Of a stretch of 64,000 nucleotides of DNA, positions 1-64,000 are shown one piece after another. Source of the DNA: Methanocellales archaeon (GTDB lineage Archaea; Halobacteriota; UBA148; JAUWXC01); the NCBI GenBank assembly GCA_030018435.1, contig JASEEY010000005.1, positions 38 through 64,037 of the forward strand, written 5' to 3'. Under the pieces are notes generated by a model that made no database searches, was not told the origin of the DNA, and saw only the letters and a list, made by a program, of their open reading frames with translations. The translations under genes and the position numbers were made by a program. How positions within the stretch are numbered: position 1 is the first letter of the stretch; each line of letters opens with the position of its first letter.

Positions 1-513
1 TTCACTACATTTGACAGAGAGTTAGACCAGGCATATGTAAAGGGGGCCAAGAAATCCGTGGAGCTCGTTAGGAGACCGCTCACTACATTTGACAGAAAGT
101 TAGACCAGGCATATGTGGAAGGAGCCAAGAAAGTCTCCAGGGTTGCTAAAAGACCTGCTGTGAGAGCAGAGAGAGTAGATCTCACAGAGATGTACGACAG
201 ACTCATCAGATTTGGCGCAGATCCGATCCCGACGATTGCGGTGTTTTTCTCCAACTTATTTATAAGGATAAGTATGTCGCTCATCGGAGTTGTTGCGTAT
301 CCTTACGCTTTCATCAACTACATAATTGAATTAATAACTAAGGAACCAGGAACAGCCATCACAAGCATTAGCGAAAAGAGAAACCAACTTAAGGAAACAT
401 TTAAACCGACCATGCCCTATATCGAGAGCATCGGATTTGCGTTATTCATAGTGGCGATCATGCTCACGATATATATCATATACATAGCGCTGGAATACAT
501 CCTTCACTTTTAG
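1..513 (+). CDS. 5'-truncated CDS (continues upstream of window); repeat-containing protein with C-terminal TM helix
   Basis: Frame 1 is open from nt 1 with no stop before 513. It contains a tandem 26-aa repeat (LVRRPLTTFDRKLDQAYVEGAKK) and a hydrophobic C-terminus. Confidence 0.45.
   Translation, partial: FTTFDRELDQAYVKGAKKSVELVRRPLTTFDRKLDQAYVEGAKKVSRVAKRPAVRAERVDLTEMYDRLIRFGADPIPTIAVFFSNLFIRISMSLIGVVAYPYAFINYIIELITKEPGTAITSISEKRNQLKETFKPTMPYIESIGFALFIVAIMLTIYIIYIALEYILHF
3..133. repeat. Tandem direct repeat, two copies of about 52 nt with 78-nt period (3-55 and 81-133), in-frame within the CDS
   Basis: Near-identical strings cactacatttgacaga[g/a]agttagaccaggcatatgt... seen at both positions. 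Confidence 0.7.
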
Positions 514-681
514 ATGACACCTAACACATATAGAAGAAGCATGACAGCGCCGATTATTATACACGCTACTGCACAGATCTGTCCCACTAAAAAAAGCAGG
601 TAGATTTTAGCTCGCATGTCTGGCTTTTTGAGAAGCTCCTTTAACCACTCGTCACCCAAAGCCATAGTCATCTCCTATGCT

Positions 682-1071
682 TTAATGGTGCGCATGCCTG
701 CCCTCTACCGCATAAAACACCAGAAAAGCCGTTGCAATCATCATCACGACAAATGTTATGTACCCAATAACAGATGGCAGGTGCTCCACATACTCTGCTA
801 CCGCTTTTTCCCTAGAGATGATGATGGCGCTTGAGGCTATGATGGTGATCAGAACTGCAAATTCGATGTCTTCTGCTTTGCCAGCATGTCTTGCGTAAGC
901 TGCCAGCAGCACTATGGTCACCAACAGCGCTGCCCAGAAGAGCCAGTATAATAAGTACAACACAGTGGGCGACATAGTTGGCTCGTGATGGACCTCATGT
1001 GAGACTTCGGCAGCGGCAAAGATTAGTGGCAAAAACATATTAAAGACCATATTGGTGGACATACTCGCCAT
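682..1071 (-). CDS. Hypothetical small membrane protein (His-rich termini, about 3 TM)
   Basis: 129-aa ORF, strongly hydrophobic; no family recognised. Confidence 0.35.
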   Translation of the reverse strand: MASMSTNMVFNMFLPLIFAAAEVSHEVHHEPTMSPTVLYLLYWLFWAALLVTIVLLAAYARHAGKAEDIEFAVLITIIASSAIIISREKAVAEYVEHLPSVIGYITFVVMMIATAFLVFYAVEGRHAHH

Positions 1072-1112
1072 AGCTTGCGACTCTCCTTTAAATGATATTC
1101 TTTTACCTATTT

Positions 1113-1760
1113 CTACATTTCTTCCAGCAGTGCCTTGATCCTCTTTCTCCTGAAGAAATCTTCTCTTTCGAGTTCTTCGAGGTGCATCTCAATGTAATTT
1201 TGCGTTGCGCTGAGCTGGGGTATGAAGACATTTTCCAGCGCGTTGACCCTTCTTTTGGTCTTTTCTACCTCATGGGCCAGCATTCTTATTGCGCCATCGT
1301 TTTCTGCCAGTTTGAAGATGTGCTTTAGCACCTCCTCAAAACAACTCGCTGCTTCATCCAACTTTACTGATGTACCTGCATAGCCATATCCTCTTTCTCT
1401 GCCTTCTTGAAGTGGCATCTCCTCTATGATTGGGATATTTGCGCCCATAATATTCTTGGTGTCGACTGCCACATCAGCCATCTCCGCAACTGAATAGGAA
1501 GCGCCCTCCACGCCAGAGCGCCCCATTATCATTTGCGCCTCTATCAAGGATTCATATGCTCTTTTGATTTTTTCCTCCAGCTCTTTTTTGAGCTCTCTGC
1601 GCATCTCTATAAACTTGAAGAACTCCATGACTAAAGCGTCCCTCTTCTCCTCCAACAGGTCATGCCCCTTTTCAGCCAGCACCCGTCTTTTTCTTAATTT
1701 TAAAAGCTCCATCCTTGTCGGTCGGATGCTGGTGATGATCTCCCTAGCCAGTTTTACCAC
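1113..1760 (-). CDS. atpD: A-type ATP synthase subunit D
   Basis: 215 aa, coiled-coil-rich, last gene of the aha operon after subunit B. Confidence 0.85.
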
Positions 1761-3147
1761 CCCGGCGTTTGGGATGATACTTTTTGATAAACTCTGGGTC
1801 GATCCTCTTCAACTCGGACTCTGGAAGCATCGATAACAGATTCCAAGCGATTTCAAGCGTTTTCTCGATCGACCTGTCTTCATCGACGGCTTGATTCACA
1901 AACTCCGCCTCAAATCGATCGGCGAATTCCAAATAGGTTCTATCAAGATCGGTTAGTGCCTCCTCTCCTACAACTGCGACCAAGTCGCGCAATCTTCGTC
2001 CTTCAGCGTAGGCGGAATAAAGTTGGTCGTTTACATCGGCGTGATCCTCTCTGGTTCTCCCTTCGCCAATTCCACCCTGCATCAACCGCGAGAGGCATGG
2101 AAGAACATCAACTGGGGGATAGATGCCTTTTCTGTTAAACTCTCTGAATAACACGATTTGTCCTTCTGTAATGTAACCCGTCAGATCAGGAATTGGATGC
2201 GTTATATCATCATCCGGCATCGTCAGCATCGGCATCTGGGTGATCGATCCTTTCTTTCCTTTTATCCTACCGGCTCTTTCGTAAATCGACGCCAGGTCGG
2301 TGTACATGTAACCAGGATACCCTCTTCGTCCTGGAACCTCTCCCCTAGCGGCTGCGATTTCCCGGAGCGCTTCGCAATAATTTGTCAAGTTGGTCAAAAT
2401 GACTAGTATATGCATATCCTTCTCAAATGCAAGGTACTCCGCTGTAGTCAATCCCAATCTAGGAGTTATAATCCTCTCTATAGCAGGATCATCAGCAAGA
2501 TTGAGAAACATCACCGCTCTTTCCAAGGCACCTGTCCTCTCGAAATCCTGAATGAAGAAGTTCGCCTCTTCATGGGTAATGCCCATGGCTACAAACACGA
2601 CCGCAAACTCCTCCTTTTTTCCTAGAACTTTTGCTTGCCTGGCTATTTGTGCTGCCAGTTCATTGTGAGGTAGCCCTGCACCGGAGAATATGGGGAGCTT
2701 CTGACCCCTGACGAGCGTATTCATCCCATCAATGGTCGAAATGCCAGTTTCGATAAAATCTCGTGGAAACTCCCTCGCGTATGGGTTAATCGGAGCACCA
2801 TATATATCCAGCACTTTTTCCGGAATGATTGACGGGCCGCCGTCGATTGGCGTTCCGGTGCCATCGAACACCCTTCCCAGCACCTCTATTGACACTGGAA
2901 TTTTCATGGTCTCGCCGGTGAACCTGACCGATGTCCAATCGGTATCAAGGTCACGTGTGCCCTCAAATACCTGGATGATCGCTTTATCAGTCTGGGCTTC
3001 GAGCACCTGCCCTCTCCTTCTTTCGCCGGAGGGCGTCTCAATCTCTACAACCTCGCCATATGCCACGTCTGAAACTTTCTCCACGACCATTAGTGGTCCG
3101 CTTACCTCTGTTACGGTCGTATATTCCTTGCTTTTTGATACCGCCAT
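1744..3147 (-). CDS. atpB: A-type ATP synthase subunit B (regulatory)
   Basis: 467 aa with typical A/V-type B subunit sequence ([19 protein letters not shown]...). Confidence 0.95.
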
Positions 3148-3150
3148 TGA

Positions 3151-4911
3151 TCATCCCACCATGTCTTTAAACTGAGCCTCCATTTCTTTTTCGATCTCCT
3201 CAAATCTCCTTTGATACTCAGCATCTGGAACGGTGCCCATCCTGGCTAATTTTTCCTTAACTGGCAACCCCCTGATCCTCTCGATTGGAACGTCCTTTTG
3301 AATTGCTTCATACATCAACTCGTTGAATTTCAGCAGGATCTCGAGCATCCTGTATTGTTTCTCTTTAGGACAATAAGTATCCACTTTGTGAAATGCGTTT
3401 TGCATGAGGAATGCTTCTCTAATAGCTTTCGCCCCATCCAGAGCGGCCTGATCGCTTTCTGGAAGAGCGTCTGGCCCAACTAATTGCACGATCTCCTGTA
3501 ATTCGCTCTCTTTCTGAAGCAGGCTCATCGCTTCATTTCTCATTTTCTCCCATTTTGCCCCTACCTCTTTGTGCCACCAATCCTTGACTCCATCAAGGTA
3601 GAGTGAATATGATTGCAACCAGTTGATCGCTGGGAAGTGGCGCTTGTTTGCCAGGTCAGCGTCCAGCGCCCAGAAGACCTTCGTAATCCTGAGCGTATTC
3701 TGCGTCACGGGCTCTGAGAAGTCCCCTCCAGGAGGAGATACCGCCCCGATAACGGAAATGGATCCTATCTTCTCATCCTTTCCGTTTAACATAGCGCGCC
3801 CCGAGCGCTCATAGAAATCCGCCAGTCTGGATGCCAAGTACGCAGGATAACCCTCCTCGCCTGGCATTTCCTCTAACCTGCCGGAAATTTCCCTCATAGC
3901 TTCTGCCCACCTTGACGTGGAGTCGGCCATCAACGCTACATCGTATCCCATGTCCCGGTAATATTCTGCAAGCGTCATTCCTGTATACACGCTTGCATCT
4001 CGTGCTGCGACTGGCATGTTGCTGGTATTGGCGATGAGCATCGTTCTGTTCATCAGAAGTTCGCCCGTTCTTGGGTCCTCCAACACAGGAAATTCCCTGA
4101 GGACGTCTGCCATCTCATTCCCCCTCTCGCCACACCCAACGTAAACGATTACATCCGCATCTGCCCATTTGGCAAGCAGCTGCTGCACCACGGTCTTTCC
4201 ACTTCCAAAGGGACCTGGAATCGCAGCCGTTCCACCCTTTGCTACGGGAAAGAACGTATCGATAACCCTCTGGCCAGTGATTAAGGGAACACTCGGATCC
4301 AGTTTCTTGACATACGGTCTTCCTGTTCGGACAGGCCATTTCTGGAGCATCTGGATTTTCTTGACTCCTTCAGCCGTTTTTATCTTTGCTATGGTTTCTT
4401 CGATGGTGTATTTGCCCTTGGGAGCTATCTCGAGAAGTTTCCCCGTGATGCCCGGCGGAACTAAGATTCTATGCTCGATCGTTTTCGTCTCTTGTACGAC
4501 TCCCAATATGTCGCCAGGACCCATCGTTTCACCTTTTTTGGCAACAGGTGCAAACTCCCATTTCTTGTCTCGCTCCAGTGCAGGTGCTTCAACCCCTCTT
4601 TTTATGTAGTCCCCCATCTGCAATTTGATCAAATCAAGGGGGCGCTGAATGCCATCATATATCTTTCCAAGCAGTCCTGGCCCCAGTTCAACGGAAAGCG
4701 GCATGCCAGTTGAGATGACTTCCTCGCCAGGGGTGACACCACCAGTTTCCTCGTATACCTGTATTGTCGCTACATCTTCATCCAACCCAATTATCTCTCC
4801 GATTAATCGCTCATTTCCTACGCGGACCAACTCGTACATCCTCGAGCCCCTCATGTTTTTGGCAGAAATGACCGGACCGGTGACCCTGGTGATGATGCCT
4901 TTTTCTGTCAT
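3151..4911 (-). CDS. atpA: A-type ATP synthase subunit A (catalytic)
   Basis: 586 aa with P-loop GPFGSGKT and the non-homologous-region insertion typical of A/V-type A subunits. Confidence 0.95.
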
Positions 4912-5234
4912 TTAACCTCACTCCTTTCTACATCGATGCCGACTGCCTTCCGAATCAGTCTGTTTATGGGGTCGATTGCTCTGGAGCCTTCTTTTCCTGG
5001 CACTTCAACTACGATGGGATAAACCTCTTTTCTTCCTTGAACTTTATTCATGAACGGTCTGATGCTCTCTGCCAGACTATCCAATAGCATTATTATGCCT
5101 ATCTCGGGATCGACAAGAAAATGTTTTAACGCCTCTTCCGTTTCTCGGGGGGTTTCTGCTACTCTCATCTTTTTCACTCCTGCGAGCGAGAAACCAAGTG
5201 TCATATTCCTATCTCCTATCACAGCCGCTTTCAT
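4908..5234 (-). CDS. atpF: A-type ATP synthase subunit F
   Basis: 108 aa; position between C and A; ATGA overlap with atpA. Confidence 0.8.
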
Positions 5235-6418
5235 ATGCCTTCCTCACATATCACGATATCCTTCATCTTTTCCAACGACAAATGCTCCCGAATTCCATGG
5301 AGAGCTGCCCTGATATTCCTAACTTCATAATCTTTTGCTACTATGAATCTCATTATCGGTCCTACGTCAAAGACTTTCTTTCTAGCAAACTCGAAGACCG
5401 TATGCAATAAGCGTCTATCGAAAATTGCCTCAAATGCATAGATGCTCCCGCTTTTCTCATATTCAGACATTGCCTTCTTGAGAAGCTCTACGTATCCCGT
5501 ATTCTCCAGCGTTGCGACTATTTCTGCTATATCTCTGGACTCTGTAGCTTGGGTGAGCATCCACGCTGGAAGAGTTCCACCCGGCAACAGGTATTTTCGG
5601 ATCGTCTCAGGTTCGAAACCCTCCTTTTTAGCTCTCATGAGCGCTTTTATATTTGTCACATCAACATACGTGTCAACGAACTTGCTTACAGGCGCAACTA
5701 TCGATGCAGGGATTTTAGGTGCGGACTCGCTAAGTCCTTGAAATACGCACCCATCCAATGCTAACTCGAGAGGCAGCACCGACTTCGTCCTCTCGTAATC
5801 GAGGAGGGCGTTTGAGAGCTCTTTTCCATACGGCATATCCGACAATATCTGAACGATTCTGCCCATATCATCCGCTTCTGCCAATTCTCCTATCAGGTCT
5901 GGAGTGATATTTCCCACCGAAATCATTTTTTTCTTAATCCCATCCGGTGAAAGCCCTGCATTTTTACCCTTTATGGCGACCTTCAGCTGCTCTGCCTCGA
6001 ACTTCATCATGTATGCTTCCAAGAAGGGTTTTATGCACTTCGGCACTCTGGTGATGGTGCTTTTATATGTTTTAAAAAGAGCCAGATTTAGCGCCTTTTC
6101 GATCTCATCAGGATCCTCACCGGTCGCATCGAGTTTATAGCTATCCGCAATTCTCGATATGACCTCGGAGACGTTTTTTGATTCTAAGAGTGGGTGTACG
6201 TTATCAGCAAGAACGTAGGGCACACCAATAGCTCTGACCCTTGCGTTAGGATATGCAAAGCGCATGGCATTTACGATTATTTTTGCTTTGGGAGCGATTA
6301 CCTTCACGACGATGACGGCAAAGACCCCTAGCGCTATCGCGTATAACCATTCGATTGACACTGCGCCTAAAAGTTTGTCAAATTGGTTCAATGAATTGAG
6401 TAAATCGCCAAGCATCAT
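5231..6418 (-). CDS. atpC: A-type ATP synthase subunit C
   Basis: 395 aa; operon position and size. Confidence 0.8.
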   Translation of the reverse strand: MMLGDLLNSLNQFDKLLGAVSIEWLYAIALGVFAVIVVKVIAPKAKIIVNAMRFAYPNARVRAIGVPYVLADNVHPLLESKNVSEVISRIADSYKLDATGEDPDEIEKALNLALFKTYKSTITRVPKCIKPFLEAYMMKFEAEQLKVAIKGKNAGLSPDGIKKKMISVGNITPDLIGELAEADDMGRIVQILSDMPYGKELSNALLDYERTKSVLPLELALDGCVFQGLSESAPKIPASIVAPVSKFVDTYVDVTNIKALMRAKKEGFEPETIRKYLLPGGTLPAWMLTQATESRDIAEIVATLENTGYVELLKKAMSEYEKSGSIYAFEAIFDRRLLHTVFEFARKKVFDVGPIMRFIVAKDYEVRNIRAALHGIREHLSLEKMKDIVICEEGI

Positions 6419-7026
6419 TTCTCACCGTATAAAATCCTCGATATTTCATACCGCAACTCGTTCTTTTGCCGTTCTAATCTGGCCTCGAACGTATTGTTCA
6501 CCATGATATCTCCGGATTTTGATTTGATAGCGACACCACCAATGGTATCGATGTCTTTCTTGCCAACGCTGATTTTTGCGCCTTTCTTGGACATGCTTGA
6601 AATGACCTTTTTAACGACACTCTTGTCCTTCTTATTTGACAGGATGATAACATCGTTTCCTACTAACTTCGCTCCATCGGTCATCAAATTTCTTAGAACG
6701 GTTTCGTATTTTTTAGTAGCAGTCAATTTGCTCAGCGCTTCCCTTGCCTCGGTAAAGCACCGGGAGATAACCTGGTCTTTTGCACCTATGACAGTCCGCA
6801 TAGCATCGATTCTCGCCCCGGATTTGATCCTGTTAACCAGTGCATCGATGTCCTTCCTGCCTCTCTCGAGTATTCTGGAGTGCTCCTGCTCTCCCCTCCT
6901 TCTTGCGTCATCTAAAATCTTCTTTGCCTCTTGCATGGCATCTGCTTTGATGCGCTGCATCTCTGCTTTTGCATCGCTCTCGATCTTGGATATAATTTTA
7001 TCTATGCCATCCATCTGATCACTCAT
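6415..7026 (-). CDS. atpE: A-type ATP synthase subunit E
   Basis: 203 aa, charged coiled-coil N-terminus; operon position. Confidence 0.8.
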   Translation of the reverse strand: MSDQMDGIDKIISKIESDAKAEMQRIKADAMQEAKKILDDARRRGEQEHSRILERGRKDIDALVNRIKSGARIDAMRTVIGAKDQVISRCFTEAREALSKLTATKKYETVLRNLMTDGAKLVGNDVIILSNKKDKSVVKKVISSMSKKGAKISVGKKDIDTIGGVAIKSKSGDIMVNNTFEARLERQKNELRYEISRILYGEK

Positions 7027-7070
7027 GTTATGCGCTATGATGTATAGGATGTTGATTTCTTACTGTTACA

Positions 7071-7298
7071 TCAGATCAATCCCATGCCGACCATCATCAG
7101 GATCGCTATCAGCAAGGCGTAGATGGCCTGCGTTTCAGGCAGTACCGCAAAGACCACGTTCTTACCAAATGCTTCTGGGTTTTCCGCGGTTGCTCCTACT
7201 GCAGCTGATGCTGCCATTCCTTGTGCCAGTGCAGAACCCATGATTGCGATACCACATCCTATGATCGCAATCCCAAGGCCGATTCCAAATTCTACCAT
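7071..7298 (-). CDS. atpK: A-type ATP synthase proteolipid subunit K (c subunit, 2-TM hairpin)
   Basis: 75 aa, Gly/Ala-rich hairpin with a conserved Glu (LPETQAIYALL). Confidence 0.85.
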   Translation of the reverse strand: MVEFGIGLGIAIIGCGIAIMGSALAQGMAASAAVGATAENPEAFGKNVVFAVLPETQAIYALLIAILMMVGMGLI

Positions 7299-7320
7299 TT
7301 TCTACCTCCTTTTGTTTATT

Positions 7321-9285
7321 TTACGTCTTTAGTTTGGTGTATCTTCTAATAGACTTGAATGGGATAAAGTACTTGCCATCACCGCTATAGAACTGATTAA
7401 AGAACTCCACATAATGCAAACGCAGTGAGTGGACGAACGCTCCCAGCGCTTGTAACACGCAGTTGAATATCTGCCCAAATACGAAGATAAATGCCGCCAA
7501 AATGACCATTGCGGGATGGATGCGTGCTACCAACTCGACGAATATGTTTACAGTCATCGCTATGCCGCTGGTGGCTAGCGCTAATGCGAGAATCCTGGCA
7601 TACGATAGCCAGTTGCCAACAAATCCAGTGAAACCGAACACCCCGAGAGGGCCTTCTTTGAGGGCGATCAGGATTACCCCGATAAGAATTCCCACGCCTC
7701 CAACGATCTTTAAAGAAGGCGCTATTGCCGCCCACTTAAAGAAGTCGAGGATCAGTATGGCGGCACATGGCTGGATGATGAACATCGATATCTGCTCACC
7801 TAAAAGATTTCGATACGCTTTCTTTCGTGCATTCTGATAGGCCGCCAAAAGCAGACCAACGTTGAGGTGAACGATTCCTATTACCAAGGCGATGAATAGG
7901 ACTTTTTTTGGCTCCCTCAATGGATCTATCAGCATGAATGGAGAGTTCATACCCCAAAATCTGGGGAATACATCTCCACAGTAGCTCCCTTGTATTGCTC
8001 CTAATACAATGGTCGATGCACCTATTGCCATCAGGATGATGCTCATGTCGTGCATCGACTCGCTTACCTTTCCGGCGCCCCTGTAAAGCAGAAATCCCAC
8101 TAGGACGATAATCAACCCATAGATGGCATCTCCAAGCATCAATCCAAAGAACGCGACGAGGGTTGTACCAAAGAATATCGTGGGGTCTACTTCCCCATAC
8201 TTGGGATGACCGAACATCTTCGTCAACGTTTCGAATGGGCGCAGCCATGAAGGATTAGCGTATTTGATCGGAATCTCCTCTGGCGCCGCCTCTGGCTCTC
8301 TGGATTCGTAAAAAGCGTGTCCATCTGATGCGTTATCACACAGTTTCTTCAACTCATCGACATTTTTGGCAGGAACCCATCCTTCAATAACACTCGTGTT
8401 TACGGTCTTGCCAAACTTAGAGGGCAACTCCATTCTCTCCTTTTCGATTTTCAGTTCTTCTCGAAGGGTCAGAAGTTTCTTGTTCCACTTGTCATGCACG
8501 ATTTTGAGCTCTTTAGATAACTCTTTTTTACGACCCTCCAGCTTTTTTATTTCATCGTCTATTTGCCCGAGAAGTTGGCTTGCCTTGCCTTCTGGATGCT
8601 CAACCTTAATCGCACTGAAAATACGTCCTCTCAGGATATCGTCAAGCTCTTCCCTTGCACTGGCTGGCACTGCGATGACCACCGTATATAACTCACCAAT
8701 TCGACGTTTGAGCAACAGGATGTCCTCAATTGTGAAGAGCGTCTGTACGAACAGCTCATAATCCCCAACCCTGACCGTTCCTGCAACGATGTACAGGTAT
8801 TTTGATTCCCCCAAGTGACGAAGGTCAAAGTCGAATGGCTCCAGCAATTTAAGGGGCACTCGTTGCGCTTGCAGTGTACCAATTTTTTCATCTATACTAG
8901 CCAATTCATCTTGGATGGAAATTGCCCTTCCAGCCTTCTCTAAAACAGACTCGACCTCATCAAATAACTGATTGGGCGCCCTCTCCTCCACAGAAGTTTT
9001 AGCGACGGGCTCAGGAAAGAGGAACTGCTTTAGCAGACTTTCCTTAGACTCTTGAAAACCCTTTAATGCATCCAGCACGCGGCTAACTCGCAACTCATAT
9101 TCTGCACACTTTCCGGTCAAGGGGTGGGATTCTCCTGGTTCCAAGGTTGCGCTGACCTCGCCCTTTGAATCCTGGACATTTGTAATCTCCATGACTCCAG
9201 CCTCATGAAGAGCGGAAATTACCCTTTCCCGATAGTCATCATGAGTAACTATCGTCACATTTTTCATTTCTGCTGGAAAGAACAC
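7321..9285 (-). CDS. atpI: A-type ATP synthase subunit I (a subunit)
   Basis: 654 aa; soluble coiled-coil N-terminal half and polytopic C-terminal half. Confidence 0.9.
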   Translation of the reverse strand: MFFPAEMKNVTIVTHDDYRERVISALHEAGVMEITNVQDSKGEVSATLEPGESHPLTGKCAEYELRVSRVLDALKGFQESKESLLKQFLFPEPVAKTSVEERAPNQLFDEVESVLEKAGRAISIQDELASIDEKIGTLQAQRVPLKLLEPFDFDLRHLGESKYLYIVAGTVRVGDYELFVQTLFTIEDILLLKRRIGELYTVVIAVPASAREELDDILRGRIFSAIKVEHPEGKASQLLGQIDDEIKKLEGRKKELSKELKIVHDKWNKKLLTLREELKIEKERMELPSKFGKTVNTSVIEGWVPAKNVDELKKLCDNASDGHAFYESREPEAAPEEIPIKYANPSWLRPFETLTKMFGHPKYGEVDPTIFFGTTLVAFFGLMLGDAIYGLIIVLVGFLLYRGAGKVSESMHDMSIILMAIGASTIVLGAIQGSYCGDVFPRFWGMNSPFMLIDPLREPKKVLFIALVIGIVHLNVGLLLAAYQNARKKAYRNLLGEQISMFIIQPCAAILILDFFKWAAIAPSLKIVGGVGILIGVILIALKEGPLGVFGFTGFVGNWLSYARILALALATSGIAMTVNIFVELVARIHPAMVILAAFIFVFGQIFNCVLQALGAFVHSLRLHYVEFFNQFYSGDGKYFIPFKSIRRYTKLKT

Positions 9286-9602
9286 TATACCGCCCCTGTT
9301 ATCTTTTCAATGACGTATTTAACCGCATTTGGAATCCTTCCCTCTGCCTTTTTTCTGAGTTTCTCCGCCTCTTCTTTGCCCTGCTGTCTGAGTTTCTCCG
9401 CCTCTTTCGTTGCAGCCTTCTCTGCTTTTTCCTTGTCCTTCTCGATGATCTCTCTCGCCTTTTCTTGGTGTTCCAAAATTAGTTTTTCAGCATCCTCGTA
9501 CGCTTTTTTGATGGTTTCTTCAGCCTCTGCTTGGGCCTTCTCTACCATTTTTAAGGCCTTCACCTCTGCCTTTTTGATTTGCTCAATCTCGCTTTGTACC
9601 AT
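9285..9602 (-). CDS. atpH: A-type ATP synthase subunit H
   Basis: Lys/Glu/Ala-rich about 105 aa. Start placed at the internal ATG (MVQSEIEQIKKAE); the ORF track's longer start at 9659 is less likely. Confidence 0.7.
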   Translation of the reverse strand: MVQSEIEQIKKAEVKALKMVEKAQAEAEETIKKAYEDAEKLILEHQEKAREIIEKDKEKAEKAATKEAEKLRQQGKEEAEKLRKKAEGRIPNAVKYVIEKITGAV

Positions 9603-9667
9603 CTTCGAGCCTCTGGGCTGCTGGTATGCTGATAAATATGTCGGATAAAATATGAACATACGACTTA

Positions 9668-9685
9668 TGATTTAAATTTTTGTTT
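9668..9685 (-). promoter_or_regulatory. Candidate TATA-like element upstream of the aha operon
   Basis: AT-rich tttaaat motif in the intergenic region upstream of atpH. Confidence 0.25.
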
Positions 9686-9735
9686 TTCAACAGCAACGAC
9701 GAGCGGTTCTATTGTACTTGCACTAAAAAATAAAA

Positions 9736-10215
9736 TTAACCCCTAACACGTATATCCGCAATCAATTGCTCGCTTGCGATGTCCACGATTTTTACTGTGG
9801 CGGTCTTTCCATTCTCAGGCAATGGATAATCGGGATTCGCTGCTGCTTTATCCTCGCTCAGATGATATTTTCCGCCCTCTATCCAGATATAGCAGCTTTC
9901 TCCAGCCGTCAGCTTTCCACCCGGGAGCGTTTCTATTACAGTTCCATTGACAATAACCCTTATAGAAGCACCCGTCAGGGTAATTTCCTCTCCACCCTGA
10001 TGCTCCAACTTGATGCAATTGTAATTATGAATCTGTTCCACAGAACCCCTGATGCTTGCCTGCGGTGCAACATTCATCGGCGCCATCCCGAACAGGTATG
10101 CTGCCATGACCGCAGCCAAAATCACCACGACCGCGACCATCAAAATCTCGCCGATTACCGGGGATACTCCCTCGTCCCCTCTAAAACCTTTAGCGAAGTC
10201 CTTCATCCTTTTCAT
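9736..10215 (-). CDS. Archaeal type IV pilin-like protein (DUF1628 type, class III signal peptide)
   Basis: N-terminus FRGDEGVSPVIGEILMVAVVVILAAV is the archaeal prepilin (FlaK/PibD-processed) signature; 159 aa. Confidence 0.7.
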   Translation of the reverse strand: MKRMKDFAKGFRGDEGVSPVIGEILMVAVVVILAAVMAAYLFGMAPMNVAPQASIRGSVEQIHNYNCIKLEHQGGEEITLTGASIRVIVNGTVIETLPGGKLTAGESCYIWIEGGKYHLSEDKAAANPDYPLPENGKTATVKIVDIASEQLIADIRVRG

Positions 10216-10282
10216 TGCCTACACCCATTCAATCATATTTACATACCCATCTAATCATTCATCTAATCATAAGTGAATCTAA

Positions 10283-10327
10283 TCAAAACAAAAAGGGAGA
10301 AAAGGGGCTGACGTGCAAATCAGCCCC
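10283..10327 (-). terminator. Hairpin (GGGGCTGA..TCAGCCCC) followed by a T-tract on the minus strand; putative terminator between the two pilin genes
   Basis: Perfect 8-bp stem at 10304-10327 with an oligo-T run downstream on the transcribed strand. Confidence 0.5.
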
Positions 10328-10380
10328 AATTGGCAGGTTTCTAACCACTTGTGCTTGTGTTAGCTTATTTGCGTTACAGC

Positions 10381-10860
10381 TCAGCCTCTTACGGTTATGT
10401 CTGCAATCAGCTGCTGGCTTGCGACATCAACGATCTTGATGTTGACTGATGCGCCAATTGCAGGCAGACTAACCTGCGCTTCAGCAGTGGTTGGTACTGT
10501 TAGCGTCAAGACACGGTCTGTAGTGCTGTTGTATATATACATGCTCTCGCCTGTCGATAATTGGTCAGTGGTTGCAAGGGCATTAGTCACCTCTTTACCG
10601 TCTACCAAGACTTTTATAGACGAACTCGCTAGAGTTATCGTGTCTCCGCCTTGGTGATCCAACTTGATGTAATTTGTGGTATCAACTTGTGCCACCGTAC
10701 CCCTAATGCTCGCCTGGGGCGCCATCGCTGGGGGCGCCATGCCGAAGACGAAGGCTGCGATGATGGCTGCGAGAATGACCGTAATGGCGACCATTAGAAT
10801 GACGCCAATGACTGGGCTCACTGCATCTTCGTTCGCTCTGAATTTCCTATTTGCTTTCAT
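10381..10860 (-). CDS. Archaeal type IV pilin-like protein (DUF1628 type), paralog of 9736-10215
   Basis: N-terminus DAVSPVIGVILMVAITVILAAI; C-terminus (SQQLIADITVRG) shared with the first copy. Confidence 0.7.
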   Translation of the reverse strand: MKANRKFRANEDAVSPVIGVILMVAITVILAAIIAAFVFGMAPPAMAPQASIRGTVAQVDTTNYIKLDHQGGDTITLASSSIKVLVDGKEVTNALATTDQLSTGESMYIYNSTTDRVLTLTVPTTAEAQVSLPAIGASVNIKIVDVASQQLIADITVRG

Positions 10861-10911
10861 TTTTCTACACCTCTTATGTTCTTTTTTAGCACAGACGGAT
10901 GCTTAGGACGA

Positions 10912-11103
10912 CTATCGCTTCTTTTCTACCAGATGCTCCAATCGCCTTTGCCATAGCTCACCCACTTCTGTGCTATCACACTCGAGGTAATGTTGGACTG
11001 CTGTTGCGAGTGCCTCCTTTGTCGAATCTGTACCGGTCTTCTTCTTCAACCGTTTCAGATCTTCATCGGTAAGCACGGTCTGCGCGTAGATTATTTTGAC
11101 CAT
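10912..11103 (-). CDS. Small hypothetical protein (63 aa)
   Basis: ORF with GGTGAGG RBS directly upstream of the ATG. Confidence 0.35.
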   Translation of the reverse strand: MVKIIYAQTVLTDEDLKRLKKKTGTDSTKEALATAVQHYLECDSTEVGELWQRRLEHLVEKKR

Positions 11104-11214
11104 TACCTCACCTCATAATGATAATAATGATGAGGTGATATATAAAACTTTCGTAAAATTGCAACTGCAATATGACTTTATACTAATTGTTGATAATTAC
11201 TCTCTGCTAATCAG

Positions 11215-12012
11215 GTGGGAGGCATGACCGACAAGCTCAAGGTTGCAGATTACATGACCCATGACGTTGTGACCGTTTCACCCAAGAACACTGTGGCAGA
11301 TGTCATTAACCTCATCCGCAAGACCGAACATGAAAGTTTTCCTGTAGTAGAGAACGGAAAGGTGATCGGCTATATTTCATCTGCGGATTTGCTGCGGCGC
11401 AACCCAAAAGACCGCATATCCAAGATCATGTCAACTGACCTTATAGTCGCCAACCCTGCCATGGACCTTACAGATGCGGCAAGGGTGATGTTTAGAACCG
11501 GCTTCTCCAAATTACCCGTTGTAGATGATGAGGGGCGCTTAGTGGGGTTACTCAGCAACTCAGATGTCATACGCTCGCAGATCGAAAGGGCTACGCCCGA
11601 AAAAGTATGGAAGTTAAAGAGGACCTTGGAGACCGTTCATGATACAAAGATAAATGTGGAGAGAGGCGAGGTGACAATAAACCAACTCGTGCCAACGCAA
11701 CCGAAAATCTATGCAGATGAACTCGAGGGCAGGATATACGAACTTAAAAAAGGTCTGACAGAGCCGTTAGTGGTCATACAAAAACCAAACAGGATGGTAT
11801 TAGTAGATGGTCATCACAGGGTCGTTGCAGCTAAAAAGCTTGGTATAGATATGATGGATGCATACATACTCACGCTGGAAAAAGATGTCCCACTGGGGAT
11901 GGAAAGAACCGCCAGAGATATAGGGCTTCATTCATTGGCAGACATCAATATACTTGACTATGCCAGACATCCGCTAGCGGAAGCAACCAAGTTACGGAGG
12001 AGGAAGAAATGA
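11215..12012 (+). CDS. CBS-pair domain protein fused to a ParB/sulfiredoxin-like domain
   Basis: Two CBS motifs at the N-terminus; C-terminal LVDGHHRVVAAKKLG resembles the ParB/Srx fold. Confidence 0.7.
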   Translation: MGGMTDKLKVADYMTHDVVTVSPKNTVADVINLIRKTEHESFPVVENGKVIGYISSADLLRRNPKDRISKIMSTDLIVANPAMDLTDAARVMFRTGFSKLPVVDDEGRLVGLLSNSDVIRSQIERATPEKVWKLKRTLETVHDTKINVERGEVTINQLVPTQPKIYADELEGRIYELKKGLTEPLVVIQKPNRMVLVDGHHRVVAAKKLGIDMMDAYILTLEKDVPLGMERTARDIGLHSLADINILDYARHPLAEATKLRRRKK

Positions 12013-12293
12013 AAGATTTGTCGATAATTCAAGAGGTTTATGATGTGATCCTCGACAGAAGGGAAAATCCAAAAGAAGGTTCTTACGTTTGCTCGTTGCT
12101 GAAGGATGAGGACAGAATTCTGGAAAAGGTCAGCGAAGAGTCGGGCGAACTAATACTCGCAGCCAAAAGTGGAAATAAAGACGAAATCGTTCATGAGTCC
12201 GCAGATTTGATATTCCATACTTTGGTACTCATGGCGTCCAATGACGTATCCCTTGAGGACCTATCAAACGAACTGAAGAAACGCAGAAAATAG
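12009..12293 (+). CDS. hisE: Phosphoribosyl-ATP pyrophosphohydrolase (MazG-like)
   Basis: 94 aa with HisE motifs (SYvcsLL ... ESADLIFHTLVL); ATGA overlap with the upstream gene. Confidence 0.75.
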   Translation: MKDLSIIQEVYDVILDRRENPKEGSYVCSLLKDEDRILEKVSEESGELILAAKSGNKDEIVHESADLIFHTLVLMASNDVSLEDLSNELKKRRK

Positions 12294-12297
12294 AGCG

Positions 12298-13170
12298 TCA
12301 ATATACAACCAGCTCACTTAGAACATCGGTCTTCGTGATAATCCCTATCGATTTTCCTTTTTCAGTTACCACAAGACGTCCTATTTTGTGCTCATTTAAG
12401 ACTTTGATGGCATCGTTAAGAGTCTGTCCTGCATCGATTGTGATGATATCTCTGGTCATTATATCCCTGACCAGAGACTTCAGTTTTTTCTCTGCTATCG
12501 CTCTTCCAATGTCAGTGAACGTCACAATTCCAACTATTTTTCCTCTATCCTTCACAGGTGCACCATGAATGCCATGTTCGATCAGGGTGCATGCCGCCTC
12601 TTGTATTGTCGTGTCGGGGGTGACAAAAACCATCTTGTCGGGTACGTAGTACTTGATCGGTCTTTTCGGCAGGGATATCATCTCTGAGATGGAGCACAGT
12701 ATGACGTTATCCGTGTCGTCGCGTCCGCGTACATCACCTCTGATCATCAATTTGTTGACCGGTGTGGGTCCAAGTTGAATCTTATCTCCCACGTTAAAAT
12801 TCCGTATATCTCCAAGGACCTTTATGGCAGCGTAACATAAGTAGGGATGTCTCACCGTCGTAAAATTGATTTCCGCAACCGTCGCCCCCTCAACCAAGGC
12901 ACCATTCCTATAGATGGGAACAGCCGCCTCCTCCTCCACCTCTTCGATGCTGAGAGCTTCATACGCCTCTCTAGTTGGCTTATATCCCCCCTTAGGTCCT
13001 GGGACGCCCTCCGCGAGCCCCAGCGCCTTCAAGGCCTGCATTTGATTTCTAATCGTACCAGGGTTGCGGTCGATAACCCTAGCGATTTCCTCGCCCCTTA
13101 CGATTCCTTTCTGCCGAGCCAGGTTAATCAGAGCTGTCAGAATCTCCCTTTGTATCGGTGGAAGTTCCAT
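12298..13170 (-). CDS. Winged-HTH + CBS-pair regulatory protein
   Basis: N-terminal HTH-like domain and two C-terminal CBS domains. Confidence 0.6.
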   Translation of the reverse strand: MELPPIQREILTALINLARQKGIVRGEEIARVIDRNPGTIRNQMQALKALGLAEGVPGPKGGYKPTREAYEALSIEEVEEEAAVPIYRNGALVEGATVAEINFTTVRHPYLCYAAIKVLGDIRNFNVGDKIQLGPTPVNKLMIRGDVRGRDDTDNVILCSISEMISLPKRPIKYYVPDKMVFVTPDTTIQEAACTLIEHGIHGAPVKDRGKIVGIVTFTDIGRAIAEKKLKSLVRDIMTRDIITIDAGQTLNDAIKVLNEHKIGRLVVTEKGKSIGIITKTDVLSELVVY

Positions 13171-13252
13171 GATTTCACCATTATAATGATTAATAGTAAT
13201 ATTTATAGGGTACGTTAAATACGTTTCGTGAGATTGTCATGTTTCATATGGT

Positions 13253-14248
13253 ATGCAGGGCATCAGATACATGGGGGTTGCGTTGATATTTGAAAAGATA
13301 CCGACAGTTCCCACGGCGGATGAGCTGGTCGATAAGGCGTTCAGAAGGGCATCGCGCGCAGGAAGGGCGAAGCCCAGGGACAGGAGAGAGGCGGCAGAAT
13401 CGATGATAATGACGGCATCGAATATCCTTTCCGACAATCTGATTTACGTTGTAAAGCAATTCCCAAATCTTGATGATTTGCCACCATTTTATAGGGATCT
13501 AACTGACATTCTGGTCGGCGTGGACAGGCTCAAGATGTCCTTAGCATCGGTACACTGGGCGGGCGCCAAGGTCAAGGAAATATCCAAGGGCCACATCGGA
13601 AAGCTGCGGAAGGGGGGAAACCCTTCCGTGATTAGGCGGGGGGCATTTGGACGCATTGCTTCGATCGTTCTGGAGGTGGATTCAGACCTAGCGCTTTTGA
13701 ACAAGGCAAGAGATGCGCTGCGCTCCCTTCCAGACGTAAGCGAGGCGCCCACAATAGTAGTATCGGGATACACCAATGTCGGCAAATCGAGTTTCGTCGC
13801 CACGATCAGTACTGCAAAACCAGAGATAGCGGAGTATCCATTTACGACGAAAGGGATTTCTATCGGGCATTTTATGCATGAAAGACATAAGTATCAAGTG
13901 ATAGACCTGCCAGGGCTATTGGATAGGCCCCTGTCAGAGAGGAACAAAATTGAGCTGCAGGCCATATCTGCTCTCAGACATCTTGGTGATGTAGTCTTGT
14001 TCATGCTGGACCCAAGCGAGACGTGTGGATATTCGCTGGCATCACAAAAGCATCTGCTGGATGAGATCAAAAGTGAGCTGAAGATTCCAGTGCTGGTGGT
14101 GGCGAACAAGTGTGATTTGACGAGCGATATGAAAAAGGCAGAGGCAGATGCGCTCATGTCTGCGAAGACGGGCGAGGGCGTAGCAGAGGTGAAGGCGAGA
14201 TTGATAGAGATGCTCAAAGAACGCCAGCGCTCAAGCACCCGACCGTGA
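13253..14248 (+). CDS. Nog1/NOG-family GTP-binding protein
   Basis: Nog1 N-terminal domain (FEKIPTVPTADELVDKAFRRA) plus G1 GYTNVGKSS and G3 DLPG motifs. Confidence 0.8.
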   Translation: MQGIRYMGVALIFEKIPTVPTADELVDKAFRRASRAGRAKPRDRREAAESMIMTASNILSDNLIYVVKQFPNLDDLPPFYRDLTDILVGVDRLKMSLASVHWAGAKVKEISKGHIGKLRKGGNPSVIRRGAFGRIASIVLEVDSDLALLNKARDALRSLPDVSEAPTIVVSGYTNVGKSSFVATISTAKPEIAEYPFTTKGISIGHFMHERHKYQVIDLPGLLDRPLSERNKIELQAISALRHLGDVVLFMLDPSETCGYSLASQKHLLDEIKSELKIPVLVVANKCDLTSDMKKAEADALMSAKTGEGVAEVKARLIEMLKERQRSSTRP

Positions 14249-15095
14249 ATCCGATTATAGCACCAGTGTTTAAGAATGGCAGCCCTGGCTGTGGCTTTCC
14301 TTTTGCGACAAATTTCGCCAGTACACCAAAACCGATTAAGGTGCCGATGATGGTGCCAAGCGCTGGAAGATTAAGGAACCCCATAGGAGGAACTGTAAAG
14401 ACCTTGGCGGACACCACGAGAATCGAGGGTATGACCGCATCGCCCAGCCCCATGAAATACGCACCCCTCTCGCCTTTTTTAGGTTCATCCTTCAAAAAAG
14501 AGTAGCCCCTGCGCTTTGGAACGACGAATATGACCGGAAGTCTCAGCTCCATCATACCCTCTGCCAGCGCAATCATATGCTTGGTCTTGTAGACCGCTAC
14601 GGCATCATATACAGCCAAGCCTATCAGCAGAAGCAACGTGGGCGCGATCGCCAGTGATATGCCGAATATAGCGGTAACACCAGCACCTATCAAAACGCCC
14701 GTGACATCGATGACATACCATTCTGGGAATTTGTATACCAGTACTGTGAGGATGCTCGCTCCAAGTAGTGAACCGATTACAGAAATCTCAAGCGGGGATG
14801 CAAAAATTAGCAGTCCAAAGAGCACGATCCACAGCGTAGACCATATGGCGAGCATGATAAATGCACGGAAAACCCATCTCAACTTCAACTTTATGATGAA
14901 CAGCGTGGCAAGCGTGAAGAGCAGGATCAAACCCATGTACCAGATAGGATTCCAGACGGACTGGGGGTCTTCAAATGCCTGCATCTCATGAGCGATCATC
15001 TGGGGAGTTAGCAGTAAAGCGAGGACTTGCACGATTATCAAGAAGGCGCTCATGCAGATAAACGGCAGGTAATTTGCGATGGTTTTGGATCTCAT
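14214..15095 (-). CDS. Presenilin/signal-peptide-peptidase family intramembrane aspartyl protease (PSH-like)
   Basis: Polytopic; YD (LAVYDAVAVY), GxGD (FMGLGDAVIP) and PAL (LNLPALGT) motifs in the canonical order. Confidence 0.75.
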   Translation of the reverse strand: MRSKTIANYLPFICMSAFLIIVQVLALLLTPQMIAHEMQAFEDPQSVWNPIWYMGLILLFTLATLFIIKLKLRWVFRAFIMLAIWSTLWIVLFGLLIFASPLEISVIGSLLGASILTVLVYKFPEWYVIDVTGVLIGAGVTAIFGISLAIAPTLLLLIGLAVYDAVAVYKTKHMIALAEGMMELRLPVIFVVPKRRGYSFLKDEPKKGERGAYFMGLGDAVIPSILVVSAKVFTVPPMGFLNLPALGTIIGTLIGFGVLAKFVAKGKPQPGLPFLNTGAIIGFTVGCLSAGVL

Positions 15096-15140
15096 TTTGC
15101 TCCTGGCATGCTAGTTAGTGAAGATTTATAATATATAGGT

Positions 15141-15509
15141 GTGTTATTACCTATAGACATGGAGTTAGTCTTTGCCAAACGAGGTGTAATAATGGAAGCA
15201 AGGGACATTTTACTTTCGGCCGTCATGGTGATTTCTGCATTCGTGCTCACATATAGGTGGCTTGGCCAATATGGTTTGGGAGATTCTGTCGTAGTTCTGG
15301 CAGCAATGGTGTTAGTGGGAGCACTGGCTGCGCTGCTCCTGAGCATCGATATCAGGCTGGGGATAGTGGAGAATAAGGTCGACGCCAAGGAAAGGTCCCT
15401 CAGGGTCAACATCCAAGGCGTGGAGGATAATGTAGACAGGAAACTGAATATGATGCTCAATAGGGTTAACGAGGCACTAGAATCCCTGACGCGACGACAA
15501 TATCGGTAG
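15141..15509 (+). CDS. Hypothetical protein, N-terminal TM and C-terminal coiled coil
   Basis: ORF only. Confidence 0.3.
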   Translation: MLLPIDMELVFAKRGVIMEARDILLSAVMVISAFVLTYRWLGQYGLGDSVVVLAAMVLVGALAALLLSIDIRLGIVENKVDAKERSLRVNIQGVEDNVDRKLNMMLNRVNEALESLTRRQYR

Positions 15510-15510
15510 C

Positions 15511-15798
15511 CTATTCAAATGCGGGATTTGTCATCTCCCTGATCTTGGTCATAATCGCTTTGGCATCGCGTAAATCCTTTACCCGCCTTATGTCTATTCG
15601 TCCGTTTCTGTAAAGCATCACAGTTCTGCCATCCATCTCGAATTTGGCCACGCCAAGACTTTCAGAGCATTTTAGATCGGTGACGTGCTTTTTTAGTAGC
15701 GAGCAGAGACGTCTCATAGAGAATGATCTACCAAAACTGCCCTCCGCTATAAATTCGTTTGGGTCTTCGGAGCATGGACGAGATATTTTAATCCCCAT
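15511..15798 (-). CDS. Hypothetical protein (95 aa)
   Basis: ORF only; no family recognised. Confidence 0.3.
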
Positions 15799-15903
15799 GA
15801 TGGCACCTTTGCTGCTGGGATATATGCGGTTGTAGTTATATGTAGTTTGGGAGAGGAAAAACGTAATAAAGACGTTAAAGACATATTGAATTTGGAGAAA
15901 TCG

Positions 15904-16917
15904 ATGGGCGTAGATCTCGGAGATCTGGTCGAAAAGCGGGAGATCTCCTTAAAGGATTTATTTGGAAAGACAATAGCCATAGATGCACACAATATTCTGT
16001 ATCAGTTTCTCAGCATCATTCGCCAGCCAGATGGCACGCCGTTAATGGATTCCAAGGGAAATATCACATCGCATCTTTCTGGGTTACTTTACAGGACGAC
16101 GAACCTTGTCGAAGAAGGCATCCGCCCCCTCTTCGTGTTCGATGGGGAGCCGCCTGAGTTCAAGGCTACTACGATTAAAGAGCGGAGGGAAATCAGGAGT
16201 ATAGCGGAAAAGCAGTGGATCGAAGCGAAGGAGAAAGGGGAAGCGGCTCTAAAGTATGCGCAGGCATCTGCAAGAGTGACCGGGCAAATAATCGAGGATG
16301 CCAAAGCGCTCCTGGGACATATGGGAATCCCGTGCGTTCAGGCACCATCAGAGGGAGAGGCACAAGCTGCGTTTATGGTCAGCAACGGTGATGCTGATGC
16401 TGTAGGCTCACAAGATTACGATGCGCTGTTGTTTGGCGCCCCCAGACATGTGAGAAATTTGACGATCACCGGGCGCAGGAAGCTGCCGGGAAAAAACGTC
16501 TATATAGATGTGAAACCGGAAATGATAGAACTGAAATCGATGCTTGATGCGCTGGAGATAACGAGAGAGCAGCTGGTCGATATTGCGATTTTAATAGGCA
16601 CGGATTACAACGAAGGCATCAAGGGCATAGGACCCAAGAGTGCGCTAAAACTAATCAAAAAGCACGGCTCAATAGAAGGAGCACTGGCCGAACTCGACAA
16701 GGACATCGAGAATTTTGATGCCATCAAGGATGTCTTCTTGGACCCTGACACTACATCTGACTATAAGATAACATGGCATGAGCCAAAAGAGGTTGATGTC
16801 GAAAGATTTCTATGTGACGAGCACGATTTCTCTGAGGACAGGGTGCGCAAGGCATTAGCACGATTAACGGAGGCATCTGGCAAGGGACAGAAGACCTTGG
16901 ACCAGTGGTTGGGATGA
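15904..16917 (+). CDS. fen: Flap endonuclease 1
   Basis: [31 protein letters not shown] is a classic FEN-1 N/I domain; start moved to the ATG at 15904. Confidence 0.9.
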
Positions 16918-17831
16918 GTCTGTCTGAGCTGGCAAAGGAGCATATAGATCACATCATGCGCCCGTATGGTCATACGGATGTTCTATTGTTTTACGGCGTG
17001 GTGGCGCCAAAATTGAGGAAATTTTTAGATAAGAAAGAGATCGCGAGCAAGGTCTGGCTGCCTTCCGGAAAAATCAAGTACTTCCTCAAGAGAGGTTCGA
17101 AGGAAAAGCCACTTTACATTGCTGAGTTGATAGATTCAGTCACGCCAGAGTTGCTGGAGGTTAGAAGTGAAAAGAAATTGTCTGATGCAAGAGGCCCACT
17201 AACGCCTGAACAAGAAAATGTCTGGACGTATTTCCCGCCGCGAAAATTGTCAGACTTCTTCTATGCCACAAACTCAGAAAGAGCGAATAGGCCCATAGAG
17301 CGTATCTTCTTTGATATAGACAGGGGCGAAGGTGTCTCGGCCAAAGATGCGCAAGAGGTGACAAAAGCCTTCGTGGAGGTAATCCAGGATGAAGAGCTAT
17401 CCTTTACATCGCCTCTCTGGGTATGCTGGACCGGGGCATCGTTCCATGTTTATTTGTTCCTGAAGAAAGAGATGCCACCCACATTCTACGAGAAGCATTT
17501 TAAGTTTACAAAGGACTCGATGTCAACCTTTACCGAAAAATGGGTTGCAGAAGTAGGTAAGAACGTCGCTGTAAAGGTCAAGGGTGGTCATGAGAAAAGT
17601 GCTAATGCGATCAACATCGACTCTTCGCAGACGCCATCCGGCAAGTTGTGCAGGGTTCCATTCTCATTGCACATGAAGGATGCAAGGACAGTCGATGGTG
17701 TCTCGATCCCGCTCGAACTGAAGATGTTAAACGAGCCGGGCCTGATAAGCGATCTGACATCATACTCCCCAGAAAGGGTCATAAAAGAGTTGGATGAACT
17801 AGCGAGAAGGTTGCCCGAAAAATTCAGATGA
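16914..17831 (+). CDS. Archaeo-eukaryotic primase (AEP) superfamily catalytic protein (PriS-like / LigD PolDom-like)
   Basis: AEP motif [10 protein letters not shown], motif [13 protein letters not shown], motif [22 protein letters not shown]-coupled to the fen stop. Confidence 0.55.
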
Positions 17832-18467
17832 TCACTTGTGAAATCCATATTTCCCTATCAGCGGGACGAACATCACGCCCCCCTTTCCATTCCTGATGAT
17901 GCCATTCTTCTTTTCGATTAAGTACAGTTCTTGGAAATATCGCCCGATGGGTATGACCATCTTTCCATTTGGTTTGAGTTGCTCCAGCAAGGGTGGCGGA
18001 GCGTCTGGTGCTGCGCATGCAACGCTAATTCGGTCATATGGAGCGTGCTTGGCATAACCCAACGTGCCGTCTCCCTTGATGATGGTCACGTTTTTATAGC
18101 CTGTGGCCTTGAGATTCTTCCGCGCCATTTCAGCTAACGACTTCCAGCGTTCTATGGCATAGACACGTCCTTTTCCGACCAATTCTGCCATGACAGCCGC
18201 ATGATAACCACATCCAGCGCCGACCTCAAGTACTTTCATGCCATCTTGTAAATCCAACAAATCGCACATCATTGCAACCATATGCGGCGCCGAAATAGTT
18301 TGGTTTTGCCCTATTGGAAGCGGACAGTCAGCGTATGCGTGACTTCTAAATTCCATCGGGACGAACTCATGTCTTGGCACCTTCCTCATCGCCTCCACCA
18401 CGCGCTCGCTTATGCCATATGACCTGAGTTTTTCTATCAATTTGTCCCTTTCGGTCTCGTATTTCAT
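17832..18467 (-). CDS. pcm: Protein-L-isoaspartate O-methyltransferase
   Basis: SAM-binding motif [13 protein letters not shown] and PIMT family sequence. Start trimmed to the ATG at 18467 because the longer ORF overlaps a tRNA. Confidence 0.85.
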
Positions 18468-18480
18468 GCCGCCTCGTAAA

Positions 18481-18593
18481 CGCCGCCAACAGGACTCGAA
18501 CCTGTGACAGCCTGGTTTCCGCGCAACTTTGATCAAACTTTCTCAAAGTTTGTGGTTAACAGCCAGGCACTCTACCAACTGAGTTATGGCGGC
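18481..18593 (-). tRNA. tRNA-Asn (anticodon GTT) with an approximately 40-nt intron at the canonical 37/38 position
   Basis: Manual fold: acceptor GCCGCCA/TGGCGGC, D-arm ACTC..GAGT, anticodon stem CCTGG/CCAGG with loop CTGTTAA, T-arm ACAGG TTCGAGT CCTGT. Confidence 0.6.
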
Positions 18594-18636
18594 TTGTAGT
18601 ACTTTTTACGTCGCAAATCACAAAAAGAGTTACGCC

Positions 18637-18930
18637 TCATCTTAAGGTTTTTGATACACGACTCAACTTTTTCTCCAGTGGATTCATCTTTGATTCGAAT
18701 TGAGCGATGAATTTTGTCGCTTTTTTCGTCGTTATCGCACCCCTGGGGGATGGTTCAATTAAGCCCTCGTGCTCTAACACCCTCAGCGAATACCTCACCT
18801 TGTGCTTGGGGAATCCGACCTCTTCAGCGAGCTTAAGTATTCCGATGGGTTCCTCCCGTGCTACTGTTCTCAGGACAATCAGGTGGCGCCCTAGCATATC
18901 CATTTCGCGCTCTAACCTTTTGACCAACAT
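18637..18930 (-). CDS. Small winged-HTH transcriptional regulator
   Basis: 97 aa; HTH-like LKLAEEVGFPKHKVRYSLRVLEHEGLI. Confidence 0.5.
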   Translation of the reverse strand: MLVKRLEREMDMLGRHLIVLRTVAREEPIGILKLAEEVGFPKHKVRYSLRVLEHEGLIEPSPRGAITTKKATKFIAQFESKMNPLEKKLSRVSKTLR

Positions 18931-18979
18931 GCGAATACCATAACTATTATACTCATACTAAGAATATTACCTATTCGCT

Positions 18980-20260
18980 ATGAAAGTTAGGGTCCGGCCC
19001 TCCGTAGTTCGGGGGGACATCTATGCGCCCCCGTCCAAGAGTTACACGCACAGGGCGATAACGATTGCTGCTCTTGGCAAGAAGGCGGAAATTTCGTATC
19101 CACTCCTCTCTAAAGACACGATGGCCACTGTTAGGGCCTGCGAGGCGTTTGGGGCAACGATACATGCGCCCGAGGAAAAAGAGGGCGTTTTGAAGATCGC
19201 CGGCGTTGACGGGCACCCTAAAACGCCGGAGGATGTGATCGATGCCGCGAACTCCGGTACGACGCTCAGGTTTATGACCGCAGTGGGAAGTTTGATGGAT
19301 GGAGCAGTGGTTCTGACTGGAGATGATTCACTGCGGAAACGCCCTAATGGGCCTTTGTTAAAAGCAATTAACGATTTAGGAGCAGTTGCGTTCTCCACCA
19401 AAGATGATGGGACTGCGCCAATCGTGGTCAGGGGCAAGATCAGGGGAGGTGTGACTACCGTTAGCGGGGAGATTAGTTCACAGTTCATCTCTGCGCTGTT
19501 ACTTGCCTGTCCTTTTGCGAGTGAGAACACCATAATAAGAGTGGACGGTGAATTGAAATCCAAACCATATGTGGAGATGACGTTGGATGTATTGGAAAGT
19601 GCTAGTGCCAAGGTAGTTACGGATTTAACCAAATTCGAAATCCCCCATAAGCAGGCGTTTAATCTTGGTTCATACGTCATTCCAGGCGATTTCTCTTCGG
19701 CATCATATTCGCTCGCAGCAGGAGCGATTACCAATTCAAAAGTTGTGGTGAGAAATCTATTTCCATCTAAACAAGGAGATGTTGCCATTGTTTCCATCCT
19801 TCAGCAAATGGGCGCGAATGTGATGTGGAATCAAGACAAAGGCATGGTGACCGTTGATGGAGCAGAGTTGAAGGGCATTAGGATCGATGTAGGTGCCCAT
19901 CCGGACTTGGTTCCAACTCTTGCAGTACTGGGAGCTTGCGCAGAAGGCGTTACACAAATCACCAACGCCGCCCATCTGCGCTACAAGGAGACCGACAGGT
20001 TAAGAGCGATGTCGACGGAGTTAAGAAAGATGGGTGCGAAGATAAAGGAGTTACCAGATGGCTTGGTCATTGAGGGATCGCGCTTGCATGGCGCCAAGTT
20101 GCATGGGTACAACGATCATAGGATTGTGATGGCACTTACTATCGCCGGTTTAGCCGCGAAAGGAGAGACGATCGTCGATGATGCGGAATCTGTGGAGGTA
20201 TCATATCCAGACTTTTTCGATGACTTATTTAGCATGGGAGCGAATATAGGGGTGGAATGA
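18980..20260 (+). CDS. aroA: 3-phosphoshikimate 1-carboxyvinyltransferase (EPSP synthase)
   Basis: 426 aa; LPxSKSxxxR-type N-terminus ([11 protein letters not shown]) and EPSPS family sequence. Confidence 0.9.
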
Positions 20261-21354
20261 TGTCTGGAAATTCATTTGGTCAGGTGTTTAGACTTACGAC
20301 ATGGGGCGAGAGTCATGGTCCCGCAATAGGTGCCGTCGTAGATGGCTGCCCAGCTGGATTGCCCTTAAGTGAGAAAGATGTCCAGGCTGAATTGGATAGG
20401 AGGCGACCTGGGCAGAGCGAGGTTACTACACCTAGGGGAGAGCCAGATGTCGTGGAAATCCTGTCAGGCGTGTTTGAGGGCAAGACGACCGGAACACCAA
20501 TCTCGATGCTGGTCCGGAATAAGGACGTTGAGTCTGGCGTGTACGAAGAGTTGCGGTATACGCCGCGACCTGGGCATGCTGATTTCACATATGAGATGAA
20601 ATACGGTTTTAGGGATTATAGAGGGGGAGGGCGCTCTTCTGCACGAGAGACAGTTGGCAGGGTTGCTGCTGGTGCCATAGCCAAGAAGCTGCTCGGGACG
20701 AAGAACGTGGAAATCTTGGGTCATGTCGTTGAGGTGGGCGGCATCTCGGTCGGCGGTGTTACCATAGACCAAATACGAAAAAATGTGGAAAAGAACCCAG
20801 TCAGGTGTGCTGACGTCAAGATAGCAGAGAAGATGCGCAAGCGCGTAGAGGGGGCAAAATCAGAGGGAGATAGCATCGGCGGTGTTGTTGAAATTTTAGC
20901 GCTTAACGTGCCCCCAGGCGTCGGTGAGCCTGTATTCGACAAGTTAGATGCGGATCTGGCAAAAGCGTTGATGAGCATAGGTGCCGTCAAGGGCATTGAG
21001 ATTGGAGCTGGTTTTAGAGCAGCAAAGATGAAGGGGAGCGAGATGAACGATCCGTTCAGGATTAAGGGCGGCGTTGTGATGACAGGGACGAACAATGCAG
21101 GGGGCATCCTTGGCGGAATATCCAACGGCATGCCCATCACATGCAGAATCGCAGTCAAACCAACATCCTCTATCTCCAAAGCGCAGAAGACCGTGGATTT
21201 GTCGAAGAAGGTTAACACTGAAATACAGATCAAAGGACGCCACGATCCATGCATATGCCCACGAATCGTTCCGGTGGCAGAGGCGATGGTTGCGCTCGTC
21301 CTGGCAGACCACATGATCCGGGGAGGGTTTATTCCCACTGTTTTAAAGTCCTAA
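20257..21354 (+). CDS. aroC: Chorismate synthase
   Basis: 365 aa; GESHG and GRSSARET motifs; ATGA overlap with aroA. Confidence 0.9.
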
Positions 21355-21394
21355 TTTGCCAAAAAGATATTTAGGATAGAATAATAATAGGTGC

Positions 21395-23239
21395 ATGATG
21401 AAGAATATGACGATACCAAAGACGATTTGGCGGCTTCTAATTATAGCAATACTCATAGCGATTGTATCTGCTTTGGGGATATCGTTATTAACCGTAAGTG
21501 TTTCTGCGGATGGAGGGATGGGTGGACCCGATTGTGTTCACTGTCATGATATCAAAGGAGGAGATGAGGGGCATAAGGGACATGTGGACGTTTCCGCGAT
21601 GAATCAAACGAATTCAATTCACGTCAATTTAAACAGCGGTGTTAGTACGTCCTTAAATCCTGATAATAAGCGTTGCTGGGCATGTCACGGCAATGGCACT
21701 CAACCCTCTGGACACGGGCACCCATCTAATTACAAGAGCCCTTACATCTGCTTGGATTGCCACATTTCTGGTGGCTCTCAGGTTGAGAAGTATAATGCTC
21801 CAATCGTCTTTGAGCACTACAGGAATGGCATGGACATAAAGGCGGCAACAAATGCATCAACAGACGTATTGGCCTGTATATCCTGTCATCAAAACGTGAA
21901 TGAGATGGTCTTATCAAACTCTGACCCTGATTATGGTCACAACATAACTGATGTAGATAAAGACGGAGTCCAAGGTGGCCCTAACTGTACCTATCACTAT
22001 GGCAGAAAGAGAACTGATCTGCAAACTGGTACTCCTCCCTATACCAACTGTTCATACTGCCATCAGAACGCCTCGACGGCATTTCCCTTTGTCAATGCAG
22101 ACCTCAAGAACCTTGAGAATCACACGCCAAGGATTACGAATCCCAGTTGTGTTGATTCCAGATGTCATGATGTTGGCCGGATACACAATTCAACACTGAA
22201 GATGCCGACGACCGTGGATTATACGCTGTGTACTGACTGTCATGGAGGCAAGAGCAGACATAACGATACTCTGGATTGCACAAAATGTCACGGGAATGCC
22301 ACGAACAAGATTCATCCAATCTTATATCTTGCATCTGACGGTACTTTTTCCACTTCGAACGTTTCGGCAGTGAACTGTATATCATGTCATCAGGAAGGAT
22401 ATATGGGCCCGCAAGTTTCTGATCCACTTCACCACAGCGAAGTAAACACAGGACAGCGCTGGGGCGATTATTGGACAGACGATTTATCCGCATGCACATA
22501 CTGTCATGACGATACAAAGCATGACGCAATAGCATTGGGAAGACCGGCAAATTGGAAAGGAGACAACATCGTTGGCTCATCCGTCAACAACAGCTACTGG
22601 TGTGCAGGCTGTCATTATCAGGGATACCAAAGTGGTGCACACAGCTACGAAAATATGGTTAACACATTCAATGGCTCTGGCTTAAACATCCCGCCAGAAA
22701 TCACCAACGGCACGTATGCACCCAACGTAACAGGATTCTATGAACACGTATGCGCTAACTGGTCAGATGCGCTCTGCAAAGAATGTCATGGCAAGTTTGT
22801 CAGCGGTTATAATGTAACCGAACTCATGCACAACGTTTCAGACGGCAGCTGCGGTAACTGCCACTATGACTTTGCATATATGAATGATGCCCGAAATGCG
22901 CCCACGAAATACGTGAACAGCACGATGTTCAATGCGAGCGTGCATGGGCCATCGTCGGGAATAGGGTGCGTAGACTGCCATACTACCTCAAATCATCCTT
23001 ACCCGGAGTATTACTGGAAGTGGTGCGAGTGCTGCCATGCCGTACAATCTAACCCTGTCGATGATACGGACAGGCACAACGTCACATCTGATGTGCGGAA
23101 CAACATGGTTGACGGTGTTTCAGTCCTCAGCATAATCGACTGTAAGACATGCCACAATGCAACCTCTTACGAAAATGCAAAGACCAATTTTGGATTGTGC
23201 AGATGGTGCCATACATATCCTGATAAAACATATGAGTGA
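21395..23239 (+). CDS. Multiheme c-type cytochrome, about 16 CxxCH plus one CX4CH, N-terminal signal anchor
   Basis: Counted CxxCH: CVHCH, CWACH, CLDCH, CISCH, CSYCH, CTDCH, CTKCH, CISCH, CTYCH, CAGCH, CKECH, CGNCH, CVDCH, CECCH, CKTCH, CRWCH, plus CVDSRCH; hydrophobic N-terminus. Confidence 0.85.
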   Translation: MMKNMTIPKTIWRLLIIAILIAIVSALGISLLTVSVSADGGMGGPDCVHCHDIKGGDEGHKGHVDVSAMNQTNSIHVNLNSGVSTSLNPDNKRCWACHGNGTQPSGHGHPSNYKSPYICLDCHISGGSQVEKYNAPIVFEHYRNGMDIKAATNASTDVLACISCHQNVNEMVLSNSDPDYGHNITDVDKDGVQGGPNCTYHYGRKRTDLQTGTPPYTNCSYCHQNASTAFPFVNADLKNLENHTPRITNPSCVDSRCHDVGRIHNSTLKMPTTVDYTLCTDCHGGKSRHNDTLDCTKCHGNATNKIHPILYLASDGTFSTSNVSAVNCISCHQEGYMGPQVSDPLHHSEVNTGQRWGDYWTDDLSACTYCHDDTKHDAIALGRPANWKGDNIVGSSVNNSYWCAGCHYQGYQSGAHSYENMVNTFNGSGLNIPPEITNGTYAPNVTGFYEHVCANWSDALCKECHGKFVSGYNVTELMHNVSDGSCGNCHYDFAYMNDARNAPTKYVNSTMFNASVHGPSSGIGCVDCHTTSNHPYPEYYWKWCECCHAVQSNPVDDTDRHNVTSDVRNNMVDGVSVLSIIDCKTCHNATSYENAKTNFGLCRWCHTYPDKTYE

Positions 23240-23245
23240 TGAAAT

Positions 23246-23668
23246 ATGCTGTCAAGTAGAAGAAAAGCGGTCATAATCGGCATTGCGATGGTGATGGTTG
23301 CCACATCACTGACAGCATATGCCCTATTTTTCGGCGGTCACACGCTCTACACTAGGAAGGATTCTCCAGATTACGGCTCTGCAGAGTTCTGCGTTAAATG
23401 CCATCCGGATGTCGTCGCCACAGCGATGGTCGGCGCGCATCAAAACGCAGGATGCATCTGCCATGGCTATCGTCCAGAAGAGGGCATCAATTTAGCGCAC
23501 AACCTGACCAAGCAGATATACTGCACGAACTGCCATTCGAACTATGACGCAGAAGGAAACATCACCATTCATGAAGGGGTGAGCGGATTAAATCAGTCAG
23601 GGCATTATATTACGAACTATACCGCTACGCTTTACAATAATTCACAACAATTCTTCAGCGGTAGTTAA
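23246..23668 (+). CDS. Small membrane-anchored c-type cytochrome (2-3 heme sites)
   Basis: N-terminal TM; CVKCH, CTNCH and an atypical CICH. Confidence 0.6.
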   Translation: MLSSRRKAVIIGIAMVMVATSLTAYALFFGGHTLYTRKDSPDYGSAEFCVKCHPDVVATAMVGAHQNAGCICHGYRPEEGINLAHNLTKQIYCTNCHSNYDAEGNITIHEGVSGLNQSGHYITNYTATLYNNSQQFFSGS

Positions 23669-23670
23669 CT

Positions 23671-24171
23671 ATGGTCAGAAGAGCGTTAATTTTGTTCACG
23701 GTATTAATTTTACTGGAAGCGTTGGTTCCTATAACGAGCGCCACCGAGATTCAGTGGCATGGATATGAAGAGGGTATGGCGCTTGCCAACTCCAACAATA
23801 TGTCAGTTATGATCGATTTCTATACGGAGTGGTGTGGGTATTGTAGAAAACTGGACGACGAAGTGTACGTGGATGACGAGATCATCGCGTTATCTGAAAA
23901 TTTTGTGAATATCAAGGTCGATTGTAATGCCCGTCCTGATCTACGGCAGAAATATGCTGTAACGGGCTACCCGACGATCGTGTTTTTAAATTCCAATGGA
24001 GACGAGGTTCATAGAGTGTATGGATATGTACCAGCAGATGAGTTCAAAACAGACATGCAAATCGCCTTAAACCTAAAAGATGCAACACCAACACCCACGC
24101 CTGGATTTGAAGCAGTACTTGGCGTAGCGGCGTTGATTAGTTTGGCGTTCAGGAGAAAATCGAATGACTGA
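23671..24171 (+). CDS. Secreted thioredoxin-fold thiol:disulfide oxidoreductase with PGF-CTERM sorting signal
   Basis: Signal peptide; WCGYC active site; Thr/Pro linker then PGF + TM + RRK tail (TPTPTPGFEAVLGVAALISLAFRRK). Confidence 0.75.
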   Translation: MVRRALILFTVLILLEALVPITSATEIQWHGYEEGMALANSNNMSVMIDFYTEWCGYCRKLDDEVYVDDEIIALSENFVNIKVDCNARPDLRQKYAVTGYPTIVFLNSNGDEVHRVYGYVPADEFKTDMQIALNLKDATPTPTPGFEAVLGVAALISLAFRRKSND

Positions 24172-24816
24172 TATATCTCCTTTAATCGCATTTTCTGCCG
24201 GAATCGTGAGCGTACTATCACCGTGCGTGCTCCCTCTTATTCCTGCGGTGATGACATACTCTACAGGAAAAGGACGGCTCAGGCCGTTGGCGATAGTGAT
24301 TGGACTATCGATGGCCTTCACCTCCATGGGCATAGTAGCCTCAGCCTTGGTATGGCATTCATCAGTTATGCACAATACCTGCGAATGGCTGCTGCTCTCA
24401 TAATCGTTTTTCTTGGACTTTACATGTTGTCCGAGTCACTAGAACGGAAATTGTCGATGCTAAAAAGCAGGATACTACCGAGTTTGAATCTTCCTACATC
24501 ATCTTCTAGCGTTTTAGGAGGGTTTATACTCGGACTATCGCTGGGCATCGCATGGGTGCCCTGCATAGGTCCGATACTCGGCACCATCTTAGTATTGGTA
24601 ACAATAAAAGCCAGCCTGTTCTATGGCGCGATGATGCTATTCATTTACTCACTTGGGCTAGGTATTCCGATACTTGTAATCGGCTATGTCACAAAGTCAT
24701 CTATGCAACTCGGCAAATTTGCTCGATACGGTGCAACCATCAAACGTGTTACCGGGGCAGTGCTGATCGTCGTTGGGTTATATATGATGTTACATTTTCT
24801 ACCCATAACGTTTTAA
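24164..24816 (+). pseudogene. ccdA: Cytochrome c biogenesis protein CcdA (DsbD-like), interrupted by a 1-nt frameshift near 24345-24356
   Basis: The N-terminal half (SPCVLPLIPAV) is ORF 24164-24403 and the C-terminal half (WVPCIGPILG) is ORF 24223-24816 in another frame. The junction at ttgg(g)tatggc suggests loss of one G. Confidence 0.7.
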
Positions 24817-25050
24817 GTTTCGACCGTTTTACTCTCGTCCTCTCCTTAAGACGTGGCTGATGTACTCTCTGCCCCTGCTCATTAATTCAACTAATAATTC
24901 AGCGGCATTCTTAACCAATCTGATGATGTACTCTATTAGGTACTTGGTCAATTGAAAAGGATCTCTAAGCGATTAGATAAGCCCACCATGTCAAAACAAG
25001 GGTTATCTTTTTATGTATGCAATTTATTAAAGTATACACAGTGAAAAGAT

Positions 25051-25356
25051 ATGCCTGCTACCGTATCTGTGCGATTGGACGATGAAATGATAAAGGATAT
25101 CGAGCTATTAAAGGAAGAGTCACAAGTGGACAGGTCTGAGATGGTGAGGAAACTATTGGACAGGGCATTAAAGCAAGCCAAGATCGAAAAAGCCATAGAA
25201 CTGCTCAGAAAGCATAAAATCTCAATTGGAAAAGCCTCTGAGTTAGCCGGGATGACTTTGTATGAAATGATCGAGCTGTGCAAGACGCGTGACATACATA
25301 TCGGGTACTCTATAGGGGACTTAAAAAAGGACTTGGATCAGTTTCCGATCAGATAA
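25051..25356 (+). CDS. UPF0175-family antitoxin (RHH-like N-terminus + UPF0175 domain)
   Basis: Sequence pattern ..IGKASELAGMTLYEMIELCKTRDI. Confidence 0.55.
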   Translation: MPATVSVRLDDEMIKDIELLKEESQVDRSEMVRKLLDRALKQAKIEKAIELLRKHKISIGKASELAGMTLYEMIELCKTRDIHIGYSIGDLKKDLDQFPIR

Positions 25357-25366
25357 GGTGTCTTAG

Positions 25367-25876
25367 TTGAGAGCAGTGTTGAATTCTACTCCGCTCATCT
25401 ATCTAGCCAAGATAAATCACTTAGACTTGTTAGGAAAAGTTTATGATCAAATCTACATCCCCACTCCTGTTTATGAAGAAACTGTCCAGAGGGGTCTGGA
25501 AAAGAAATTTTTGGATGCTGATATCATCAAGAATGCCGTTGACAGGGGAACCATTGAAGTTAGAGAGTTGACCTCGGAACAAAAGGCTGAAGCGAGGAGA
25601 CTAATCCAATTTGCAAATATAGGCGGAGGAGAGGCTGAAGCAATAGTGCTGGCAAAACATCTTAACATCGAATTGATGATAGATGATGTGGTTGCCCAGG
25701 GCGTTGCCAGAACTTTAGGATTAGATGCACACTGGACAACCAGTTTTATAATCAGACTGGTCAGCAAAAAGTTAATTTCTCGAAAAGAGGCCAGAAAAAT
25801 GATTGAAGATTTGGTGAGCAGTGGATACAGGATAAGTGAAGAAGTGCTCATCGAAATACTAAAAGTGTTGAGTTAA
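25367..25876 (+). CDS. DUF3368/COG2405 PIN-like toxin
   Basis: 169 aa; partner position downstream of the UPF0175 antitoxin; paralog of 28006-28503. Confidence 0.55.
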   Translation: MRAVLNSTPLIYLAKINHLDLLGKVYDQIYIPTPVYEETVQRGLEKKFLDADIIKNAVDRGTIEVRELTSEQKAEARRLIQFANIGGGEAEAIVLAKHLNIELMIDDVVAQGVARTLGLDAHWTTSFIIRLVSKKLISRKEARKMIEDLVSSGYRISEEVLIEILKVLS

Positions 25877-26199
25877 ATGAACTCCTCATCATAAACCAAG
25901 GGTAATACTAACCCAGGACTGAACTTAGCCCATCTATTTGCTCTTTTGTCCATTTTCTAGAGTTAGATTTTCAAAGACAAAGTTAGCCTTCTGTAGAGGT
26001 TCTTCTGCATCCTTTCTTCCCTATTTCTCTTATGTTTCTCTTATATCTGGGGGGGAGGGGATTCAGATAGGTAGATCGGGCTTACTAGATGGGGTATTTT
26101 GGTTTTGTTCCTTGAGCATTTCCGCTTAGGTTAGCAGCACCCGAAGACCTCTATAAATATTTAAATAGTCACTTAACGATGTGAAACATTGGTGATGGC

Positions 26200-26388
26200 A
26201 TGGAGAATCGCATTGAGATTAACCCAAGGGTTATGGCAGGGAAACCTATGATAAAGGGTACGAGGATTCCCATTTACCTTATTTTAGATTTGCTTGCAGC
26301 AGGGTATAAGAGCAAGGATATCGTAGCTGCAATAGAATATGCCTCAGGCATTCTCAAAAGGGAAGAGGTTGTAGAAGTAAAGGCATGA
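26200..26388 (+). CDS. DUF433-family small protein (orphan antitoxin-like)
   Basis: INPRVMAGKPMIKGTRIPIYLILDLLAAGYKSKDIVAAIEYAS matches the DUF433 pattern. Confidence 0.5.
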   Translation: MENRIEINPRVMAGKPMIKGTRIPIYLILDLLAAGYKSKDIVAAIEYASGILKREEVVEVKA

Positions 26389-26475
26389 GTTATCAATAAC
26401 TGACTCCCTTCAGTTAACACCGCTCCCTATTCCGCCTATAATGTTTTAAGTCATGAAGTAGCAGTTTGAGTTAGC

Positions 26476-27336
26476 ATGACTTTAAGAGGATGCGCATCAG
26501 CCTGCGGCGCAGGCACAATCATAAACGCCATCGCAACGTGGAAAGGTTCAGCCTTTGCCATTGATCTGCGAACCACCGCCGAGGTCGAGTTAGGCGAGGA
26601 TATGAAGCGCATTCAAGGAGAGATTAAAGGCGGTGGCGATGCTACGCTGATAGAGCGCTGCGTGGAGTTGGTGCTGCAAAAGTTCGGTTATGCAGGCGGT
26701 GCGCACGTTAGAACGAGCAGCGAGATACCCATCGCCAGAGGGCTAAAGAGCAGTTCTGCAGCGGCAAATGCAACAGTCCTAGCAACGCTGAGTGCGCTGG
26801 ACAAGAAAATGGAGGCTTTGGAAGCAGTACGCTTGGGAGTTCATGCCGCTCTCGATGTAGGAGTGACGGTAACCGGCGCCTTCGACGATGCTGCAGCCTC
26901 TTTTTTAGGTGGCATCGTGGTCACCAATAACAAGACCATGCAACTCGTGAAGAGGGTTGAAAGAGACGAGGATGTGCTGATTCTGGTGCCCGAGGAGAAG
27001 GTATTCACCGCGGAGACAAACGTGGAAAAGATGAAGTTAATCGCCCCCTGGGTGGAGCTGGCATACGATTTAGCATTAGAAGACAGATTCGAAAAGGCGA
27101 TGACGTTAAATGGTATTTTGTATTGCGTCGCTCTGGAATTTGACCCATGCATCATCATCAAGGCATTAGAAGCGGGTGCAAGCGGTGCCAGTCTATCAGG
27201 AACGGGTCCAGCGTTTTGCGCTCTTGTGAAAAAGGATAGAATAAGCGCTGTGAAAGAAGCATGGAGCGACTTCAACGGAAAAATCATTAGGACGAAGATC
27301 AATAATGAAGGTGCAAGGGTGGAAAGATGTCGTTAA
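26476..27336 (+). CDS. aroK: Shikimate kinase, archaeal GHMP-kinase type
   Basis: 286 aa with GHMP kinase motifs; archaeal-type shikimate kinase. Confidence 0.8.
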   Translation: MTLRGCASACGAGTIINAIATWKGSAFAIDLRTTAEVELGEDMKRIQGEIKGGGDATLIERCVELVLQKFGYAGGAHVRTSSEIPIARGLKSSSAAANATVLATLSALDKKMEALEAVRLGVHAALDVGVTVTGAFDDAAASFLGGIVVTNNKTMQLVKRVERDEDVLILVPEEKVFTAETNVEKMKLIAPWVELAYDLALEDRFEKAMTLNGILYCVALEFDPCIIIKALEAGASGASLSGTGPAFCALVKKDRISAVKEAWSDFNGKIIRTKINNEGARVERCR

Positions 27337-27614
27337 AGGATGTTCGGGAGAAAATCCAGAATATCGATGACCAGATCGTAGAACTCATAGCTCAACGTAC
27401 TAATCTGGCGGAAGATGTGCTGGAGGAAAAGAAAAAGGAGGGCATAGGCATCGACGATGAGGAGCAGAGGGAGATCGTGCTCAACCGGATGGTGGAAGCG
27501 GCAACAGAGCGCAATCTTGACGCGGGTGCAGTAAAACAAATCTATGAAATACTCATAGAGATGAACGTTGAACGTCAGCGCGAGCTGAGCGGAAAAGGAA
27601 AGTTGCAGCCATAG
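27327..27614 (+). CDS. Chorismate mutase (AroQ class)
   Basis: 95 aa; LKDVREKIQNIDDQIVELIAQR is a typical AroQ helix 1. Confidence 0.8.
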   Translation: MSLKDVREKIQNIDDQIVELIAQRTNLAEDVLEEKKKEGIGIDDEEQREIVLNRMVEAATERNLDAGAVKQIYEILIEMNVERQRELSGKGKLQP

Positions 27615-27680
27615 CTATCGTATTTTTCCGCCAATCCCCTCCAATAAACTAAGCGACATGTTTAAGTGTAATGAAAAGTA

Positions 27681-28022
27681 ATGATTTGTAATGTGATGAA
27701 GATGGGCAACGTCCAGGTAAGAATATCTAATGAGATGTTAGGCGAGATAGACAGGCTGAGCAGGATGCTCGAAAGCTCAAGATCAGAAGTGATCAGAAAA
27801 GCCCTTGATGATGGCATAAGTCGCATAAAAATGGAGGCGACTCTGAGAGATTACATAGATAACAAGATAACGTTGTGCAAAGCAGCTGTACTGGCTGGAA
27901 CGTCTGTCATGGAGTTTGCAGAGTACGCTGCAGAAAAGGGCATCCCATTCATGAGATATGGGGCAGAGGAGGCTGAAGAGGATCTGTTAAGGTTGAGGAA
28001 ACGGCATGAAAGTGCTGATTGA
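27681..28022 (+). CDS. UPF0175-family antitoxin (second copy)
   Basis: RISNEMLGEIDRLSRM.. RHH-like then ..LCKAAVLAGTSVMEFAEYAAEKGIP. Confidence 0.55.
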   Translation: MICNVMKMGNVQVRISNEMLGEIDRLSRMLESSRSEVIRKALDDGISRIKMEATLRDYIDNKITLCKAAVLAGTSVMEFAEYAAEKGIPFMRYGAEEAEEDLLRLRKRHESAD

Positions 28023-28503
28023 CGCTTCTTCACTGATAGCGTTAACAAAGACAGGATCGCTTGACCTCATCAAGGACGTCTTCGGCAGAGTTTTTATAAC
28101 CAAAGAGATCGAGAAAGAGATCACATCTGGCACTTTAGCTGACGTTGCAATCCTGAAGGGGAAGATCAAAGACTGGATTGAGGTCATCGAATCTCCCAGT
28201 TCCAAAGAATATTACACGAAACTAAAAGGACTGGATGAGGGAGAGTGCAGCATCCTCGGATATGCAAAGGAAAATAAAGACGTTTTACTCATATTAGATG
28301 AGGTAGAGGGCAGAGCAGTCGCAGAAGCCGAAGGTTTTACTCACACCGGAACTCTTGGATTGATCGTCTATGCCTGTGAAAAACGCATAATATCAAAATC
28401 CAGGGCGATGGGAATAATCAAGAAGCTATCCAGAAGTGAGTTCAGAATGACCACTGAGCTATATGACTGGGCCTTGACCAAGATAGAGGCTGTCAAGAAG
28501 TGA
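28006..28503 (+). CDS. DUF3368/COG2405 PIN-like toxin (second copy)
   Basis: MKVLIDASSLIALTKTGSLDLI.. PIN-like N-terminus; overlaps the antitoxin stop. Confidence 0.55.
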   Translation: MKVLIDASSLIALTKTGSLDLIKDVFGRVFITKEIEKEITSGTLADVAILKGKIKDWIEVIESPSSKEYYTKLKGLDEGECSILGYAKENKDVLLILDEVEGRAVAEAEGFTHTGTLGLIVYACEKRIISKSRAMGIIKKLSRSEFRMTTELYDWALTKIEAVKK

Positions 28504-28531
28504 TGTGGACCGCCTGAAACAAACGTATTGA

Positions 28532-29836
28532 TTATCGTATTTTTCCGGCAATCCCCTTCAACAATTCTTCGACTGCGCCCTGCACATCTTTTGGATTTTT
28601 ATCACCAAGAATGGCGACCCTGAGCGTGATGCTGAGGTGTCCCTCCCTGAGTTTGAATGTGTCTATCACTTCTGCCGATGTGACGCCATCCACGCCCTTG
28701 ACAACTTGGGCGATGATGTCTGGCTTGACGTTTTCAGCTAAAACGACGGATATGTCTCGCCTGTGATGCACCAGATTCTCAACCTTCCACTGTCGCAGCT
28801 CATCCGGACTGAGCAGCTTAACGTTCTCGATTTTCAGCTTGGTGCATTTCCCGTTTCTTTCCAGCACGAGGGTTTGAGGTGTGACCTTCCTGATAACGCC
28901 AATGTGCACAACACCGGAGTAGATGTGCTGCAGCGCCCTCTCAGTCCCAATTGAGTGCATCAGCTCCTCTATCTCGGCGATCTTTGCGTTCACGAGTTTG
29001 TCTGATCGCCTGAGTGCTGCCTCGGTATCGCCAAAGTGAGCCGCGGCCTTTCTCATCGAGCGGACAAACTCATCTACGTCATCCTTTTTGATGCCTTTCG
29101 AAAGCTCCTTACACTGGGCTATGAACGTGCTGCGCACCTTCTCCACCTCTGGATTGGTCTGAATCGTCGCATACAGGTGTGGATTCTGCGCCAGGATTCT
29201 GCCCACAAAATCGATCATGATCTCGTAGACAGGACTCATGAATCTCCGCGATTTGCCTATGTCGAAATCCAATGCGTCCAGGGTTGCACCCGTCGAGATG
29301 TATGCAAAGTGCGTCAGCCCTTGGACGACTGCCATTATTCTATCATGCTCCTCTGCAGAGAGTATCTCCACGTGTGCCCCGTTATCCTCAAAGAGGGTCC
29401 TTATCTTTGGCAGCCATCTCTCGTCCCGCCCTTCTACGGGCACCAGGATCACGGTCTGTCCTTTTATATCCGGCACCATGGGACCGAACATCGGATGCGT
29501 TCCAATTAACTCGACACCCTTTGGCGCCTTTTTCATTGCCTCCATAGGGCCTTTCTTGACCGATGTCACGTCCGTGAGCAGGCTGCCTGGCCTCATCTTT
29601 GGCGCTATCCTGGATATCACCTCCTCTGTGACATCGATTGGAACTGATATCAGCACGATATCAAAGTCTCCTGCATTTTGGGCATCGCCCAGGGCAACCC
29701 CCAGTTCGTTCGCTATTTCAGATGTGTGAGGGTCGATGTCCGCAATGGCGATGTCCATGCCCTGCCCTTTTAGAAATCGTGCGAACCACTGCCCCATCTC
29801 ACCGGCGCCGCCTACGATTAGCGTTTTAGCGCGCAT
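28532..29836 (-). CDS. tyrA: Prephenate dehydrogenase with C-terminal ACT-like domain
   Basis: 434 aa; Rossmann GxGxxG at the N-terminus; TyrA family. Confidence 0.85.
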   Translation of the reverse strand: MRAKTLIVGGAGEMGQWFARFLKGQGMDIAIADIDPHTSEIANELGVALGDAQNAGDFDIVLISVPIDVTEEVISRIAPKMRPGSLLTDVTSVKKGPMEAMKKAPKGVELIGTHPMFGPMVPDIKGQTVILVPVEGRDERWLPKIRTLFEDNGAHVEILSAEEHDRIMAVVQGLTHFAYISTGATLDALDFDIGKSRRFMSPVYEIMIDFVGRILAQNPHLYATIQTNPEVEKVRSTFIAQCKELSKGIKKDDVDEFVRSMRKAAAHFGDTEAALRRSDKLVNAKIAEIEELMHSIGTERALQHIYSGVVHIGVIRKVTPQTLVLERNGKCTKLKIENVKLLSPDELRQWKVENLVHHRRDISVVLAENVKPDIIAQVVKGVDGVTSAEVIDTFKLREGHLSITLRVAILGDKNPKDVQGAVEELLKGIAGKIR

Positions 29837-30639
29837 CTCACAGCATCCTCCATTACCTTTACTGGTGCTTCTCGTCCAGTCCAGATCCTAAACGACTCTG
29901 CGCCCTGGTGTACAAGCATGTTGACCCCGTCTATCGTCAAAGCGCCGGCCTTCCTTGCTTCTTTCAGCAGACATGTCTCGATGGGGTTGTACACGATGTC
30001 GAATACGACCAGATCAGGGTGCATCATGTCAGCCGTGACAAGCGTTTTATCCACATCAGGGTGCATTCCCACCGAAGTCGAGTTGATCAGTATGTCGACC
30101 TTCTTCACCAGTGTGGCAAGGTCGCCCATATCGGTACCTATTGCATCGCCTACACCCCTCACGTCCTGTGCGAGTTTGACCGCTCGCGGCGCCGTTCTGT
30201 TGACGATGATGAGACCGGCGCCGTCATGCGCGAGTTGAAATGCTATCGCCCGCGCAGCGCCACCAGCACCCAAGAGCAGGACCCGCTTATCCTTCACGCT
30301 GATGTTGTGCTTTTTCAGTGCGCGTTTGGCGCCGATGCCGTCGGTATTGTAACCAATGATGCCATCCTTAAAATCGATGGTATTGATTGCGCCGATTTCC
30401 TCGGCTATAGGGTCGGCGTTTACAATTTCTAAAGCCCTTTCTTTGAGTGGTATGGTTACGTTCAGCCCGCCAAAGCCGAGTGCTTTCGCTCCCAGGATGG
30501 CATCCCTTACATCCTCAAGAGTGACCCTAAAAGCATAGTATACACAATCCATCCCCAAATGCCTAAATGCCGCATTATGCATGACCGGCGACAGGCTATG
30601 CTCTATAGGGTCTCCGATCACTCCATATACAGTTTTCAT
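29818..30639 (-). CDS. aroE: Shikimate dehydrogenase
   Basis: 273 aa; VIGDPIEHSLSP N-terminus and GAGGAARA NADP site. Confidence 0.85.
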   Translation of the reverse strand: MKTVYGVIGDPIEHSLSPVMHNAAFRHLGMDCVYYAFRVTLEDVRDAILGAKALGFGGLNVTIPLKERALEIVNADPIAEEIGAINTIDFKDGIIGYNTDGIGAKRALKKHNISVKDKRVLLLGAGGAARAIAFQLAHDGAGLIIVNRTAPRAVKLAQDVRGVGDAIGTDMGDLATLVKKVDILINSTSVGMHPDVDKTLVTADMMHPDLVVFDIVYNPIETCLLKEARKAGALTIDGVNMLVHQGAESFRIWTGREAPVKVMEDAVRCALKR

Positions 30640-30645
30640 CTCAAC

Positions 30646-31329
30646 TTACCGCCTCAGTAATACGTCCAGTGTATTCCGCAGTTCGCTCACAGAAAGCTGC
30701 CCGGGCGCTTTGGCCCTGCCGGCATGACCGTATGTCAACGCAGAGCCATACAGCGGTGCAATAATTCTCGAGTGAACGCCGAGGGCGCCCATGGCAATCG
30801 TGCACAAGGGCTTTTGCGCCAGGAGCGTGACCTCCAGCAACTTGAGTACGTCGCCGAGCGAGTTTGCCATGACCGCTAATTTCGGTATATCGCCTGCGCC
30901 ACGTGCTTCTTCTAACATGCGCATCATCTGCTCCTTGGGCGGCGTTTTGTCAAAATCGTGATAGGAGATAATCGATGGCATCCCTTGCTTTTTTGCCCCC
31001 TCTGTCACGACATTTCTTTCCGCAGCTCTCAGCTCAATGTCCACAGCATCAGAGTGCTCCATCGCAGATAACAGCATCGAAATTCTCTCCTCTTCTGAAC
31101 CGGTAAACGAGCCGCCCTCTTTTGACCAACGATTGGTTGCGATAACTGGCAACGGTGAGGATAGATGAACATCCTTGAAAAACTGGTCCACATTCTCCGT
31201 CCTATCGAGCAGGTCTATCCGTATTTCCAGCAGATCAGCGCCTGCTCTTTCTGCGTTGATAACTTCATCGATGGTACTGACCACTCCAACTATTCTGGGC
31301 ACCGAAAGATCGACATCGCCTATCTTCAT
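30646..31329 (-). CDS. aroD: 3-dehydroquinate dehydratase, type I
   Basis: 227 aa; type I DHQase family. Confidence 0.8.
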   Translation of the reverse strand: MKIGDVDLSVPRIVGVVSTIDEVINAERAGADLLEIRIDLLDRTENVDQFFKDVHLSSPLPVIATNRWSKEGGSFTGSEEERISMLLSAMEHSDAVDIELRAAERNVVTEGAKKQGMPSIISYHDFDKTPPKEQMMRMLEEARGAGDIPKLAVMANSLGDVLKLLEVTLLAQKPLCTIAMGALGVHSRIIAPLYGSALTYGHAGRAKAPGQLSVSELRNTLDVLLRR

Positions 31330-31338
31330 AATCGCTCC

Positions 31339-32478
31339 CTACTTCTCGATGATCGTCTCTTCTACCTTCATGCCAAAATGTCTGCCGCCTTCTTCGTAGT
31401 GCACCAGTACCTCATCGCCTGGCTTGAGCGCTGTGACCGCTTTTGGCGTTCCATCCTTGGACACGAGTTTGATTGTCTCTGCATTCTGAAGGATCGTCTT
31501 TATCTTATCTCCTTTTATTTCGGCTTCGACGAGCATGAGCGGTCTTCGCTCGATCTTTACTCGCCCTATTATTGCCTTCTTTGAGGTGCCCTTGGCACTC
31601 ACCACCAACACCTCATCCCCCGCCCCTAATTCGGAAAGGTACTTAGTTTTATCACCCACCTTGACGTACGCATGAACCGCCCCAGCATTCACCCTGAAGG
31701 GGCGGGATGCTACATACGGGCTCTCTTCCGTCTCAGCGTGTACGAGGAATAACCCATTGGATTGTGAGCCAACCAGCATGCCCTCTCCTTTGGATAACAG
31801 CGAGCACGTATCCACACAGACCCTGTCGCCCATTCCGACTGATTTCACCAAGGTGATTTTTGCCGAGGCTAGAGTTATGCCCTTGGCCCCTATGCCTTCG
31901 ATGATGCTCGCCACCTTTTTTACCTCTGGCGCATCAGCATCTAAAAGCACTCCATCTGCACCGTGCTCCAGCGTCTCGAGGGCGACTTTGGCCTCTGCGG
32001 CACTTCCAACTCCTGCGATGATGTCCACATCGTGCTCTTGGAGTGTTGCAATTAGATTCTCCAAGGGGATGACTTTCCAGTCGGTACCTATGACTATTAA
32101 ATGGTCGCAGATTTTTCCCAGCGCAGCCGCAAACTCTTCGTACCTCTTTCCTTTGATTACAACGTACGCTGCGGTCTCCTTCCCATCTATAGACAAACAC
32201 TTGAGCCTGTTCAAATCCGGGGAATCCTTAAGATCGTCTGGCAGCACCCTTGTTCCATCGCCCTCGCTGTTCTTTCCTATCACGGCGATGTCCGCATCGC
32301 TTTTCTCGTCTTTGAGAGGCGCTGCTACCTTGATGCTGCCCAGCGTTCTCACCTTTTCCACATCTTCCTCGTTCACGAGCACGACATCAGCACCAGATTC
32401 CAGGGCAGTCGTAATCCTTGACTTTCTGTCTTCCCACGCCCCTTCATCGGCTTTGACCCACAGGGATTTCCCCTTCAT
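31339..32478 (-). CDS. aroB': 3-dehydroquinate synthase II (archaeal)
   Basis: 379 aa; archaeal DHQS-II family; adjacent to the ADH synthase gene. Confidence 0.8.
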
Positions 32479-33272
32479 TTGAGCACCTCCAGCGCATCCT
32501 CCACGGATGCGTTCTTATGAACTATCTTACTTACTGCCCTGGTCATCTTTGTCGGGTTTGCATGTTGGAATACATTTCTTCCAACAGCCACGCCTTTCGC
32601 GCCTGCATCTATCGCCCCTCTGACCATCTCGAGGATATCCCTGTCGGTTTTTGTCTTTGGACCGCCGGCTATTACCACCGGCACAGGGCATCCCTGAACG
32701 ACTTTCTTGAATGTATCTGGGTCGCCCGTGTAGTTGGTCTTAATTATGTCAGCGCCGAGTTCTGCTCCCGCTCGCGCTACATGTGCCACCGTTTCTGCAT
32801 CGAAAGGATCCTTGATGTTCTTCCCCCTGGGGTACATCATCGCCAGTAACGGCATCCCCCAGACATCGCAGCGTTCTGCTACATTTCCCAGTTTCTGCAG
32901 TTGTTCCGCCTCCGTCTCGGAACCAATGTTGATGTGTACGCTGACAGCATCCGCACCCATCTTTATTGCCTCTTCCACAGTACAGACCTGCACCTTATTG
33001 TTTGGGTCTGGACCAAGAGATGTCGAGGCGCTCATGTGTATGATCAGACCTATATCCCTGCCGTATCCTCTGTGACCGTAGGCGACCATTCCTTTTTGCA
33101 TCAGGACTGCATTTGCGCCACCTTCTGCCACCTTGTCTACGGTTTCCGCGAGGTTCGTCAGCCCCTTGACAGGACCTATGGAGATGCCATGGTCTAAGGG
33201 GATGATCAATGAGTTCCCACTCTTCCTGTCCGTTATCCTTTCTATCCGTACTCTTTTTCCGATTTTGAACAT
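32475..33272 (-). CDS. aroA': 2-amino-3,7-dideoxy-D-threo-hept-6-ulosonate synthase (aldolase-type)
   Basis: 265 aa class-I aldolase-like; archaeal shikimate pathway entry enzyme. Confidence 0.8.
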
Positions 33273-33343
33273 ATTATCGCCTCCAGTATTATGCTACTGT
33301 GTCACATAGTAGCACGCTAAAAACATTTAAACCTATCGGTGCA

Positions 33344-34120
33344 TCATTTCGTGGCCGACTTGAGCGTCGCTGCTAAGCCTGCTAAGTCTTCCAGCATTTT
33401 TGGCTCATTTTTCGCGATGATATTCACAAAAGCAGAGCCAACAATCACACCATCCGCTCCCGCCTCTAAGATCTTCTTGACGTGTCCTGGCTTGGATATA
33501 CCAAATCCAACCGCCTTGGGAATGGGCGCCTTTGTGCGCTTTAACAGCTCTCTCGTTGATGTCGCGACGTCCTCTCGCATACCGGTCACGCCCAGCCGCG
33601 ACACGAGGTATAAAAAGCCAGATGCCTTACTTAGGATTAAATTTATTCTCTCCTCTGTTGTGGTGGGCGCCACAAGGAAAATCAGGTCTATTTCAGAGTC
33701 TTGGCAACATTGGTGTAATTCTTCGGATTCCTCCACGGGCAGGTCAGGCACGATAATGCCAGTGATGCCGGCAGATTTGCAATCAGATACAAATCGTTCA
33801 ACCCCCCTCCGGAATATGATGTTATAATAGGTCATCACGATCAGCGGAACAGCGACGTTCATGGAGCCAACAAGTCTGAAAAATTTGTCCGGATTCATCC
33901 CTGATGTCAGCGCTCTGTCTATCGCCGCCTGAATCGTGGCTCCATCTGCTATGGGGTCTGAGAACGGCAGTCCCAATTCGATCATGTCCACACCGCCTTT
34001 GACTAGTGCATCTACGATCTCAACGGTTTTCTCTGCTGTAGGGTCTCCTGCGCAGATATATGTAATGAGTGCTCTCTCTTTTTTCCTCATCAACGCGTCG
34101 AACTTTTTCTTTATCTTCAT
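33344..34120 (-). CDS. trpA: Tryptophan synthase alpha chain
   Basis: 258 aa TrpA family. Confidence 0.9.
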
Positions 34121-35280
34121 CTCAACCCTGCCACTATCTCAACGTCCTTGTCTCCTCGGCCCGAGAGATTGATGATCACCAAGCGTCCTACATCCTCTGC
34201 CTTTTGAACATATGCAATGGCATGTGCACTCTCGAGGGCAGGAACGATTCCTTCCAATCTGCTCAGCAGGTGAAACGCATCTACCGCTTCCCCATCGCTG
34301 ATGTTCCTTGCTTTCACCCTACCAATATCGACGAGACGTGCCAGTTCGGGACCTACGCCGGAGTAATCCAATCCAGGAGCGATAGAATGCGACTCCAAGA
34401 TCTGTCCATACTCATTTTGCAAGATCTTGGTGCGCGCGCCGTGAAGTATGCCTTCCTCACCAGCACACAAGGAGGCAGAGTGATATGCCACCTTTTCTGT
34501 TTTCTTCAGTCCTTTGCCGCCCGCCTCCACGGCGAACAGGGCAACATCGTCTTTGAGAAATGGATAAAATATGCCCATGGCATTGCTGCCACCGCCCGCA
34601 CATGCTACAATGGAGTCTGGTAATCCACCTTCTTTTTCAAGGATTTGCTCTCTCGTTTCATGACCGATGACGCTCTGAAAATCCCTGACAATCGTCGGAT
34701 ATGGATGTGGACCCACGACGGAGCCTATCAGATAATACGTGTCGCCAACGTTCGTCACCCAATCCCTAAGCGCCTCGTTGATGGCATCCTTCAGCGTTCG
34801 AGAACCAGACTTCACGGGTATGACCTCTGCGCCAAGCAGTTTCATTCTGAACACATTCATCTTCTGGCGCTCCACATCCTTTGCGCCCATATATATCACT
34901 GTCTTCAAGCCCAGGACGGCTCCCGCCATTGCAGTTGCCGTGCCATGTTGACCGGCGCCGGTTTCTGCGATGATACGTCTTTTTCCCATATACTTAGCCA
35001 GTAATGCCTGCCCCATCGTGTTATTTAACTTGTGAGCGCCTCCATGCACGAGATCCTCGCGCTTTAGATATATCCTCTTGTCAAATTGCTCGCTCAACCG
35101 TCGGGCATAATATAATGGAGTGGGGCGCCCCCCAAAATCCTCCAGGTAATGGCGCAACTCTGCTATGAACGTGGACTCATTCTTATATCTCTCATATCCC
35201 TCTGCAAGCTCTTCCAGTGCAGGCATCAGGACCTCAGGGACAAATTGCCCGCCATATCTTCCGAACGTCTTCTCCATCAT
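34117..35280 (-). CDS. trpB: Tryptophan synthase beta chain
   Basis: 387 aa PLP enzyme; HGGAHK-like motif. Confidence 0.9.
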
Positions 35281-36035
35281 TTCCCCCGGAATGCGTCGAC
35301 CATCTCTTTAGCCTTACCGATATCCTGCATGATCGCTGTGCCGACCAGTATGCCGTCCACACCGGCTTCGATCACCCTGCGGGCATCTTTTGCACTGCTA
35401 ATGCCGCTCTCGCTGATTATGAAGCGTGCAGGATCGGCCTCTTTGATGCACGATACCAGCCTCTCGGTTACAGACAAATCGACATTTAGCGTGTTAAGGT
35501 CTCTGTTGTTGATTCCTATGATTCTCGTAGGGGTATTCAAAGCGGAGCGTATTTCTTCTTCCGAGTGGACTTCCACGATGGGCTCAAAACCATAGAATTG
35601 CGCCTTTGTCACGAAGTAGTCCAGCTCATCCCCCAAGATTCTTGCAATAAGCAGGATTAGGTCCGACTCAACCTCCTGCAGCTGTAGTTCGTCAATGATA
35701 AAGTCCTTGCGCAGCACTGGTATATCAACGGCGTTTCTTACTGCCGTCAGAAGATCAATGCTGCCGCCAAAGAACTTGGGTTCAGTAAGCACTGAGATCG
35801 CAATAACATCTTCAGCCAACATTTTTGCGATGTGCACAGCATCTGCCTGCGAAATATCCTTGATTCTACCGTAAGAAGGCGATGTGGGCTTGATTTCTGC
35901 AATAAGAGGAATTTTTTCCTCCTCCCACTTTGCCCTCATCCCGCTTATGATATCCCTAGTCTGAACCTTAAACGATCTGGGCTTTATGTCCTTAACCCTC
36001 TTTTTCGTTTCCGCTACAATGTCATCGATCAACAT
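35277..36035 (-). CDS. trpC: Indole-3-glycerol phosphate synthase
   Basis: 252 aa; [10 protein letters not shown] motif. Confidence 0.9.
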
Positions 36036-36601
36036 ACCCTCTCCATGAAGTTTTGGATAATCTTCTTTCCAGCAGGTGTCAGCACGCTCTCTGGATGAAA
36101 CTGTACACCCTCAATGGGGTATTTGATGTGGCGCGCTCCCATTATTATGCCATCCTCATCAACAGCCGTCACCCTAAGATCGCTTGGCAGTTCTATGACG
36201 GCCAACGAATGGTACCGCCCTCCAATCAGTGGATTTTCTACCCCATCGTATATCGCCTTGCCATCGTGTACAATCTTGGATGTCTTGCCATGGACTGGAC
36301 CAAAGGGGGAATGCGCAACCTTTCCGCCAAACGCGATGCATATCGCCTGATGGCCGAGACAAACCCCCAACATCGGTGTTTCTTTAAACTCTCTAATGAT
36401 CCCTAAACACGAACCGATGTCTTTTTGGTTATGAGGATTACCCGGCCCCGGCGAGATGATGATCGCGTCTGGCTTGATTTGTCTTACCTCTTCTATGGAA
36501 ACTGTGTTCGGCACGACGACCACGTCTGGCTCGATTACTGCTACATAATCTACCAGATTGTATATGAACGAATCCCTGTTGTTGATGAACAGCGTCTTCA
36601 T
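36029..36601 (-). CDS. trpG: Anthranilate synthase component II (glutamine amidotransferase)
   Basis: 190 aa class-I GATase (GVCLGHQ). Confidence 0.9.
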   Translation of the reverse strand: MKTLFINNRDSFIYNLVDYVAVIEPDVVVVPNTVSIEEVRQIKPDAIIISPGPGNPHNQKDIGSCLGIIREFKETPMLGVCLGHQAICIAFGGKVAHSPFGPVHGKTSKIVHDGKAIYDGVENPLIGGRYHSLAVIELPSDLRVTAVDEDGIIMGARHIKYPIEGVQFHPESVLTPAGKKIIQNFMERVC

Positions 36602-38085
36602 ACGCCCTCCAGCGTTTCAATCGCTCTGAGCATTGCACCCATCTTCTTTTCAGTCTCATAGTACTCATTCTCAGGAACTGAATCTGCAACGATCCCGGCA
36701 CCGGCTTGGATATGGAGTTTATTGGCCTCCTTCACGATTGTCCTGATGATGATTGCAAAGTCGGCATCCCCATTAAACGAGAAATAGCCGAGCCCTCCTG
36801 CATAGACGTCTCTTGCGTCTTTCTCCAGCTCATCTATGATTTCCATTGCCCTGATCTTTGGCGCTCCAGAAACGGTCCCTGCGGGAAAGATTGCCCGGAT
36901 AGCATCAAACATGCTGCATTCATCCTTCAGAATTCCTGTCACGGTGCTCTCGAGGTGCTGGACGTGCGAGTACTTCAGCACTGACATATAGTCATCGACT
37001 ACAACGCTTCCTGGCTTGGACACTTTCGCGACATCATTTCTTCCCAAGTCGACCAACATGATGTGCTCAGCAACCTCCTTTGGATCGTATCGCATCTCTT
37101 CTGCCAGCCTTTCATCCTCCTCCCTGGTAGCACCCCTTCCACGCGTACCTGCAATTGGATTCGTGATGACCCTTCTGCCGTGAACTGTCACCAGCGTCTC
37201 CGGGCTGGCACCGATGATTGCACCATCGCCAAACTGAACGCAGTACATATAGGGAGATGGATTAACATCTCGCAATCTCTTGTAAACCTGCAACGCATCG
37301 CTTTCGCCATCAAACTCATACCGTCTGGAAAGAACCACCTGAAATATGTCTCCATCGTAGATGTGTTCTTTTGCCTTTCTGACCATATCCTCGTATTCGT
37401 CCTTGCTTGTGTTTGAGTGTGGGGTGTCAACTGAAACCTTGGGCGCATGCGCAGACTTGACGTTCATTCGTGCCTCTATGCGCTTTATGTTCTCTACCGC
37501 ATCAGCATATGCCTCTTCTGGAGAGATGTCCGGCGTTATCAGCGCGTTGAACAGTATGTACGTCTTATTCTCCAAATGGTCAAACAGGATTGTCGAAGGG
37601 GAGAACATGAATTTGAAATCGTCCTTCTTCTCATGCCTGCTCTTTATATTCTCCCATCTGAGCGCTGCGTCGTAGGCGATGTAGCCGATCAAACCGCCCA
37701 CAAATACGTGCCTATCAAAATGGATGCTGGAGTGATGCTCAATGCTCCTGAAAAGAGATGATAGTGCATTGAACGCATCTGTACACTTGAGATAGGGGCT
37801 AGCCATCGCAAATAGCCGCTCGCCTGCATCGTCCAGCGCCTCCAATTTCATTCCACCGTCTGCGGATATGATTGCGCTCGGACTGACACCCACAAACGAA
37901 AAGCGCGCATGCCTCTTCTCCTTCTCCACAGATTCCAGGATATAGGACTCACCCTCAGAATACAGCGCCTCGTAGCATTCCAATGGCGTCTTGTCTAACG
38001 TCACCTCTTTGTGCAGGGCGATTGCACACGGCTTTTTCGCTTTTTCTGCCATTTTCAGGAATCGTCTTTTGTCAGAATGAAGCAC
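36598..38085 (-). CDS. trpE: Anthranilate synthase component I
   Basis: 495 aa chorismate-binding enzyme family. Confidence 0.9.
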   Translation of the reverse strand: MLHSDKRRFLKMAEKAKKPCAIALHKEVTLDKTPLECYEALYSEGESYILESVEKEKRHARFSFVGVSPSAIISADGGMKLEALDDAGERLFAMASPYLKCTDAFNALSSLFRSIEHHSSIHFDRHVFVGGLIGYIAYDAALRWENIKSRHEKKDDFKFMFSPSTILFDHLENKTYILFNALITPDISPEEAYADAVENIKRIEARMNVKSAHAPKVSVDTPHSNTSKDEYEDMVRKAKEHIYDGDIFQVVLSRRYEFDGESDALQVYKRLRDVNPSPYMYCVQFGDGAIIGASPETLVTVHGRRVITNPIAGTRGRGATREEDERLAEEMRYDPKEVAEHIMLVDLGRNDVAKVSKPGSVVVDDYMSVLKYSHVQHLESTVTGILKDECSMFDAIRAIFPAGTVSGAPKIRAMEIIDELEKDARDVYAGGLGYFSFNGDADFAIIIRTIVKEANKLHIQAGAGIVADSVPENEYYETEKKMGAMLRAIETLEGV

Positions 38086-38716
38086 GTTTTACCTCCCTGA
38101 TGAACGCGTTCAACTTGGATGCATCTTTTCGTCCATTCGTTTCTACGCCCGATGCCACATCTACCGCATAAGGCTTGACGATGGAGACCGCTTGAAACAC
38201 GTTTTCCGGTCTCAACCCTCCTGCCAGGATTACTGGAATGGAGCACCTCCTCACAATTTCGGCGCTGATTCTCCAATCGTGAGTCGTTCCAGTTCCACCA
38301 GGCCCGTCTCCAACGGTGTCCAGTAGTATCGCATCGGCGAAATCCTCTACTTCGTTAATTCGCGATATCGCGCCAGCAAAATCCGAAACACCAACCGTTT
38401 TGATGACGGGTATGTCCATCTGCTCTCTCAAGTATTGAATTTCCTTGACCGCCAAATCACTATGAATCTGAACTGCCCTGGGCCTGACTTTTTTGATTAG
38501 CGAAATCGCCTCATCGGCGCTTTTTGGCATGGTCACCAGCACAGATGTCACAAAGACTGGCACTTTCTTGCTCAGCGAAGCCGCGGTTGCGGCATCAATC
38601 TTGCGCGGTGTGTCCACTGGAACGTCTGTTATGAAGCCGATGGCATCAGCGCCGCATTCTATTGCCAAACCCAGGTCTGTAGCGTTCGTGATGCCGCATA
38701 TCTTAACCTTCGTCAT
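38072..38716 (-). CDS. trpF: Phosphoribosylanthranilate isomerase
   Basis: MTKVKICGIT.. start at the ATG 38716; ATGA overlap with trpD. Confidence 0.85.
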   Translation of the reverse strand: MTKVKICGITNATDLGLAIECGADAIGFITDVPVDTPRKIDAATAASLSKKVPVFVTSVLVTMPKSADEAISLIKKVRPRAVQIHSDLAVKEIQYLREQMDIPVIKTVGVSDFAGAISRINEVEDFADAILLDTVGDGPGGTGTTHDWRISAEIVRRCSIPVILAGGLRPENVFQAVSIVKPYAVDVASGVETNGRKDASKLNAFIREVKRASF

Positions 38717-39747
38717 AAAAATCTCTTCAGTTTGCCGGGATCGCCAGTGCACTCTACTAGCTCCTTCAACTTGGACAGGGCGGCACCGCTGTCTATCGAT
38801 TCCTCCGCCCTTTGCACGCCCCCTTTTAGACTCTTAGCACCACCGCCGACGAATATGGCGGCTGCGGAATTCATCACGATGATGTCGCGACATGCACCTT
38901 TTTCGCCACTTAAAACCCTGACCAAAGCAGCGGCATTTTCCTCTGGCGTTCCACCTGCGATATCCTCCGGCGTTGCAACCTCAAATCCCAGTTCGTCAGG
39001 CGTGATGGAATACGTCTTTATGCGTCCGTCGCTGAGCTCTGCTACCATCGTCTCTCCTATGTTCGATATCTCATCCAACCCATCTCCATTGACCACCAAC
39101 GCCTTTTTTGTGCCAAGCACCCGCAGCACATTGGCCAATTTCTCGCACAGTAACCCATCATATACGCCTATTAGCTGCGCCTCTGCATTGGCAGGATTGG
39201 TAAGAGGCCCTAGGATGTTGAAAATGGTGCGCACGCCGATCTCCCTTCTCGGCTGCACCACTCTTTTCATGGTGGGATGAAATACCGGTGCGAGCATGAA
39301 ACCTATGCCAATGGATTCGATTAGGCGTTTCACCTCAGGTGGAGATAGATCGATTTTCACCCCTAGCTCCCTAAGCACATCAGCGCTGCCACACTTGGAT
39401 GTGATGGAGAAGTTCCCATGCTTCGCCACGGATATGCCCGTAGATGCAGCCACGATGGCCGCTGCCGTGCTGACGTTAATCGTGTCATACCTATCACCAC
39501 CGGTGCCACACGTGTCTATCAATGGACTGACGTTAGGCGAGATGGTGTGCGCCACTTTTTTCATGCCTCTAACAAGACCGGCGATCTCATCGGGCGTCTC
39601 CCCTTTCATCTTCAGCCCCATCAGGAAAGCACCGATCTGTGCATCTGTTGCCGATGTGAGTATGAGCCCCATCGCCCTCTCGGCTTCCTCTACCGAGAGA
39701 TTTTCGCCGCTGCTTACCTTTGATATAAGTTCTTTCATTTCAATCAC
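38713..39747 (-). CDS. trpD: Anthranilate phosphoribosyltransferase
   Basis: 344 aa TrpD family. Confidence 0.9.
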   Translation of the reverse strand: MIEMKELISKVSSGENLSVEEAERAMGLILTSATDAQIGAFLMGLKMKGETPDEIAGLVRGMKKVAHTISPNVSPLIDTCGTGGDRYDTINVSTAAAIVAASTGISVAKHGNFSITSKCGSADVLRELGVKIDLSPPEVKRLIESIGIGFMLAPVFHPTMKRVVQPRREIGVRTIFNILGPLTNPANAEAQLIGVYDGLLCEKLANVLRVLGTKKALVVNGDGLDEISNIGETMVAELSDGRIKTYSITPDELGFEVATPEDIAGGTPEENAAALVRVLSGEKGACRDIIVMNSAAAIFVGGGAKSLKGGVQRAEESIDSGAALSKLKELVECTGDPGKLKRFL

Positions 39748-39841
39748 TGTATAAATTTATACGTCAGTGCATAATAATGTGCATTATATTTAAAGGTTGT
39801 GTCAATCCTATTTATATCACCACGTAGCATATGCCCTTAGA

Positions 39842-40651
39842 ATGATCATAGGCGTACTGGGTCCAGAAGGAACGTTTTCTGAGCAGGCAGCAAAAAAGTG
39901 GGATGACAGAGCAGAGTTGAGGTATTATGAGGATGTCTTCGACGTGTCAAAAGCCGTGGTTGACGGCGCCGTAGATCATGGCATCATCCCCATAGAGAAC
40001 TCTCTCGAAGGATCAGTTGGAATGACACTCGATGCACTGCTGCAACATGAGGTTAAGATGATAGGAGAGGTCATCATTCCCATCAGGTACTGTTTGCTTT
40101 CAAGAGGGGATCTTTCAGATATCAAGACAGTTCTTTCACATCCTCAGGCGCTGGCTCAGTGCAGGCACTTTATCAAGTCGCGTCTTAGAGGCGTGGAAAC
40201 GAGAGAAACGGCAAGCACCGCCCTCGCTGCTCAAATGGTATCTAAGTCAAAAAAGATGGCTGCCATCGCATCCGAGGAGGCGACTGACAAGTATGGTTTG
40301 AGGGTACTTATGCGTGACATTCAAGACCGGAAAGAAAATTACACGCGATTTGCCGTACTCGGAAAAGATATGTCTGGACCAAGCGGCAAGGACAAGACTT
40401 CTGTGATCGTGTATTTGCGAAAAGACAGACCGGGCGCACTCTATGAGATACTGGGTGAGTTCGCATCCAGGGGTATTAACCTGACGAGAATCGAGTCCAG
40501 ACCCACCAAGAAGGTATTAGGGGATTACCTGTTCTTCATCGACCTGGAGGGGCATATTGAGGATGTTATTATCAAGGAAGCGCTGGAAAATGTCGAGACA
40601 AAGGCCGGCATGTTAAGAGTGCTCGGGTCGTATCCTGTGGCGGTAGAATGA
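39842..40651 (+). CDS. pheA: Prephenate dehydratase with ACT domain
   Basis: MIIGVLGPEGTFSEQAA start; TRF and ESRP motifs. Confidence 0.85.
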   Translation: MIIGVLGPEGTFSEQAAKKWDDRAELRYYEDVFDVSKAVVDGAVDHGIIPIENSLEGSVGMTLDALLQHEVKMIGEVIIPIRYCLLSRGDLSDIKTVLSHPQALAQCRHFIKSRLRGVETRETASTALAAQMVSKSKKMAAIASEEATDKYGLRVLMRDIQDRKENYTRFAVLGKDMSGPSGKDKTSVIVYLRKDRPGALYEILGEFASRGINLTRIESRPTKKVLGDYLFFIDLEGHIEDVIIKEALENVETKAGMLRVLGSYPVAVE

Positions 40652-41433
40652 GGCGAAAACTCGTTGCAATTCTTCTTGTCGTTTTTATGCTCACCTCCAT
40701 GCTCACGATCTTCATGGCGAACTGGGGGGAGAACGACGCATGGGAAGACCGGAGCATCAATTCCATAGCGGGAGCACTGAATATGACGCCACAAGGCGTT
40801 TCTCTTGCCCAATACATCGACGTTCAAAAGACGCACAACACGCCCTTGGGTGATTTGCTAGCCAGAGGTGGTGCAATCAAGCCATACTCACTATACAATG
40901 CGGAAATCACAGAAATGTGCGTGGTGAGGCTTGAAGACGGGAGCTGGGTGGAATTTCATCAAACCGCCACCATGCCCCGTGTGACGAACTACGTCAATGC
41001 CATTGACTACCTTGGTCATAATATCTTGATAAGGGATGTAGGTGGCGCCAGGGTGGCCAATGTGTTGGGGTCTCCAAACATCTACGGTCCGCTTGAGAAC
41101 GTTAAAAGGGTGCTGGATGTCATGGAGGGCAATGCCTCGTCCGCTAAGGACGACTTTGAGATACTGAAAAAAGCGCGTTCAGCCGAGTTTGAAAGACTTG
41201 GCGTCGAGGAGTTCGCCGATTGCTTCTACCTCAATATCCATCAACTGGAGAGCGGGAGATACCAGAGCATCCGTGTATATCAAAACCCGTCCATGGATAA
41301 GGCGACGGATCTAACAAAACTCGCTGAAACCGCCCCCTCGCATGGGTTAACGTACAACATTAGGCAGTATGATGGATATGTGATCGTCACCATCATAGGG
41401 GAATTTGAGGCGGTGGCAAGCGAACAGCCCTAA
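40648..41433 (+). CDS. Hypothetical secreted/membrane-anchored protein, ATGA-coupled to pheA
   Basis: N-terminal TM, 261 aa, no family recognised. Confidence 0.4.
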   Translation: MRRKLVAILLVVFMLTSMLTIFMANWGENDAWEDRSINSIAGALNMTPQGVSLAQYIDVQKTHNTPLGDLLARGGAIKPYSLYNAEITEMCVVRLEDGSWVEFHQTATMPRVTNYVNAIDYLGHNILIRDVGGARVANVLGSPNIYGPLENVKRVLDVMEGNASSAKDDFEILKKARSAEFERLGVEEFADCFYLNIHQLESGRYQSIRVYQNPSMDKATDLTKLAETAPSHGLTYNIRQYDGYVIVTIIGEFEAVASEQP

Positions 41434-42458
41434 CGAATTCCTGCGTCAAACCATATCTTGCACATTCCTTCGCGACTCACCATGCATGGACCAATTGGAC
41501 TGGTAGGAAGACATTTTTTGCCGAATAACGGGCAGTCTGTCGGCGTTGCCAATCCTCTGAGCAACTCGTCGCACCTGCACCCTTTTGCAGGTTTGCCCTC
41601 TTTTAGCCTGATCCCATACTTCTTGACCGCATCATATTGTTGAAACTCATCCTTAAGCATGAGCCCAGATTTTGAGATGGTTGGAAAGCCTCTCCAGACC
41701 GCATCTACTTGGTTGAATACATCATTCATCATTTTCAGCGCCTTTACATTGCCATCATATCTAACCGCCCTGGGGTAGGCATTCTCCACCGTCGCCCGGC
41801 CTTCCACGACTTGTTTTACCAGCATGTGCAACCCGTATAAAACATCAAGAGGTTCAAATCCCGCTATAACTTGAGGCACGGGAAACGCCTCATATGGTCT
41901 AACGCCTATGATCGTGGATACGTGTCCAGGCAGTAAGAGACCATTCAGTTTCGCCTCGCCTCGCTCGAGAAGCCATTTTATTGCAGGTGGAATTAGCCTG
42001 TGCGAGCACAATATCGAGAAATTGTCTGGAGGGTGTCGCAATATGGCAGATGCGGTTGTGGGTGCCGTCGTCTCAAAGCCGATCGCCATAAAAACCGTTT
42101 CCTCATGCTCTGCAATTTCAGCCGCTCTGCTCACACTCTGAACGATTTTCGCCTTACCAGTGGATGCAAGCGAGCCATTCGAACCCGGCACCCTGAGCAA
42201 ATCGCCGAAGGTGGTTATCGTAACGCCTTCTTCAGCGAGTTTCATTGCCGCGTCGATCTCCGATTTTGGTGTGATACATACCGGACAGCCGGGACCCATG
42301 ATGACGTTAAGATTTTCAGGCAGAAGCGCTCTAATTCCGTGCTTGACTATCGCGGCCTCATGAGTGCCGCAAACGTGCATGAGTTTGATTTCCCTATCTC
42401 CAACTGTGTCGTGTATCTTATTGGAAAGCGCCCTCGCGATTTTTTGACTTGACTGCAT
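41430..42458 (-). CDS. hypD: [NiFe]-hydrogenase maturation factor HypD
   Basis: CGTHE, GPGCPVC and a C-terminal Cys cluster. Confidence 0.85.
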   Translation of the reverse strand: MQSSQKIARALSNKIHDTVGDREIKLMHVCGTHEAAIVKHGIRALLPENLNVIMGPGCPVCITPKSEIDAAMKLAEEGVTITTFGDLLRVPGSNGSLASTGKAKIVQSVSRAAEIAEHEETVFMAIGFETTAPTTASAILRHPPDNFSILCSHRLIPPAIKWLLERGEAKLNGLLLPGHVSTIIGVRPYEAFPVPQVIAGFEPLDVLYGLHMLVKQVVEGRATVENAYPRAVRYDGNVKALKMMNDVFNQVDAVWRGFPTISKSGLMLKDEFQQYDAVKKYGIRLKEGKPAKGCRCDELLRGLATPTDCPLFGKKCLPTSPIGPCMVSREGMCKIWFDAGIR

Positions 42459-42459
42459 C

Positions 42460-43740
42460 TCAACCCCACTTTTCCATGGCGACTTTCAGTTCTTTATGGG
42501 TGCGCGAATAGTCCTCCAATGGGATGTCGCCCAATGCTGCGTCGAGAGCCTGTCTAACTGCCATAGCGCCAGCCCTTGTCCCCCATGGATGTCCATGGAC
42601 ACCACCGCCAAATTGCATTATTATATCCATTCCAAAAATTTCAATTAATTTTGGCACCATGGTCGGCTGTAAGCCGCCAGAAGCTACGGGAAATAAAGGT
42701 TTGATGCTGCCCCAATCCTGCTCTAAAACATTCAATCTGCGATTTTCCTTGACATGATTTAGAACACAACTATCCCTTATTGCCAAAACCTCTTCTTTTT
42801 CTCCGTGCATTTTTCCTATCACAGTTCCGATGTGCAGTTGGTCCAATCCGATCAGTCTCACCAATTTTGCGATGATCTGCATTGAAATGCCATGTCTCGG
42901 GTTTCTCGTCATAGCAGAATGCATGCATCTGTGTGCGTGCAAAACAAGGTCTAACGTTTCGTTTTCTTCTCTCAACGTTTGCAGCGCAGTAAAGCCTGTT
43001 GGGATGATATCGATCATGGCATATTCTCCCCCCTGTTCTTTGATGAATTGCGCCCTCCTTAGCATCTCATCGCATGTGGGAGCGGTGATGTTCGCTGCAT
43101 ACACCTTTCTATCCCCTGTCTCTTTTTCTGCTTTATCTCTCAATTTTAACGTTTTTATGACCCGCTTCTCAAAAGGATTGAATGTCTGGTTCGTCAGATT
43201 TTCGTCATCCTTCACCAGATCAATGCCACCGAGCCACGCTTTATAAGCGACCTGCGCGTGTTTTTCAGAACTTAGCCCCACCTTTGGTTTAACGATGGTC
43301 CCGCATAGCGGCCTGTTTTTAACGTTCAGCAGCTTTCTAACTCCAGGAATCCCGAATTTTGGGCCTTTGAAGTTTTTGATGACCTTCTTGGGAAACGACA
43401 CATCCTGCAGTCTTAGGTTGGTCAAAAGTTTCATGCTGAATATGTTGCCTGCGATGCTGCTCAGCAATTGGGGTATGCTGTTGATCTCGAACAAATCCAT
43501 ATGGTAGGCGATTTTTACGGTCTTCGTTTTCTGATTTACATCAAAAGCATGTGGTTTAAGCTTTTTAGCCAGCTTCGGGCTCAAGGTCAAGATGTCCGTC
43601 CACGTGTCTATGGAGGATTCCCCGGCTATGTTCACACAAGTCCTCTCAAAGTCAATCCCTCTAGCAGGCTCTACGTAATACTCGCAGACCAGATCGTTCT
43701 TTGCCGGTTCGTATCCCAGGTCTATATATTCTTCCCGCAT
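42460..43740 (-). CDS. rbcL: Ribulose-1,5-bisphosphate carboxylase large subunit, archaeal form III
   Basis: 426 aa; GGIDLVKDDEN RuBisCO active-site motif. Confidence 0.9.
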   Translation of the reverse strand: MREEYIDLGYEPAKNDLVCEYYVEPARGIDFERTCVNIAGESSIDTWTDILTLSPKLAKKLKPHAFDVNQKTKTVKIAYHMDLFEINSIPQLLSSIAGNIFSMKLLTNLRLQDVSFPKKVIKNFKGPKFGIPGVRKLLNVKNRPLCGTIVKPKVGLSSEKHAQVAYKAWLGGIDLVKDDENLTNQTFNPFEKRVIKTLKLRDKAEKETGDRKVYAANITAPTCDEMLRRAQFIKEQGGEYAMIDIIPTGFTALQTLREENETLDLVLHAHRCMHSAMTRNPRHGISMQIIAKLVRLIGLDQLHIGTVIGKMHGEKEEVLAIRDSCVLNHVKENRRLNVLEQDWGSIKPLFPVASGGLQPTMVPKLIEIFGMDIIMQFGGGVHGHPWGTRAGAMAVRQALDAALGDIPLEDYSRTHKELKVAMEKWG

Positions 43741-43748
43741 TCTTTCCC

Positions 43749-44819
43749 TTAACCATTTATCTTCTTCAAATACGATTCATATTCTTCGACTACTTCACCA
43801 AGATCGTGAACATCGAACAGATTAAGCCCTGTGAACTCGTTGGCTGCTGCCATATACATCCTGCCGACTATTTCTCTTAGCCCAGGGTCCAATTTTGGCG
43901 GCTGAGATCTACATAAACCCTTCCAGTCTTTGAGCCCTTTGGCATCCGCCTCTCTTTTTGCCTCCTCGACATCTTGGGACCACTTGGTATTCTTGTAGAA
44001 CTGTCTTGCGATCTCTTTGCTTACATGCAGGCCTTTGTACGTAAATCTGCATTCGTCCAAGGTTCCAATGACGTCCACGACCATTAATCTCCTATCGGGA
44101 TCGAGTGCCAGCTCAATTTTCCCATCCTCGTTTTTTAGGTCGGCTTTGGCGGCGATCTCCGTGATCAAATTGTCTGCGTGCAGCAATATTTCCTTGGCTT
44201 CTGCAATTTCATCGTCCCTCATACCCGACATCCGCTGTGCTTCCGACCAGGTTATGTACCTATCCCTTTCCTCCAACTTCGTGCTTACCTCAAAAATCGG
44301 CGTTTTAAGTTTTTCCTCTGGTTTGGGGTAATAGTCCAATCCTAAATCCTGATAGGTGATCTCTCCTTTCTTTAACCGTCGGAAGATGCTCGAACCTGGG
44401 GGCAGAGCGTTCCTATATATGACTTCCAGAGGGAGCAAAAAATTGCCTTCATCGTTTTCAGCCAGTTTGGCGAATATGTCGTAGTTGTATGCACCCCCAT
44501 GGAATTCGGGTTTAAATACCCTCACCAAACTGATTTCCATGACACTAATGGGCTCTTCCAGCTCCATAGTCGTAACGAGTTTCCCATTGGGTGATACCAG
44601 ACCTTTATAATGCGTCTTTATCCCTCGTTTCTCTAACTCCTCGAAACAATAAGCGCCCATCATGCACAAGGCTTCACCCTTATTCTCAATGAGATCGGGC
44701 ATCTCCCCCCAGTCAAAAACAGAATATCGGTCTGAGAAATGAAATCTCGCTACTCCCATATCACCCTTTGTCGGTGGCTTCATGATCTCCAAATCCTTTA
44801 CACTGCCCATCTTGTTCAC
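43749..44819 (-). CDS. SAICAR-synthetase (PurC) family protein, long form with internal insertion
   Basis: N-terminal GSVKDL..ARFHFSDRYSVFDWG and ..DVIGTLDECRF resemble the PurC ATP/substrate motifs; 356 aa. Confidence 0.5.
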   Translation of the reverse strand: MNKMGSVKDLEIMKPPTKGDMGVARFHFSDRYSVFDWGEMPDLIENKGEALCMMGAYCFEELEKRGIKTHYKGLVSPNGKLVTTMELEEPISVMEISLVRVFKPEFHGGAYNYDIFAKLAENDEGNFLLPLEVIYRNALPPGSSIFRRLKKGEITYQDLGLDYYPKPEEKLKTPIFEVSTKLEERDRYITWSEAQRMSGMRDDEIAEAKEILLHADNLITEIAAKADLKNEDGKIELALDPDRRLMVVDVIGTLDECRFTYKGLHVSKEIARQFYKNTKWSQDVEEAKREADAKGLKDWKGLCRSQPPKLDPGLREIVGRMYMAAANEFTGLNLFDVHDLGEVVEEYESYLKKING

Positions 44820-46276
44820 CCTAAGAATTTTCTCATCTGCGCAGCCTCGATGATAAGCTCTTGCATATCGCTAAACTGCTCCTTTTTTAAGCGATTTATT
44901 ATCTGATTTGTCGCTCGTTCGTGTTCCTCATTAGTTTCAAACTCGACGATGTCTAACCTTAATCTTTTTGTCAGTGATGACGGCAGAATTTTCAGGACAT
45001 CTTTATTAAAATAACATAAAGCATCTTTTAGGTCGTTCTCAAAACCCCTATAAATGCTTCTGAAATACTCTATGTCCTCATCACGTAACATATTTATGCC
45101 TAAGATCTCTGGCGGCAAGCCTATAGAGTATAAAGAAGCGCAAAACACTATTGCCCTGGGCAAAGATACTTTTCCAAGAGAGCGGGGGTATCCAAACAAA
45201 CCTATGTGTAATTTCCTCCTTCTTCGTTGAGGAACGTATGTAGCTACCTGATTGATCAAAGGAGCTAAAATTTGGATCTGCTTTCTGTACTCCTTTGAGA
45301 TTCTCGCGACTATTTCTAAGCACCTCTCTTCATCGACTGTTATCGGTTCACTCCTTTTTCTCCTCTTAATCTCGTCAATGGCTTCCTTCACTTTTTCCTC
45401 TGGATGATCATATTTAAAGGTTGATTGTATTGTAAATGTTTGTACACTTGGATAACCCCCAAGACAATTGTCTACATTTGTCGGTTTGAAATTGCCCCTA
45501 AAGGGTGCAGAGCCTGCCCCAATAATGGGCAGAATATCCACGGAAATTTGCTCCGCAAGCTCCTGAAGCCTTTGCAAAGCTATTTTATTGATCAGTATTG
45601 CACTTGTAGAGCCGTAATTTTCGGCCGGGTCGCTCCTCGCCAGAAAGACGCGCTGATAATCAACTTTTTTATTTTTGAGATACTCTTTGACTATATTGTG
45701 TGCATTTAGTATGTGCTCTTTTTCTTCTAGTAGGGGGATTACATTGATTTCCCTTGGCTTGAATTCGCCGATCCACTTGGCAATCGTAATGTCTCCCTTA
45801 AAGAACAGCTTATTTTGTTTTCCTACAACGAAATTTTTGTAATACTGGTAAACTCTGTTCAAACACTTCGACGATGTCGTCATGGGTAAGATCACCTCAA
45901 ATATCGGCGAGATGTCTTCTTGGTAAAAAAGCTTGGCTATATCAAAAGAGCGTGGGATGCTCTCCAAAGTTTCCAATAATATTTTTGCCTCACCCTTTTC
46001 AACGGTAGGATTAGGGACCCTTAACGTGAGGAATACATCTTCCCCCAATTTGTTATCCTCAAAGAAGCGTTCGTACTTCGTTAATAACTTTTTAACTACA
46101 AAATTGTCAACCTCTTTACCTTCATGATCCCACATTTGCTCTTCGCATCCCAAATGAGAGAATGCATAGTATGCTTCCCTTATTTCATCCTCTCCTCCGA
46201 GGGTGGTATCCTCTGCAAAAAAGGGGGATGTCACATTGTCTGGATGCTGTGAACTCATACACCTTGGTACTCTCAT
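44816..46276 (-). CDS. ppcA: Archaeal-type phosphoenolpyruvate carboxylase
   Basis: N-terminus MRVPRCMSSQHPDNV matches the atPEPC hallmark; 486 aa. Confidence 0.8.
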   Translation of the reverse strand: MRVPRCMSSQHPDNVTSPFFAEDTTLGGEDEIREAYYAFSHLGCEEQMWDHEGKEVDNFVVKKLLTKYERFFEDNKLGEDVFLTLRVPNPTVEKGEAKILLETLESIPRSFDIAKLFYQEDISPIFEVILPMTTSSKCLNRVYQYYKNFVVGKQNKLFFKGDITIAKWIGEFKPREINVIPLLEEKEHILNAHNIVKEYLKNKKVDYQRVFLARSDPAENYGSTSAILINKIALQRLQELAEQISVDILPIIGAGSAPFRGNFKPTNVDNCLGGYPSVQTFTIQSTFKYDHPEEKVKEAIDEIKRRKRSEPITVDEERCLEIVARISKEYRKQIQILAPLINQVATYVPQRRRRKLHIGLFGYPRSLGKVSLPRAIVFCASLYSIGLPPEILGINMLRDEDIEYFRSIYRGFENDLKDALCYFNKDVLKILPSSLTKRLRLDIVEFETNEEHERATNQIINRLKKEQFSDMQELIIEAAQMRKFLG

Positions 46277-46357
46277 CTCATCGTCATTCTACGTATGAGC
46301 ATTATATAGTTAATGTTGATTGAAAGGCTTAATATTCTATAAAACCATGATAAGGCG

Positions 46358-47281
46358 ATGATGTCTATATGGCTACACCTATTGCTTTTCTTGGTTGGGC
46401 TCGTTTTACTGGTCAAAGGGTCTGATTATCTGGTAGATGGGGCATCTCATTTGGCTATGAATCTGGGCGTATCTTCCATGGTTGTCGGGTTGACTATCGT
46501 CGCATATGGAACATCGCTGCCAGAATTTGCGGTGAGCTTTGCGGCATCTTTAGGTGGCATGGATGATATCGCCCTTGGAAACATAATCGGGTCAAACATA
46601 GCAAACATCTGCTTAATTCTGGGTCTTAGTGCGGTGATAAGACCGTTGAAAGTGCACATCTCTGTTGTAAAAAAAGAGATGCTCATCATGTTGGGAGCTG
46701 CGCTTGCCATGACTTTTATGCTATGGGATGGGGAGATGGATAGAATAGATGGCGCGATATTACTAATCGGCTTTGCTGCGTACCTAACTTTTTTCGTGCA
46801 CGAAGTCATTAAAGCGAACAAAAGCGAAGCAAAGCACCAGCACGCCCCTTTTTGGCGCAACGCCCTTATAATCGTCGGCGGTCTGGTGGCGGTTTCATTA
46901 GGTGCCAGGTTATTAGTGGACTCATCAGTGAGCATAGCTCGACAAATAGAGGTGAGCGAGTACATAATCGGCTTGACGGTCATCGCAGTAGGGACATCGC
47001 TGCCAGAACTCGCGACGTCGGCAATGGCATCGTACAAAAATAAAGGCGACATTGCAGTGGGCAACATCATAGGAAGCATTTCGTTTAACATACTGCTCGT
47101 TCTCGGCGCATGCGCCGTGATACTGCCCCTCGTCTTGCATACATTCTTCGACTTGTATCTGATGTGTGGGGTGTGCGCGCTCATACTGGGGCTATTTCGG
47201 ACGGGGTTGACACTGACGCGCTTGGAGGGTGTGTTGTTGCTGATTGGTTATGGCGCGTATATGGCGTATCTATTTCTCTAG
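46358..47281 (+). CDS. Ca2+/cation antiporter (CaCA / YrbG family)
   Basis: Two internal alpha-repeats with GTSLPE motifs; 307 aa polytopic. Confidence 0.85.
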   Translation: MMSIWLHLLLFLVGLVLLVKGSDYLVDGASHLAMNLGVSSMVVGLTIVAYGTSLPEFAVSFAASLGGMDDIALGNIIGSNIANICLILGLSAVIRPLKVHISVVKKEMLIMLGAALAMTFMLWDGEMDRIDGAILLIGFAAYLTFFVHEVIKANKSEAKHQHAPFWRNALIIVGGLVAVSLGARLLVDSSVSIARQIEVSEYIIGLTVIAVGTSLPELATSAMASYKNKGDIAVGNIIGSISFNILLVLGACAVILPLVLHTFFDLYLMCGVCALILGLFRTGLTLTRLEGVLLLIGYGAYMAYLFL

Positions 47282-47330
47282 ATTGACAGCGCCAGCTCTA
47301 ATTCCTAATACGATAAAAAGATGTCTCCAC

Positions 47331-47639
47331 TCACGAACTTATCTGTTCAGCTGCAAACCCCCTATTTATAAGCAGTTCCTTTACTCGGTCTTTGTGGTTC
47401 CCCTGTAGTTCTATCCTCCTGTCTTTGATCGTCCCTCCGCACGCAAGTTTCGACTTTAGATGACTGGAAAGTTCATCGATATCAATCTCATGTGGGTCCA
47501 ATCCCTCAATGATGGTAACCTCCTTTCCGTATCTCCTGGTATCCACTTTTACCACTATTCTCTGCTGTTCTTTTGCAACCTCCTCGCAGATGCAAAGTTC
47601 GCTTGGTAGGCCGCAAATCGGACACATTTCTGAACTCAT
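47331..47639 (-). CDS. Translation initiation factor aSUI1/eIF1 homolog
   Basis: N-terminal CPICG..CIC zinc ribbon plus SUI1 domain (LACGGT). Confidence 0.85.
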
Positions 47640-47721
47640 CTTTGTGAAGACCTCCAGAAGCCACTATATATCTTATATTAGATAAACTTATGATGTGCCA
47701 AGGATACTATGGTTTATGTGA

Positions 47722-47795
47722 GGGCTCGTGGTCTAGTTGGTTATGACGTCGCCTTGACATGGCGGAGGTCGCCGGTTCGAATCCGGCCGGGCCCA
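47722..47795 (+). tRNA. tRNA-Val (GAC)
   Basis: Manual cloverleaf; anticodon loop TTGACAT; T-arm GGTTCGAATCC. Confidence 0.8.
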
Positions 47796-47857
47796 TCAAA
47801 AGGTATAAACTTGAAAAACGTACAAGATAACGTCGGTTAAAAGGTGCCGACACTTTT

Positions 47858-47931
47858 GCCCTGGTAGCTCAGCCTGGGAGAGCGTGCGGCTGAAGACCGC
47901 ATTGTCCCCGGTTCAAATCCGGGTCAGGGCA
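47858..47931 (+). tRNA. tRNA-Phe (GAA)
   Basis: Manual cloverleaf; anticodon loop CTGAAGA; T-arm GGTTCAAATCC. Confidence 0.8.
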
Positions 47932-47951
47932 TGCGCATTCGCTCAAACTTT

Positions 47952-48023
47952 GCGCTGGTAGTGTAGTGGTTATCACTATGGCTTGCCAAGCCATAAACCC
48001 GGGTTCGAATCCCGGCTAGCGCA
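47952..48023 (+). tRNA. tRNA-Gly (GCC)
   Basis: Manual cloverleaf; anticodon loop TTGCCAA; T-arm GGTTCGAATCC. Confidence 0.8.
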
Positions 48024-48049
48024 TGACGAAGGAATGCGATGGCCGGCAT

Positions 48050-49261
48050 CTAAAAGCTGGCCAGTGTTTTCTGAAATTTAAAATCGTGTATGAGTTTTGC
48101 CTCTTTTTTCCATCTGCGCAACGGAGTTCTTATTCTTGTAGCGACATCGTTGAGCGCGGCATCAGCAGTCTCAAACCGCTTTGGCTCTTGCCTCATCGCG
48201 TCTCTGACCGCCTCCCTAATCACCCAGACACCCAGCGGCGCCCAATAGTCTGGGAGGATTTCCCGCACGATAAAAATCGATGCCTGCCTTTTGATATTCT
48301 CCAGATATTCAACAACGCCAAGACGCGCGGCATAGTATCCTCCAGCCAAAAGAGAATATGTCCTCTTGCCGCCATATCCCTCTCTATCGGCGCCGACCCA
48401 CGTTCCCTCACCCACCCATACAGACCTCGGCATCCATATCTCTATCAGTTCAAAGGAAAATGGACGAGGAAGCAAAAGTATCTCGAACCTATTGCCGAAT
48501 CTCTGTGTGCTGAAAAGCCGGATCTCATCTAATACGGAGTGGTCTTTCACCCTTGCGATTAATTCCTTGCCAACTATGTCGTCCGTGGCAGTAATTGCCC
48601 ACCTCGTTGGAACGAGTCTGCGATCTTTCTTCCGCCCCAACAGTCCGACGGAAAGGAGTCTGTTGATATGATAAACTGAGATATCGCTCTCGTACAACTC
48701 TGTAGTAGCATTTGCAGCCAAGACATCTTTATCAGAGACCAGATAGTCGACCTTTCGCGGAACGGATGGGTTTTCAGTTATGCTCATATCCTTGAGTGTG
48801 CCAGAAGGCCCCATTGGGCTTAAGATGCCGTCAAAGCGCAACTCCATCTTAGGCGGCTTGAGAAATTTGACCTCTGTGTCAACAGGCGCAGACGCCATCG
48901 CGAGCATTTGCGTTTTAATCAGAAGGCGATCACTCAGCACGCGTGGGCTTCTGACATTCAACCGAGTATTGGATCGAACGAGATTTGAGCGCAATCCAAT
49001 TACATCTTCTATCCCTTTGCCCAACCATTGGGCTGGGTCATCGTATATCCGTGCATCTTTGGCAGCGATCTCCGGAGGAACCAATGGACCTAATCTAACG
49101 TCCGGATACCCAACTCGCCCGACGAATACCGATGGAGGAGAGGCACCAAAGATGCTGTCACCTATTGAGGCACGTTTAATCGCGCAAAATTTTGCAAGTA
49201 TGGGGCAAAAAGGTCGCCCGCACAATCCCCTGCCCTTGCATATGACACACCGAGTTTCCAT
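48050..49261 (-). CDS. Nre-family (NreA-like) DNA repair protein
   Basis: N-terminal CxxCxGRGLCGRPFCP zinc motif at the trimmed start METRCVICKG, typical of archaeal Nre proteins. Confidence 0.55.
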   Translation of the reverse strand: METRCVICKGRGLCGRPFCPILAKFCAIKRASIGDSIFGASPPSVFVGRVGYPDVRLGPLVPPEIAAKDARIYDDPAQWLGKGIEDVIGLRSNLVRSNTRLNVRSPRVLSDRLLIKTQMLAMASAPVDTEVKFLKPPKMELRFDGILSPMGPSGTLKDMSITENPSVPRKVDYLVSDKDVLAANATTELYESDISVYHINRLLSVGLLGRKKDRRLVPTRWAITATDDIVGKELIARVKDHSVLDEIRLFSTQRFGNRFEILLLPRPFSFELIEIWMPRSVWVGEGTWVGADREGYGGKRTYSLLAGGYYAARLGVVEYLENIKRQASIFIVREILPDYWAPLGVWVIREAVRDAMRQEPKRFETADAALNDVATRIRTPLRRWKKEAKLIHDFKFQKTLASF

Positions 49262-49328
49262 ACATGAATTCGTTTGAATACGACAAGATTTAAGTTTTGT
49301 TAACGTCGTAACGTTAGCGAGTGAGAAT

Positions 49329-50114
49329 ATGGCTTTGTTAGAGATCAAGGACCTTCATGTGAAGGTAGACGGCAAGGAGATTTTGAGGGGGGTCAACTTG
49401 GAGATAGACAAGGGGGAAGTACACGTTCTTTTGGGCCCCAACGCATCCGGCAAGACGACCCTGGCCATGACGATAATTGGAATGCCCGCCTATAAGGTAT
49501 CAGAGGGCAAGATGCTTTTTGATGGAGAAGATCTTGCCAATTTGGATCCCACACAGCGCGCGAAAAAGGGGATAGGTTTCGTATTCCAGTTCCCGCCTGC
49601 AATCAGGGGAGTAAAACTCCGCGACATAATCAGGCTTTGCGGTGGGAAAGATGCCTGGGACCCGAGCAAGGAGCCCGAGGAAAAATTTGCCATCGAGATG
49701 CTTGAAAAGGTCGGACTTCCCTCCAATTTTAGGGAGAGAGATGTAAACGTTGGTTTTTCTGGGGGCGAGAAGAAAAGGTCTGAGCTGGCGCAAATTTTGG
49801 CAATGAAGCCACGTCTCATGGTTTTAGATGAGCCCGACTCCGGCGTGGATATCGATTCTCTTAAACTGATCGGAAAGCGGGTAGACGACTTTGTCAAGGA
49901 AACCGGGAGCTCACTGCTTCTGATTACCCATTACAGGCACATCCTGCAATACGTCGAGACTGGCTTTGCCCATGTAATGTGCGGGGGCAAAATAATCGTC
50001 ACAGGCGACCCAGAAGACATTTTATCGAGGATAGAGGAGGAAGGGTACTGCGCATATGTCGATGTCTGTCCGCCGGAGATAAAGAAAGACATGGAAAAAT
50101 TCATGCATGTCTGA
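49329..50114 (+). CDS. sufC: Fe-S cluster assembly ATPase SufC
   Basis: ABC ATPase Walker A GPNASGKTT and SGGEKKR signature. Confidence 0.9.
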   Translation: MALLEIKDLHVKVDGKEILRGVNLEIDKGEVHVLLGPNASGKTTLAMTIIGMPAYKVSEGKMLFDGEDLANLDPTQRAKKGIGFVFQFPPAIRGVKLRDIIRLCGGKDAWDPSKEPEEKFAIEMLEKVGLPSNFRERDVNVGFSGGEKKRSELAQILAMKPRLMVLDEPDSGVDIDSLKLIGKRVDDFVKETGSSLLLITHYRHILQYVETGFAHVMCGGKIIVTGDPEDILSRIEEEGYCAYVDVCPPEIKKDMEKFMHV

Positions 50115-50122
50115 GGGGGTAC

Positions 50123-51382
50123 ATGTTTCCAAAATGGTATGCTGACAAAAGAGGAAAGGCAAAAGAGCTTTTAAAGGAGGCGAAACCCGCCAAATATGGC
50201 CCGGATGTAGACCTGGGCGCTTTTAATTTGCAGGCACCTTCCCATGTGAAAATAAACGGACTGGCGGACCTTGAAAAAGATGTTAGAAGCGCTTCCAAGG
50301 TGGTGGGAACCAGGGATGACGAACAATACAGAAGTGGCACCTATTTTCAGTACGACAACGATGTGGTATACTTAAAGTACAGCGAGCAGTTGAAAGAACA
50401 CACCCCAAAAGGATTAATCGTTCTTAACACGGATGATGCAGTTCAAACGTATCCATGGCTGGAGAAGTACTGGTTCAAGGAATTGCCCATGGGACTGGAC
50501 AAATACACTACCTACGTAGCGGCAAACTCAGTTGGCGGAGCCTTCGTCTGGGTGCAGGAAGACGTCAGGATAGAGCATCCCATCCAAGCGTGTTTGTTTA
50601 TGGGAACCAATAGGATGGTCCAGACTCCCCACAATATCATCATCGCCGAGCCCCGCTCGAAGGTTCACCTGATAACCGGCTGCACCGTCCATCCCAAATG
50701 TGAGACGGCAGCGCACGTCGCTGCAACCGAGATTTATGTCAAGGAGGGGGCAGAAGTTACTTGGTCGATGATACACTCCTGGGGGGAGGGGTTTCACATA
50801 AGACCGAGGATGGGGGCCGTCGTCGAAGATGGGGCAACCCTCATGATAAATTATATCCTGTTATCACCGGTCAAATCCATCCAGATGTATCCCACTGTGG
50901 TCCTTAAAGGCAAAGGAGCAAGGGTGAACTTCAGAAATCTGATTTTCGGCAGGGGGAAATCGAACGTCGATGTCGGCAGTGGCGTCATTTTATCGGGTGA
51001 AGAAAGCAGGGGGGAAATCAACAGCAGAGCGGTCATAATGGACGAGGCGACAATAGATATGAGAGGTCTGTTGCGCGGAAATAAACCGAACACGAAAGGA
51101 CATCTCGAGTGCAGGGGATTGTTGTTGAGCGATAGGGCAAAGGCCAAGGCGCACCCGAGCCTGGATGCCAGAACAAATGAAGCTGACCTGACTCATGAAG
51201 CGGCGGTCGGGAAGATCGCTGAGGAGGAGCTATTTTATCTCATGACCAGGGGGTTGAGCAAGGATGAGGCGACTTCCCTGATAGCAAGAGGATTCCTCGA
51301 CACGGATATCCCCGGCCTGCCGCCAACACTTCAGGCGGAAATCGGCAGGATAGTCTCAATGACGACAAAGGAAGTTATGTAA
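50123..51382 (+). CDS. sufB: Fe-S cluster assembly protein SufB/SufD
   Basis: SufBD family; start trimmed to the ATG at 50123 after the sufC stop. Confidence 0.85.
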   Translation: MFPKWYADKRGKAKELLKEAKPAKYGPDVDLGAFNLQAPSHVKINGLADLEKDVRSASKVVGTRDDEQYRSGTYFQYDNDVVYLKYSEQLKEHTPKGLIVLNTDDAVQTYPWLEKYWFKELPMGLDKYTTYVAANSVGGAFVWVQEDVRIEHPIQACLFMGTNRMVQTPHNIIIAEPRSKVHLITGCTVHPKCETAAHVAATEIYVKEGAEVTWSMIHSWGEGFHIRPRMGAVVEDGATLMINYILLSPVKSIQMYPTVVLKGKGARVNFRNLIFGRGKSNVDVGSGVILSGEESRGEINSRAVIMDEATIDMRGLLRGNKPNTKGHLECRGLLLSDRAKAKAHPSLDARTNEADLTHEAAVGKIAEEELFYLMTRGLSKDEATSLIARGFLDTDIPGLPPTLQAEIGRIVSMTTKEVM

Positions 51383-52192
51383 ATAATGGTGTTGTGATTT
51401 TGGTTGAGCCGATTTTCCCAGGATGCCCACCGCATCGGCCCTGCACTGCTTGCAACGGGTTAAAAGCCGCATGTGCTTTTTAACCGCTAACCTGGCCCTG
51501 TCCATTTGCGCACAGGTCGGTCTCCTCTTTCCAGCAAACTCGCCCAAGGGGACCAGCGGCATGACGTTCATGATGTACGCGTATTTAGATGCCCATCGCG
51601 CTATCTTCTCGACCTCACGTTCGTTTATGCCCGGAATTAACACGGTGTTTATTTTTACGGTAATGCCCAGCTCGTGCGCGAGTCTAACGCCCAGTTGCTG
51701 ATTTTCAAGCAGCACATCAAAATCTTTCTTCCGTTGACCGTCAACAGTAATCCACTTGTAGATTTTTCTGGCAGGATTTACGTCCAGAGCATTAATCGTG
51801 ACGGTCAGGAAGTCCAGGCCCATTTCATGAAGCAACCCGACCTTGTCCGGCAGCAGAAGTCCGTTGGTGCTTAAACACGTTTTCAACCTGGGGAAGTGTT
51901 TCTTGACGAGTGTCAGCGTCTCAAACGTTTGGCGATTTGCCAGAGGCTCGCCCGGTCCTGCAACGGCTGCGATCTTGTTGCAGGGCTCTGCCCTGATGGC
52001 GCGTCTCACAACGGAGATTGCCTCTAAAGGGGGTATGACCTTCAGGGTTGCACCTGGCACACCGGACAGTCCATCGGTGCAAACGCCTGCCTCGCAGTAT
52101 CTGCACCTTATATTGCATTGGGGTGCGACCGGCAGATGTATCCTCCCAATGCGATAATGCGCCTCATCATCAAAACAGGGATGCTCTATCAT
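51356..52192 (-). CDS. NifB-family radical SAM protein
   Basis: HPCF..AHYRIGRIHLPVAPQCNIRCRYCE matches the NifB N-terminal radical-SAM signature. Confidence 0.65.
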   Translation of the reverse strand: MIEHPCFDDEAHYRIGRIHLPVAPQCNIRCRYCEAGVCTDGLSGVPGATLKVIPPLEAISVVRRAIRAEPCNKIAAVAGPGEPLANRQTFETLTLVKKHFPRLKTCLSTNGLLLPDKVGLLHEMGLDFLTVTINALDVNPARKIYKWITVDGQRKKDFDVLLENQQLGVRLAHELGITVKINTVLIPGINEREVEKIARWASKYAYIMNVMPLVPLGEFAGKRRPTCAQMDRARLAVKKHMRLLTRCKQCRADAVGILGKSAQPKSQHHYLHNFLCRH

Positions 52193-54607
52193 TCATGCCT
52201 CGCGCAGCATTTCCACTTTGGATTTCTCCTCTGGCGTCATGTATACCCTGACCTTGCTGGGGAATCTGTCTGCCACTTCTGTCAGATGCGTGATCAGTAT
52301 GACTTTGTCGAAGAACGCACCCATGTCAAATAGTTTCTTGACGAAGAGTTCTCTGCTGACCTCTGTGTCCAGAGAGCCTAAATCGCCTTCATCGATGAAC
52401 AGCGTTTTCATCCTTCCGAACGTTCTGCCAACCTGCGGCATGCTCGCAAGTTCCTTTGCAATCGCGAACCTCAATGCAGCGTTGATCTGCGTCTTCTCAC
52501 CACCGCTGAACTCCTGCACGTCATGGAACTCTCCATCCGCACCCCCAACTTCGATGCGCACACCATATCTGTTGTTCTCCTCGTATGGGTTGATCCTGAC
52601 ATTGTTGAAACGCCCGTCCGTTAAATCAGAGAGGTTGGAGGACGCTTCCCTGGCAAGTTGTGGGAGCAATTGCTCTATCGCGTACATCACAATCCCCTTC
52701 TTGTGGAGTATCTTCTCCTTCAGCAGCGTCAGCACCTCGGCGCTCTCCTGCAGGTCTTTAAGAGTGGCTTCAAGCGTCTCTATTTGCTGGGTAATCGCCT
52801 GAAGGTCCTCTATTTCCTTTCCCAGTCGCTTCGCCTCTCCTTCTTTTCCATGAATGGTGGCCTCAATACTCCTCCTCTTTTCCTCCAGCTCCTTCAGCTC
52901 GCGCTCTGTTACGTCATACTGACTTTCAGGTACTTCGAGCGCTTTCAGCGAGTGTTGCAACCGCTCCAATTCCTTTTCCTTTTGCTCCTTTTGACTGGTC
53001 AGATCCTCAATAAGTTTCGAGACATCGCCAATCCCGTCAAGTTCGTTTCTCTTCTGCTCGAGTTCGTCCCTCTTCTGGCGCATGTCCTCTAATTTCCGCT
53101 CTAACTCCCTGAGCTGCGCTTGCTCTGAAACTCCAAATACAATGCGCTCTACTCCGGCCTGAATTTCTCGTATCTTCTCATCGATTTCTCCCAGTCTTAC
53201 GCGATGCGTCTCATCCTCCCTTCTCTTATCATCCTCGATTCTTTTCAGCTGCTCCTGTAGCTCGGAAAGTCTGAAGGAGTCCACATTTATTCTCGCCGTC
53301 TTGGAACAAACGATGTCCAGCTCATTTTTCGAGGATTCTTGCTCCTTGACGAGACTTGCGATGAGTTCGTCTCTGCCCCTCAGCCATTCCATCTCTTTTT
53401 CTATCCTTGTGATGCGCTCGCCAAGTGCGCCCTCTTTTCTGAGGAGCGAGAATGCCTCCCCTGCCCCTATGTCAGTCGTGATTTTGCCGAGTCTTTCCTC
53501 CTGTGCGCTTATCAAGGAGGAGAGACGCTCCAACTCGCGTTGGTACTCATCCGTAACCGTGCGCTTCTGATTTTCGTATATCTGTACCCGCCCCTCCAAC
53601 TCCGTGATTTTGCGCTCCTTCTCCTTCAGCGCATCCCACCTGGATCGCATCGATTCATAGTCCTTTGTCTCCTCGCTCAATTTTGTAATCAATTTCTTTA
53701 TATCCACGGCCTTCTGATTGTCTCCGCGTGCCTTTTCAATCTTTATACCCATTTCCTCCATAGCCCTGGATGTCTCGGATGTCTTGGCCCTTATCTCCAA
53801 AAATTTCTCATGCTTGCCCTTTAAATCCGCCAGCAAACCCCCTTTTTCCGCAATCGCCTTCTCCAACTCATTTAATCTTGCCCTTTCGTCCTCGATCTCT
53901 TTTTTCATCGCAGAAAGTTCTTCTTGCTTCTCTGGGAGTTTTGCCTGCTGCTCCCTTCGCACGGTTAATTCTGACGTCGTACCCTCTATGTCCAATCTGA
54001 TGACATTCAATTTATCTGCCACAACGGTTTGCGCTTTTTCAAAAACCTCCAGCCTGAAGAGTTTCTGAAATATCTCGAGCCTGTCGGCGCCGCTCTGTGC
54101 GCCCAGTTCTTTCATTTCGTCCTGCCTGACGAAAGTCGAGTTTCTGAAACCCACATAATCCAGACCTATGACCTCCTGTATTTTCGCGTCCAACGTCGGA
54201 ATGGCACCGCTAATCGGCAATCCATTCCTTTTGAGGGTTATATAGGAGTTCCCAGAAGAGGTCAGTCCGCGCGTCACCTCATATTGGTCGCGCCCCTGAG
54301 CAAACGTTATCCTGACATAGCCTCCTGGCCGGCATATGTCCTCAATCCTGACATTCGGCAAATCCGTCCTAGAGGTGCGCTTGTATAACGCAAAGGTGAT
54401 TGCATCCAACAAGGATGTCTTGCCCGAGCCCGTTTTACCCACAATCACGGTAAATTTGTGAGGAAAATGAATCGTTGATTTGTCCAGGTACCTCATGAAG
54501 CCCTTGAGCTCGATCTCGCCTATGACAAAACCATCACCGCTTCCAAGAGCCTCGACGGGTGTTTCCCTCACATCCTCAAGGAACGATGTCAGCGTCCTAC
54601 TCTGCAT
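52193..54607 (-). CDS. rad50: Rad50 ATPase, hook-less variant
   Basis: Walker A GKTGSGKTS, long coiled coil, signature FSGGEKT, Walker B/D-loop FIDEGDLGSLD, H-loop ILITH. Only 2 Cys overall and no CxxC hook. Confidence 0.85.
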   Translation of the reverse strand: MQSRTLTSFLEDVRETPVEALGSGDGFVIGEIELKGFMRYLDKSTIHFPHKFTVIVGKTGSGKTSLLDAITFALYKRTSRTDLPNVRIEDICRPGGYVRITFAQGRDQYEVTRGLTSSGNSYITLKRNGLPISGAIPTLDAKIQEVIGLDYVGFRNSTFVRQDEMKELGAQSGADRLEIFQKLFRLEVFEKAQTVVADKLNVIRLDIEGTTSELTVRREQQAKLPEKQEELSAMKKEIEDERARLNELEKAIAEKGGLLADLKGKHEKFLEIRAKTSETSRAMEEMGIKIEKARGDNQKAVDIKKLITKLSEETKDYESMRSRWDALKEKERKITELEGRVQIYENQKRTVTDEYQRELERLSSLISAQEERLGKITTDIGAGEAFSLLRKEGALGERITRIEKEMEWLRGRDELIASLVKEQESSKNELDIVCSKTARINVDSFRLSELQEQLKRIEDDKRREDETHRVRLGEIDEKIREIQAGVERIVFGVSEQAQLRELERKLEDMRQKRDELEQKRNELDGIGDVSKLIEDLTSQKEQKEKELERLQHSLKALEVPESQYDVTERELKELEEKRRSIEATIHGKEGEAKRLGKEIEDLQAITQQIETLEATLKDLQESAEVLTLLKEKILHKKGIVMYAIEQLLPQLAREASSNLSDLTDGRFNNVRINPYEENNRYGVRIEVGGADGEFHDVQEFSGGEKTQINAALRFAIAKELASMPQVGRTFGRMKTLFIDEGDLGSLDTEVSRELFVKKLFDMGAFFDKVILITHLTEVADRFPSKVRVYMTPEEKSKVEMLREA

Positions 54608-55805
54608 GCAACACCTCCTTCAACGCATTCCTACCTTCCTCAAGTAGCTTTTCGCGCTTGGGGTGGCTCTGATAGTTAGAATCGATGAATTTTCTGAGCA
54701 GTTCAAAGGGGTCCATTGTGTAGCTGGCAAAACCAACCTTTTCTCCTGCCTTCTCGGTCCAGTGCACATCATAATTGAATGCGCCTTTCAGCCTTTCAGC
54801 GATCTTATACTCGGCGACCTTGCCCCTCAGCCCTTCATCAATTTCTATCTCTAAACGGACCAACTTTTCCGTCACATCCGGTATGGTATCCAAAATCTTT
54901 TGGGTCGGGTCATCGTTTGCGGTCACTTCCACGTTAATCTTCAGCATGTCTCTTGTAGGCAACTCCACAAATCGCCATTTCTCCTGCTCGAGAGGATTGA
55001 CTACAATAAAACCCTTCTTGTCGTCTTTTTCTCCCCAGTCGATCCTATCGATGGCACCTGTGTATACAATCTCAGTTCCCTGAGCGTGCATCACCTGATG
55101 CAGGTGAATGTGTCCAAAAACCGCAAGGTCCACAGCAGGAACCATATCCTTTCTGAACGAGAACTCGCCTGGCAAGACCTCCGGATATGCGATTCTCTCT
55201 CCCAATCTCGCGCCTTCGATATAGTAATGAGCAAGCAGAAGTTTAAAATCCACGTTTAGCTCATCGGACCTACCGTGAATCCATTGCTTCAAAAATTCCT
55301 GACCCTGGGGGAAAAGTCGCTCTTGTGAGATTTCTCTGCCTGATTCGCCAACCAAGCCTGCGATATCTGCTGGATGCAGGTAGGGAACGATAATGCAGCC
55401 TACGACCTTGTCATCGATCTCAAAATTCTCCACCGCTGGCCGGCGGTACACGCTGACGTGAGGGTAGCCCCTGAAATCGTCGATGGAGGTGCCCCTGTTG
55501 CCGTGGGGCTGGTCGTGATTGCCCGCAAGTATCCAGACCTTGATATTTGCCTTCGCTAACGGCTCGATGACATCCCTTCTGACCAATTCGCGAAAGGTTG
55601 GACTGACATGCGTTCTGTCAAAAAGGTCGCCGAGGATGATGAAGAGTTTTGCATCGTTATTGATGGCAAACTGAGTTGCCCTAGCAAAATTGTCATGGAT
55701 GTCGAAAACCCTCTTTGAAAGACCCGTATCCGGGTCAATCTGGTACCCGAAATTAATGCCCTCGTGAACATCTCCTACGACGATGATTTCGTTCATTGTG
55801 GTCAC
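54597..55805 (-). CDS. mre11: Mre11 nuclease
   Basis: Phosphoesterase motifs GDVHEG, GDLFD, GNHD, GHIH; overlaps the rad50 start. Confidence 0.85.
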   Translation of the reverse strand: MTTMNEIIVVGDVHEGINFGYQIDPDTGLSKRVFDIHDNFARATQFAINNDAKLFIILGDLFDRTHVSPTFRELVRRDVIEPLAKANIKVWILAGNHDQPHGNRGTSIDDFRGYPHVSVYRRPAVENFEIDDKVVGCIIVPYLHPADIAGLVGESGREISQERLFPQGQEFLKQWIHGRSDELNVDFKLLLAHYYIEGARLGERIAYPEVLPGEFSFRKDMVPAVDLAVFGHIHLHQVMHAQGTEIVYTGAIDRIDWGEKDDKKGFIVVNPLEQEKWRFVELPTRDMLKINVEVTANDDPTQKILDTIPDVTEKLVRLEIEIDEGLRGKVAEYKIAERLKGAFNYDVHWTEKAGEKVGFASYTMDPFELLRKFIDSNYQSHPKREKLLEEGRNALKEVLHAE

Positions 55806-55909
55806 TGACTCTTTATATCATCCAGTTAAAAGGTTTGTCGATGTGGAGTGAAACTGATTAAGCGATAACCTTTTTGCCATCTACATCATATCTTGGAGCG
55901 GTGGATAAC

Positions 55910-56140
55910 ATGGTTGTCGGAGTTACGATGATAAACGTCGTTCCAGGGGAGGAGAAGTCAGTCTACAACGAACTGACAAAAATTGGGGATATCAGAGACG
56001 TCTTCCATGTGTTTGGCGAATATGACTTCGTCGTGGTCATGGAAGTTGAAGGTTTGAGCACCCTGAACAAGCTGGTGGACCGGATAAGGGAAGTAAATGG
56101 CGTCACGGCAACCAAGACCATCGTCGGTGCTGAACTTTAA
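55910..56140 (+). CDS. Stand-alone Lrp/AsnC C-terminal (RAM) domain protein
   Basis: 77 aa beta-alpha-beta-beta-alpha-beta-like pattern (VFHVFGEYDFVVVMEVEG). Confidence 0.45.
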   Translation: MVVGVTMINVVPGEEKSVYNELTKIGDIRDVFHVFGEYDFVVVMEVEGLSTLNKLVDRIREVNGVTATKTIVGAEL

Positions 56141-56320
56141 TTTGCGTATTTTAAATACATTTCAGAAGATAGATTTAGATGAGATGCTAAACGCAGTGAT
56201 GCTAAGGTGTAAACTCGGAAAAACAGCAGTAACAGTTAAATAATCGCCCAGCATATCATACATAGGGGTGGGCAGAAACACCTCTTTTTGACTTTATCGG
56301 TCGCATGAAAGGGTGAGTGA

Positions 56321-58192
56321 ATGACGAACTTGATTGCAGAGGAATTAGCAAAGAAGCAAAAAGCAATAAGCGTCGCTGAGTTCTTTGAAAAGAACAAGCA
56401 GATACTCGGATTTGACTCGGCACCGAGATGTCTTATTACATGCGTCAAAGAGGCAGTAGATAATGCATTAGATGCCTGCGAGGATGCTGACGTTCTTCCG
56501 GATACTTTAGTGCAAATTGAGAAAGCAGACAGGAACAACCTTAGAGTCATAGTCGAGGATAATGGTCCTGGAATCGTCAAAGCACAAATACCGAGAATTT
56601 TTGCCAAGTTGCTCTATGGCTCGCGATTTCATGAACTAAGGCAGAGCAGGGGGCAGCAAGGCATCGGCATCTCAGCAGCAGTGCTTTATGCACAGCTGAC
56701 ATCTGGAAAGCCCACCAAGATCACCTCTAAAATCGGGAAAAATCAACCCGCGCATTATTATGAATTGATCATCAATACCAAGACCAACGAGCCAGAGATC
56801 GTAGCCGAAAATGTGGTCGAGTGGGATAGACCGCATGGAACCAGAATCGAGATGGAACTGGAGGGTGCATATGTCAAAGGGCGTCGCCAGTCCGTCTATG
56901 AATACCTCAAGGACACGGCAATCGTGAACCCACATGCACGGATCACGTTAATCGAGCCTGATGACAATGAAGAGGTTTTCGAGCGCGTAGCGGATCAAGT
57001 GCCCACAAAACCGGATGCGATCAGGCCGCATCCAGAGGGGACGGAACTGGGCACTTTGATCAAGATGCTCAGATATACAGACCGCTACAAGTTGATATCC
57101 TTTTTGATGAATGAGTTCGTAAGGATAGGGCGAAAGACGGCTGAAGACCTGTGCAAAGTTGCAAACCTGGACCCAGAGGCAAATCCAAACGACCTGTCAA
57201 GAGACCAAGCATTGCGATTGCTGGAGGCGTTCAAGATCGTCAAGATAACGGCTCCGCCCACTGACTGTCTGTCACCTATAGGTAGGGATTTAATCTATAA
57301 AGGGTTGGAAAAGGAGTACAACGTAGACTTTATCGCAACCACCACGAGACCACCCGCGGTGCATTCTGGTAATCCATTCGTGGTCGAAGCTGGTATTGCA
57401 TATGGCGGCAGCCTGCCAAAAGAGGAGAAAATCACCATACTCAGGTTTGCTAACAGGGTTCCTCTACTATATCAGCAGGGCGGATGTGCCATTACGCATG
57501 CAATCGAGAGGATGAATTGGAGGCAGTACGAACTTGATCAGCCAGGAGGAAATGGAGTTCCGGTTGGTCCTGTAGTGGTGTCTGTCCATGTCGCCTCCAC
57601 GAAGGTCCCGTTTACATCGGAATCCAAGGATGCAATAGCAGATATACCGGAGATAATAGATGAGGTCGAATTAGCGGTCAGGAACGTTGCCAGAGATTTG
57701 AGAAATTACCTCTCGAGGCAGAAGTTACTGGAGAAGCGCAAGGAAAAAGAGGAGATTATCAAAAAGGTTCTGCCAAAAATGGTCACAAAGATATCTTCAA
57801 TTCTCAATAAGAAAGAGCCCGACATCATGCCGATAGTGGCGAACATCATGGGCAATGTCCTCGTCCAGCGAAAAATCACAGGAAAGAACGATAAACGCGA
57901 GATAACGATTAGACTCAAAAACTTTGGTGAACACACGAGAACGTTCAAATTGCATGAACTGTCTAAATATGAGCTCGTGAAGGGTGATCCAGCGGCAAAA
58001 ATTGTGGATATGGATGGCGAGATCGACCAGATATGGAAGATATCGCTTAAGCCAGACGAGGAGAGAACGCTGCAATACGGCATCAAGCATGATGGGGTGC
58101 CGGAATTATCCATGCCCATAGTCGAGGATATAGATGAAGAGCTCGTAACTGGGGCAAGGGCATTAGAGCCAAAAAGGGTTGAGGAAGAATGA
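56321..58192 (+). CDS. top6B: DNA topoisomerase VI subunit B
   Basis: Bergerat/GHKL ATPase motifs ([15 protein letters not shown], GxxGxG) and transducer domain; 623 aa. Confidence 0.9.
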
Positions 58193-59289
58193 GCGCAGAA
58201 GCGAAAACGGAAGGAAAGGATGAACTGACAAAGAAAAAGCTGATTGACATCATAGGAGAATTTTACGGTCAGCTACAGAGCGAGAGAGTTCCTTACCTCA
58301 ATCTGCCGACCAGAACCAAGGCTAACATTGAATACAATGATGCGTCAGAGGTGTGGGTTTACGGCGACAGAGAGAGTGTGAGGAGTGCAAAAACCGTCAG
58401 GGGGGCATACCAGTTACTCAAAACCTCATATGTAGTGGATTTTCTGAACGCCCAGTTAGATCAGGCAAAATCTTCCACGTTGAGGGAGTTGTACTATATC
58501 TCCGAGAACTGGGACTTGGCAAAGTTTAGGGAACAGCAGGAAAGCGATAGGTTGATAGAAGACCTGGAAATCGTGAGTGAGCTACAAAGGGAGAACTTCC
58601 ATATCAGGCCGGAGGAGGATGGCGCCTCTGTTTTGGGTCCCATCAAGATCAAAGAGCAGACGAGAAGGGGCACAAAGATCATCCATTGCCAAGATGACGT
58701 TGGCGAAGGGGGGTACCAGATACCCAACAACGTCGATAACCTGGAGTTTTTGGAGCACGATGCAAAAATGATCATAGCGATAGAGACTGGTGGTATGAAG
58801 GATAGGCTGATTGAGAACGGCTTTGACGAAAAGTTTAACACGATCATAGTGCACCTGAAGGGTCAGCCGGCCAGAAGCACAAGGCGATTGCTCAAACGGA
58901 TGAACGAAGAGCTGAAGATACCCGTAGTGGTGTTCACCGATGGGGACCCGTGGTCGTATAGGATATTCGCTTCCGTCGCATATGGGGCGATAAAGAGCGC
59001 CCACCTATCAGAATACATGGCGACTCCTGCAGCACAGTTCATCGGCATTCGCCCCTCGGACATAGTCAACTATGAATTACCAACGGATAAGTTGTCTGAC
59101 CAGGACATAAGAGCTTTGCATTCGATGCTCTCTGATCCAAGATTCGAAAGTGAGTTCTGGCAGAGCGAAATCAATCTGCAACTTGAATTAAACAAGAAGA
59201 GCGAGCAACAGTCGTTAGCGAAGTACGGATTGGATTATGTGACGGATACATATCTGCCAGAACGGTTGAGTGAGATGGGTGTCATCTAA
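58189..59289 (+). CDS. top6A: DNA topoisomerase VI subunit A (Spo11 homolog)
   Basis: 366 aa; Toprim region IAIETGG; ATGA overlap with top6B. Confidence 0.9.
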
Positions 59290-60185
59290 AGTCTCTCGGT
59301 TTTTCTAAACGTGGATACCTCGCGCAGTAGATTGTGCAGTGTAGGGGGCAATTTTCCCTTCAGCATGTAAATGCTCCATGCGTAGTATATGTATGCATAG
59401 ATACCGAGAACGATGTAGAGAGAGCTGAACATGATCTCGCTCGGCAGCAGGATGTCCATGAGGATTGTGACGGTCGGGATTATCAAGATAGGTACAGAGC
59501 CCCAGACCCAGACGCCAACATTATGCCACAGATTATACTCAGTAGTGATGCCAATCCACCATATGAAGAACATCGCCGTCACCACATAGGGCACAAAGCC
59601 CCTGGGATATTGTACCATGAACAGAAATGCTGCGAAGGTGATGTTTATCAGCACGACGATTTTGATGAGAAACAGTATTGGATCAGAAGGATATGTCCCG
59701 CCCCCCAACCTTGAAGACGTTCCTTTGCTAACAGCTCCTCTGCCACCAAACGCGCCAACGCGCTCCTTTAGGTCGTCGATGCTGACGTCGATCGTATTCA
59801 TCTTCTTGGTTGCTTCTTCCAGCCTAGCCTGTACGCTAGCAATCTCCTTGAGTAGCGGCTTCAGCCGCCTGTACACGCCTTCCTCAAATGCGGTGTCAAT
59901 CATGCTCTCGAATAGAAGCGCCTGTTTGACCAAGGAGAAAGCGCCAAGCCCTGCGCCTATTCCAATAAACAAGATGATCGAATTCTTGATGAGCTCCAAC
60001 TTGCTGAATTCATAGGTAAAAACGCGGATGAGTGGGAAAATTGAGATATAAATCAGGAATAACGATGCGCATAGTGCGCAAGCGATGTTCAATTTTTGTA
60101 ATAACGACAAACGCTTCTCTTGCATTGTCACGTGCTCTCTCCACCCGTTATTTAGGGCATTATGTATATCTTTTCTTCGGTGCAT
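59286..60185 (-). CDS. Hypothetical polytopic membrane protein with internal coiled coil
   Basis: ORF hydropathy only. Confidence 0.4.
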
Positions 60186-60981
60186 CTGGATTGCTATGCA
60201 AATAATGATCGGTGCTCACTGAAACAGGGCTAACCTCGGTATGGCTATGACATCCCAGACAAGTCCAGAAGCCCTTGGATATGTACTGTCCATCCGGAGC
60301 GATGTTTCCGCCTGGCTGCCCGAAGGGGTTTCCGTCCATGTACGATGAGCTCTCACTGTTAGCGCTGGTATAAAACGGCACGTGAACATTGTCCTTGCTT
60401 AACAAGTAGCCCACATGTACGACACTTGAAGAAGCATTCGGGAATAGATCTGGATCGTTGTATTGATGCACTGCATTGCCGTGACACCTGTCATCATCAC
60501 AACCCCTCGCGGTCGTGTTCGTGTGCGTTGTGCTCAAACCAAAAAGCGTTGCCTTGTGGCACAGGAAGCACATCTCATCGACGTTGATATATCCATCTCC
60601 ATCGTCGATGCTCACGAGCAACAGTTTTCCATCACTACTTCTCTGCCACTTTTCCTCGGTGGCGTTCCATATCCATACATCGCTGACACCATTACCGTCT
60701 CCATCGTAATTCGTCCATATGGTCGCATTGGTTTTGTCATAATCAATCCCGCCGACCGATAGATAGGTGAGATAGTCGGTGTTGTTTGCAGCCCTCCGAT
60801 GCGCTTCGTAAACATCACCCATGTCAGCGCTCAACTGATCTGCCACATCAATATGGCAGCGCAGGCACCCTACATTGGTTCTGAAGGTATGCTGACCTGC
60901 GAATAAGGAGTAAACTGCCGGTAAAACAAATAAGATGATGGCAATCGCCGCTAGGATTAATAGCACGGTTTTTTGTTTCAC
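60160..60981 (-). CDS. Membrane-anchored c-type cytochrome (3 CxxCH + 1 CX4CH) with two dockerin/EF-hand-like Ca-binding loops
   Basis: CLRCH, CFLCH, CLGCH, CDDDRCH; loops NYDGDGNGVSD and DDGDGYINVDE; N-terminal TM with LFAGQH motif. Confidence 0.7.
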   Translation of the reverse strand: MKQKTVLLILAAIAIILFVLPAVYSLFAGQHTFRTNVGCLRCHIDVADQLSADMGDVYEAHRRAANNTDYLTYLSVGGIDYDKTNATIWTNYDGDGNGVSDVWIWNATEEKWQRSSDGKLLLVSIDDGDGYINVDEMCFLCHKATLFGLSTTHTNTTARGCDDDRCHGNAVHQYNDPDLFPNASSSVVHVGYLLSKDNVHVPFYTSANSESSSYMDGNPFGQPGGNIAPDGQYISKGFWTCLGCHSHTEVSPVSVSTDHYLHSNPDAPKKRYT

Positions 60982-61019
60982 GCTCTCACCGATTATGTTA
61001 ATTTATCTTACTAATTATA

Positions 61020-61754
61020 TTAAACGCTTTTTACCTTAAACTCTTCCAGCGTCATGTAGAGATAAAGCGCAATCATGATGATGAATAGCAGGAGCCCAGA
61101 ACTCTTCACCATCTGCACCAGCGATTTGATGAGTCCATATTCCCCTCCATACTTGGTGACGTAGATTGGATTGGCTGGATCCTCGATGAAGTAATAGCCG
61201 AGATTCTCGATGATGATGGGTTTTTCATTTAGTAGGATTGCCTGACCCTCGATCTCGTTTCTGCGCACAACCCAGGGATCAACTCTGGGATTGGCATCAC
61301 CTTTTGTCCTGTATATCCCATCCTCAATGGAGTAAATCCTGTGCACCACAGGATGCACGACGTATGCAGTCTCAAATTTGATTATGTCGCCCTCCTGGGG
61401 ATTCACGAAAAGGTTCTGCATCAAAACCAAGTCACCCTTGTTGAACGATGGTGCCATACTACCAGAGCCTATAGCAACGAAGTAGATTATGTTCAGGTAA
61501 AGGATGATTCCCAGCAACATCACGATGATGAGCGGAAGCGCAGACGTCACGATGCGCGGCTTTTTGGAAAGTTCCTCATACCTGCGCATGATCATGTTGA
61601 TGCGGTCTTCCCTGCTGCGCTCAATAAATCTATCTGCGATTTTTCCGAGCAGGGCAAATGGGTAGATGGCGCTCCTTCTCTTGATCATATACAGCGTGCA
61701 AAAGATGGCGATTAGAACGCCCATCCAGATGACTAAGCCAATCGTATTGCTCAT
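61020..61754 (-). CDS. Archaeal type I signal peptidase (S26B/Sec11-like)
   Basis: Catalytic-Ser motif AIGSGSMAPS, conserved His/Asp region; two flanking TMs. Confidence 0.75.
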   Translation of the reverse strand: MSNTIGLVIWMGVLIAIFCTLYMIKRRSAIYPFALLGKIADRFIERSREDRINMIMRRYEELSKKPRIVTSALPLIIVMLLGIILYLNIIYFVAIGSGSMAPSFNKGDLVLMQNLFVNPQEGDIIKFETAYVVHPVVHRIYSIEDGIYRTKGDANPRVDPWVVRRNEIEGQAILLNEKPIIIENLGYYFIEDPANPIYVTKYGGEYGLIKSLVQMVKSSGLLLFIIMIALYLYMTLEEFKVKSV

Positions 61755-61868
61755 ACCAACCTCAGATGATCATTGACCCTTCAATAAAAAGGAAGAATAA
61801 ACTAAAAAAAGAAAAAGATGGTGGTCTAAGACCACCATTTTTGTTTTTAGTCAGTAGTCGCAGTTAGC

Positions 61869-62405
61869 TTATGGATAACCGCCACCAGATGTCGTGGTTG
61901 TGTTAGTGCCTTCTGCAGTGAAGTTACCAATAACCCATCCCGTCACTGGATCGTGATCTGCTGTGAACGTCAATGTAGTCGCTCTGATCCATGTGATGTT
62001 CACGCCGGTGTGGGTGTGGCATCCAATGCATGCTTCATTTGCCCCTGTTTCAAGTCCAGATGTCATCGCACCCTGATAGAACTCTGTGTGGGATTCGTTT
62101 GCGTGGAGAAGTTCATCGTCCACCTTGTCATGGCAAGCTACGCACGGCGGTGATATTGAAGCATGTTGGGTTGCATTATCGAAGCCAGCTTTAGGGGTTT
62201 GGTGACAGGCCCCGCACTTAAAATAATAGTGCGGCCCACCCGCAGCCAATTCATCGTATTCTGCACCGTGACACTTGGAACAATCCACATCCTTGGGTCC
62301 TATGAATGCGTGCTGCCCTGCAAACAACGAAAGCACTGATGGCAGTACGAACAGACCGACTGCTAACACTGCTGCTACTAACACAAGCGTTTTGTTTCCT
62401 ACCAT
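61869..62405 (-). CDS. Membrane-anchored tetraheme c-type cytochrome
   Basis: CSKCH, CGACH, CVACH, CIGCH; N-terminal TM plus LFAGQH motif. Confidence 0.75.
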   Translation of the reverse strand: MVGNKTLVLVAAVLAVGLFVLPSVLSLFAGQHAFIGPKDVDCSKCHGAEYDELAAGGPHYYFKCGACHQTPKAGFDNATQHASISPPCVACHDKVDDELLHANESHTEFYQGAMTSGLETGANEACIGCHTHTGVNITWIRATTLTFTADHDPVTGWVIGNFTAEGTNTTTTSGGGYP

Positions 62406-62559
62406 TTTTGTTCTCCCTTTAAATCATTCACAATTCTATACGGACGCCTTGCACTTGGCGTCATGAAATCCTACTTTTAGGATTCCTTGAACGGGATTAT
62501 TTACTTTGTTAATATATAAGTTCTTTGCTATTATTGTTATGCCGTTCAGATGTGATCGT

Positions 62560-63939
62560 TCACCATTTGATGTAAATCTTCGTCCTTACCTCGTACCTGT
62601 TATTGTGGTTGTCTTCGATTAGAATCCTTACATCACGCTCTCCTGTCCTCGCCCTGCTTAGGTCATACTGATCGACCGGTATGTTGGAGCCGTGACAGGA
62701 GTCACACCACCCTTTGCCCATATGCTTATCATGAAGTCTATATGTCGAACTGTAATCTTTATAGCGGTGGCAAATGTAGCACTGCTCTTTTGGATTTACG
62801 TTTAGCACCTCATCCTGATCATGACATCCCACGCAAGTGATCTCATCACCGTGTTTCTCGTGAATTCGCCTGGAGTCTCCATCGTACGATTTGCCGCTGT
62901 GACAGTTATTGCATGATGTTATCGGCGTGATATCAGGCACATCTAAACCATGACACCAATAACAGAAATCACCGGATTCACCAATGTCCTTCTTGGCGTG
63001 CTTCATGTGCACATCCGAGTAAACCTTGTTAGGATCGTATCTCTCTGGCGAGCCATGACAGATGGCACAGTATTCCCCGGAAGGTTCTAGGGTAGTGCTT
63101 GCCGGAATGGCGTGACAATCGCCACACAGCGCTTTATCATCATGCTTCTTGTGCATGCTCGCATACCGGCTTGAGTAATAAGCTGGATCGTACTTGCTCC
63201 CATGACATAGTTGGCAACTGTAATCATGCGGCATGCTTGGATGACATGAGTAACAATCCGCTGTCGTCGGTGTCACGCTTGGATTTTCATGGCATAGTGC
63301 GCAGTTATCATTGTGCGTGACCATCAAGTTCGAGTTGTGGCAGTAGATACAGTCGCCCGTGGTGGATACATGCACCGCTTCTATGTCGCCATGGATCACG
63401 TGACACGCATCACAGGCAGTGTTCTTAGTTGATATGGCATTCTGAACTGTTGGATCCATACTGGCGTGACATGTCGAGCAGTTATAGCCTCTATTCTCAT
63501 GCTCTATCGTTAGGTCATTGTCATGACAACTCAGGCAATCGGGGGTTAAACTTGATTGATGTATCTCTGTCATGTTGTGCACTGCTTCATGACAATTTTC
63601 GCATGTATATACAATGGGGACCCCCGCCGGCGTCCCGTGCGAGCCGTGTGGTACATTTGCAGGGTCATGACAATCAGAACAGATAATGTTTAAGTGACAT
63701 TGATTGCAGGTCTCGTCCATTCCAAAATCTTTTTCTATATGAGGATTATGCACCTGATTCGCAGTGAGATTCGTAGGATCGGTTCCAAGTTGGAAATATC
63801 CACATGGAGTGTATACCGCAGGCCATGTATATTCTGGGGGAGACCAAGTCTGCCATACCGTTTTGGCCTTATATTCGGTATGACAATTCCAACAAACGGT
63901 GGATCGGTCTATAGGTGGCGTCGTAAAAATCGACAACAT
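62560..63939 (-). CDS. Multiheme c-type cytochrome with 18 CxxCH in 459 aa; 5' end probably frameshifted/extends past window end
   Basis: 18 CxxCH counted. No signal peptide on the annotated ATG; an alternative frame just upstream encodes a hydrophobic stretch plus CSQCH. Confidence 0.75.
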   Translation of the reverse strand: MLSIFTTPPIDRSTVCWNCHTEYKAKTVWQTWSPPEYTWPAVYTPCGYFQLGTDPTNLTANQVHNPHIEKDFGMDETCNQCHLNIICSDCHDPANVPHGSHGTPAGVPIVYTCENCHEAVHNMTEIHQSSLTPDCLSCHDNDLTIEHENRGYNCSTCHASMDPTVQNAISTKNTACDACHVIHGDIEAVHVSTTGDCIYCHNSNLMVTHNDNCALCHENPSVTPTTADCYSCHPSMPHDYSCQLCHGSKYDPAYYSSRYASMHKKHDDKALCGDCHAIPASTTLEPSGEYCAICHGSPERYDPNKVYSDVHMKHAKKDIGESGDFCYWCHGLDVPDITPITSCNNCHSGKSYDGDSRRIHEKHGDEITCVGCHDQDEVLNVNPKEQCYICHRYKDYSSTYRLHDKHMGKGWCDSCHGSNIPVDQYDLSRARTGERDVRILIEDNHNNRYEVRTKIYIKW

Positions 63940-64000
63940 GACATTGAGAACAGGTGGTGGTATCGATCGCCAACGTGGAAGGAGATAAAAAGAGCATTAT

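What the first reader, a model, noticed from the sequence alone, without database searches (positions are those of the whole stretch)
53250..53360. Rad50 without a CxxC zinc hook
The 804-aa Rad50 has all ATPase motifs and a long coiled coil but only two cysteines (aa 91 and aa 434). The apex region reads ..NELDIVCSKTARIN.. instead of the universally conserved CPxC hook that dimerises Rad50 coiled coils via Zn. This points to an alternative apex dimerisation mode, or a Rad50 that cannot tether.
Basis: seen in the sequence. Interest (0 to 1): 0.6.

Follow-up and report, generated by a model that had tools for sequence, protein, structure and literature searches.

The report
Archaeal Rad50 family lacking zinc hook
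This DNA-break-repair protein (Rad50) belongs to a large, previously undescribed archaeal family that has lost the zinc-binding "hook" thought to be a hallmark of every Rad50 and carries a different, strongly conserved, cysteine-free tip instead.

Summary
The 804-aa ORF (52193-54607, minus strand) has intact Rad50 ATPase motifs and ~220-residue coiled-coil arms. It has only two cysteines (aa 92 and 434) and no CxxC. All 120 closest database homologues lack a central CxxC, as do 83 of 83 readable ORFs in related loci and 42 of 42 more distant cluster representatives. Weaker hits are canonical Rad50/SbcC with a mid-protein CxxC, mostly CP.C (41 of 49).

The family sits in the classical archaeal mre11-rad50-nurA-herA operon. 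It occurs in at least 121 species-level MAGs, including Methanocellales, Methanomassiliicoccales, other Thermoplasmata, Hydrothermarchaeota and Hodarchaeales.

In place of the hook there is a conserved Cys-free module (aa 375-450). AlphaFold2 models it confidently as two matched helix breaks, a helical hairpin and a 4-residue tip (aa 409-412) that follows an invariant Trp. The ascending helix is as conserved as the ATPase head, and its extra conservation lies on the face opposite the hydrophobic core. That points to an intermolecular interface.

C434 lies 22 residues past the tip and is not conserved.

Best reading: a hook-less Rad50 subfamily with a zinc-independent apex, probably self-associating. 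Dimerisation is not demonstrated. I found no prior description.

The parts
52193..54607 (-). Hook-less Rad50-type ATPase CDS, 804 aa including stop codon
   Evidence: ORF listing and translation. Identical to a Methanocellales MAG protein annotated 'SMC family ATPase'. Best PDB sequence hits are archaeal Rad50 heads at 4e-18. Best Foldseek hit is C. thermophilum Rad50 7zr1 at 2e-22. Best NCBIfam hits are Rad50 models, all far below their cut-offs.
54416..54439 (-). Walker A GKTGSGKT (aa 57-64)
   Evidence: invariant in the family
54122..54130 (-). Q-loop VRQ (aa 160-162)
   Evidence: Q162 invariant
52496..52507 (-). ABC signature SGGE (aa 701-704)
   Evidence: invariant
52388..52402 (-). Walker B LFIDE (aa 736-740), catalytic Glu retained
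   Evidence: D739 and E740 invariant
52286..52291 (-). H-loop TH (aa 773-774)
   Evidence: invariant
53258..53485 (-). Whole conserved Cys-free apex module (aa 375-450) that stands where a zinc hook would be
   Evidence: Conservation island within the coiled coil. AF2 secondary structure and high pLDDT. No PDB sequence match and only generic hairpin fold matches.
53384..53464 (-). Ascending apex helix (aa 382-408), motif AFxLLRxEGxLxERxxRIxxExxW. F386, L389, G393, E397, R401, I402, E405 and W408 are invariant.
   Evidence: Information content is 2.8 bits, against 1.5-1.6 in the arms and 3.0-3.3 in the head. The conservation moment points ~160 degrees away from the hydrophobic moment. The motif is present in 81 of the 83 readable locus ORFs. 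It is also present in distant members and in the Mre11-Rad50 fusions.
53372..53383 (-). Predicted tip loop LRGR (aa 409-412)
   Evidence: Helix break in both AF2 models. The arms are equal on either side, 222 and 221 residues.
53297..53371 (-). Descending apex helix (aa 413-437). It is poorly conserved and contains the non-conserved C434 (codon 53306-53308).
53258..53296 (-). C-side joint (aa 438-450) with the near-invariant motif I-N-x-D-S-F-x-L-S-E. It lies opposite the N-side break at aa 375-381.
54332..54334 (-). C92 codon: the other cysteine, in the head domain, present in at least 90% of the family
54597..55805 (-). Mre11/SbcD-type nuclease CDS, 402 aa. Its end overlaps the rad50 start by 11 nt.
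   Evidence: Pfam Metallophos 1.6e-14. The best NCBIfam hit is SbcD, at 53.8 bits against a cut-off of 77.65. The phosphoesterase motifs GDVHEG, GDLFD, GNHD and GHIH are visible in the translation. An Mre11 gene lies directly upstream of rad50 in every related locus that has room for it.
51356..52192 (-). NifB-like radical SAM CDS. It abuts the rad50 stop codon and occupies the place where relatives have nurA-herA.
   Evidence: NCBIfam nifB 1.1e-68, below its cut-off. Synteny comparison.

Best explanation
The gene encodes the Rad50 subunit of an archaeal Mre11-Rad50 double-strand-break complex. It belongs to a distinct, widespread subfamily in which the zinc hook has been replaced by a cysteine-free helical apex module.

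Shown: (1) a complete SMC/Rad50-type ATPase head; (2) two ~220-residue antiparallel arms; (3) an Mre11 gene immediately upstream; (4) placement of the family in the mre11-rad50-nurA-herA operon; (5) family-wide absence of CxxC; (6) a strongly conserved apex module. That module consists of a joint, a 27-residue ascending helix, a 4-residue tip and a 25-residue descending helix.

Inferred: the conserved, solvent-facing stripe of the ascending helix (F386, R390, G393, E397, R398, R401, E405, W408) and the invariant Trp at the tip form a zinc-independent protein-protein interface. Through it the two Rad50 arms of one M2R2 complex, or arms of different complexes, would associate. It would thus do the job of the hook as a constitutive dimerisation module.

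A speculative detail: the stripe is self-complementary for an antiparallel helix pair. The pairs would be F386/L409, R390/E405, G393/I402 and E397/R398.

The matched helix breaks on both strands (aa 375-381 and 438-442) would act as a flexible joint below the interface.
For: Identity as Rad50-type:
- Motifs are intact.
- The best sequence, family and fold matches are all Rad50.
- Mre11 lies directly upstream, with overlapping stop and start codons.
- In 83 related loci Mre11 is upstream wherever the contig allows, and NurA plus HerA are both found downstream in 64 of them.
- Natural Mre11-Rad50 fusions with the same apex motif sit beside NurA-HerA.

Hook absence is a family trait:
- 0 of 120 closest homologues, 0 of 83 locus ORFs and 0 of 42 distant cluster representatives have a central CxxC.
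- 41 of 49 weaker, canonical hits have a mid-protein CxxC, mostly CP.C.
- The Pfam PF04423 positive and negative controls agree.

A functional apex:
- Eight invariant residues lie within aa 386-408, and a near-invariant INxDSFxLSE motif lies at 440-449.
- Information content is 2.8 bits, against 1.5-1.6 in the arms.
- The conservation moment points ~160 degrees from the hydrophobic moment on the ascending helix. On the descending helix the two coincide.
- The AF2 fragment model has pLDDT 93.6 and pTM 0.70, with the tip exactly at the arm midpoint.
- Protein length is tightly conserved, at ~790-830 aa for nearly all full-length homologues.

Precedent that a non-zinc dimeriser can replace the hook: a yeast Rad50 carrying the MukB hinge in place of the hook functions in DNA repair (PMC6969161).
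Against: - No dimer was modelled or measured. The AF2 runs were monomers, so the interface is inferred from conservation geometry alone.
- The conserved face could bind another partner instead, or could pack intramolecularly if the hairpin folds back on the arm.
- W408 is not kept in the Mre11-Rad50 fusion variants.
- All NCBIfam Rad50 models score far below their equivalog cut-offs (146.6 bits against 1000), so orthology to canonical Rad50 is not formally established.
- I could not test whether the same genomes also encode a hook-bearing Rad50.
- In this window and its two closest relatives nurA-herA are missing from the locus, so the functional context here is less complete than in the rest of the family.
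Confidence: 0.55

Rival explanations
1. The protein is a true hook-less Rad50, but its arms are not joined at the apex. The conserved apex module would instead be a docking site for another factor (HerA-NurA, Mre11, DNA or an unknown protein). Alternatively it would be an intramolecular cap in which the 382-437 hairpin folds back on the arm as a four-helix bundle. The complex would then be held together only at the heads by the Mre11 dimer.
For: Only one helix of the hairpin carries the extra conservation, as expected for a docking surface. The linkers of 7 and 5 residues are long enough to let the hairpin fold back. The conserved stripe is mixed-charge rather than hydrophobic. Most family members are encoded next to NurA-HerA.
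Against: The motif is unchanged (AFSLLRKEGALGER) in the window, L004 and L005, where nurA-herA have been deleted from the locus. Foldseek matches of the fragment model are extended two-helix hairpins, not four-helix bundles. Hook or hinge-type joining of the arms is needed for Rad50 function where it has been tested (PMC6969161).
Confidence: 0.25
2. It is not the cell's Rad50 but a paralogous SMC-like ATPase with an SbcD-like nuclease. That could be a defence or other specialised system of the Lamassu LmuB, ASRP/ClsN or arcadin-4 kind. A hook-bearing Rad50 would be encoded elsewhere in the genome.
For: NCBI annotates it only as 'SMC family ATPase'. All Rad50 equivalog models score far below their cut-offs. 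Weak PADLOC hits to mad3, LmuB and PtuA exist. Some LmuB proteins also lack a hook (PMC10586767). Patchy distribution across phyla suggests horizontal transfer. Co-occurrence with a canonical Rad50 was not testable.
Against: The family occupies the rad50 slot of the canonical mre11-rad50-nurA-herA operon in most loci. PADLOC hits are mostly limited to the P-loop region, and the Mre11-like protein has no PADLOC hit. ASRP scores 63.6 bits against a cut-off of 300, and arcadin-4 48.7 against 860. Walker B keeps its Glu, unlike typical LmuB. The surrounding genes are housekeeping ones: topo VI, SufBC and Nre.
Confidence: 0.07
3. The apex still dimerises through a metal, using carboxylate ligands (invariant E397 and E405; near-invariant D443 and E449) instead of cysteines.
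For: Several invariant or near-invariant acidic residues lie in the module.
Against: There is no conserved His or Cys. The acidic residues alternate with invariant arginines, which looks like a salt-bridge pattern rather than a metal site. Nothing tested here bears on metal binding directly.
Confidence: 0.05
4. Sequencing, assembly or frame error has removed or hidden a CxxC hook in this contig.
For: None, beyond the a priori expectation that Rad50 has a hook.
Against: The ORF is uninterrupted. No CxxC occurs in any coding-strand frame. There is gap-free, full-length alignment to many independent assemblies, all of them hook-less.
Confidence: 0.01

Closest known systems
Canonical archaeal Rad50 (P. 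furiosus, M. jannaschii; NCBIfam NF003034, NF041034, NF002244)
   Same: Split ABC ATPase head with Walker A, Q-loop, signature, Walker B and H-loop. Long antiparallel coiled coil. Mre11 gene upstream. mre11-rad50-nurA-herA operon in relatives. These are the best sequence and fold matches.
   Different: No CxxC zinc hook and no PF04423 match. A conserved Cys-free joint-hairpin-tip module stands in its place. Somewhat shorter, at ~800 aa against ~880. Scores are far below the equivalog cut-offs.
Bacterial SbcC of SbcCD (TIGR00618)
   Same: Same architecture, with an SbcD/Mre11 partner. JGI annotates many family members as 'exonuclease SbcC'.
   Different: SbcC has the hook and is longer (~1040 aa). 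The hit is weaker than to archaeal Rad50 (91 bits). The archaeal NurA-HerA context is absent from bacteria.
Yeast Rad50 with the MukB hinge in place of the hook (engineered chimera, PMC6969161)
   Same: A Rad50 whose arms are joined by a zinc-free module. It shows that the hook's role is a replaceable constitutive dimerisation.
   Different: The chimera is artificial and uses a globular hinge domain. Here the replacement is natural and is a small helical hairpin whose dimerisation is only inferred.
RecN (bacterial SMC-like DSB-repair ATPase)
   Same: From memory, not tested here: a coiled-coil ABC ATPase that has neither hook nor hinge and dimerises through the distal end of its coiled coil.
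   Different: RecN has much shorter arms, no Mre11 partner and is bacterial. The NCBIfam recN hit is negligible (18 bits).
Lamassu LmuB
   Same: A Rad50-like coiled-coil ATPase in which 'many (but not all)' members have a zinc hook (PMC10586767). Weak PADLOC hits.
   Different: LmuB is ~650 aa, usually has a Walker B E-to-Q substitution, and pairs with LmuA and LmuC. Here the Walker B Glu is intact, the partner is Mre11, and the context is the repair operon.
Archaea-specific SMC-related proteins (ASRP: ClsN, Sph1/2; PMC9389158)
   Same: Archaeal SMC-superfamily proteins with a coiled coil and no hinge.
   Different: The vast majority of ASRPs have a zinc hook. They are not linked to Mre11. The NCBIfam ASRP score is 63.6 bits against a cut-off of 300.

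Membership tests
Rad50/SbcC | N-terminal Walker A and C-terminal signature, Walker B and H-loop forming one ABC ATPase head | tested here: met
   Motifs located and invariant in the family. In the AF2 full-length model the N- and C-terminal head segments have the mixed strand/helix secondary structure of an ABC head. The best fold hit is Rad50 7zr1 at E 2e-22.
Rad50/SbcC | Long antiparallel intramolecular coiled coil between the two head halves | tested here: met
   AF2 models helices 187-408 and 413-633 with mean pLDDT 80. The apex fragment model has pLDDT 93.6.
Rad50/SbcC | Central CxxC zinc hook at the coiled-coil apex (Pfam PF04423) | tested here: not met
   No CxxC in the protein or in other coding-strand frames. 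No PF04423 hit, while 4 of 5 canonical relatives do hit. Absent in 120/120, 83/83 and 42/42 relatives.
Rad50/SbcC | Partner Mre11/SbcD phosphoesterase encoded adjacently | tested here: met
   A 402-aa Metallophos protein lies directly upstream and overlaps by 11 nt. The arrangement is conserved in related loci.
Rad50/SbcC | Score above the curated equivalog cut-off of a Rad50 or SbcC model | tested here: not met
   Best is NF041034 at 146.6 bits against a cut-off of 1000. NF003034 scores 123.3 against 700, and TIGR00618 91.4 against 478.5.
Archaeal end-resection operon (mre11-rad50-nurA-herA) | nurA and herA adjacent to mre11-rad50 | tested here: not met
   Not met in this window: no NurA or HerA anywhere in the 64 kb. 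The same holds for L005, and for L004 as far as that contig extends past rad50. Met for the family: both genes are found downstream in 64 of 83 related loci.
Rad50/SbcC | Sole Rad50-type protein of the genome (orthologue rather than extra paralogue) | not testable with these tools
SMC proper | Globular hinge domain at the apex | tested here: not met
   No SMC_hinge Pfam hit. The apex is a helical hairpin. SMC models score about 51 bits against cut-offs above 560.
ASRP / ClsN / Sph | NCBIfam NF045487 above its cut-off; zinc hook in most members | tested here: not met
   63.6 bits against 300. No hook.
Lamassu LmuB and other defence SMC-like ATPases | Full-length PADLOC match and the system's partner genes (LmuA, LmuC) | tested here: not met
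   PADLOC hits are weak and mostly confined to the P-loop. The neighbouring nuclease has no PADLOC hit. The neighbours are Mre11, topo VI and Suf genes.
Arcadin-4 (Rkd4) | NCBIfam NF053563 above its cut-off | tested here: not met
   48.7 bits against 860.

The most novel reading that the evidence does not exclude
A natural, zinc-independent apex-joining module has replaced the zinc hook in a whole clade of archaeal Mre11-Rad50 complexes. The clade spans Halobacteriota, Thermoplasmatota, Hydrothermarchaeota and Asgard archaea. The module is an invariant-Trp-tipped helical hairpin with a self-complementary charged stripe. If true, the hook is not a universal requirement of Rad50, and there is a new minimal way to join SMC-like arms. 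The more extreme variant, that these complexes work with unjoined arms, is also not excluded (about 0.15-0.2).
Probability: 0.45. Interest if true: 0.72.

Novelty: new variant of a known kind. Interest (0 to 1): 0.62.

Why it matters
Reviews treat the zinc hook as a defining, highly conserved feature of Rad50/SbcC (PMC10586767, PMC6969161). Its role, constitutive arm joining versus dynamic inter-complex tethering, is still debated.

A large natural clade keeps Mre11, the ATPase motifs, the arm length and the repair-operon context, but swaps the hook for a small conserved helical module. That amounts to an evolutionary experiment on this question. It says which property of the apex is indispensable. 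It also offers a compact, metal-free module to test by swapping into model Rad50s.

There is an annotation consequence too. These proteins are currently labelled only 'SMC family ATPase', 'AAA family ATPase' or 'SbcC'. Rad50 therefore appears to be missing from many Thermoplasmatota and Methanocellales MAGs in pathway surveys.

Tried and rejected
1. Hidden CxxC in another frame or a frameshift. None on the coding strand. The two CxxC strings on the opposite strand lie in spurious antisense ORFs.
2. C434 as a remnant of the hook. Rejected: it is not conserved even at 84% identity, and it sits 22 residues from the predicted tip.
3. Sequence search of the apex peptide (aa 370-455) against PDB at E up to 10. 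No hits.
5. Defence-system assignment through PADLOC. Only weak, mostly P-loop-level hits.
6. Taxonomy of the nearest hook-bearing relatives through cluster look-ups. Mostly unnamed. The few names were Nitrososphaerales and 'Euryarchaeota archaeon', which does not help.
7. Literature searches for a hook-less Rad50. Nothing on this family. The one paper mentioning an absent CxxC concerns hinge-less actinobacterial SMC, which is unrelated.
8. Search for nurA, herA and hjc in the window by tblastn. Absent.
9. Considered but not run:
- Covariation or DCA analysis for homodimer contacts. The sequences are too few and the key residues are invariant.
- A rooted phylogeny. No outgroup sequences were in hand.
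- A further whole-database protein search to look for a second Rad50 in the same chromosomes. The chance of it surfacing among the 120 hits displayed was low.
Full report
**What is at the coordinates**

- The interval 53250-53360 lies inside a single uninterrupted ORF on the minus strand, 52193..54607, of 804 aa.
- Translation shows cysteines only at aa 92 and 434.
- The quoted peptide NELDIVCSKTARIN is at aa 428-441.
- All ATPase motifs are present: Walker A GKTGSGKT at 57-64, Q-loop VRQ at 160-162, signature SGGE at 701-704, Walker B LFIDE at 736-740, and H-loop TH at 773-774.
- No CxxC occurs in any of the three coding-strand frames of the central 900 nt.
- Pfam finds AAA_23, SMC_N and AAA_29, but no Rad50_zn_hook.

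**It is not an artefact and not a private feature**

- The protein is identical to a Methanocellales MAG protein annotated only as 'SMC family ATPase'.
- None of the 120 best database homologues has a CxxC in the central third. These are 46-84% identical, nearly all ~790-830 aa long, and come from Methanocellales, a Methanosarcinales MAG, Methanomassiliicoccales and other Thermoplasmata.
- Most of them have only one cysteine, the head-domain one equivalent to C92. C434 is not conserved even in the 84% homologue.
- A scan of one genome per GTDB species found the family in 121 genomes, all of them MAGs. They include Hydrothermarchaeota, one Bathyarchaeota and one Hodarchaeota.
- In all 83 related loci with a readable ORF the protein lacks a central CxxC, and 81 carry the same apex motif.
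- In an exhaustive search of 1.84 billion 50%-identity cluster representatives, none of the 42 full-length representatives ranked above about 150 bits has a central CxxC. Among the weaker hits, 41 of 49 are canonical Rad50/SbcC with a CxxC, mostly CP.C, at mid-protein.
- As a control, Pfam PF04423 is detected above threshold in 4 of 5 of those canonical relatives and in none of 4 hook-less members.

**Is it a Rad50?**

Evidence in favour:
- The best solved-structure sequence matches are archaeal Rad50 heads (M. jannaschii, 4e-18).
- The best Foldseek match of the full-length AF2 model is Chaetomium thermophilum Rad50 (7zr1, 2e-22), ahead of Smc5/6, condensin and MukB.
- The best NCBIfam matches are three archaeal Rad50 equivalog models, followed by SbcC.

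Evidence for caution:
- All of those NCBIfam scores are far below the curated cut-offs (146.6 bits against 1000). This explains the bland public annotation.

Genomic context:
- Directly upstream, overlapping by 11 nt, is a 402-aa Mre11/SbcD-type phosphoesterase. Its motifs GDVHEG, GDLFD, GNHD and GHIH are intact.
- In related loci the order is topo VI A/B (divergent), then mre11, rad50, nurA, herA and, in some, hjc.
- tblastn across 83 related loci finds Mre11 upstream wherever there is room, and both NurA and HerA downstream in 64.
- Natural Mre11-Rad50 fusion proteins of ~1200 aa with the same apex motif also sit next to NurA-HerA.

The family therefore occupies the rad50 slot of the canonical archaeal end-resection operon.

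Alternatives that fail their tests:
- PADLOC gives only weak, mostly P-loop-level hits (mad3, LmuB, PtuA) and nothing for the nuclease.
- ASRP and arcadin-4 models score far below their cut-offs.

**What replaces the hook**

Conservation along the family alignment shows an island in the middle of an otherwise poorly conserved coiled coil. F386, L389, G393, E397, R401, I402, E405 and W408 are invariant across the 86 aligned sequences. A385, E392, L395, R398, I440, D443, S444, F445 and E449 are at 90% or more.

AF2 models:
- The full-length model has mean pLDDT 80. The fragment model of aa 330-500 has pLDDT 93.6 and pTM 0.70.
- Both give the same secondary structure: helix to 374, break at 375-381, helix 382-408, four-residue turn at 409-412, helix 413-437, break at 438-442, then a helix onward.
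- The arms on either side of 409-412 are 222 and 221 residues, so this turn is the geometric tip.
C434 is 22 residues past the tip.

Measured on a set made non-redundant at 80% identity:

| Region | Information content |
|---|---|
| Ascending apex helix (aa 382-408) | 2.8 bits per site |
| C-side joint | 2.8 bits per site |
| Head domain | 3.0-3.3 bits per site |
| Arms and descending apex helix | 1.5-1.6 bits per site |

- On the descending helix, the extra conservation coincides with the hydrophobic (core) face.
- On the ascending helix, it points ~160 degrees away from that face.
- The ascending helix therefore has a conserved second face that the intramolecular hairpin does not explain. 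This face is F386, R390, G393, E397, R398, R401, E405 and W408.
- W408, at the very tip, is the most informative position of the module (6.25 bits).
- The motif persists down to ~31% identity (Hodarchaeales). It also persists in the Mre11-Rad50 fusions, although those lack the Trp.

**Mechanism**

Shown: an intact ATPase, an Mre11 partner, conserved arm length, no cysteine-based metal site, and a conserved apex module with an exposed conserved face.

Inferred:
- The module is a zinc-independent interface that joins Rad50 arms and so takes over the hook's role.
- The alternating Arg/Glu pattern, with a Gly in the middle and aromatic or aliphatic residues at both ends, would be self-complementary in an antiparallel helix pair. 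The pairs would be F386/L409, R390/E405, G393/I402 and E397/R398. This detail is speculation.
- The matched breaks at 375-381 and 438-442, with their own conserved residues, look like a structured joint below the interface.
- The idea is biologically plausible. A yeast Rad50 whose hook was replaced by the MukB hinge still functions in repair (PMC6969161).

The main rival is that the conserved face binds another partner or packs back on the arm, and that the arms are not joined at the apex. Against a NurA-HerA docking role: the motif is unchanged in the sub-lineage that has lost nurA-herA from the locus. Foldseek hits of the fragment model are extended hairpins rather than four-helix bundles. 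Neither point is decisive.

**Comparison with what is known**

- Reviews define Rad50 by the zinc hook plus Mre11 (PMC10586767) and call the hook highly conserved through evolution (PMC6969161).
- Hook loss has been noted for some Lamassu LmuB proteins. Hook-less, hinge-less SMC-like proteins exist, for example RecN (from memory) and an actinobacterial hinge-less SMC (PMC12153180).
- Six full-text searches found no description of a hook-less Rad50 in the mre11-rad50-nurA-herA operon, or of this apex motif. Absence from that library is not proof of absence from the literature.

By the membership test the protein meets every Rad50 criterion except two: the hook, and the curated equivalog score cut-offs, which it misses by a wide margin. 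I therefore file it as a new variant, a hook-less subfamily of the Rad50 kind, and not as a canonical Rad50.

**Limits**

- I could not model or measure a dimer.
- I could not retrieve coordinates of the AF2 models to measure exposure directly.
- I could not scan whole genomes for a second, hook-bearing Rad50.
- No rooted phylogeny was made. 'Loss' of the hook is inferred by parsimony from its presence in bacterial, phage, archaeal and eukaryotic Rad50/SbcC.

**Verdict**

Interest is 0.62. Novelty: new variant of a known kind.

Noticed in passing
window 52192/52193 junction; compare L006, L009, L068, L076, L078 with L004, L005: nurA-herA are cleanly missing here. The rad50 stop codon abuts the start of a NifB-like radical-SAM gene. 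Other Methanocellales relatives have rad50-nurA-herA-nifB-like-sufBD. Only the window and its two closest relatives (88% and 80% identity) show the deletion, and there is no NurA or HerA anywhere in the 64 kb. Whether the genes moved or were lost is unknown.
   Followed up: partly
P0151, P0155, P0158, P0161; locus L085 6001-9579: Natural Mre11-Rad50 fusion proteins of ~1200 aa carry the same apex motif, without the tip Trp. In L085 the gene order is pAgo (Piwi), NurA, HerA, the fusion, then an OLD-family nuclease.
   Followed up: partly
window Rad50 aa 266, 491, 527-528, 561, 564 (nt ~53810, 53135, 53024-53029, 52925, 52916): Isolated conserved residues sit in the middle of the otherwise variable arms. 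H266 is invariant; F491, G527-D528, E561 and Y564 are nearly so. H266 and E561/Y564 lie at similar distances from the head, so they may face each other. This could be a conserved arm-arm or partner contact, or a joint.
   Followed up: no
P0157, P0160, P0165, P0168, P0175 and others; locus L084: A second, shorter (~690-740 aa) group of Rad50-like proteins also lacks CxxC. Its apex is different and unalignable. P0175 is preceded by a 471-aa Metallophos protein, with no NurA or HerA nearby. Hook loss may have happened more than once.
   Followed up: partly
window 48050-49348 (-): This ORF is 63% identical to a gene in L002 that carries the Pfam domains Nre_N and Nre_C (archaeal Nre family). It lies next to SufC and SufBD. 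The block topo VI / mre11-rad50 / Suf / Nre is syntenic between this window and the Methanosarcinales Met12 contigs.
   Followed up: no
window 54597-54607: The mre11 stop and the rad50 start overlap by 11 nt, which suggests translational coupling. Rad50 has a ~25-residue N-terminal extension before the first beta-strand. AF2 models it poorly (pLDDT 35), but it contains a family-conserved TLExF motif.
   Followed up: no
L010 (WVZL01000043.1) and L073 (CAVTBR010000001.1): One family member sits in a MAG labelled Candidatus Aminicenantes (a bacterium), on a 6-kb contig. Another sits on a 1.57-Mb Bathyarchaeota contig. The first looks like a binning error. The second suggests horizontal transfer of the operon.
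   Followed up: no

Follow-up and report, generated by a model that had tools for sequence, protein, structure and literature searches.

We find that the locus at the end of the window (the whole 64,000-nucleotide stretch of Methanocellales DNA that was analysed) is probably, with a confidence of roughly 0.6, the chromosomal cluster for a filament of the Archaeoglobus veneficus type of extracellular cytochrome nanowire (ECN; AvECN). It comes with a cluster-specific paralogue of signal peptidase I (SPase I) and, as partner, an orphan 6-TM protein. The trio of nanowire subunit, signal peptidase and membrane protein is conserved in many electron-exporting archaea and gives a concrete lead on nanowire maturation. 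A sequence-only reading had taken the region as a five-gene module forming a candidate dedicated export system for extracellular electron transfer (EET). Its observations hold in part. The five same-direction minus-strand ORFs lie where it placed them (Table 1), and the heme counts matched (the 459-aa ORF has 18 CXXCH, the 178-aa ORF four, and the 273-aa ORF three and a single CX4CH), while several gene details are corrected below. Its interpretation also survives in part: the cargo-linked SPase paralogue stands; the gene number, the export role and the novelty do not. We read the unit instead as a processing/assembly module for AvECN-type subunits, with Sec presumably doing the export. Structure predictions were of low confidence (pLDDT 43.7 and 55.5).

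Table 1. Features of the locus, in window coordinates.
Feature	Positions	Strand	Basis
Polytopic membrane protein, 299 aa	59286-60185	-	ORF
Second cytochrome, 273 aa	60160-60981	-	ORF, heme motifs
Signal peptidase I paralogue, 244 aa	61020-61754	-	TIGR02228 and SEC11 matches
Terminator-like hairpin	61805-61838	-	Terminator scan and RNA fold
Tetraheme cytochrome, 178 aa	61869-62405	-	Four CXXCH, 8e5g_A match
Leader of tetraheme cytochrome, residues 1-26	62328-62405	-	Position table
TATA-box-like TTATATAT	62512-62519	-	Sequence reading
Multiheme cytochrome region (18-CXXCH ORF 62560-63939 plus upstream frame)	62560-64000	-	Frames and reconstruction
T5 run, frameshift site	63925-63929	-	Frame comparison with L001

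Cytochromes of the locus

Performing a single-sequence search, we found that the 178-aa tetraheme protein matches PDB 8e5g_A with an E of 6.5e-13; the profile of its family matches the same chain over the full length (E 1.9e-44). The heme ligands, comprising the His of the four CXXCH motifs and four distal His (H32, ~H58, H81 and H106), are kept across the family. On this evidence, we place the protein, over its full length, in the AvECN/MmcX family, and it presumably forms the major subunit of an extracellular cytochrome filament. Directly 3′ of its gene, a terminator scan detected a hairpin with a 9-bp stem followed by CTTTTTCTTTTTTT, for which RNA folding gave -20.2 kcal/mol (z -4.1). This terminator-like element suggests partial termination, so that more of the major subunit would be made than of the accessory proteins. 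About 110 nt upstream of the start codon, TTATATAT reads as TATA-box-like.

The second cytochrome has an ECN-type leader, and its CX4CH motif (CDDDRCH) is invariant. Searching within the window, we matched it to the tetraheme gene (E 3e-12), mostly through the leader, and orthologues occur in L002 (the cluster of the closest relative), in L079 and in Methanoperedens (L007 and L011). The Ca-binding loops that had been ascribed to it are weak. The EF-hand_1 model, with a cutoff of 25.4 bits, gave 16.8, and the DGDGNGVSD loop is an insertion missing in the closest relatives; one EF-hand-like loop is kept in five of seven relatives.

We rejected the 18-heme ORF as a complete gene, since the gene it belongs to has 19 hemes, is broken by a frameshift and extends past the window end; the ORF covers its 3′ part. 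The 459-aa ORF (one CXXCH per 25.5 aa) is devoid of a signal peptide, and another frame, which is open to the window end, holds a CSQCH motif. Comparing it with the overlapping contig L001, we find that this upstream frame begins with a Sec leader, MHKKTITLALTFFALLIIMLFLSPSTLA, and holds a further heme site, the 19th. Between this leader frame and the 18-heme frame lies a +1 frameshift, at the T5 run, and removal of one T yields a continuous 497-aa, 19-heme protein. L001, which was assembled separately, shows the same frameshift as the window (99.85% identical, 4 mismatches, 2 gaps). The 5′ end of the gene lies ~51 nt past the window end, and L001 extends ~2.7 kb beyond it. The leader of the 19-heme protein is of the ordinary Sec type, not the ECN type, and neither L002 nor the other genome loci gave a homologue beyond weak heme-motif-level matches. 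The conserved unit therefore has four genes and not five; the 19-heme gene would be a neighbouring EET cytochrome outside the cluster, processed by an ordinary SPase.

The signal peptidase, its membrane partner and their gene order

The S26-type identity proposed for the 244-aa peptidase was borne out. It passes the NCBIfam model TIGR02228 sigpep_I_arch (61 bits, cutoff 51.85), with a Pfam S26 score marginally under the cutoff (22.5 versus 22.9 bits), and among solved structures human SEC11C/A come closest (E 2e-6). Across 17-28 orthologues, S99-M-x-P, H138-R, G152-D-A and D159 do not vary. The protein is an archaeal/ER-type SPase I with the Ser/His/Asp motifs intact. Hydropathy gives the layout TM1, cytoplasmic linker, TM2, catalytic domain, conserved C-terminal extension and TM3. 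A subfamily HMM scored members at 197-359 bits and 113 generic SPases from a database search at ≤89 bits, and we assign the peptidase to a discrete 3-TM subfamily.

We also checked the gene order in relatives and found it kept. The arrangement of 4-heme ECN cytochrome(s), SPase, variable cytochrome and 6-TM orphan protein was present in 27 of 77 cytochrome-seeded genome loci, from Methanocellales, ANME-1, ANME-2c, Methanoperedens, GoM-Arc1, Syntrophoarchaeum and Hydrothermarchaeota. Among 79 SPase-seeded metagenome loci, 59 have an ECN-like cytochrome and 36 have the membrane protein; at least one of the two is found in 70 and neither in nine, mostly on short contigs. In 41/55 loci, a 4-heme cytochrome gene lies directly upstream of the SPase gene, and in 51 loci a variable cytochrome with 2-11 hemes directly follows it. 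The SPase subfamily is almost always encoded beside ECN-like cytochromes and/or the orphan membrane protein, in at least six archaeal lineages. Because of this synteny, a cargo-dedicated SPase is well supported; together with the discrete subfamily, the kept order strongly backs a cargo-linked paralogue over an incidental neighbour. The SPase was absent within ~10 kb in 50 of the 77 ECN-like-gene loci, and the complete genome of 'Ca. Serpentinarchaeum aceticum' Met12 has one annotated SPase I only. Thus, the dedicated enzyme may not be universally required, or it may act in trans or have been missed by annotation.

Counted from its first ATG, the polytopic membrane protein has 299 aa (281 aa in the NCBI call), with ~6 predicted TM helices and a coiled-coil loop of ~75 aa. 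Of the 27 genome loci that bear the SPase, 24 have this protein next to it, as do 36 of the 79 metagenome loci. P110, W209, W210 and Y267 are invariant, the WW pair being part of a Trp-rich segment. Searches against Pfam and the PDB, profile search included, gave no match, and the family has only 74 representatives among 1.84 billion proteins. Fusions to an N-terminal TPR/acidic domain point to a cytoplasmic N-terminus, and the coiled-coil loop and the termini are predicted to be cytoplasmic.

These neighbourhoods could also belong to a general maturation module for multiheme cytochromes, as put forward by Chadwick et al., in which the SPase trims most or all of those secreted, the membrane protein is a CcmC/CcmF-type heme handler, and neither is ECN-specific. 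We regard this as rather unlikely. Some loci do carry the pair without ECN cytochromes (in some, with no cytochrome within 6 kb), but where the upstream neighbour was scored it is mostly the 4-heme ECN-like cytochrome, and the conserved leader tied to the cluster is specific to the ECN family. Large multiheme cytochromes are often near, for instance a 69-heme ORF in L055 and, in the window, the 19-heme gene, yet the latter bears its ordinary, non-ECN leader. As for heme handling, Chadwick et al. placed the pair next to CcmF2/ANME MHC-B in ANME-2a/2b/3 and proposed this role from conserved Trp (PMC9012536). The Trp-rich segment with its invariant WW agrees with that proposal, whereas the predicted cytoplasmic side of the large loop and termini does not. 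Heme-handling proteins use conserved His ligands, and no conserved His was found in the membrane protein alignment.

Leader and proposed processing

ECN-like cytochromes, including the 273-aa protein of the window, have a common leader followed by LFxGQH. Tabulating 147 unique sequences, we find P-10 in 96%, [S/A/T]-6 in 99%, F-4 in 95%, G-2 in 97%, Q-1 in 98% and H0 in 100%, and conservation is 0.59 for the leader versus 0.46 for the mature domain. The sequence-only reading had named the LFAGQH region as the place to look for SPase I sites. By the -3/-1 rule, the tetraheme precursor is predicted to be cut at S26|L27, giving a mature N-terminus LFAGQH....

The conservation of the leader above that of the mature domain, with small residues at A-20, A-17 and G-15, could mean that the SPase homologue does more than remove a leader. 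It might carry out the regulated release of a tethered cytochrome pool, or take part in polymerisation or anchoring, with the N-terminal helix mainly a membrane anchor. The extra N-terminal TM helix and conserved C-terminal extension of the subfamily accord with such a role, and OmcZ filament assembly in Geobacter is said to be protease-dependent. We nevertheless hold it to be quite improbable, as the enzyme has standard Ser/His SPase I catalytic motifs, the canonical -3/-1 site is conserved with Pro at -5, and there is no sign of transpeptidation chemistry. Moreover, cytochrome nanowires have been described with Sec-dependent signal sequences (PMC12337348). That the peptidase is simply the housekeeping SPase I, placed among cytochromes incidentally, is scarcely credible: it passes the generic archaeal model and the 64 kb window holds no second SPase, but searches from the cytochrome side and from the SPase side both show the gene order kept between orders and even between phyla, the subfamily stands apart with its extra TM helices and C-terminal extension, the SPase/membrane-protein pair is missing in a cytochrome-less ANME-1 subclade (PMC9012536), and the housekeeping SPase of relatives (Methanocellales, Methanosarcinales, Syntrophoarchaeum and Methanoperedens) is a different, single-copy core gene of ~172-196 aa at the cdc6-DPB2 locus.

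Under the AvECN-type cluster reading, ECN precursors would be exported by Sec and then receive heme. Their leader helix, itself conserved, would keep them tethered until they are cut by the dedicated SPase behind the conserved [S/A/T] (S26|L27 here). The cut would free the mature N-terminus, whose invariant His would be among the four distal heme ligands. With its own TATA-like element and the hairpin after its gene, the tetraheme protein would be the major polymerising subunit, and the variable cytochrome downstream of the SPase may be a minor subunit, or serve as base or adaptor. Together with the SPase, the 6-TM protein would work in the membrane, where it would hold or present substrates or help in assembly, and not as an extracellular anchor.

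Comparison with known systems

AvECN itself (PDB 8E5G) has four CXXCH motifs, four distal His and an N-terminal VLPS..SLFxGQH in common with the window protein. It differs in its 262 aa with long insertions; the window protein has 178 aa and is without them. MmcX of Met12, from the same order as the window genome, resembles AvECN, and its gene ranks among the most highly expressed in that organism (PMC11176372). No SPase adjoins the mmcX locus, whereas the window locus has one.

The sequence-only reading knew of no described archaeal example of such a peptidase, but examples exist. Chadwick et al. 2022 (PMC9012536) noted that a signal peptidase and a conserved, orphan membrane protein neighbour cytochromes, a pair confined to cytochrome-rich archaea (ANME, Syntrophoarchaeum, Geoglobus and Ferroglobus). 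Compared by description, their 'signal peptidase + 8x TMH' pair is, as here, encoded together beside multiheme cytochromes, and one of our ANME-1 loci (L059) lies on a contig of a genome with the isolate label CONS3730B06UFb1, which is also found in their domain tables. Their pair was tied to CcmF2/ANME MHC-B and heme handling before AvECN was known; ours goes with AvECN-type subunits, whose leader is family-specific, in a Methanocellales genome. Their membrane protein has 8 TM helices and a Trp-rich periplasmic loop, while the window protein is predicted to have ~6, with its soluble parts cytoplasmic. A cargo-dedicated SPase is not new, and its link to cytochromes has already been noted in methane-oxidising archaea; in the literature searched, we found neither a case from Methanocellales nor any account tying it to nanowire subunits.

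Haloarchaeal Tafi pili have a dedicated SPase, TafD (PMC12337348), and in locus layout the two systems are alike: an archaeal filament locus has its own signal peptidase and an accessory (TafG) proposed as its helper. The Tafi cargo, however, is pilins, mostly Tat-dependent, and TafG is a DUF5305 protein, a Pfam family to which the window membrane protein gave no match.

In Bacillus subtilis, the secreted fibre subunits TasA/TapA share an operon with the enzyme that processes them, SipW, an SPase I paralogue of the ER/archaeal type. The logic of major subunit, minor subunit and dedicated SPase is the same, although the window SPase was rejected as a SipW equivalog (NF046067, 31.8 bits versus a cutoff of 190). 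The SipW cargo is TasA-fold; in the window, the presumed cargo is a multiheme cytochrome, with an extra 6-TM partner and an archaeal envelope. In Geobacter, the subtilisin-like protease OzpA reportedly takes off the C-terminal part of OmcZ, so there too a protease is needed before a cytochrome polymerises into a nanowire. That system is bacterial and trims the C-terminus, whereas in the window an SPase I would act on the N-terminal leader.

Gene order around the signal peptidase and the 19-heme neighbour

We recovered the five co-oriented minus-strand ORFs that the sequence-only reading had proposed as a cytochrome module (59286-63939). The heme counts were also confirmed: 18 CXXCH motifs in the 459-aa ORF, four in the 178-aa protein, and three plus one CX4CH in the 273-aa protein. 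The remaining window carries chromosomal housekeeping genes (A-type ATPase, aromatic amino-acid synthesis, RuBisCO, and PEP carboxylase), together with further ORFs that we take to be Rad50, Mre11, and topoisomerase VI. A "first" cytochrome module lies on the plus strand and consists of a 614-aa cytochrome with 16 CXXCH, a 140-aa ORF with two hemes, a thioredoxin that bears the PGF-CTERM sorting signal, and a membrane protein of the CcdA/DsbD type. The latter two look like the thiol-reduction branch of cytochrome c maturation beside a large EET cytochrome.

Positions of the genes and sites discussed in the text
Feature	Sequence	Positions	Strand
Membrane protein, 299 aa	window	59286-60185	-
Second cytochrome, 273 aa	window	60160-60981	-
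Signal peptidase (SPase), 244 aa	window	61020-61754	-
Tetraheme cytochrome, 178 aa	window	61869-62405	-
18-heme ORF, 459 aa	window	62560-63939	-
T5 run at the +1 shift	window	63925-63929	-
+1 shift, overlapping contig	L001	2670-2852	
Hexaheme cytochrome	L001	74-664	
First cytochrome module	window	21395-24816	+
Thioredoxin of the first module	window	23671-24171	+
CcdA/DsbD-type protein of the first module	window	24223-24816	+
Methanoperedens nitroreducens orthologue of the second cytochrome	L007	8028-8801	
Methanoperedens nitroreducens orthologue of the second cytochrome	L011	8025-8798	
ORF of 3,294 aa, Hydrothermarchaeota locus	L055	47-9928	

Scanning a genome collection with the tetraheme cytochrome family as the seed, we found 186 relatives, and 77 loci were returned. 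A close homologue of the window SPase stands beside the cytochromes in 27 of these 77 loci, and a homologue of the 299-aa membrane protein follows in 24 of the 27. The order is one or more cytochromes resembling the extracellular cytochrome nanowire (ECN) subunit, mostly with four hemes, then the SPase, then none to two further cytochromes with the same leader, and finally the membrane protein. The closest relative's cluster (L002, Methanocellales) has the same four genes, with an SPase 73% identical to that of the window. The SPase-bearing genome loci come from Methanocellales, ANME-2c and other Methanosarcinales, Methanoperedens, GoM-Arc1, ANME-1, Syntrophoarchaeum, and "Ca. Pyrohabitans" of Hydrothermarchaeota. 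Since the cytochrome-seeded scan is biased by its starting point, it was repeated from the SPase side in metagenome contigs, using a narrow SPase alignment. Among the 79 loci with an SPase ORF, 59 have a same-strand ECN-like cytochrome, 36 have the membrane protein, and 70 have one or both; the nine with neither are mostly short-flank contigs. Immediately upstream of the SPase, 41 of 55 cases have a 4-heme cytochrome; its immediate downstream neighbour is a variable cytochrome with 2-11 hemes. The observed module is real and exceeds chance by far, and the gene order seen in the window is kept in relatives.

In five metagenome loci (L129, L141, L146, L148, and L152), the SPase and membrane-protein genes adjoin in divergent orientation with no cytochrome within ~6 kb, which suggests that this pair is the tighter unit. 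In a locus of "Ca. Pyrohabitans jungbluthii" (Hydrothermarchaeota), a 3,294-aa ORF with 69 CXXCH lies directly upstream of the ECN-SPase-cytochrome-membrane-protein cluster, and the membrane protein is present in two tandem copies.

The 459-aa ORF has no signal peptide at its start, and a second frame, open to the window edge, carries CSQCH. A separately assembled Logan contig that extends past the window end (L001) is 99.85% identical to the window over 4,037 bp, with 4 mismatches and 2 gaps. Its open frame starts with MHKKTITLALTFFALLIIMLFLSPSTLA followed by IDTTTCSQCH, that is, an ordinary Sec leader and a 19th heme site. With one T taken out of the T5 run, the two frames join into a single 497-aa protein with 19 hemes. 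Thus, the 18 motifs reported before were counted correctly, but they belong to a 19-heme gene whose Sec leader and first heme lie in the other frame. The +1 shift that splits the signal-peptide/first-heme ORF from the 18-heme ORF is present in both assemblies; a homopolymer error would account for it, as would a pseudogene or a programmed shift. We rejected the 19-heme cytochrome as a member of the conserved module: its leader is of the ordinary kind, its gene is frameshifted, and the relatives' clusters contain no homologue of it. Together with the gene order in relatives, this reduces the proposed five-gene module to a conserved unit of four genes. Past the window end, L001 encodes a hexaheme cytochrome that has a linker rich in Thr and Pro and an archaeosortase signal of the PGF-CTERM type. 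Next, directly upstream of the 19-heme gene, come a radical-SAM protein and two small orphan ORFs.

Around the tetraheme gene, we find a TTATATAT element ~110 nt upstream of its start codon and a 9-bp GC-rich hairpin followed by a T-run directly after its stop codon. The genes that come after are tightly packed, with gaps of 114, 38, and -26 nt. This pattern would fit strong expression of the major subunit and weaker read-through into the accessory genes.

The ECN-like cytochromes and their conserved leader

The single 178-aa sequence matched the Archaeoglobus veneficus chain 8e5g_A in the PDB (E 6.5e-13), including the N-terminal VLPS..SLFxGQH segment. PDB entry 8E5G is the A. veneficus cytochrome filament (PMC12954529), hereafter AvECN. 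A family profile built from 21 members raised the match to E 1.9e-44 (154.6 bits) over the full length, aligning profile positions 4-185 with chain residues 5-236, and the PDB matches ranked below it were generic multiheme proteins at E 6e-7 or weaker. In the family alignment, H32, H81, and H106 are invariant as distal histidines, every sequence has a His near position 58, and the four CXXCH histidines are likewise conserved; the AvECN alignment shows His at these positions too. Four CXXCH histidines plus four further conserved ones are the pattern expected for four bis-His hemes. An AlphaFold2 (AF2) model from 21 sequences reached a pLDDT of 55.5, and a Foldseek search of the PDB with this low-confidence model returned only meaningless hits (E of 5 or more). 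The similarity to AvECN is thus one of sequence and profile homology, by which the tetraheme cytochrome is a member of the AvECN/MmcX family. MmcX, the homologue in Methanocellales Met12, was described as AvECN-like and as encoded by one of the two most highly expressed genes, and its model superposes on 8E5G with an RMSD of 3.4 A; no peptidase is mentioned with MmcX in that paper (Suzuki et al. 2024, PMC11176372).

The leader was analyzed in 147 unique ECN-like cytochromes, numbering positions from the invariant His. K-27, A-20, A-17, and G-15 are conserved, followed by P-10 (96%), [S/A/T]-6 (99%), L-5, F-4 (95%), [S/A/G]-3, G-2 (97%), Q-1 (98%), H0 (100%), [W/F]+2, and Y+3. In 63 four-heme members, conservation averages 0.59 over the leader columns versus 0.46 over the mature domain (0.40 when the Cys/His columns are left out), and it peaks at 0.75 in the nonapeptide LFxGQHxWY. 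As judged from these alignments, such conservation is unlike that of ordinary Sec signal peptides. A type IV pilin-like (class III) signal was ruled out, because the hydrophobic stretch lies before the conserved site and not after it.

The only family-wide fit to the -3/-1 rule falls after [S/A/T]-6, with the Pro at -5 of the cut, giving a candidate site between [T/A/S/V]-x-[S/A/T] and L. The predicted cleavage would take place between S26 and L27 in the tetraheme cytochrome, directly before the LFAGQH segment where the sequence-only reading had suggested looking, and between S25 and L26 in the 273-aa cytochrome. After cleavage there, the invariant His would stand at position 6 of the mature chain and would be one of the four distal ligands, serving a heme of its own subunit or of a neighbouring one. 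In known cytochrome filaments, 0, 1, or 3 histidines ligate hemes of adjacent subunits, according to a preprint.

The 273-aa cytochrome belongs to a subfamily with an invariant CX4CH site (CDDDRCH). Its Methanoperedens nitroreducens orthologues (42-44% identity) lie near ECN-like genes, and no SPase was found within 10 kb of them. This protein had been credited with Ca-binding loops. One of them, ahead of the second CXXCH, resembles an EF-hand in 5 of 7 relatives, as DRNNNGIIDGAE does in the M. nitroreducens locus L007; the other, DGDGNGVSD, turned out to be a window-specific insertion missing from the nearest relatives, and EF-hand_1 scores 16.8 bits, under its cutoff of 25.4.

The signal peptidase and its membrane partner

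The 244-aa protein matches TIGR02228 (sigpep_I_arch, NCBIfam) at 61 bits (cutoff 51.85) and Pfam Peptidase_S26 at 22.5 bits, marginally under the cutoff of 22.9; its nearest solved relatives are human SEC11C and SEC11A (E 2e-6). The catalytic motifs align with those of SEC11A/C. S99-M-x-P102, H138-R139, G152-D153-A154, and D159 show no variation across 17 diverse orthologues, and in a set of 28 they are conserved to 90% or more. By these motifs and profile matches, the enzyme is a member of the archaeal/ER-type SPase I (S26B). Hydropathy predicts transmembrane (TM) segments at about 1-26, 65-101, and 208-239, and the positive charge of the linker suggests an outward-facing catalytic domain. 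The ECN-linked SPases have in common an additional TM helix at the N-terminus, a linker in the cytoplasm, and, at the C-terminus, a conserved extension and a further TM helix. Judging the separation of this subfamily by reciprocal HMM score distributions, we find its 97 members at 197-359 bits and 113 generic SPases, drawn from a search of 5.8 billion proteins, at 89 bits or less.

If the window enzyme were the ordinary SPase of its host, its place beside the cytochromes would be incidental. The Met12 SPase I offers a comparison: it has 172 aa, is assigned to arCOG01739, lies between cdc6 and the DNA polymerase II small subunit, and falls in a single-copy core cluster across 21 Methanocellales, Methanosarcinales, Syntrophoarchaeum, and Methanoperedens genomes (PMC11176372 and its tables). 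That 172-aa enzyme is of the housekeeping type, and the window SPase is not. Searching the window and ~1.5 Mb of fetched loci with a generic SPase HMM, we found no SPase of a second type. The complete Met12 genome has only one annotated SPase I, and mmcX has no local SPase (PMC11176372 supplement); although common, a dedicated enzyme is therefore no obligatory companion of the ECN family. In Met12, mmcX is followed by a 320-aa, 7-8-heme paralogue with the leader GLFTGMH instead of LFxGQH, and PIN-domain genes flank the pair (PMC11176372 supplement). The dedicated peptidase may have been lost there together with leader divergence.

The 299-aa membrane protein is an orphan, with no match in Pfam, NCBIfam, or PDB sequences even by profile. 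A full HMMER pass over 1.84 billion representative proteins returned only 74 relatives. It has ~6 hydrophobic segments, with a ~75-residue coiled-coil loop between TM2 and TM3. P110, W209, W210, and Y267 are invariant in the family, and E216 is almost invariant; the WW pair and the other Trp residues are located within or close to TM4-TM5 and outside the large loop. AlphaFold2, run on an alignment of 7 close sequences, gave a pLDDT of 43.7. Identities as a CcmC/F-like heme-handling, archaeosortase-like, or protease-like protein were unsupported; a profile of 23 orthologues run against PDB sequences and a Pfam scan of the same proteins gave only coiled-coil noise. Some relatives (P0174, P0175, P0181, and P0197 among the fusions) carry long N-terminal TPR-like or acidic domains without a signal peptide. 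Such fusions put the N-terminus on the cytoplasmic side, and alternation of the helices predicts the same side for the coiled-coil loop. The protein thus has the look of a partner acting inside the membrane, to hold or present substrates or as a scaffold, and not that of an extracellular anchor. One 1,483-aa protein of the family is fused to an extracellular domain at its N-terminus and to a long repeat tail rich in Lys and Glu.

In ANME and relatives, the pair of a signal peptidase and an orphan membrane protein has been described next to cytochromes, where it was read as general cytochrome maturation with heme handling (Chadwick et al. 2022, PMC9012536). The membrane protein here is probably the "8x TMH" protein of that pair, matched by its partner and by its restricted taxa; the isolate label of our ANME-1 genome locus L059 (CONS3730B06UFb1) also occurs in the Chadwick domain tables. 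In the family alignment, no His is conserved, which argues against a heme-handling role.

A proposed assembly machine and known systems

We suggest, with a probability of about one in four, that the SPase and the 6-TM protein together make up a minimal machine, not recognised before, that assembles archaeal cytochrome nanowires. In such a machine, the 6-TM protein would recognise the conserved ECN leader helix and keep heme-loaded subunits in the membrane. The dedicated SPase would then cut, freeing the invariant LFxGQH N-terminus, and the His within it would complete the ligation of heme, perhaps across the interface between subunits; processing would in this way license polymerisation. The variable cytochrome downstream of the SPase could be the filament base or an adaptor to the cell's electron-transfer chain.

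The window locus and ~100 relatives define a compact, conserved candidate set, in which a major tetraheme subunit, whose leader is specific to the family, is joined by a dedicated SPase I, a second cytochrome that varies, and an orphan 6-TM protein. These four genes could be co-expressed as a test of nanowire maturation and assembly. Found alongside cytochromes, the SPase and 6-TM protein may serve as genomic markers that an archaeon, whether ANME, alkane-oxidising, or a non-methanogenic member of Methanocellales, is capable of ECN-type EET. A 2026 review of Methanoperedenaceae counts possible nanowires among its unresolved points. The ANME observation is refined in that the peptidase/membrane-protein pair is tied to the AvECN family and not to cytochromes in general. 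In the literature searched, which was without the primary AvECN paper, we found no paper linking the pair to AvECN-type subunits or Methanocellales. The useful refinement lies in the nanowire-subunit link, the family-specific leader with its predicted cleavage site, and the re-reading of the membrane partner.

The sequence-only reading of a cargo-specific peptidase was right in substance, given the conserved order and the discrete SPase subfamily, but not novel in kind. It had known of no described archaeal example; the SPase-membrane protein pair was already published for ANME and relatives (PMC9012536). The likeness to the Chadwick pair is an SPase and an orphan polytopic membrane protein beside cytochromes in cytochrome-rich archaea, seen here in 24 of 27 genome and 36 of 79 metagenome loci. 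Their protein was drawn with 8 TM helices and a large Trp-rich periplasmic loop, whereas ours has ~6 segments and a coiled-coil loop predicted to be cytoplasmic. Compared with SipW and its substrates TasA/TapA, the window enzyme may work in a similar arrangement but is not a SipW orthologue, scoring 31.8 bits against the SipW equivalog NF046067 (cutoff 190). The haloarchaeal Tafi locus, a further archaeal precedent, is similarly arranged and encodes its own dedicated SPase, TafD, with the helper TafG. Finally, assembly of Geobacter OmcZ is protease-dependent, which parallels the arrangement in the window.

Follow-up and report, generated by a model that had tools for sequence, protein, structure and literature searches.

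The two acidic loops that lie between haem motifs 1 and 2 of a small archaeal cytochrome, here designated cyt273, are, judged by sequence and structural model, not a dockerin. They can be read with somewhat better than even confidence as putative structural Ca2+ sites of an extracellular cytochrome, and not as a detachable docking module. The cytochrome is encoded in a 64,000-nt stretch of DNA from a Methanocellales archaeon (the window), and represents an unannotated family that we define here; the named database entries examined for this family are all 'hypothetical protein'.

The open reading frame (ORF) of cyt273 has 31 database homologues and occurs in 65 archaeal genomic loci, with conserved haem motifs, and is therefore considered a real gene. 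Short plus-strand ORFs overlapping positions 60426-60818 were discarded, because the minus-strand frame holds the conserved haem motifs and is the one matched by all homologues. The features of the gene are as follows:

60160-60981, minus strand: cyt273 gene, encoding a 273-aa exported tetrahaem c-type cytochrome (ORF list, homologues, profile matches)
60883-60981, minus strand: N-terminal hydrophobic export signal or anchor (AF2 helix 3-27; single hydrophobic segment 1-31)
60853-60867, minus strand: haem motif 1, CLRCH, aa 39-43 (C39, C42 and H43 invariant)
60571-60798, minus strand: insertion of ~77 aa, aa 62-137, a beta-meander bearing both acidic loops (absent from cyt178 and AvECN by hhalign)
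60679-60705, minus strand: loop 1, DGDGNGVSD, aa 93-101, a 9-residue DxDxNGxxD at a beta-hairpin tip (AF2, motif)
60574-60609, minus strand: loop 2, IDDGDGYINVDE, aa 125-136, a 12-residue loop of EF-hand type; position 1 is Ile and position 12 is Glu136 (family profile)
60556-60570, minus strand: haem motif 2, CFLCH, aa 138-142, located in the helix by which loop 2 exits (homologue alignment, AF2)
60481-60501, minus strand: haem motif 3, CDDDRCH (CX4CH), aa 161-167 (C161, D163, C166 and H167 invariant)
60247-60261, minus strand: haem motif 4, CLGCH, aa 241-245 (homologue alignment and hhalign)

The export signal ends in a conserved LP..YSLFAGQHTF motif (His31 is invariant) that is common to cyt178 and AvECN, two cytochromes discussed below. 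This signal, five N-x-S/T sequons and an adjoining archaeal signal peptidase I together predict an extracytoplasmic location. The first-pass annotation, made from the sequence alone, had described a small cytochrome, and the reading of cyt273 as a small extracytoplasmic cytochrome is supported. It had also placed calcium loops at 60571-60711, between two haem sites. This stretch translates on the minus strand to NYDGDGNGVSDVWIWNATEEKWQRSSDGKLLLVSIDDGDGYINVDEM (aa 91-137 of the ORF at 60160-60981) and is indeed flanked by CLRCH (aa 39-43) and CFLCH (aa 138-142). The most conserved stretch of the family is CDDDRCH, which hhalign aligns with haem 3 of cyt178.

On profile evidence, cyt273 is paralogous to cyt178, a nanowire cytochrome of the AvECN/MmcX type encoded two genes upstream. 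The neighbouring genes relevant to this kinship are:

61020-61754, minus strand: archaeal/ER-type signal peptidase I (SipW-like), between cyt273 and cyt178 (NCBIfam TIGR02228)
61869-62405, minus strand: cyt178, tetrahaem cytochrome of 178 aa, orthologue-like with respect to AvECN (8E5G) and to the MmcX of Met12 (profile match, synteny)
59286-60185, minus strand: polytopic membrane protein of 299 aa that is conserved together with the cluster (~6 hydrophobic segments)

The cyt178 family profile matches PDB 8E5G (AvECN of Archaeoglobus veneficus) over its full length at E=1.5e-42, and the cyt273 family profile matches 8E5G at E=4e-9. When aligned to each other with hhalign, the two families match at 99.9% (E=2.7e-32), with the four haem motifs collinear and the insertion unmatched. 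Membership of the AvECN/MmcX type is thus supported by homology to 8E5G with four c-type haem motifs in the same order, and by an N-terminal signal motif combined with a linked SipW-type signal peptidase; the signal shares LP...SLF.GQH, and the distal histidines are conserved as well. The gene neighbourhood in common consists of the signal peptidase, the ~6-TM membrane protein and topoisomerase VI. The signal peptidase scores 61 bits against TIGR02228 (cut-off 51.85) and falls just short of the Pfam S26/S24 cut-offs (22.5 vs 22.9 and 20.9 vs 23.3 bits); it is linked to cytochromes in 13 other loci and in Met12. The 299-aa membrane protein accompanies the cluster in seven loci (L001, L028, L029, L048, L051, L062 and L064), and Met12 encodes a 275-aa 6-TM protein at the corresponding position. 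MmcX is the AvECN homologue of 'Ca. Serpentinarchaeum aceticum' Met12 (PMC11176372), and its locus is syntenic with that of cyt178, the proteins being 171-172 aa and 178 aa long, respectively; no counterpart of cyt273 was found at the syntenic position in Met12. Unlike AvECN and MmcX, cyt273 has the ~77-aa beta insertion with Ca-type loops separating haems 1 and 2, additional inserted segments that separate haems 3 and 4, and a CX4CH motif for haem 3. AvECN is the subunit of an extracellular cytochrome nanowire.

An alternative hmmsearch register, pairing haem 2 of cyt273 with haem 4 of AvECN (8E5G), was dropped for the collinear hhalign alignment; this pairing arises from the local similarity I..(D/N)E.C..CH. 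A Foldseek search of the AF2 model of cyt273 against the PDB returned nothing at E<=0.001 (best 0.75) and is uninformative, the model being that of a haem-free cytochrome. The Guberman-Pfeffer preprint makes no mention of calcium or signal peptides.

In the AF2 model, the insertion forms four strands (78-82, 87-90, 102-106 and 111-114; pLDDT 86-97), and its sequence has weak Kelch-blade-like features. A profile of the insertion only, searched against 1.84 billion representatives, gave 27 matches, 18 of which belong to the cytochrome family by size and match position; the others are weak repeats (Kelch, EF-hand, low-complexity). The insertion was found in no other protein architecture among these representatives. 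The loop-2 part of the profile matches genuine EF-hand repeats in one protein (P0087). Kelch or FG-GAP domain membership of the insertion was dropped, as matches were sub-threshold or weak and multi-repeat, and 'Kelch-like' describes the strand pattern only. A thrombospondin type-3 reading was likewise dropped, since there is no Pfam match and the twelfth position after loop 1 is not Asp.

The pattern to which both loops had been assigned, D-x-[DN]-x-D-G-x-[VI]-x-x-[DE], literally fits neither peptide (0 matches). The broader claim of Ca-type loops fares better: loop 2 is EF-hand-type at the family level, and loop 1 is DxDxDG-type. The shorter core D-x-[DN]-x-[DN]-G occurs twice in the 64 window ORFs (19.5 k aa), vs 0.75 times expected from shuffles. 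As judged from the alignment, a stronger argument against chance than such shuffle counts is that most homologues conserve loop 2 at a single position of the alignment.

Counted back from Glu136, loop 2 of cyt273 reads I-D-D-G-D-G-Y-I-N-V-D-E, keeping EF-loop positions 3, 5, 6, 8 and 12. Relative to the consensus of the family, the window copy lacks one residue and has Ile replacing Asp at position 1; it retains 5/6 canonical features and fails a PROSITE-like EF-hand pattern. Across 89 distinct homologues, Asp is found at position 1 in 72, [DN] at position 3 in 74, [DNS] at position 5 in 69, Gly at position 6 in 51, [IV] at position 8 in 79 and Glu at position 12 in 81. All six canonical features are present in 46/89 and five in a further 22/89. 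The PROSITE-like pattern fits 52/89, at one site throughout, and in all 52 the loop is directly followed by x-CxxCH. Homologues with a canonical loop 2 (46-52/89, depending on the measure) come from ANME-2, Methanoperedens and GoM-Arc1. The closest relatives of the window copy deviate at differing positions (L001/P0003 with Arg at 5, P0001/P0002 with Asp at 6), suggesting relaxed constraint in the window clade, and in one subclade positions 5-7 are hydrophobic-Pro-Gly.

Across the family, loop 2 has the consensus D-x-[DN]-x-[DNS]-G-x-[IV]-x-x-x-E, which resembles the canonical EF-hand (PF00036, calmodulin-type). In the AF2 model the loop is at 122-133, and its exiting helix (134-142) starts at loop position 10, as in canonical EF-hands. 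Unlike in canonical EF-hands, this exiting helix is the haem-binding CxxCH helix, which bears Cys138, Cys141 and His142 of haem 2; the entering helix is lacking, with a beta strand preceding the loop (AF2); and the loop is single, with no second EF-hand in the model, whereas EF-hands are usually paired. The helix-loop-helix of a paired EF-hand was thus found neither by AF2 nor by Pfam. All EF-hand scores remain below the Pfam gathering cut-off: EF-hand_1 matches cyt273 at E=0.0047 (16.8 bits vs a cut-off of 25.4), and the best family member reaches 21.0 bits. Sub-threshold matches to Pfam EF-hand models occur in 13/32 family members and, among members scanned singly, in 8/10, at profile positions ~7-27 (i.e. 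the loop and the exiting helix). We found no description of an EF-hand-type loop fused to a haem-binding helix in the searchable literature.

Loop 1 (D93-G-D95-G-N97-G98-V-S-D101) joins AF2 strands 87-90 and 102-106, with pLDDT 90-97. It has the D-x-[DN]-x-[DN]-G-x-x-D core at a beta-hairpin tip that characterizes integrin/FG-GAP-like loops, and its 9-residue DxDxNGxxD form is expected 0.004 times per shuffle of cyt273. The likeness is to integrin alpha/FG-GAP-type Ca loops (DxDxDGxxD), as D-x-D-x-N-G-x-x-D sits between two hydrophobic hairpin strands; these loops reportedly belong to the 'DxDxDG motif' class of Rigden and Galperin (2004). Unlike integrin alpha/FG-GAP propellers, cyt273 has a single such loop in a lone beta-meander. 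No Pfam match to FG-GAP or VCBS was found in cyt273, and loop 1 is therefore a resemblance of motif and not a case of domain membership. Loop 1 is present in 15/89 distinct homologues and missing in 74/89, and thus not essential to the family; in 36/89, a short non-acidic turn takes its place.

These departures from the canonical form raise the alternative that no metal is bound, at least in the window copy, and that the Asp/Gly/Asn-rich loops are tight beta-turn or loop sequences of a glycoprotein outside the cell, with a vestigial resemblance to Ca loops. This would fit a loop 2 without Asp1 and one residue short, the related clade members with changes at other ligand positions, the non-acidic turns that stand in for loop 1, and HMM scores that are sub-threshold throughout. 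We consider it unlikely, as it is difficult to account for the family-wide conservation of ligand positions 1, 3, 5 and 12, together with Gly6 and Ile8, if no ligand is bound, and loop 1 of the window copy is a complete DxDxNGxxD.

The first-pass annotation had proposed a dockerin, i.e. a module that would plug into a cohesin on a scaffold. Such a module would have the Asp/Asn/Gly-rich 12-residue Ca loops of type I dockerins (PF00404), two of them ~30 residues apart, and the two acidic loops of cyt273 do start ~32 residues apart (D93 and I125), which is about the spacing of dockerin segments. Type I dockerins consist, however, of two tandem ~22-residue loop + helix segments with Asp at position 12, an organization that cyt273 does not have: loop 2 has Glu at position 12 in 81/89 homologues, and in the AF2 model loop 1 is followed by beta strands (102-106 and 111-114) and not by an F-hand helix. 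The Pfam scan gave no PF00404 match, with none at E<=10 for cyt273 or for ten family members scanned singly, and PF00404 is absent among the 25 of 41 families listed in a scan of 32 members; the same library detected Dockerin_1 in P0087 at 9e-16. A PROSITE-type dockerin signature fits 0/89 homologues. Furthermore, loop 1 is missing from most homologues, loop 2 is built into the haem-2 helix and not separable, and the insertion never recurs as a module in other proteins, whereas type I dockerins recur as self-contained modules in different architectures. Many dockerin and cohesin proteins have been reported in ANME genomes, some bearing S-layer domains (PMC9012536). Neither the 64 window ORFs of at least 100 aa, nor three neighbouring giant multihaem cytochromes (MHCs), nor the L066 gene table yielded a cohesin domain. 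The absence of a dockerin or EF-hand match together with the genome-wide absence of a cohesin partner had been named as the outcome that would refute the proposal; within the window and the neighbouring MHCs that the cohesin search covered, the dockerin reading fails. A true dockerin-type module is accordingly exceedingly improbable.

Ca2+ is scarce in the cytoplasm and plentiful outside. With the loops as structural sites, Ca2+ would bind both of them after export of cyt273, clamping the insertion onto the haem-2 helix and thereby stabilizing the extracellular fold, and would bring a charge of +2 to within about two turns of the helix from haem 2. The identity and homology of the gene, the place and conservation of the loops and their predicted secondary structure are shown, whereas both the binding of Ca2+ and its effect on stability or potential are inferred here. 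As loop 2 is non-canonical in the window copy (Ile at position 1), this copy is less certain to be occupied than loop 2 of the family at large. Bacterial dihaem cytochrome c peroxidases/MauG and NrfA have a structural Ca2+ that lies within ~10 Å of a c-type haem and conditions the haem environment; these sites are set in folds other than that of cyt273 and are not known to be EF-hand loops. A further parallel is OmcE of Desulfuromonas soudanensis, an extracellular tetrahaem nanowire subunit for which cryo-EM indicated putative surface Ca2+ sites, with Ca proposed to be stabilizing (bioRxiv 10.1101/2025.10.22.684050). Unlike cyt273, OmcE has an unrelated fold and lineage, and its sites are not described as EF-hand-type loops.

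The gene neighbourhoods of the family point to two further cytochromes that are encoded elsewhere in the window and whose orthologues immediately precede cyt273 homologues in other genomes:

21395-23668, plus strand: MHC614 (16 CxxCH and 1 longer-spaced motif) and the dihaem p140 (tblastn)

In 38 loci, the ORF that directly precedes the cyt273 family gene shares 37-59% identity with p140 (tblastn), and the giant MHCs at loci of cyt273 homologues share ~40% identity with MHC614 over their C-terminal ~570 aa. An MHC with at least 10 haem motifs adjoins the family gene or its dihaem gene in ~27 loci, and the giant MHCs include S-layer-domain (L012), NosD/beta-helix (L003) and CarboxypepD_reg (L006 and L066) types. 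The family gene thus nearly always has a dihaem gene beside it and often a gene for a giant S-layer-type cytochrome. The earlier idea of an assembly with a large MHC has indirect support in that the family is genomically tied to giant S-layer/beta-helix MHCs, but a dockerin- or cellulosome-like mechanism is not supported.

Such linkage could mean that the insertion and its loops form a Ca2+-dependent interface with a partner, analogous to docking but not homologous to dockerin-cohesin. Candidate partners would be the dihaem cytochrome, the giant S-layer/beta-helix MHC or, in an AvECN-type wire, adjacent subunits or filaments. The p140 orthologues (~150-aa dihaem proteins) directly upstream and the adjoining giant MHCs are consistent with this, as are the Hydrothermarchaeota-type homologues, which lack the insertion and also lack dihaem and MHC neighbours. 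Moreover, the sole clade in which the gene lies apart from the dihaem and MHC genes (window, L001) is exactly the clade with a drifted loop 2, and in D. soudanensis OmcE, nanowire surface loops mediate bundling. Gene adjacency, however, indicates a functional link and not a contact surface, and loop 1 is variable. In addition, Glu12 of loop 2 is one residue ahead of the haem-2 cysteine, which makes loop 2 part of the core and not an exposed appendage. We therefore regard an interface as somewhat unlikely, and continue to favor structural Ca2+ sites.

How electrons leave the membrane of ANME-2, Methanoperedens and related archaea and cross the S-layer towards partners or minerals is a standing question, and reviews count among the open points how the multihaem cytochromes of these archaea are arranged in space and whether cytochrome nanowires exist (PMC13046784). 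We speculate, as a decidedly unlikely extension, that the cyt273 family might act as a Ca2+-dependent adaptor, with the insertion docking the core onto the dihaem cytochrome and a giant S-layer-embedded MHC, and the core continuing into or nucleating an MmcX/AvECN-type nanowire. This would revive the 'assembly of an electron conduit' of the first-pass annotation by a non-dockerin device and, if true, would provide ANME-2, Methanoperedens and related archaea with a junction, gated by calcium, at which the cell-surface conduit meets the extracellular wire. The window loops themselves are a modest, partly degenerate example. The family they belong to is a paralogue of the sole archaeal nanowire cytochrome type with a solved structure, and this kinship, the cytochrome gene neighbours and the EF-hand-type loop on the haem helix therefore offer a concrete candidate subunit, with mutable residues, for conduit assembly.

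Positions 60571-60711 (-) encode NYDGDGNGVSDVWIWNATEEKWQRSSDGKLLLVSIDDGDGYINVDEM, residues 91-137 of cyt273, a tetrahaem c-type cytochrome with a hydrophobic N-terminal segment. This region contains two acidic loops, loop 1 (residues 93-101) and loop 2 (residues 125-136). The gene and its haem motifs are as follows.

60160-60981 (-): cyt273 ORF, 273 aa, GTG start
Residues 39-43: haem motif 1, CLRCH
Residues 138-142: haem motif 2, CFLCH
Residues 161-167 (60481-60501, -): haem motif 3, CDDDRCH, a CX4CH site
Residues 241-245: haem motif 4, CLGCH

Given these motif positions, the loops lie between haem sites 1 and 2, where the first-pass annotation had put them. The ORF is a true gene; 31 homologues occur in the protein collection, with the haem Cys and His and five more His invariant, and the family is found at 65 genomic loci among archaeal genomes. 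The haem 3 motif, extended to CDDDRCHGN, has three Asp in a row, is the family's most conserved stretch, and might serve as an additional cation site.

Among solved structures, only 8E5G resembles cyt273 in sequence; it shows AvECN, the subunit of the extracellular cytochrome nanowire in Archaeoglobus veneficus (PMC12954529). The neighbouring 178-aa tetrahaem cytochrome, cyt178 (61869-62405, -), is an AvECN homologue over its full length (family profile against 8E5G, E=1.5e-42). Profile-profile comparison of the cyt273 and cyt178 families gives 99.9% probability and E=2.7e-32, with the four haem motifs, the conserved distal His and the N-terminal LP...SLFAGQH motif all collinear. Because cyt273 residues ~62-137 have no counterpart in this alignment and the spacing between haems 1 and 2 is 94 residues (His43-Cys138) versus 17 in cyt178 (His46-Cys64), cyt273 is, by alignment, a tetrahaem cytochrome of AvECN type into which ~77 residues bearing both loops are inserted. 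Haem order and N-terminal motif are shared with AvECN and cyt178, whereas this insertion distinguishes cyt273, as do smaller ones between haems 3 and 4. In a 700-aa member from the representative search (P0072), haem 1, the insertion with both loops, and haems 2 and 3 are kept, while long PKD/Ig-like repeats with many N-x-S/T sequons are fused in place of the usual C-terminal part.

The loops had been read as dockerin type-I or thrombospondin-type Ca loops that could dock cyt273 onto a scaffold in cellulosome fashion. Docking by a dockerin was a reasonable idea, as ANME genomes encode dockerin and cohesin proteins (PMC9012536), but cyt273 is not among them, and we reject the dockerin reading as wrong on several grounds. 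At E<=10, neither the window protein nor any of ten singly scanned members matched Pfam Dockerin_1, which was also missing among the 25 listed of 41 families in a scan of all 32 members; a positive control, P0087, did match Dockerin_1 with the same library. None of the 89 distinct homologues fits a PROSITE-like dockerin signature. Position 12 of a dockerin loop is Asp, whereas Glu occupies it in loop 2 of 81/89 cyt273 homologues. In the AlphaFold2 model (mean pLDDT 71.8; insertion 86-97), the insertion comprises strands 78-82, 87-90, 102-106 and 111-114 and a single helix, 134-142; as strands flank loop 1 and the sole helix follows loop 2, loop 1 is modelled as a beta hairpin tip, not an F-hand loop-helix. 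Loop 1 is moreover carried by only 15/89 homologues, its site being a short non-acidic turn in 36, other insertions in 32, and missing with the entire insertion in 6; the closest relatives (P0002, P0003 and L001) are without it. Searching 1.84 billion representative proteins with an insertion-only profile matched 27, of which 18 agree with the cyt273 family in size and in the position of the match, the remainder being weak, multi-repeat matches (low-complexity repeats, Kelch-repeat proteins matched over the strands, and a single multi-EF-hand protein matched around loop 2); as far as this search indicates, the insertion therefore does not act as a mobile module. Cohesin domains were found neither in the 64 window ORFs of at least 100 aa nor in three giant cytochromes adjoining homologues.

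The suggestion of EF-hand-like Ca loops held for loop 2 across the family, but the window copy is non-canonical and has no paired EF-hand. Conservation of the six EF features of loop 2 among the 89 distinct sequences is as follows.

Position 1: Asp, 72/89
Position 3: Asp/Asn, 74/89
Position 5: Asp/Asn/Ser, 69/89
Position 6: Gly, 51/89
Position 8: Ile/Val, 79/89
Position 12: Glu, 81/89

All six features are present in 46/89 sequences and five in 22/89. A PROSITE-like EF-hand pattern fits 52/89, the site always being loop 2 with x-CxxCH always next. Pfam EF-hand models give sub-threshold matches in 13/32 members and match 8/10 members scanned singly, covering only the loop and exiting helix. By these profiles, the family's loop 2 is of the EF-hand type. 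As in a canonical EF-hand, the modelled exiting helix starts at loop position 10 (residue 134); unlike one, loop 2 has no entering helix, and cyt273 has no paired second EF-hand, so that loop 2 is an EF-hand-like loop-helix rather than a canonical EF-hand domain. Since helix 134-142 bears Glu136, Cys138, Cys141 and His142, a Ca2+ bound at loop 2 would lie no more than about two helical turns from haem 2.

The window loops are a partly degenerate example of this family feature. The claimed D-x-[DN]-x-D-G-x-[VI]-x-x-[DE] pattern has a literal match in neither peptide. Counted backward from Glu136, loop 2 reads I-D-D-G-D-G-Y-I-N-V-D-E, with positions 3, 5, 6, 8 and 12 canonical and Ile at position 1. 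Because this copy lacks one residue and the closest relatives each deviate at a different ligand position, Ca binding at loop 2 appears less certain here than in Methanoperedens or ANME-2 homologues, e.g. ...LDTNNDGSIDTNELCSFCH. Within the window clade (window, L001, P0001-P0003), loop 2 departs from the canonical form differently in each member (a deletion, Arg at 5, Asp at 6), a drift that hints at relaxed constraint; this is also the only clade in which the family gene stands apart from dihaem and giant multihaem cytochrome (MHC) genes. Loop 1, D-G-D-G-N-G-V-S-D, is a complete 9-residue DxDxNGxxD form between two hydrophobic strands, expected 0.004 times per shuffle of cyt273; the DxDxDG core occurs twice in the 64 window ORFs versus 0.75 expected. 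DxDxDG-type loops between hydrophobic strands are the arrangement of integrin/FG-GAP-type Ca sites, which loop 1 resembles in motif only.

Giant MHCs adjoining family members at L004 (1759-aa MHC, ~aa 1010) and L051 (1208-aa segment, ~aa 455) have their own EF-hand-like loop shortly ahead of a haem motif, e.g. DMDDSGVIETDEMPYTCEDCH, so an EF-type loop before CxxCH may recur among these archaeal cytochromes. A 774-aa ORF (-) neighbouring the Hydrothermarchaeota cytochrome cluster L064 bears thrombospondin-type-3-like repeats, DRDLDGDGLLNSQE and DTDGDGVVDGDD.

The window locus is syntenic with the MmcX locus of Methanocellales archaeon Met12, ordered MmcX, ..., sipW, 6-TM protein, ..., top6A, top6B (PMC11176372). 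The relevant window features are listed here.

10381-10860 (-): archaeal type IV pilin (Pilin_N, 1.4e-24)
21395-23668 (+): MHC614, with 16 CxxCH and one longer-spaced motif, and the dihaem cytochrome p140 (23246-23668)
23671-24816: thioredoxin and CcdA, directly after MHC614/p140
25051-25876 and 27681-28503 (+): two RHH/UPF0175 plus PIN-like pairs, probable toxin-antitoxin modules, between cytochrome-maturation genes and aromatic amino-acid operons
61020-61754 (-): archaeal-type signal peptidase I, between cyt273 and cyt178 (TIGR02228, 61 bits; cut-off 51.85)
Downstream of cyt273: ~6-TM membrane protein, then topoisomerase VI A and B
62560-64000 (-): 459-aa ORF, 18 CxxCH, without a signal sequence

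The start of the 459-aa ORF is overlapped by an other-frame ORF with CSQCH that leaves the window end; together they are probably a single larger MHC, broken near 63930-63960 by a sequencing error or frameshift. MmcX is a 4-haem AvECN homologue that accepts electrons in Shewanella; no Met12 cytochrome is more highly expressed, its level being about ten-fold above the median, and a pilin is the other gene with exceptionally high expression (PMC11176372). As a full-length AvECN homologue at the MmcX position, cyt178 is likely a nanowire subunit encoded in the window. A cyt273 counterpart is absent from the syntenic Met12 locus (PMC11176372), in contrast to the window. The closest genome locus, L001 ('Methanocellales archaeon CSMAG_2511'), shows full synteny and has the cyt273 gene at 69% identity. 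The N-termini of cyt273, cyt178 and AvECN have in common a TM segment with the LP...SLFAGQH motif (weaker in p140, ALFFGGHTLY), and the signal peptidase is SipW-type; by analogy with SipW and TasA, this suggests dedicated processing, and the His directly after the predicted cleavage site may be a haem ligand.

The family gene nearly always has companion genes in other genomes. At 38 loci the gene directly upstream encodes a ~150-aa dihaem cytochrome, and an MHC with at least 10 haem motifs (up to 3,300 aa) adjoins the family gene on either side, or just past the dihaem gene, at ~27. These giants include S-layer-domain (L012), NosD/beta-helix (L003) and CarboxypepD_reg (L006, L066) cytochromes, similar to the ANME MHC types of Chadwick et al.; at many loci an AvECN-like gene, signal peptidase and membrane protein come next. 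The trio of giant MHC, dihaem and family gene, conserved in loci L005-L056, is split in the window, where MHC614 (orthologous to the C-terminal ~570 aa of the giants) and p140 (orthologous to the dihaem) lie 37 kb from cyt273, itself beside cyt178. Because of this adjacency, and because insertion-less homologues (Hydrothermarchaeota type) also lack both neighbours, gene linkage supports the view that the family partners with large cytochromes, physically or functionally. The proposed assembly with a large MHC or S-layer survives to that extent. That the insertion itself is a Ca-dependent interface with these cytochromes would fit the adjacency, but we consider it rather unlikely; linkage does not locate the contact surface.

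We favour, as somewhat probable, structural Ca2+ sites in both loops, where the Ca2+ binding itself is what we infer. Cyt273 is an exported protein, as its signal sequence, its five N-x-S/T sequons and the signal peptidase dedicated to it indicate; extracellular Ca2+ would fix the beta insertion against the haem-2 helix and might also tune haem 2. The OmcE nanowire of D. soudanensis, with its putative surface Ca2+, offers a precedent (bioRxiv 10.1101/2025.10.22.684050).

That Methanoperedenaceae have AvECN homologues is already known in broad outline. The named database entries of the cyt273 family that we examined are all 'hypothetical protein', and full-text literature searches turned up neither an account of this subfamily nor any mention of EF-hand-type loops in multihaem cytochromes. 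Cyt273 is an AvECN/MmcX-type tetrahaem cytochrome with a putative Ca-loop insertion, linked to giant MHCs, and the family-level loop feature and gene linkage are of moderate interest for archaeal extracellular electron transfer.
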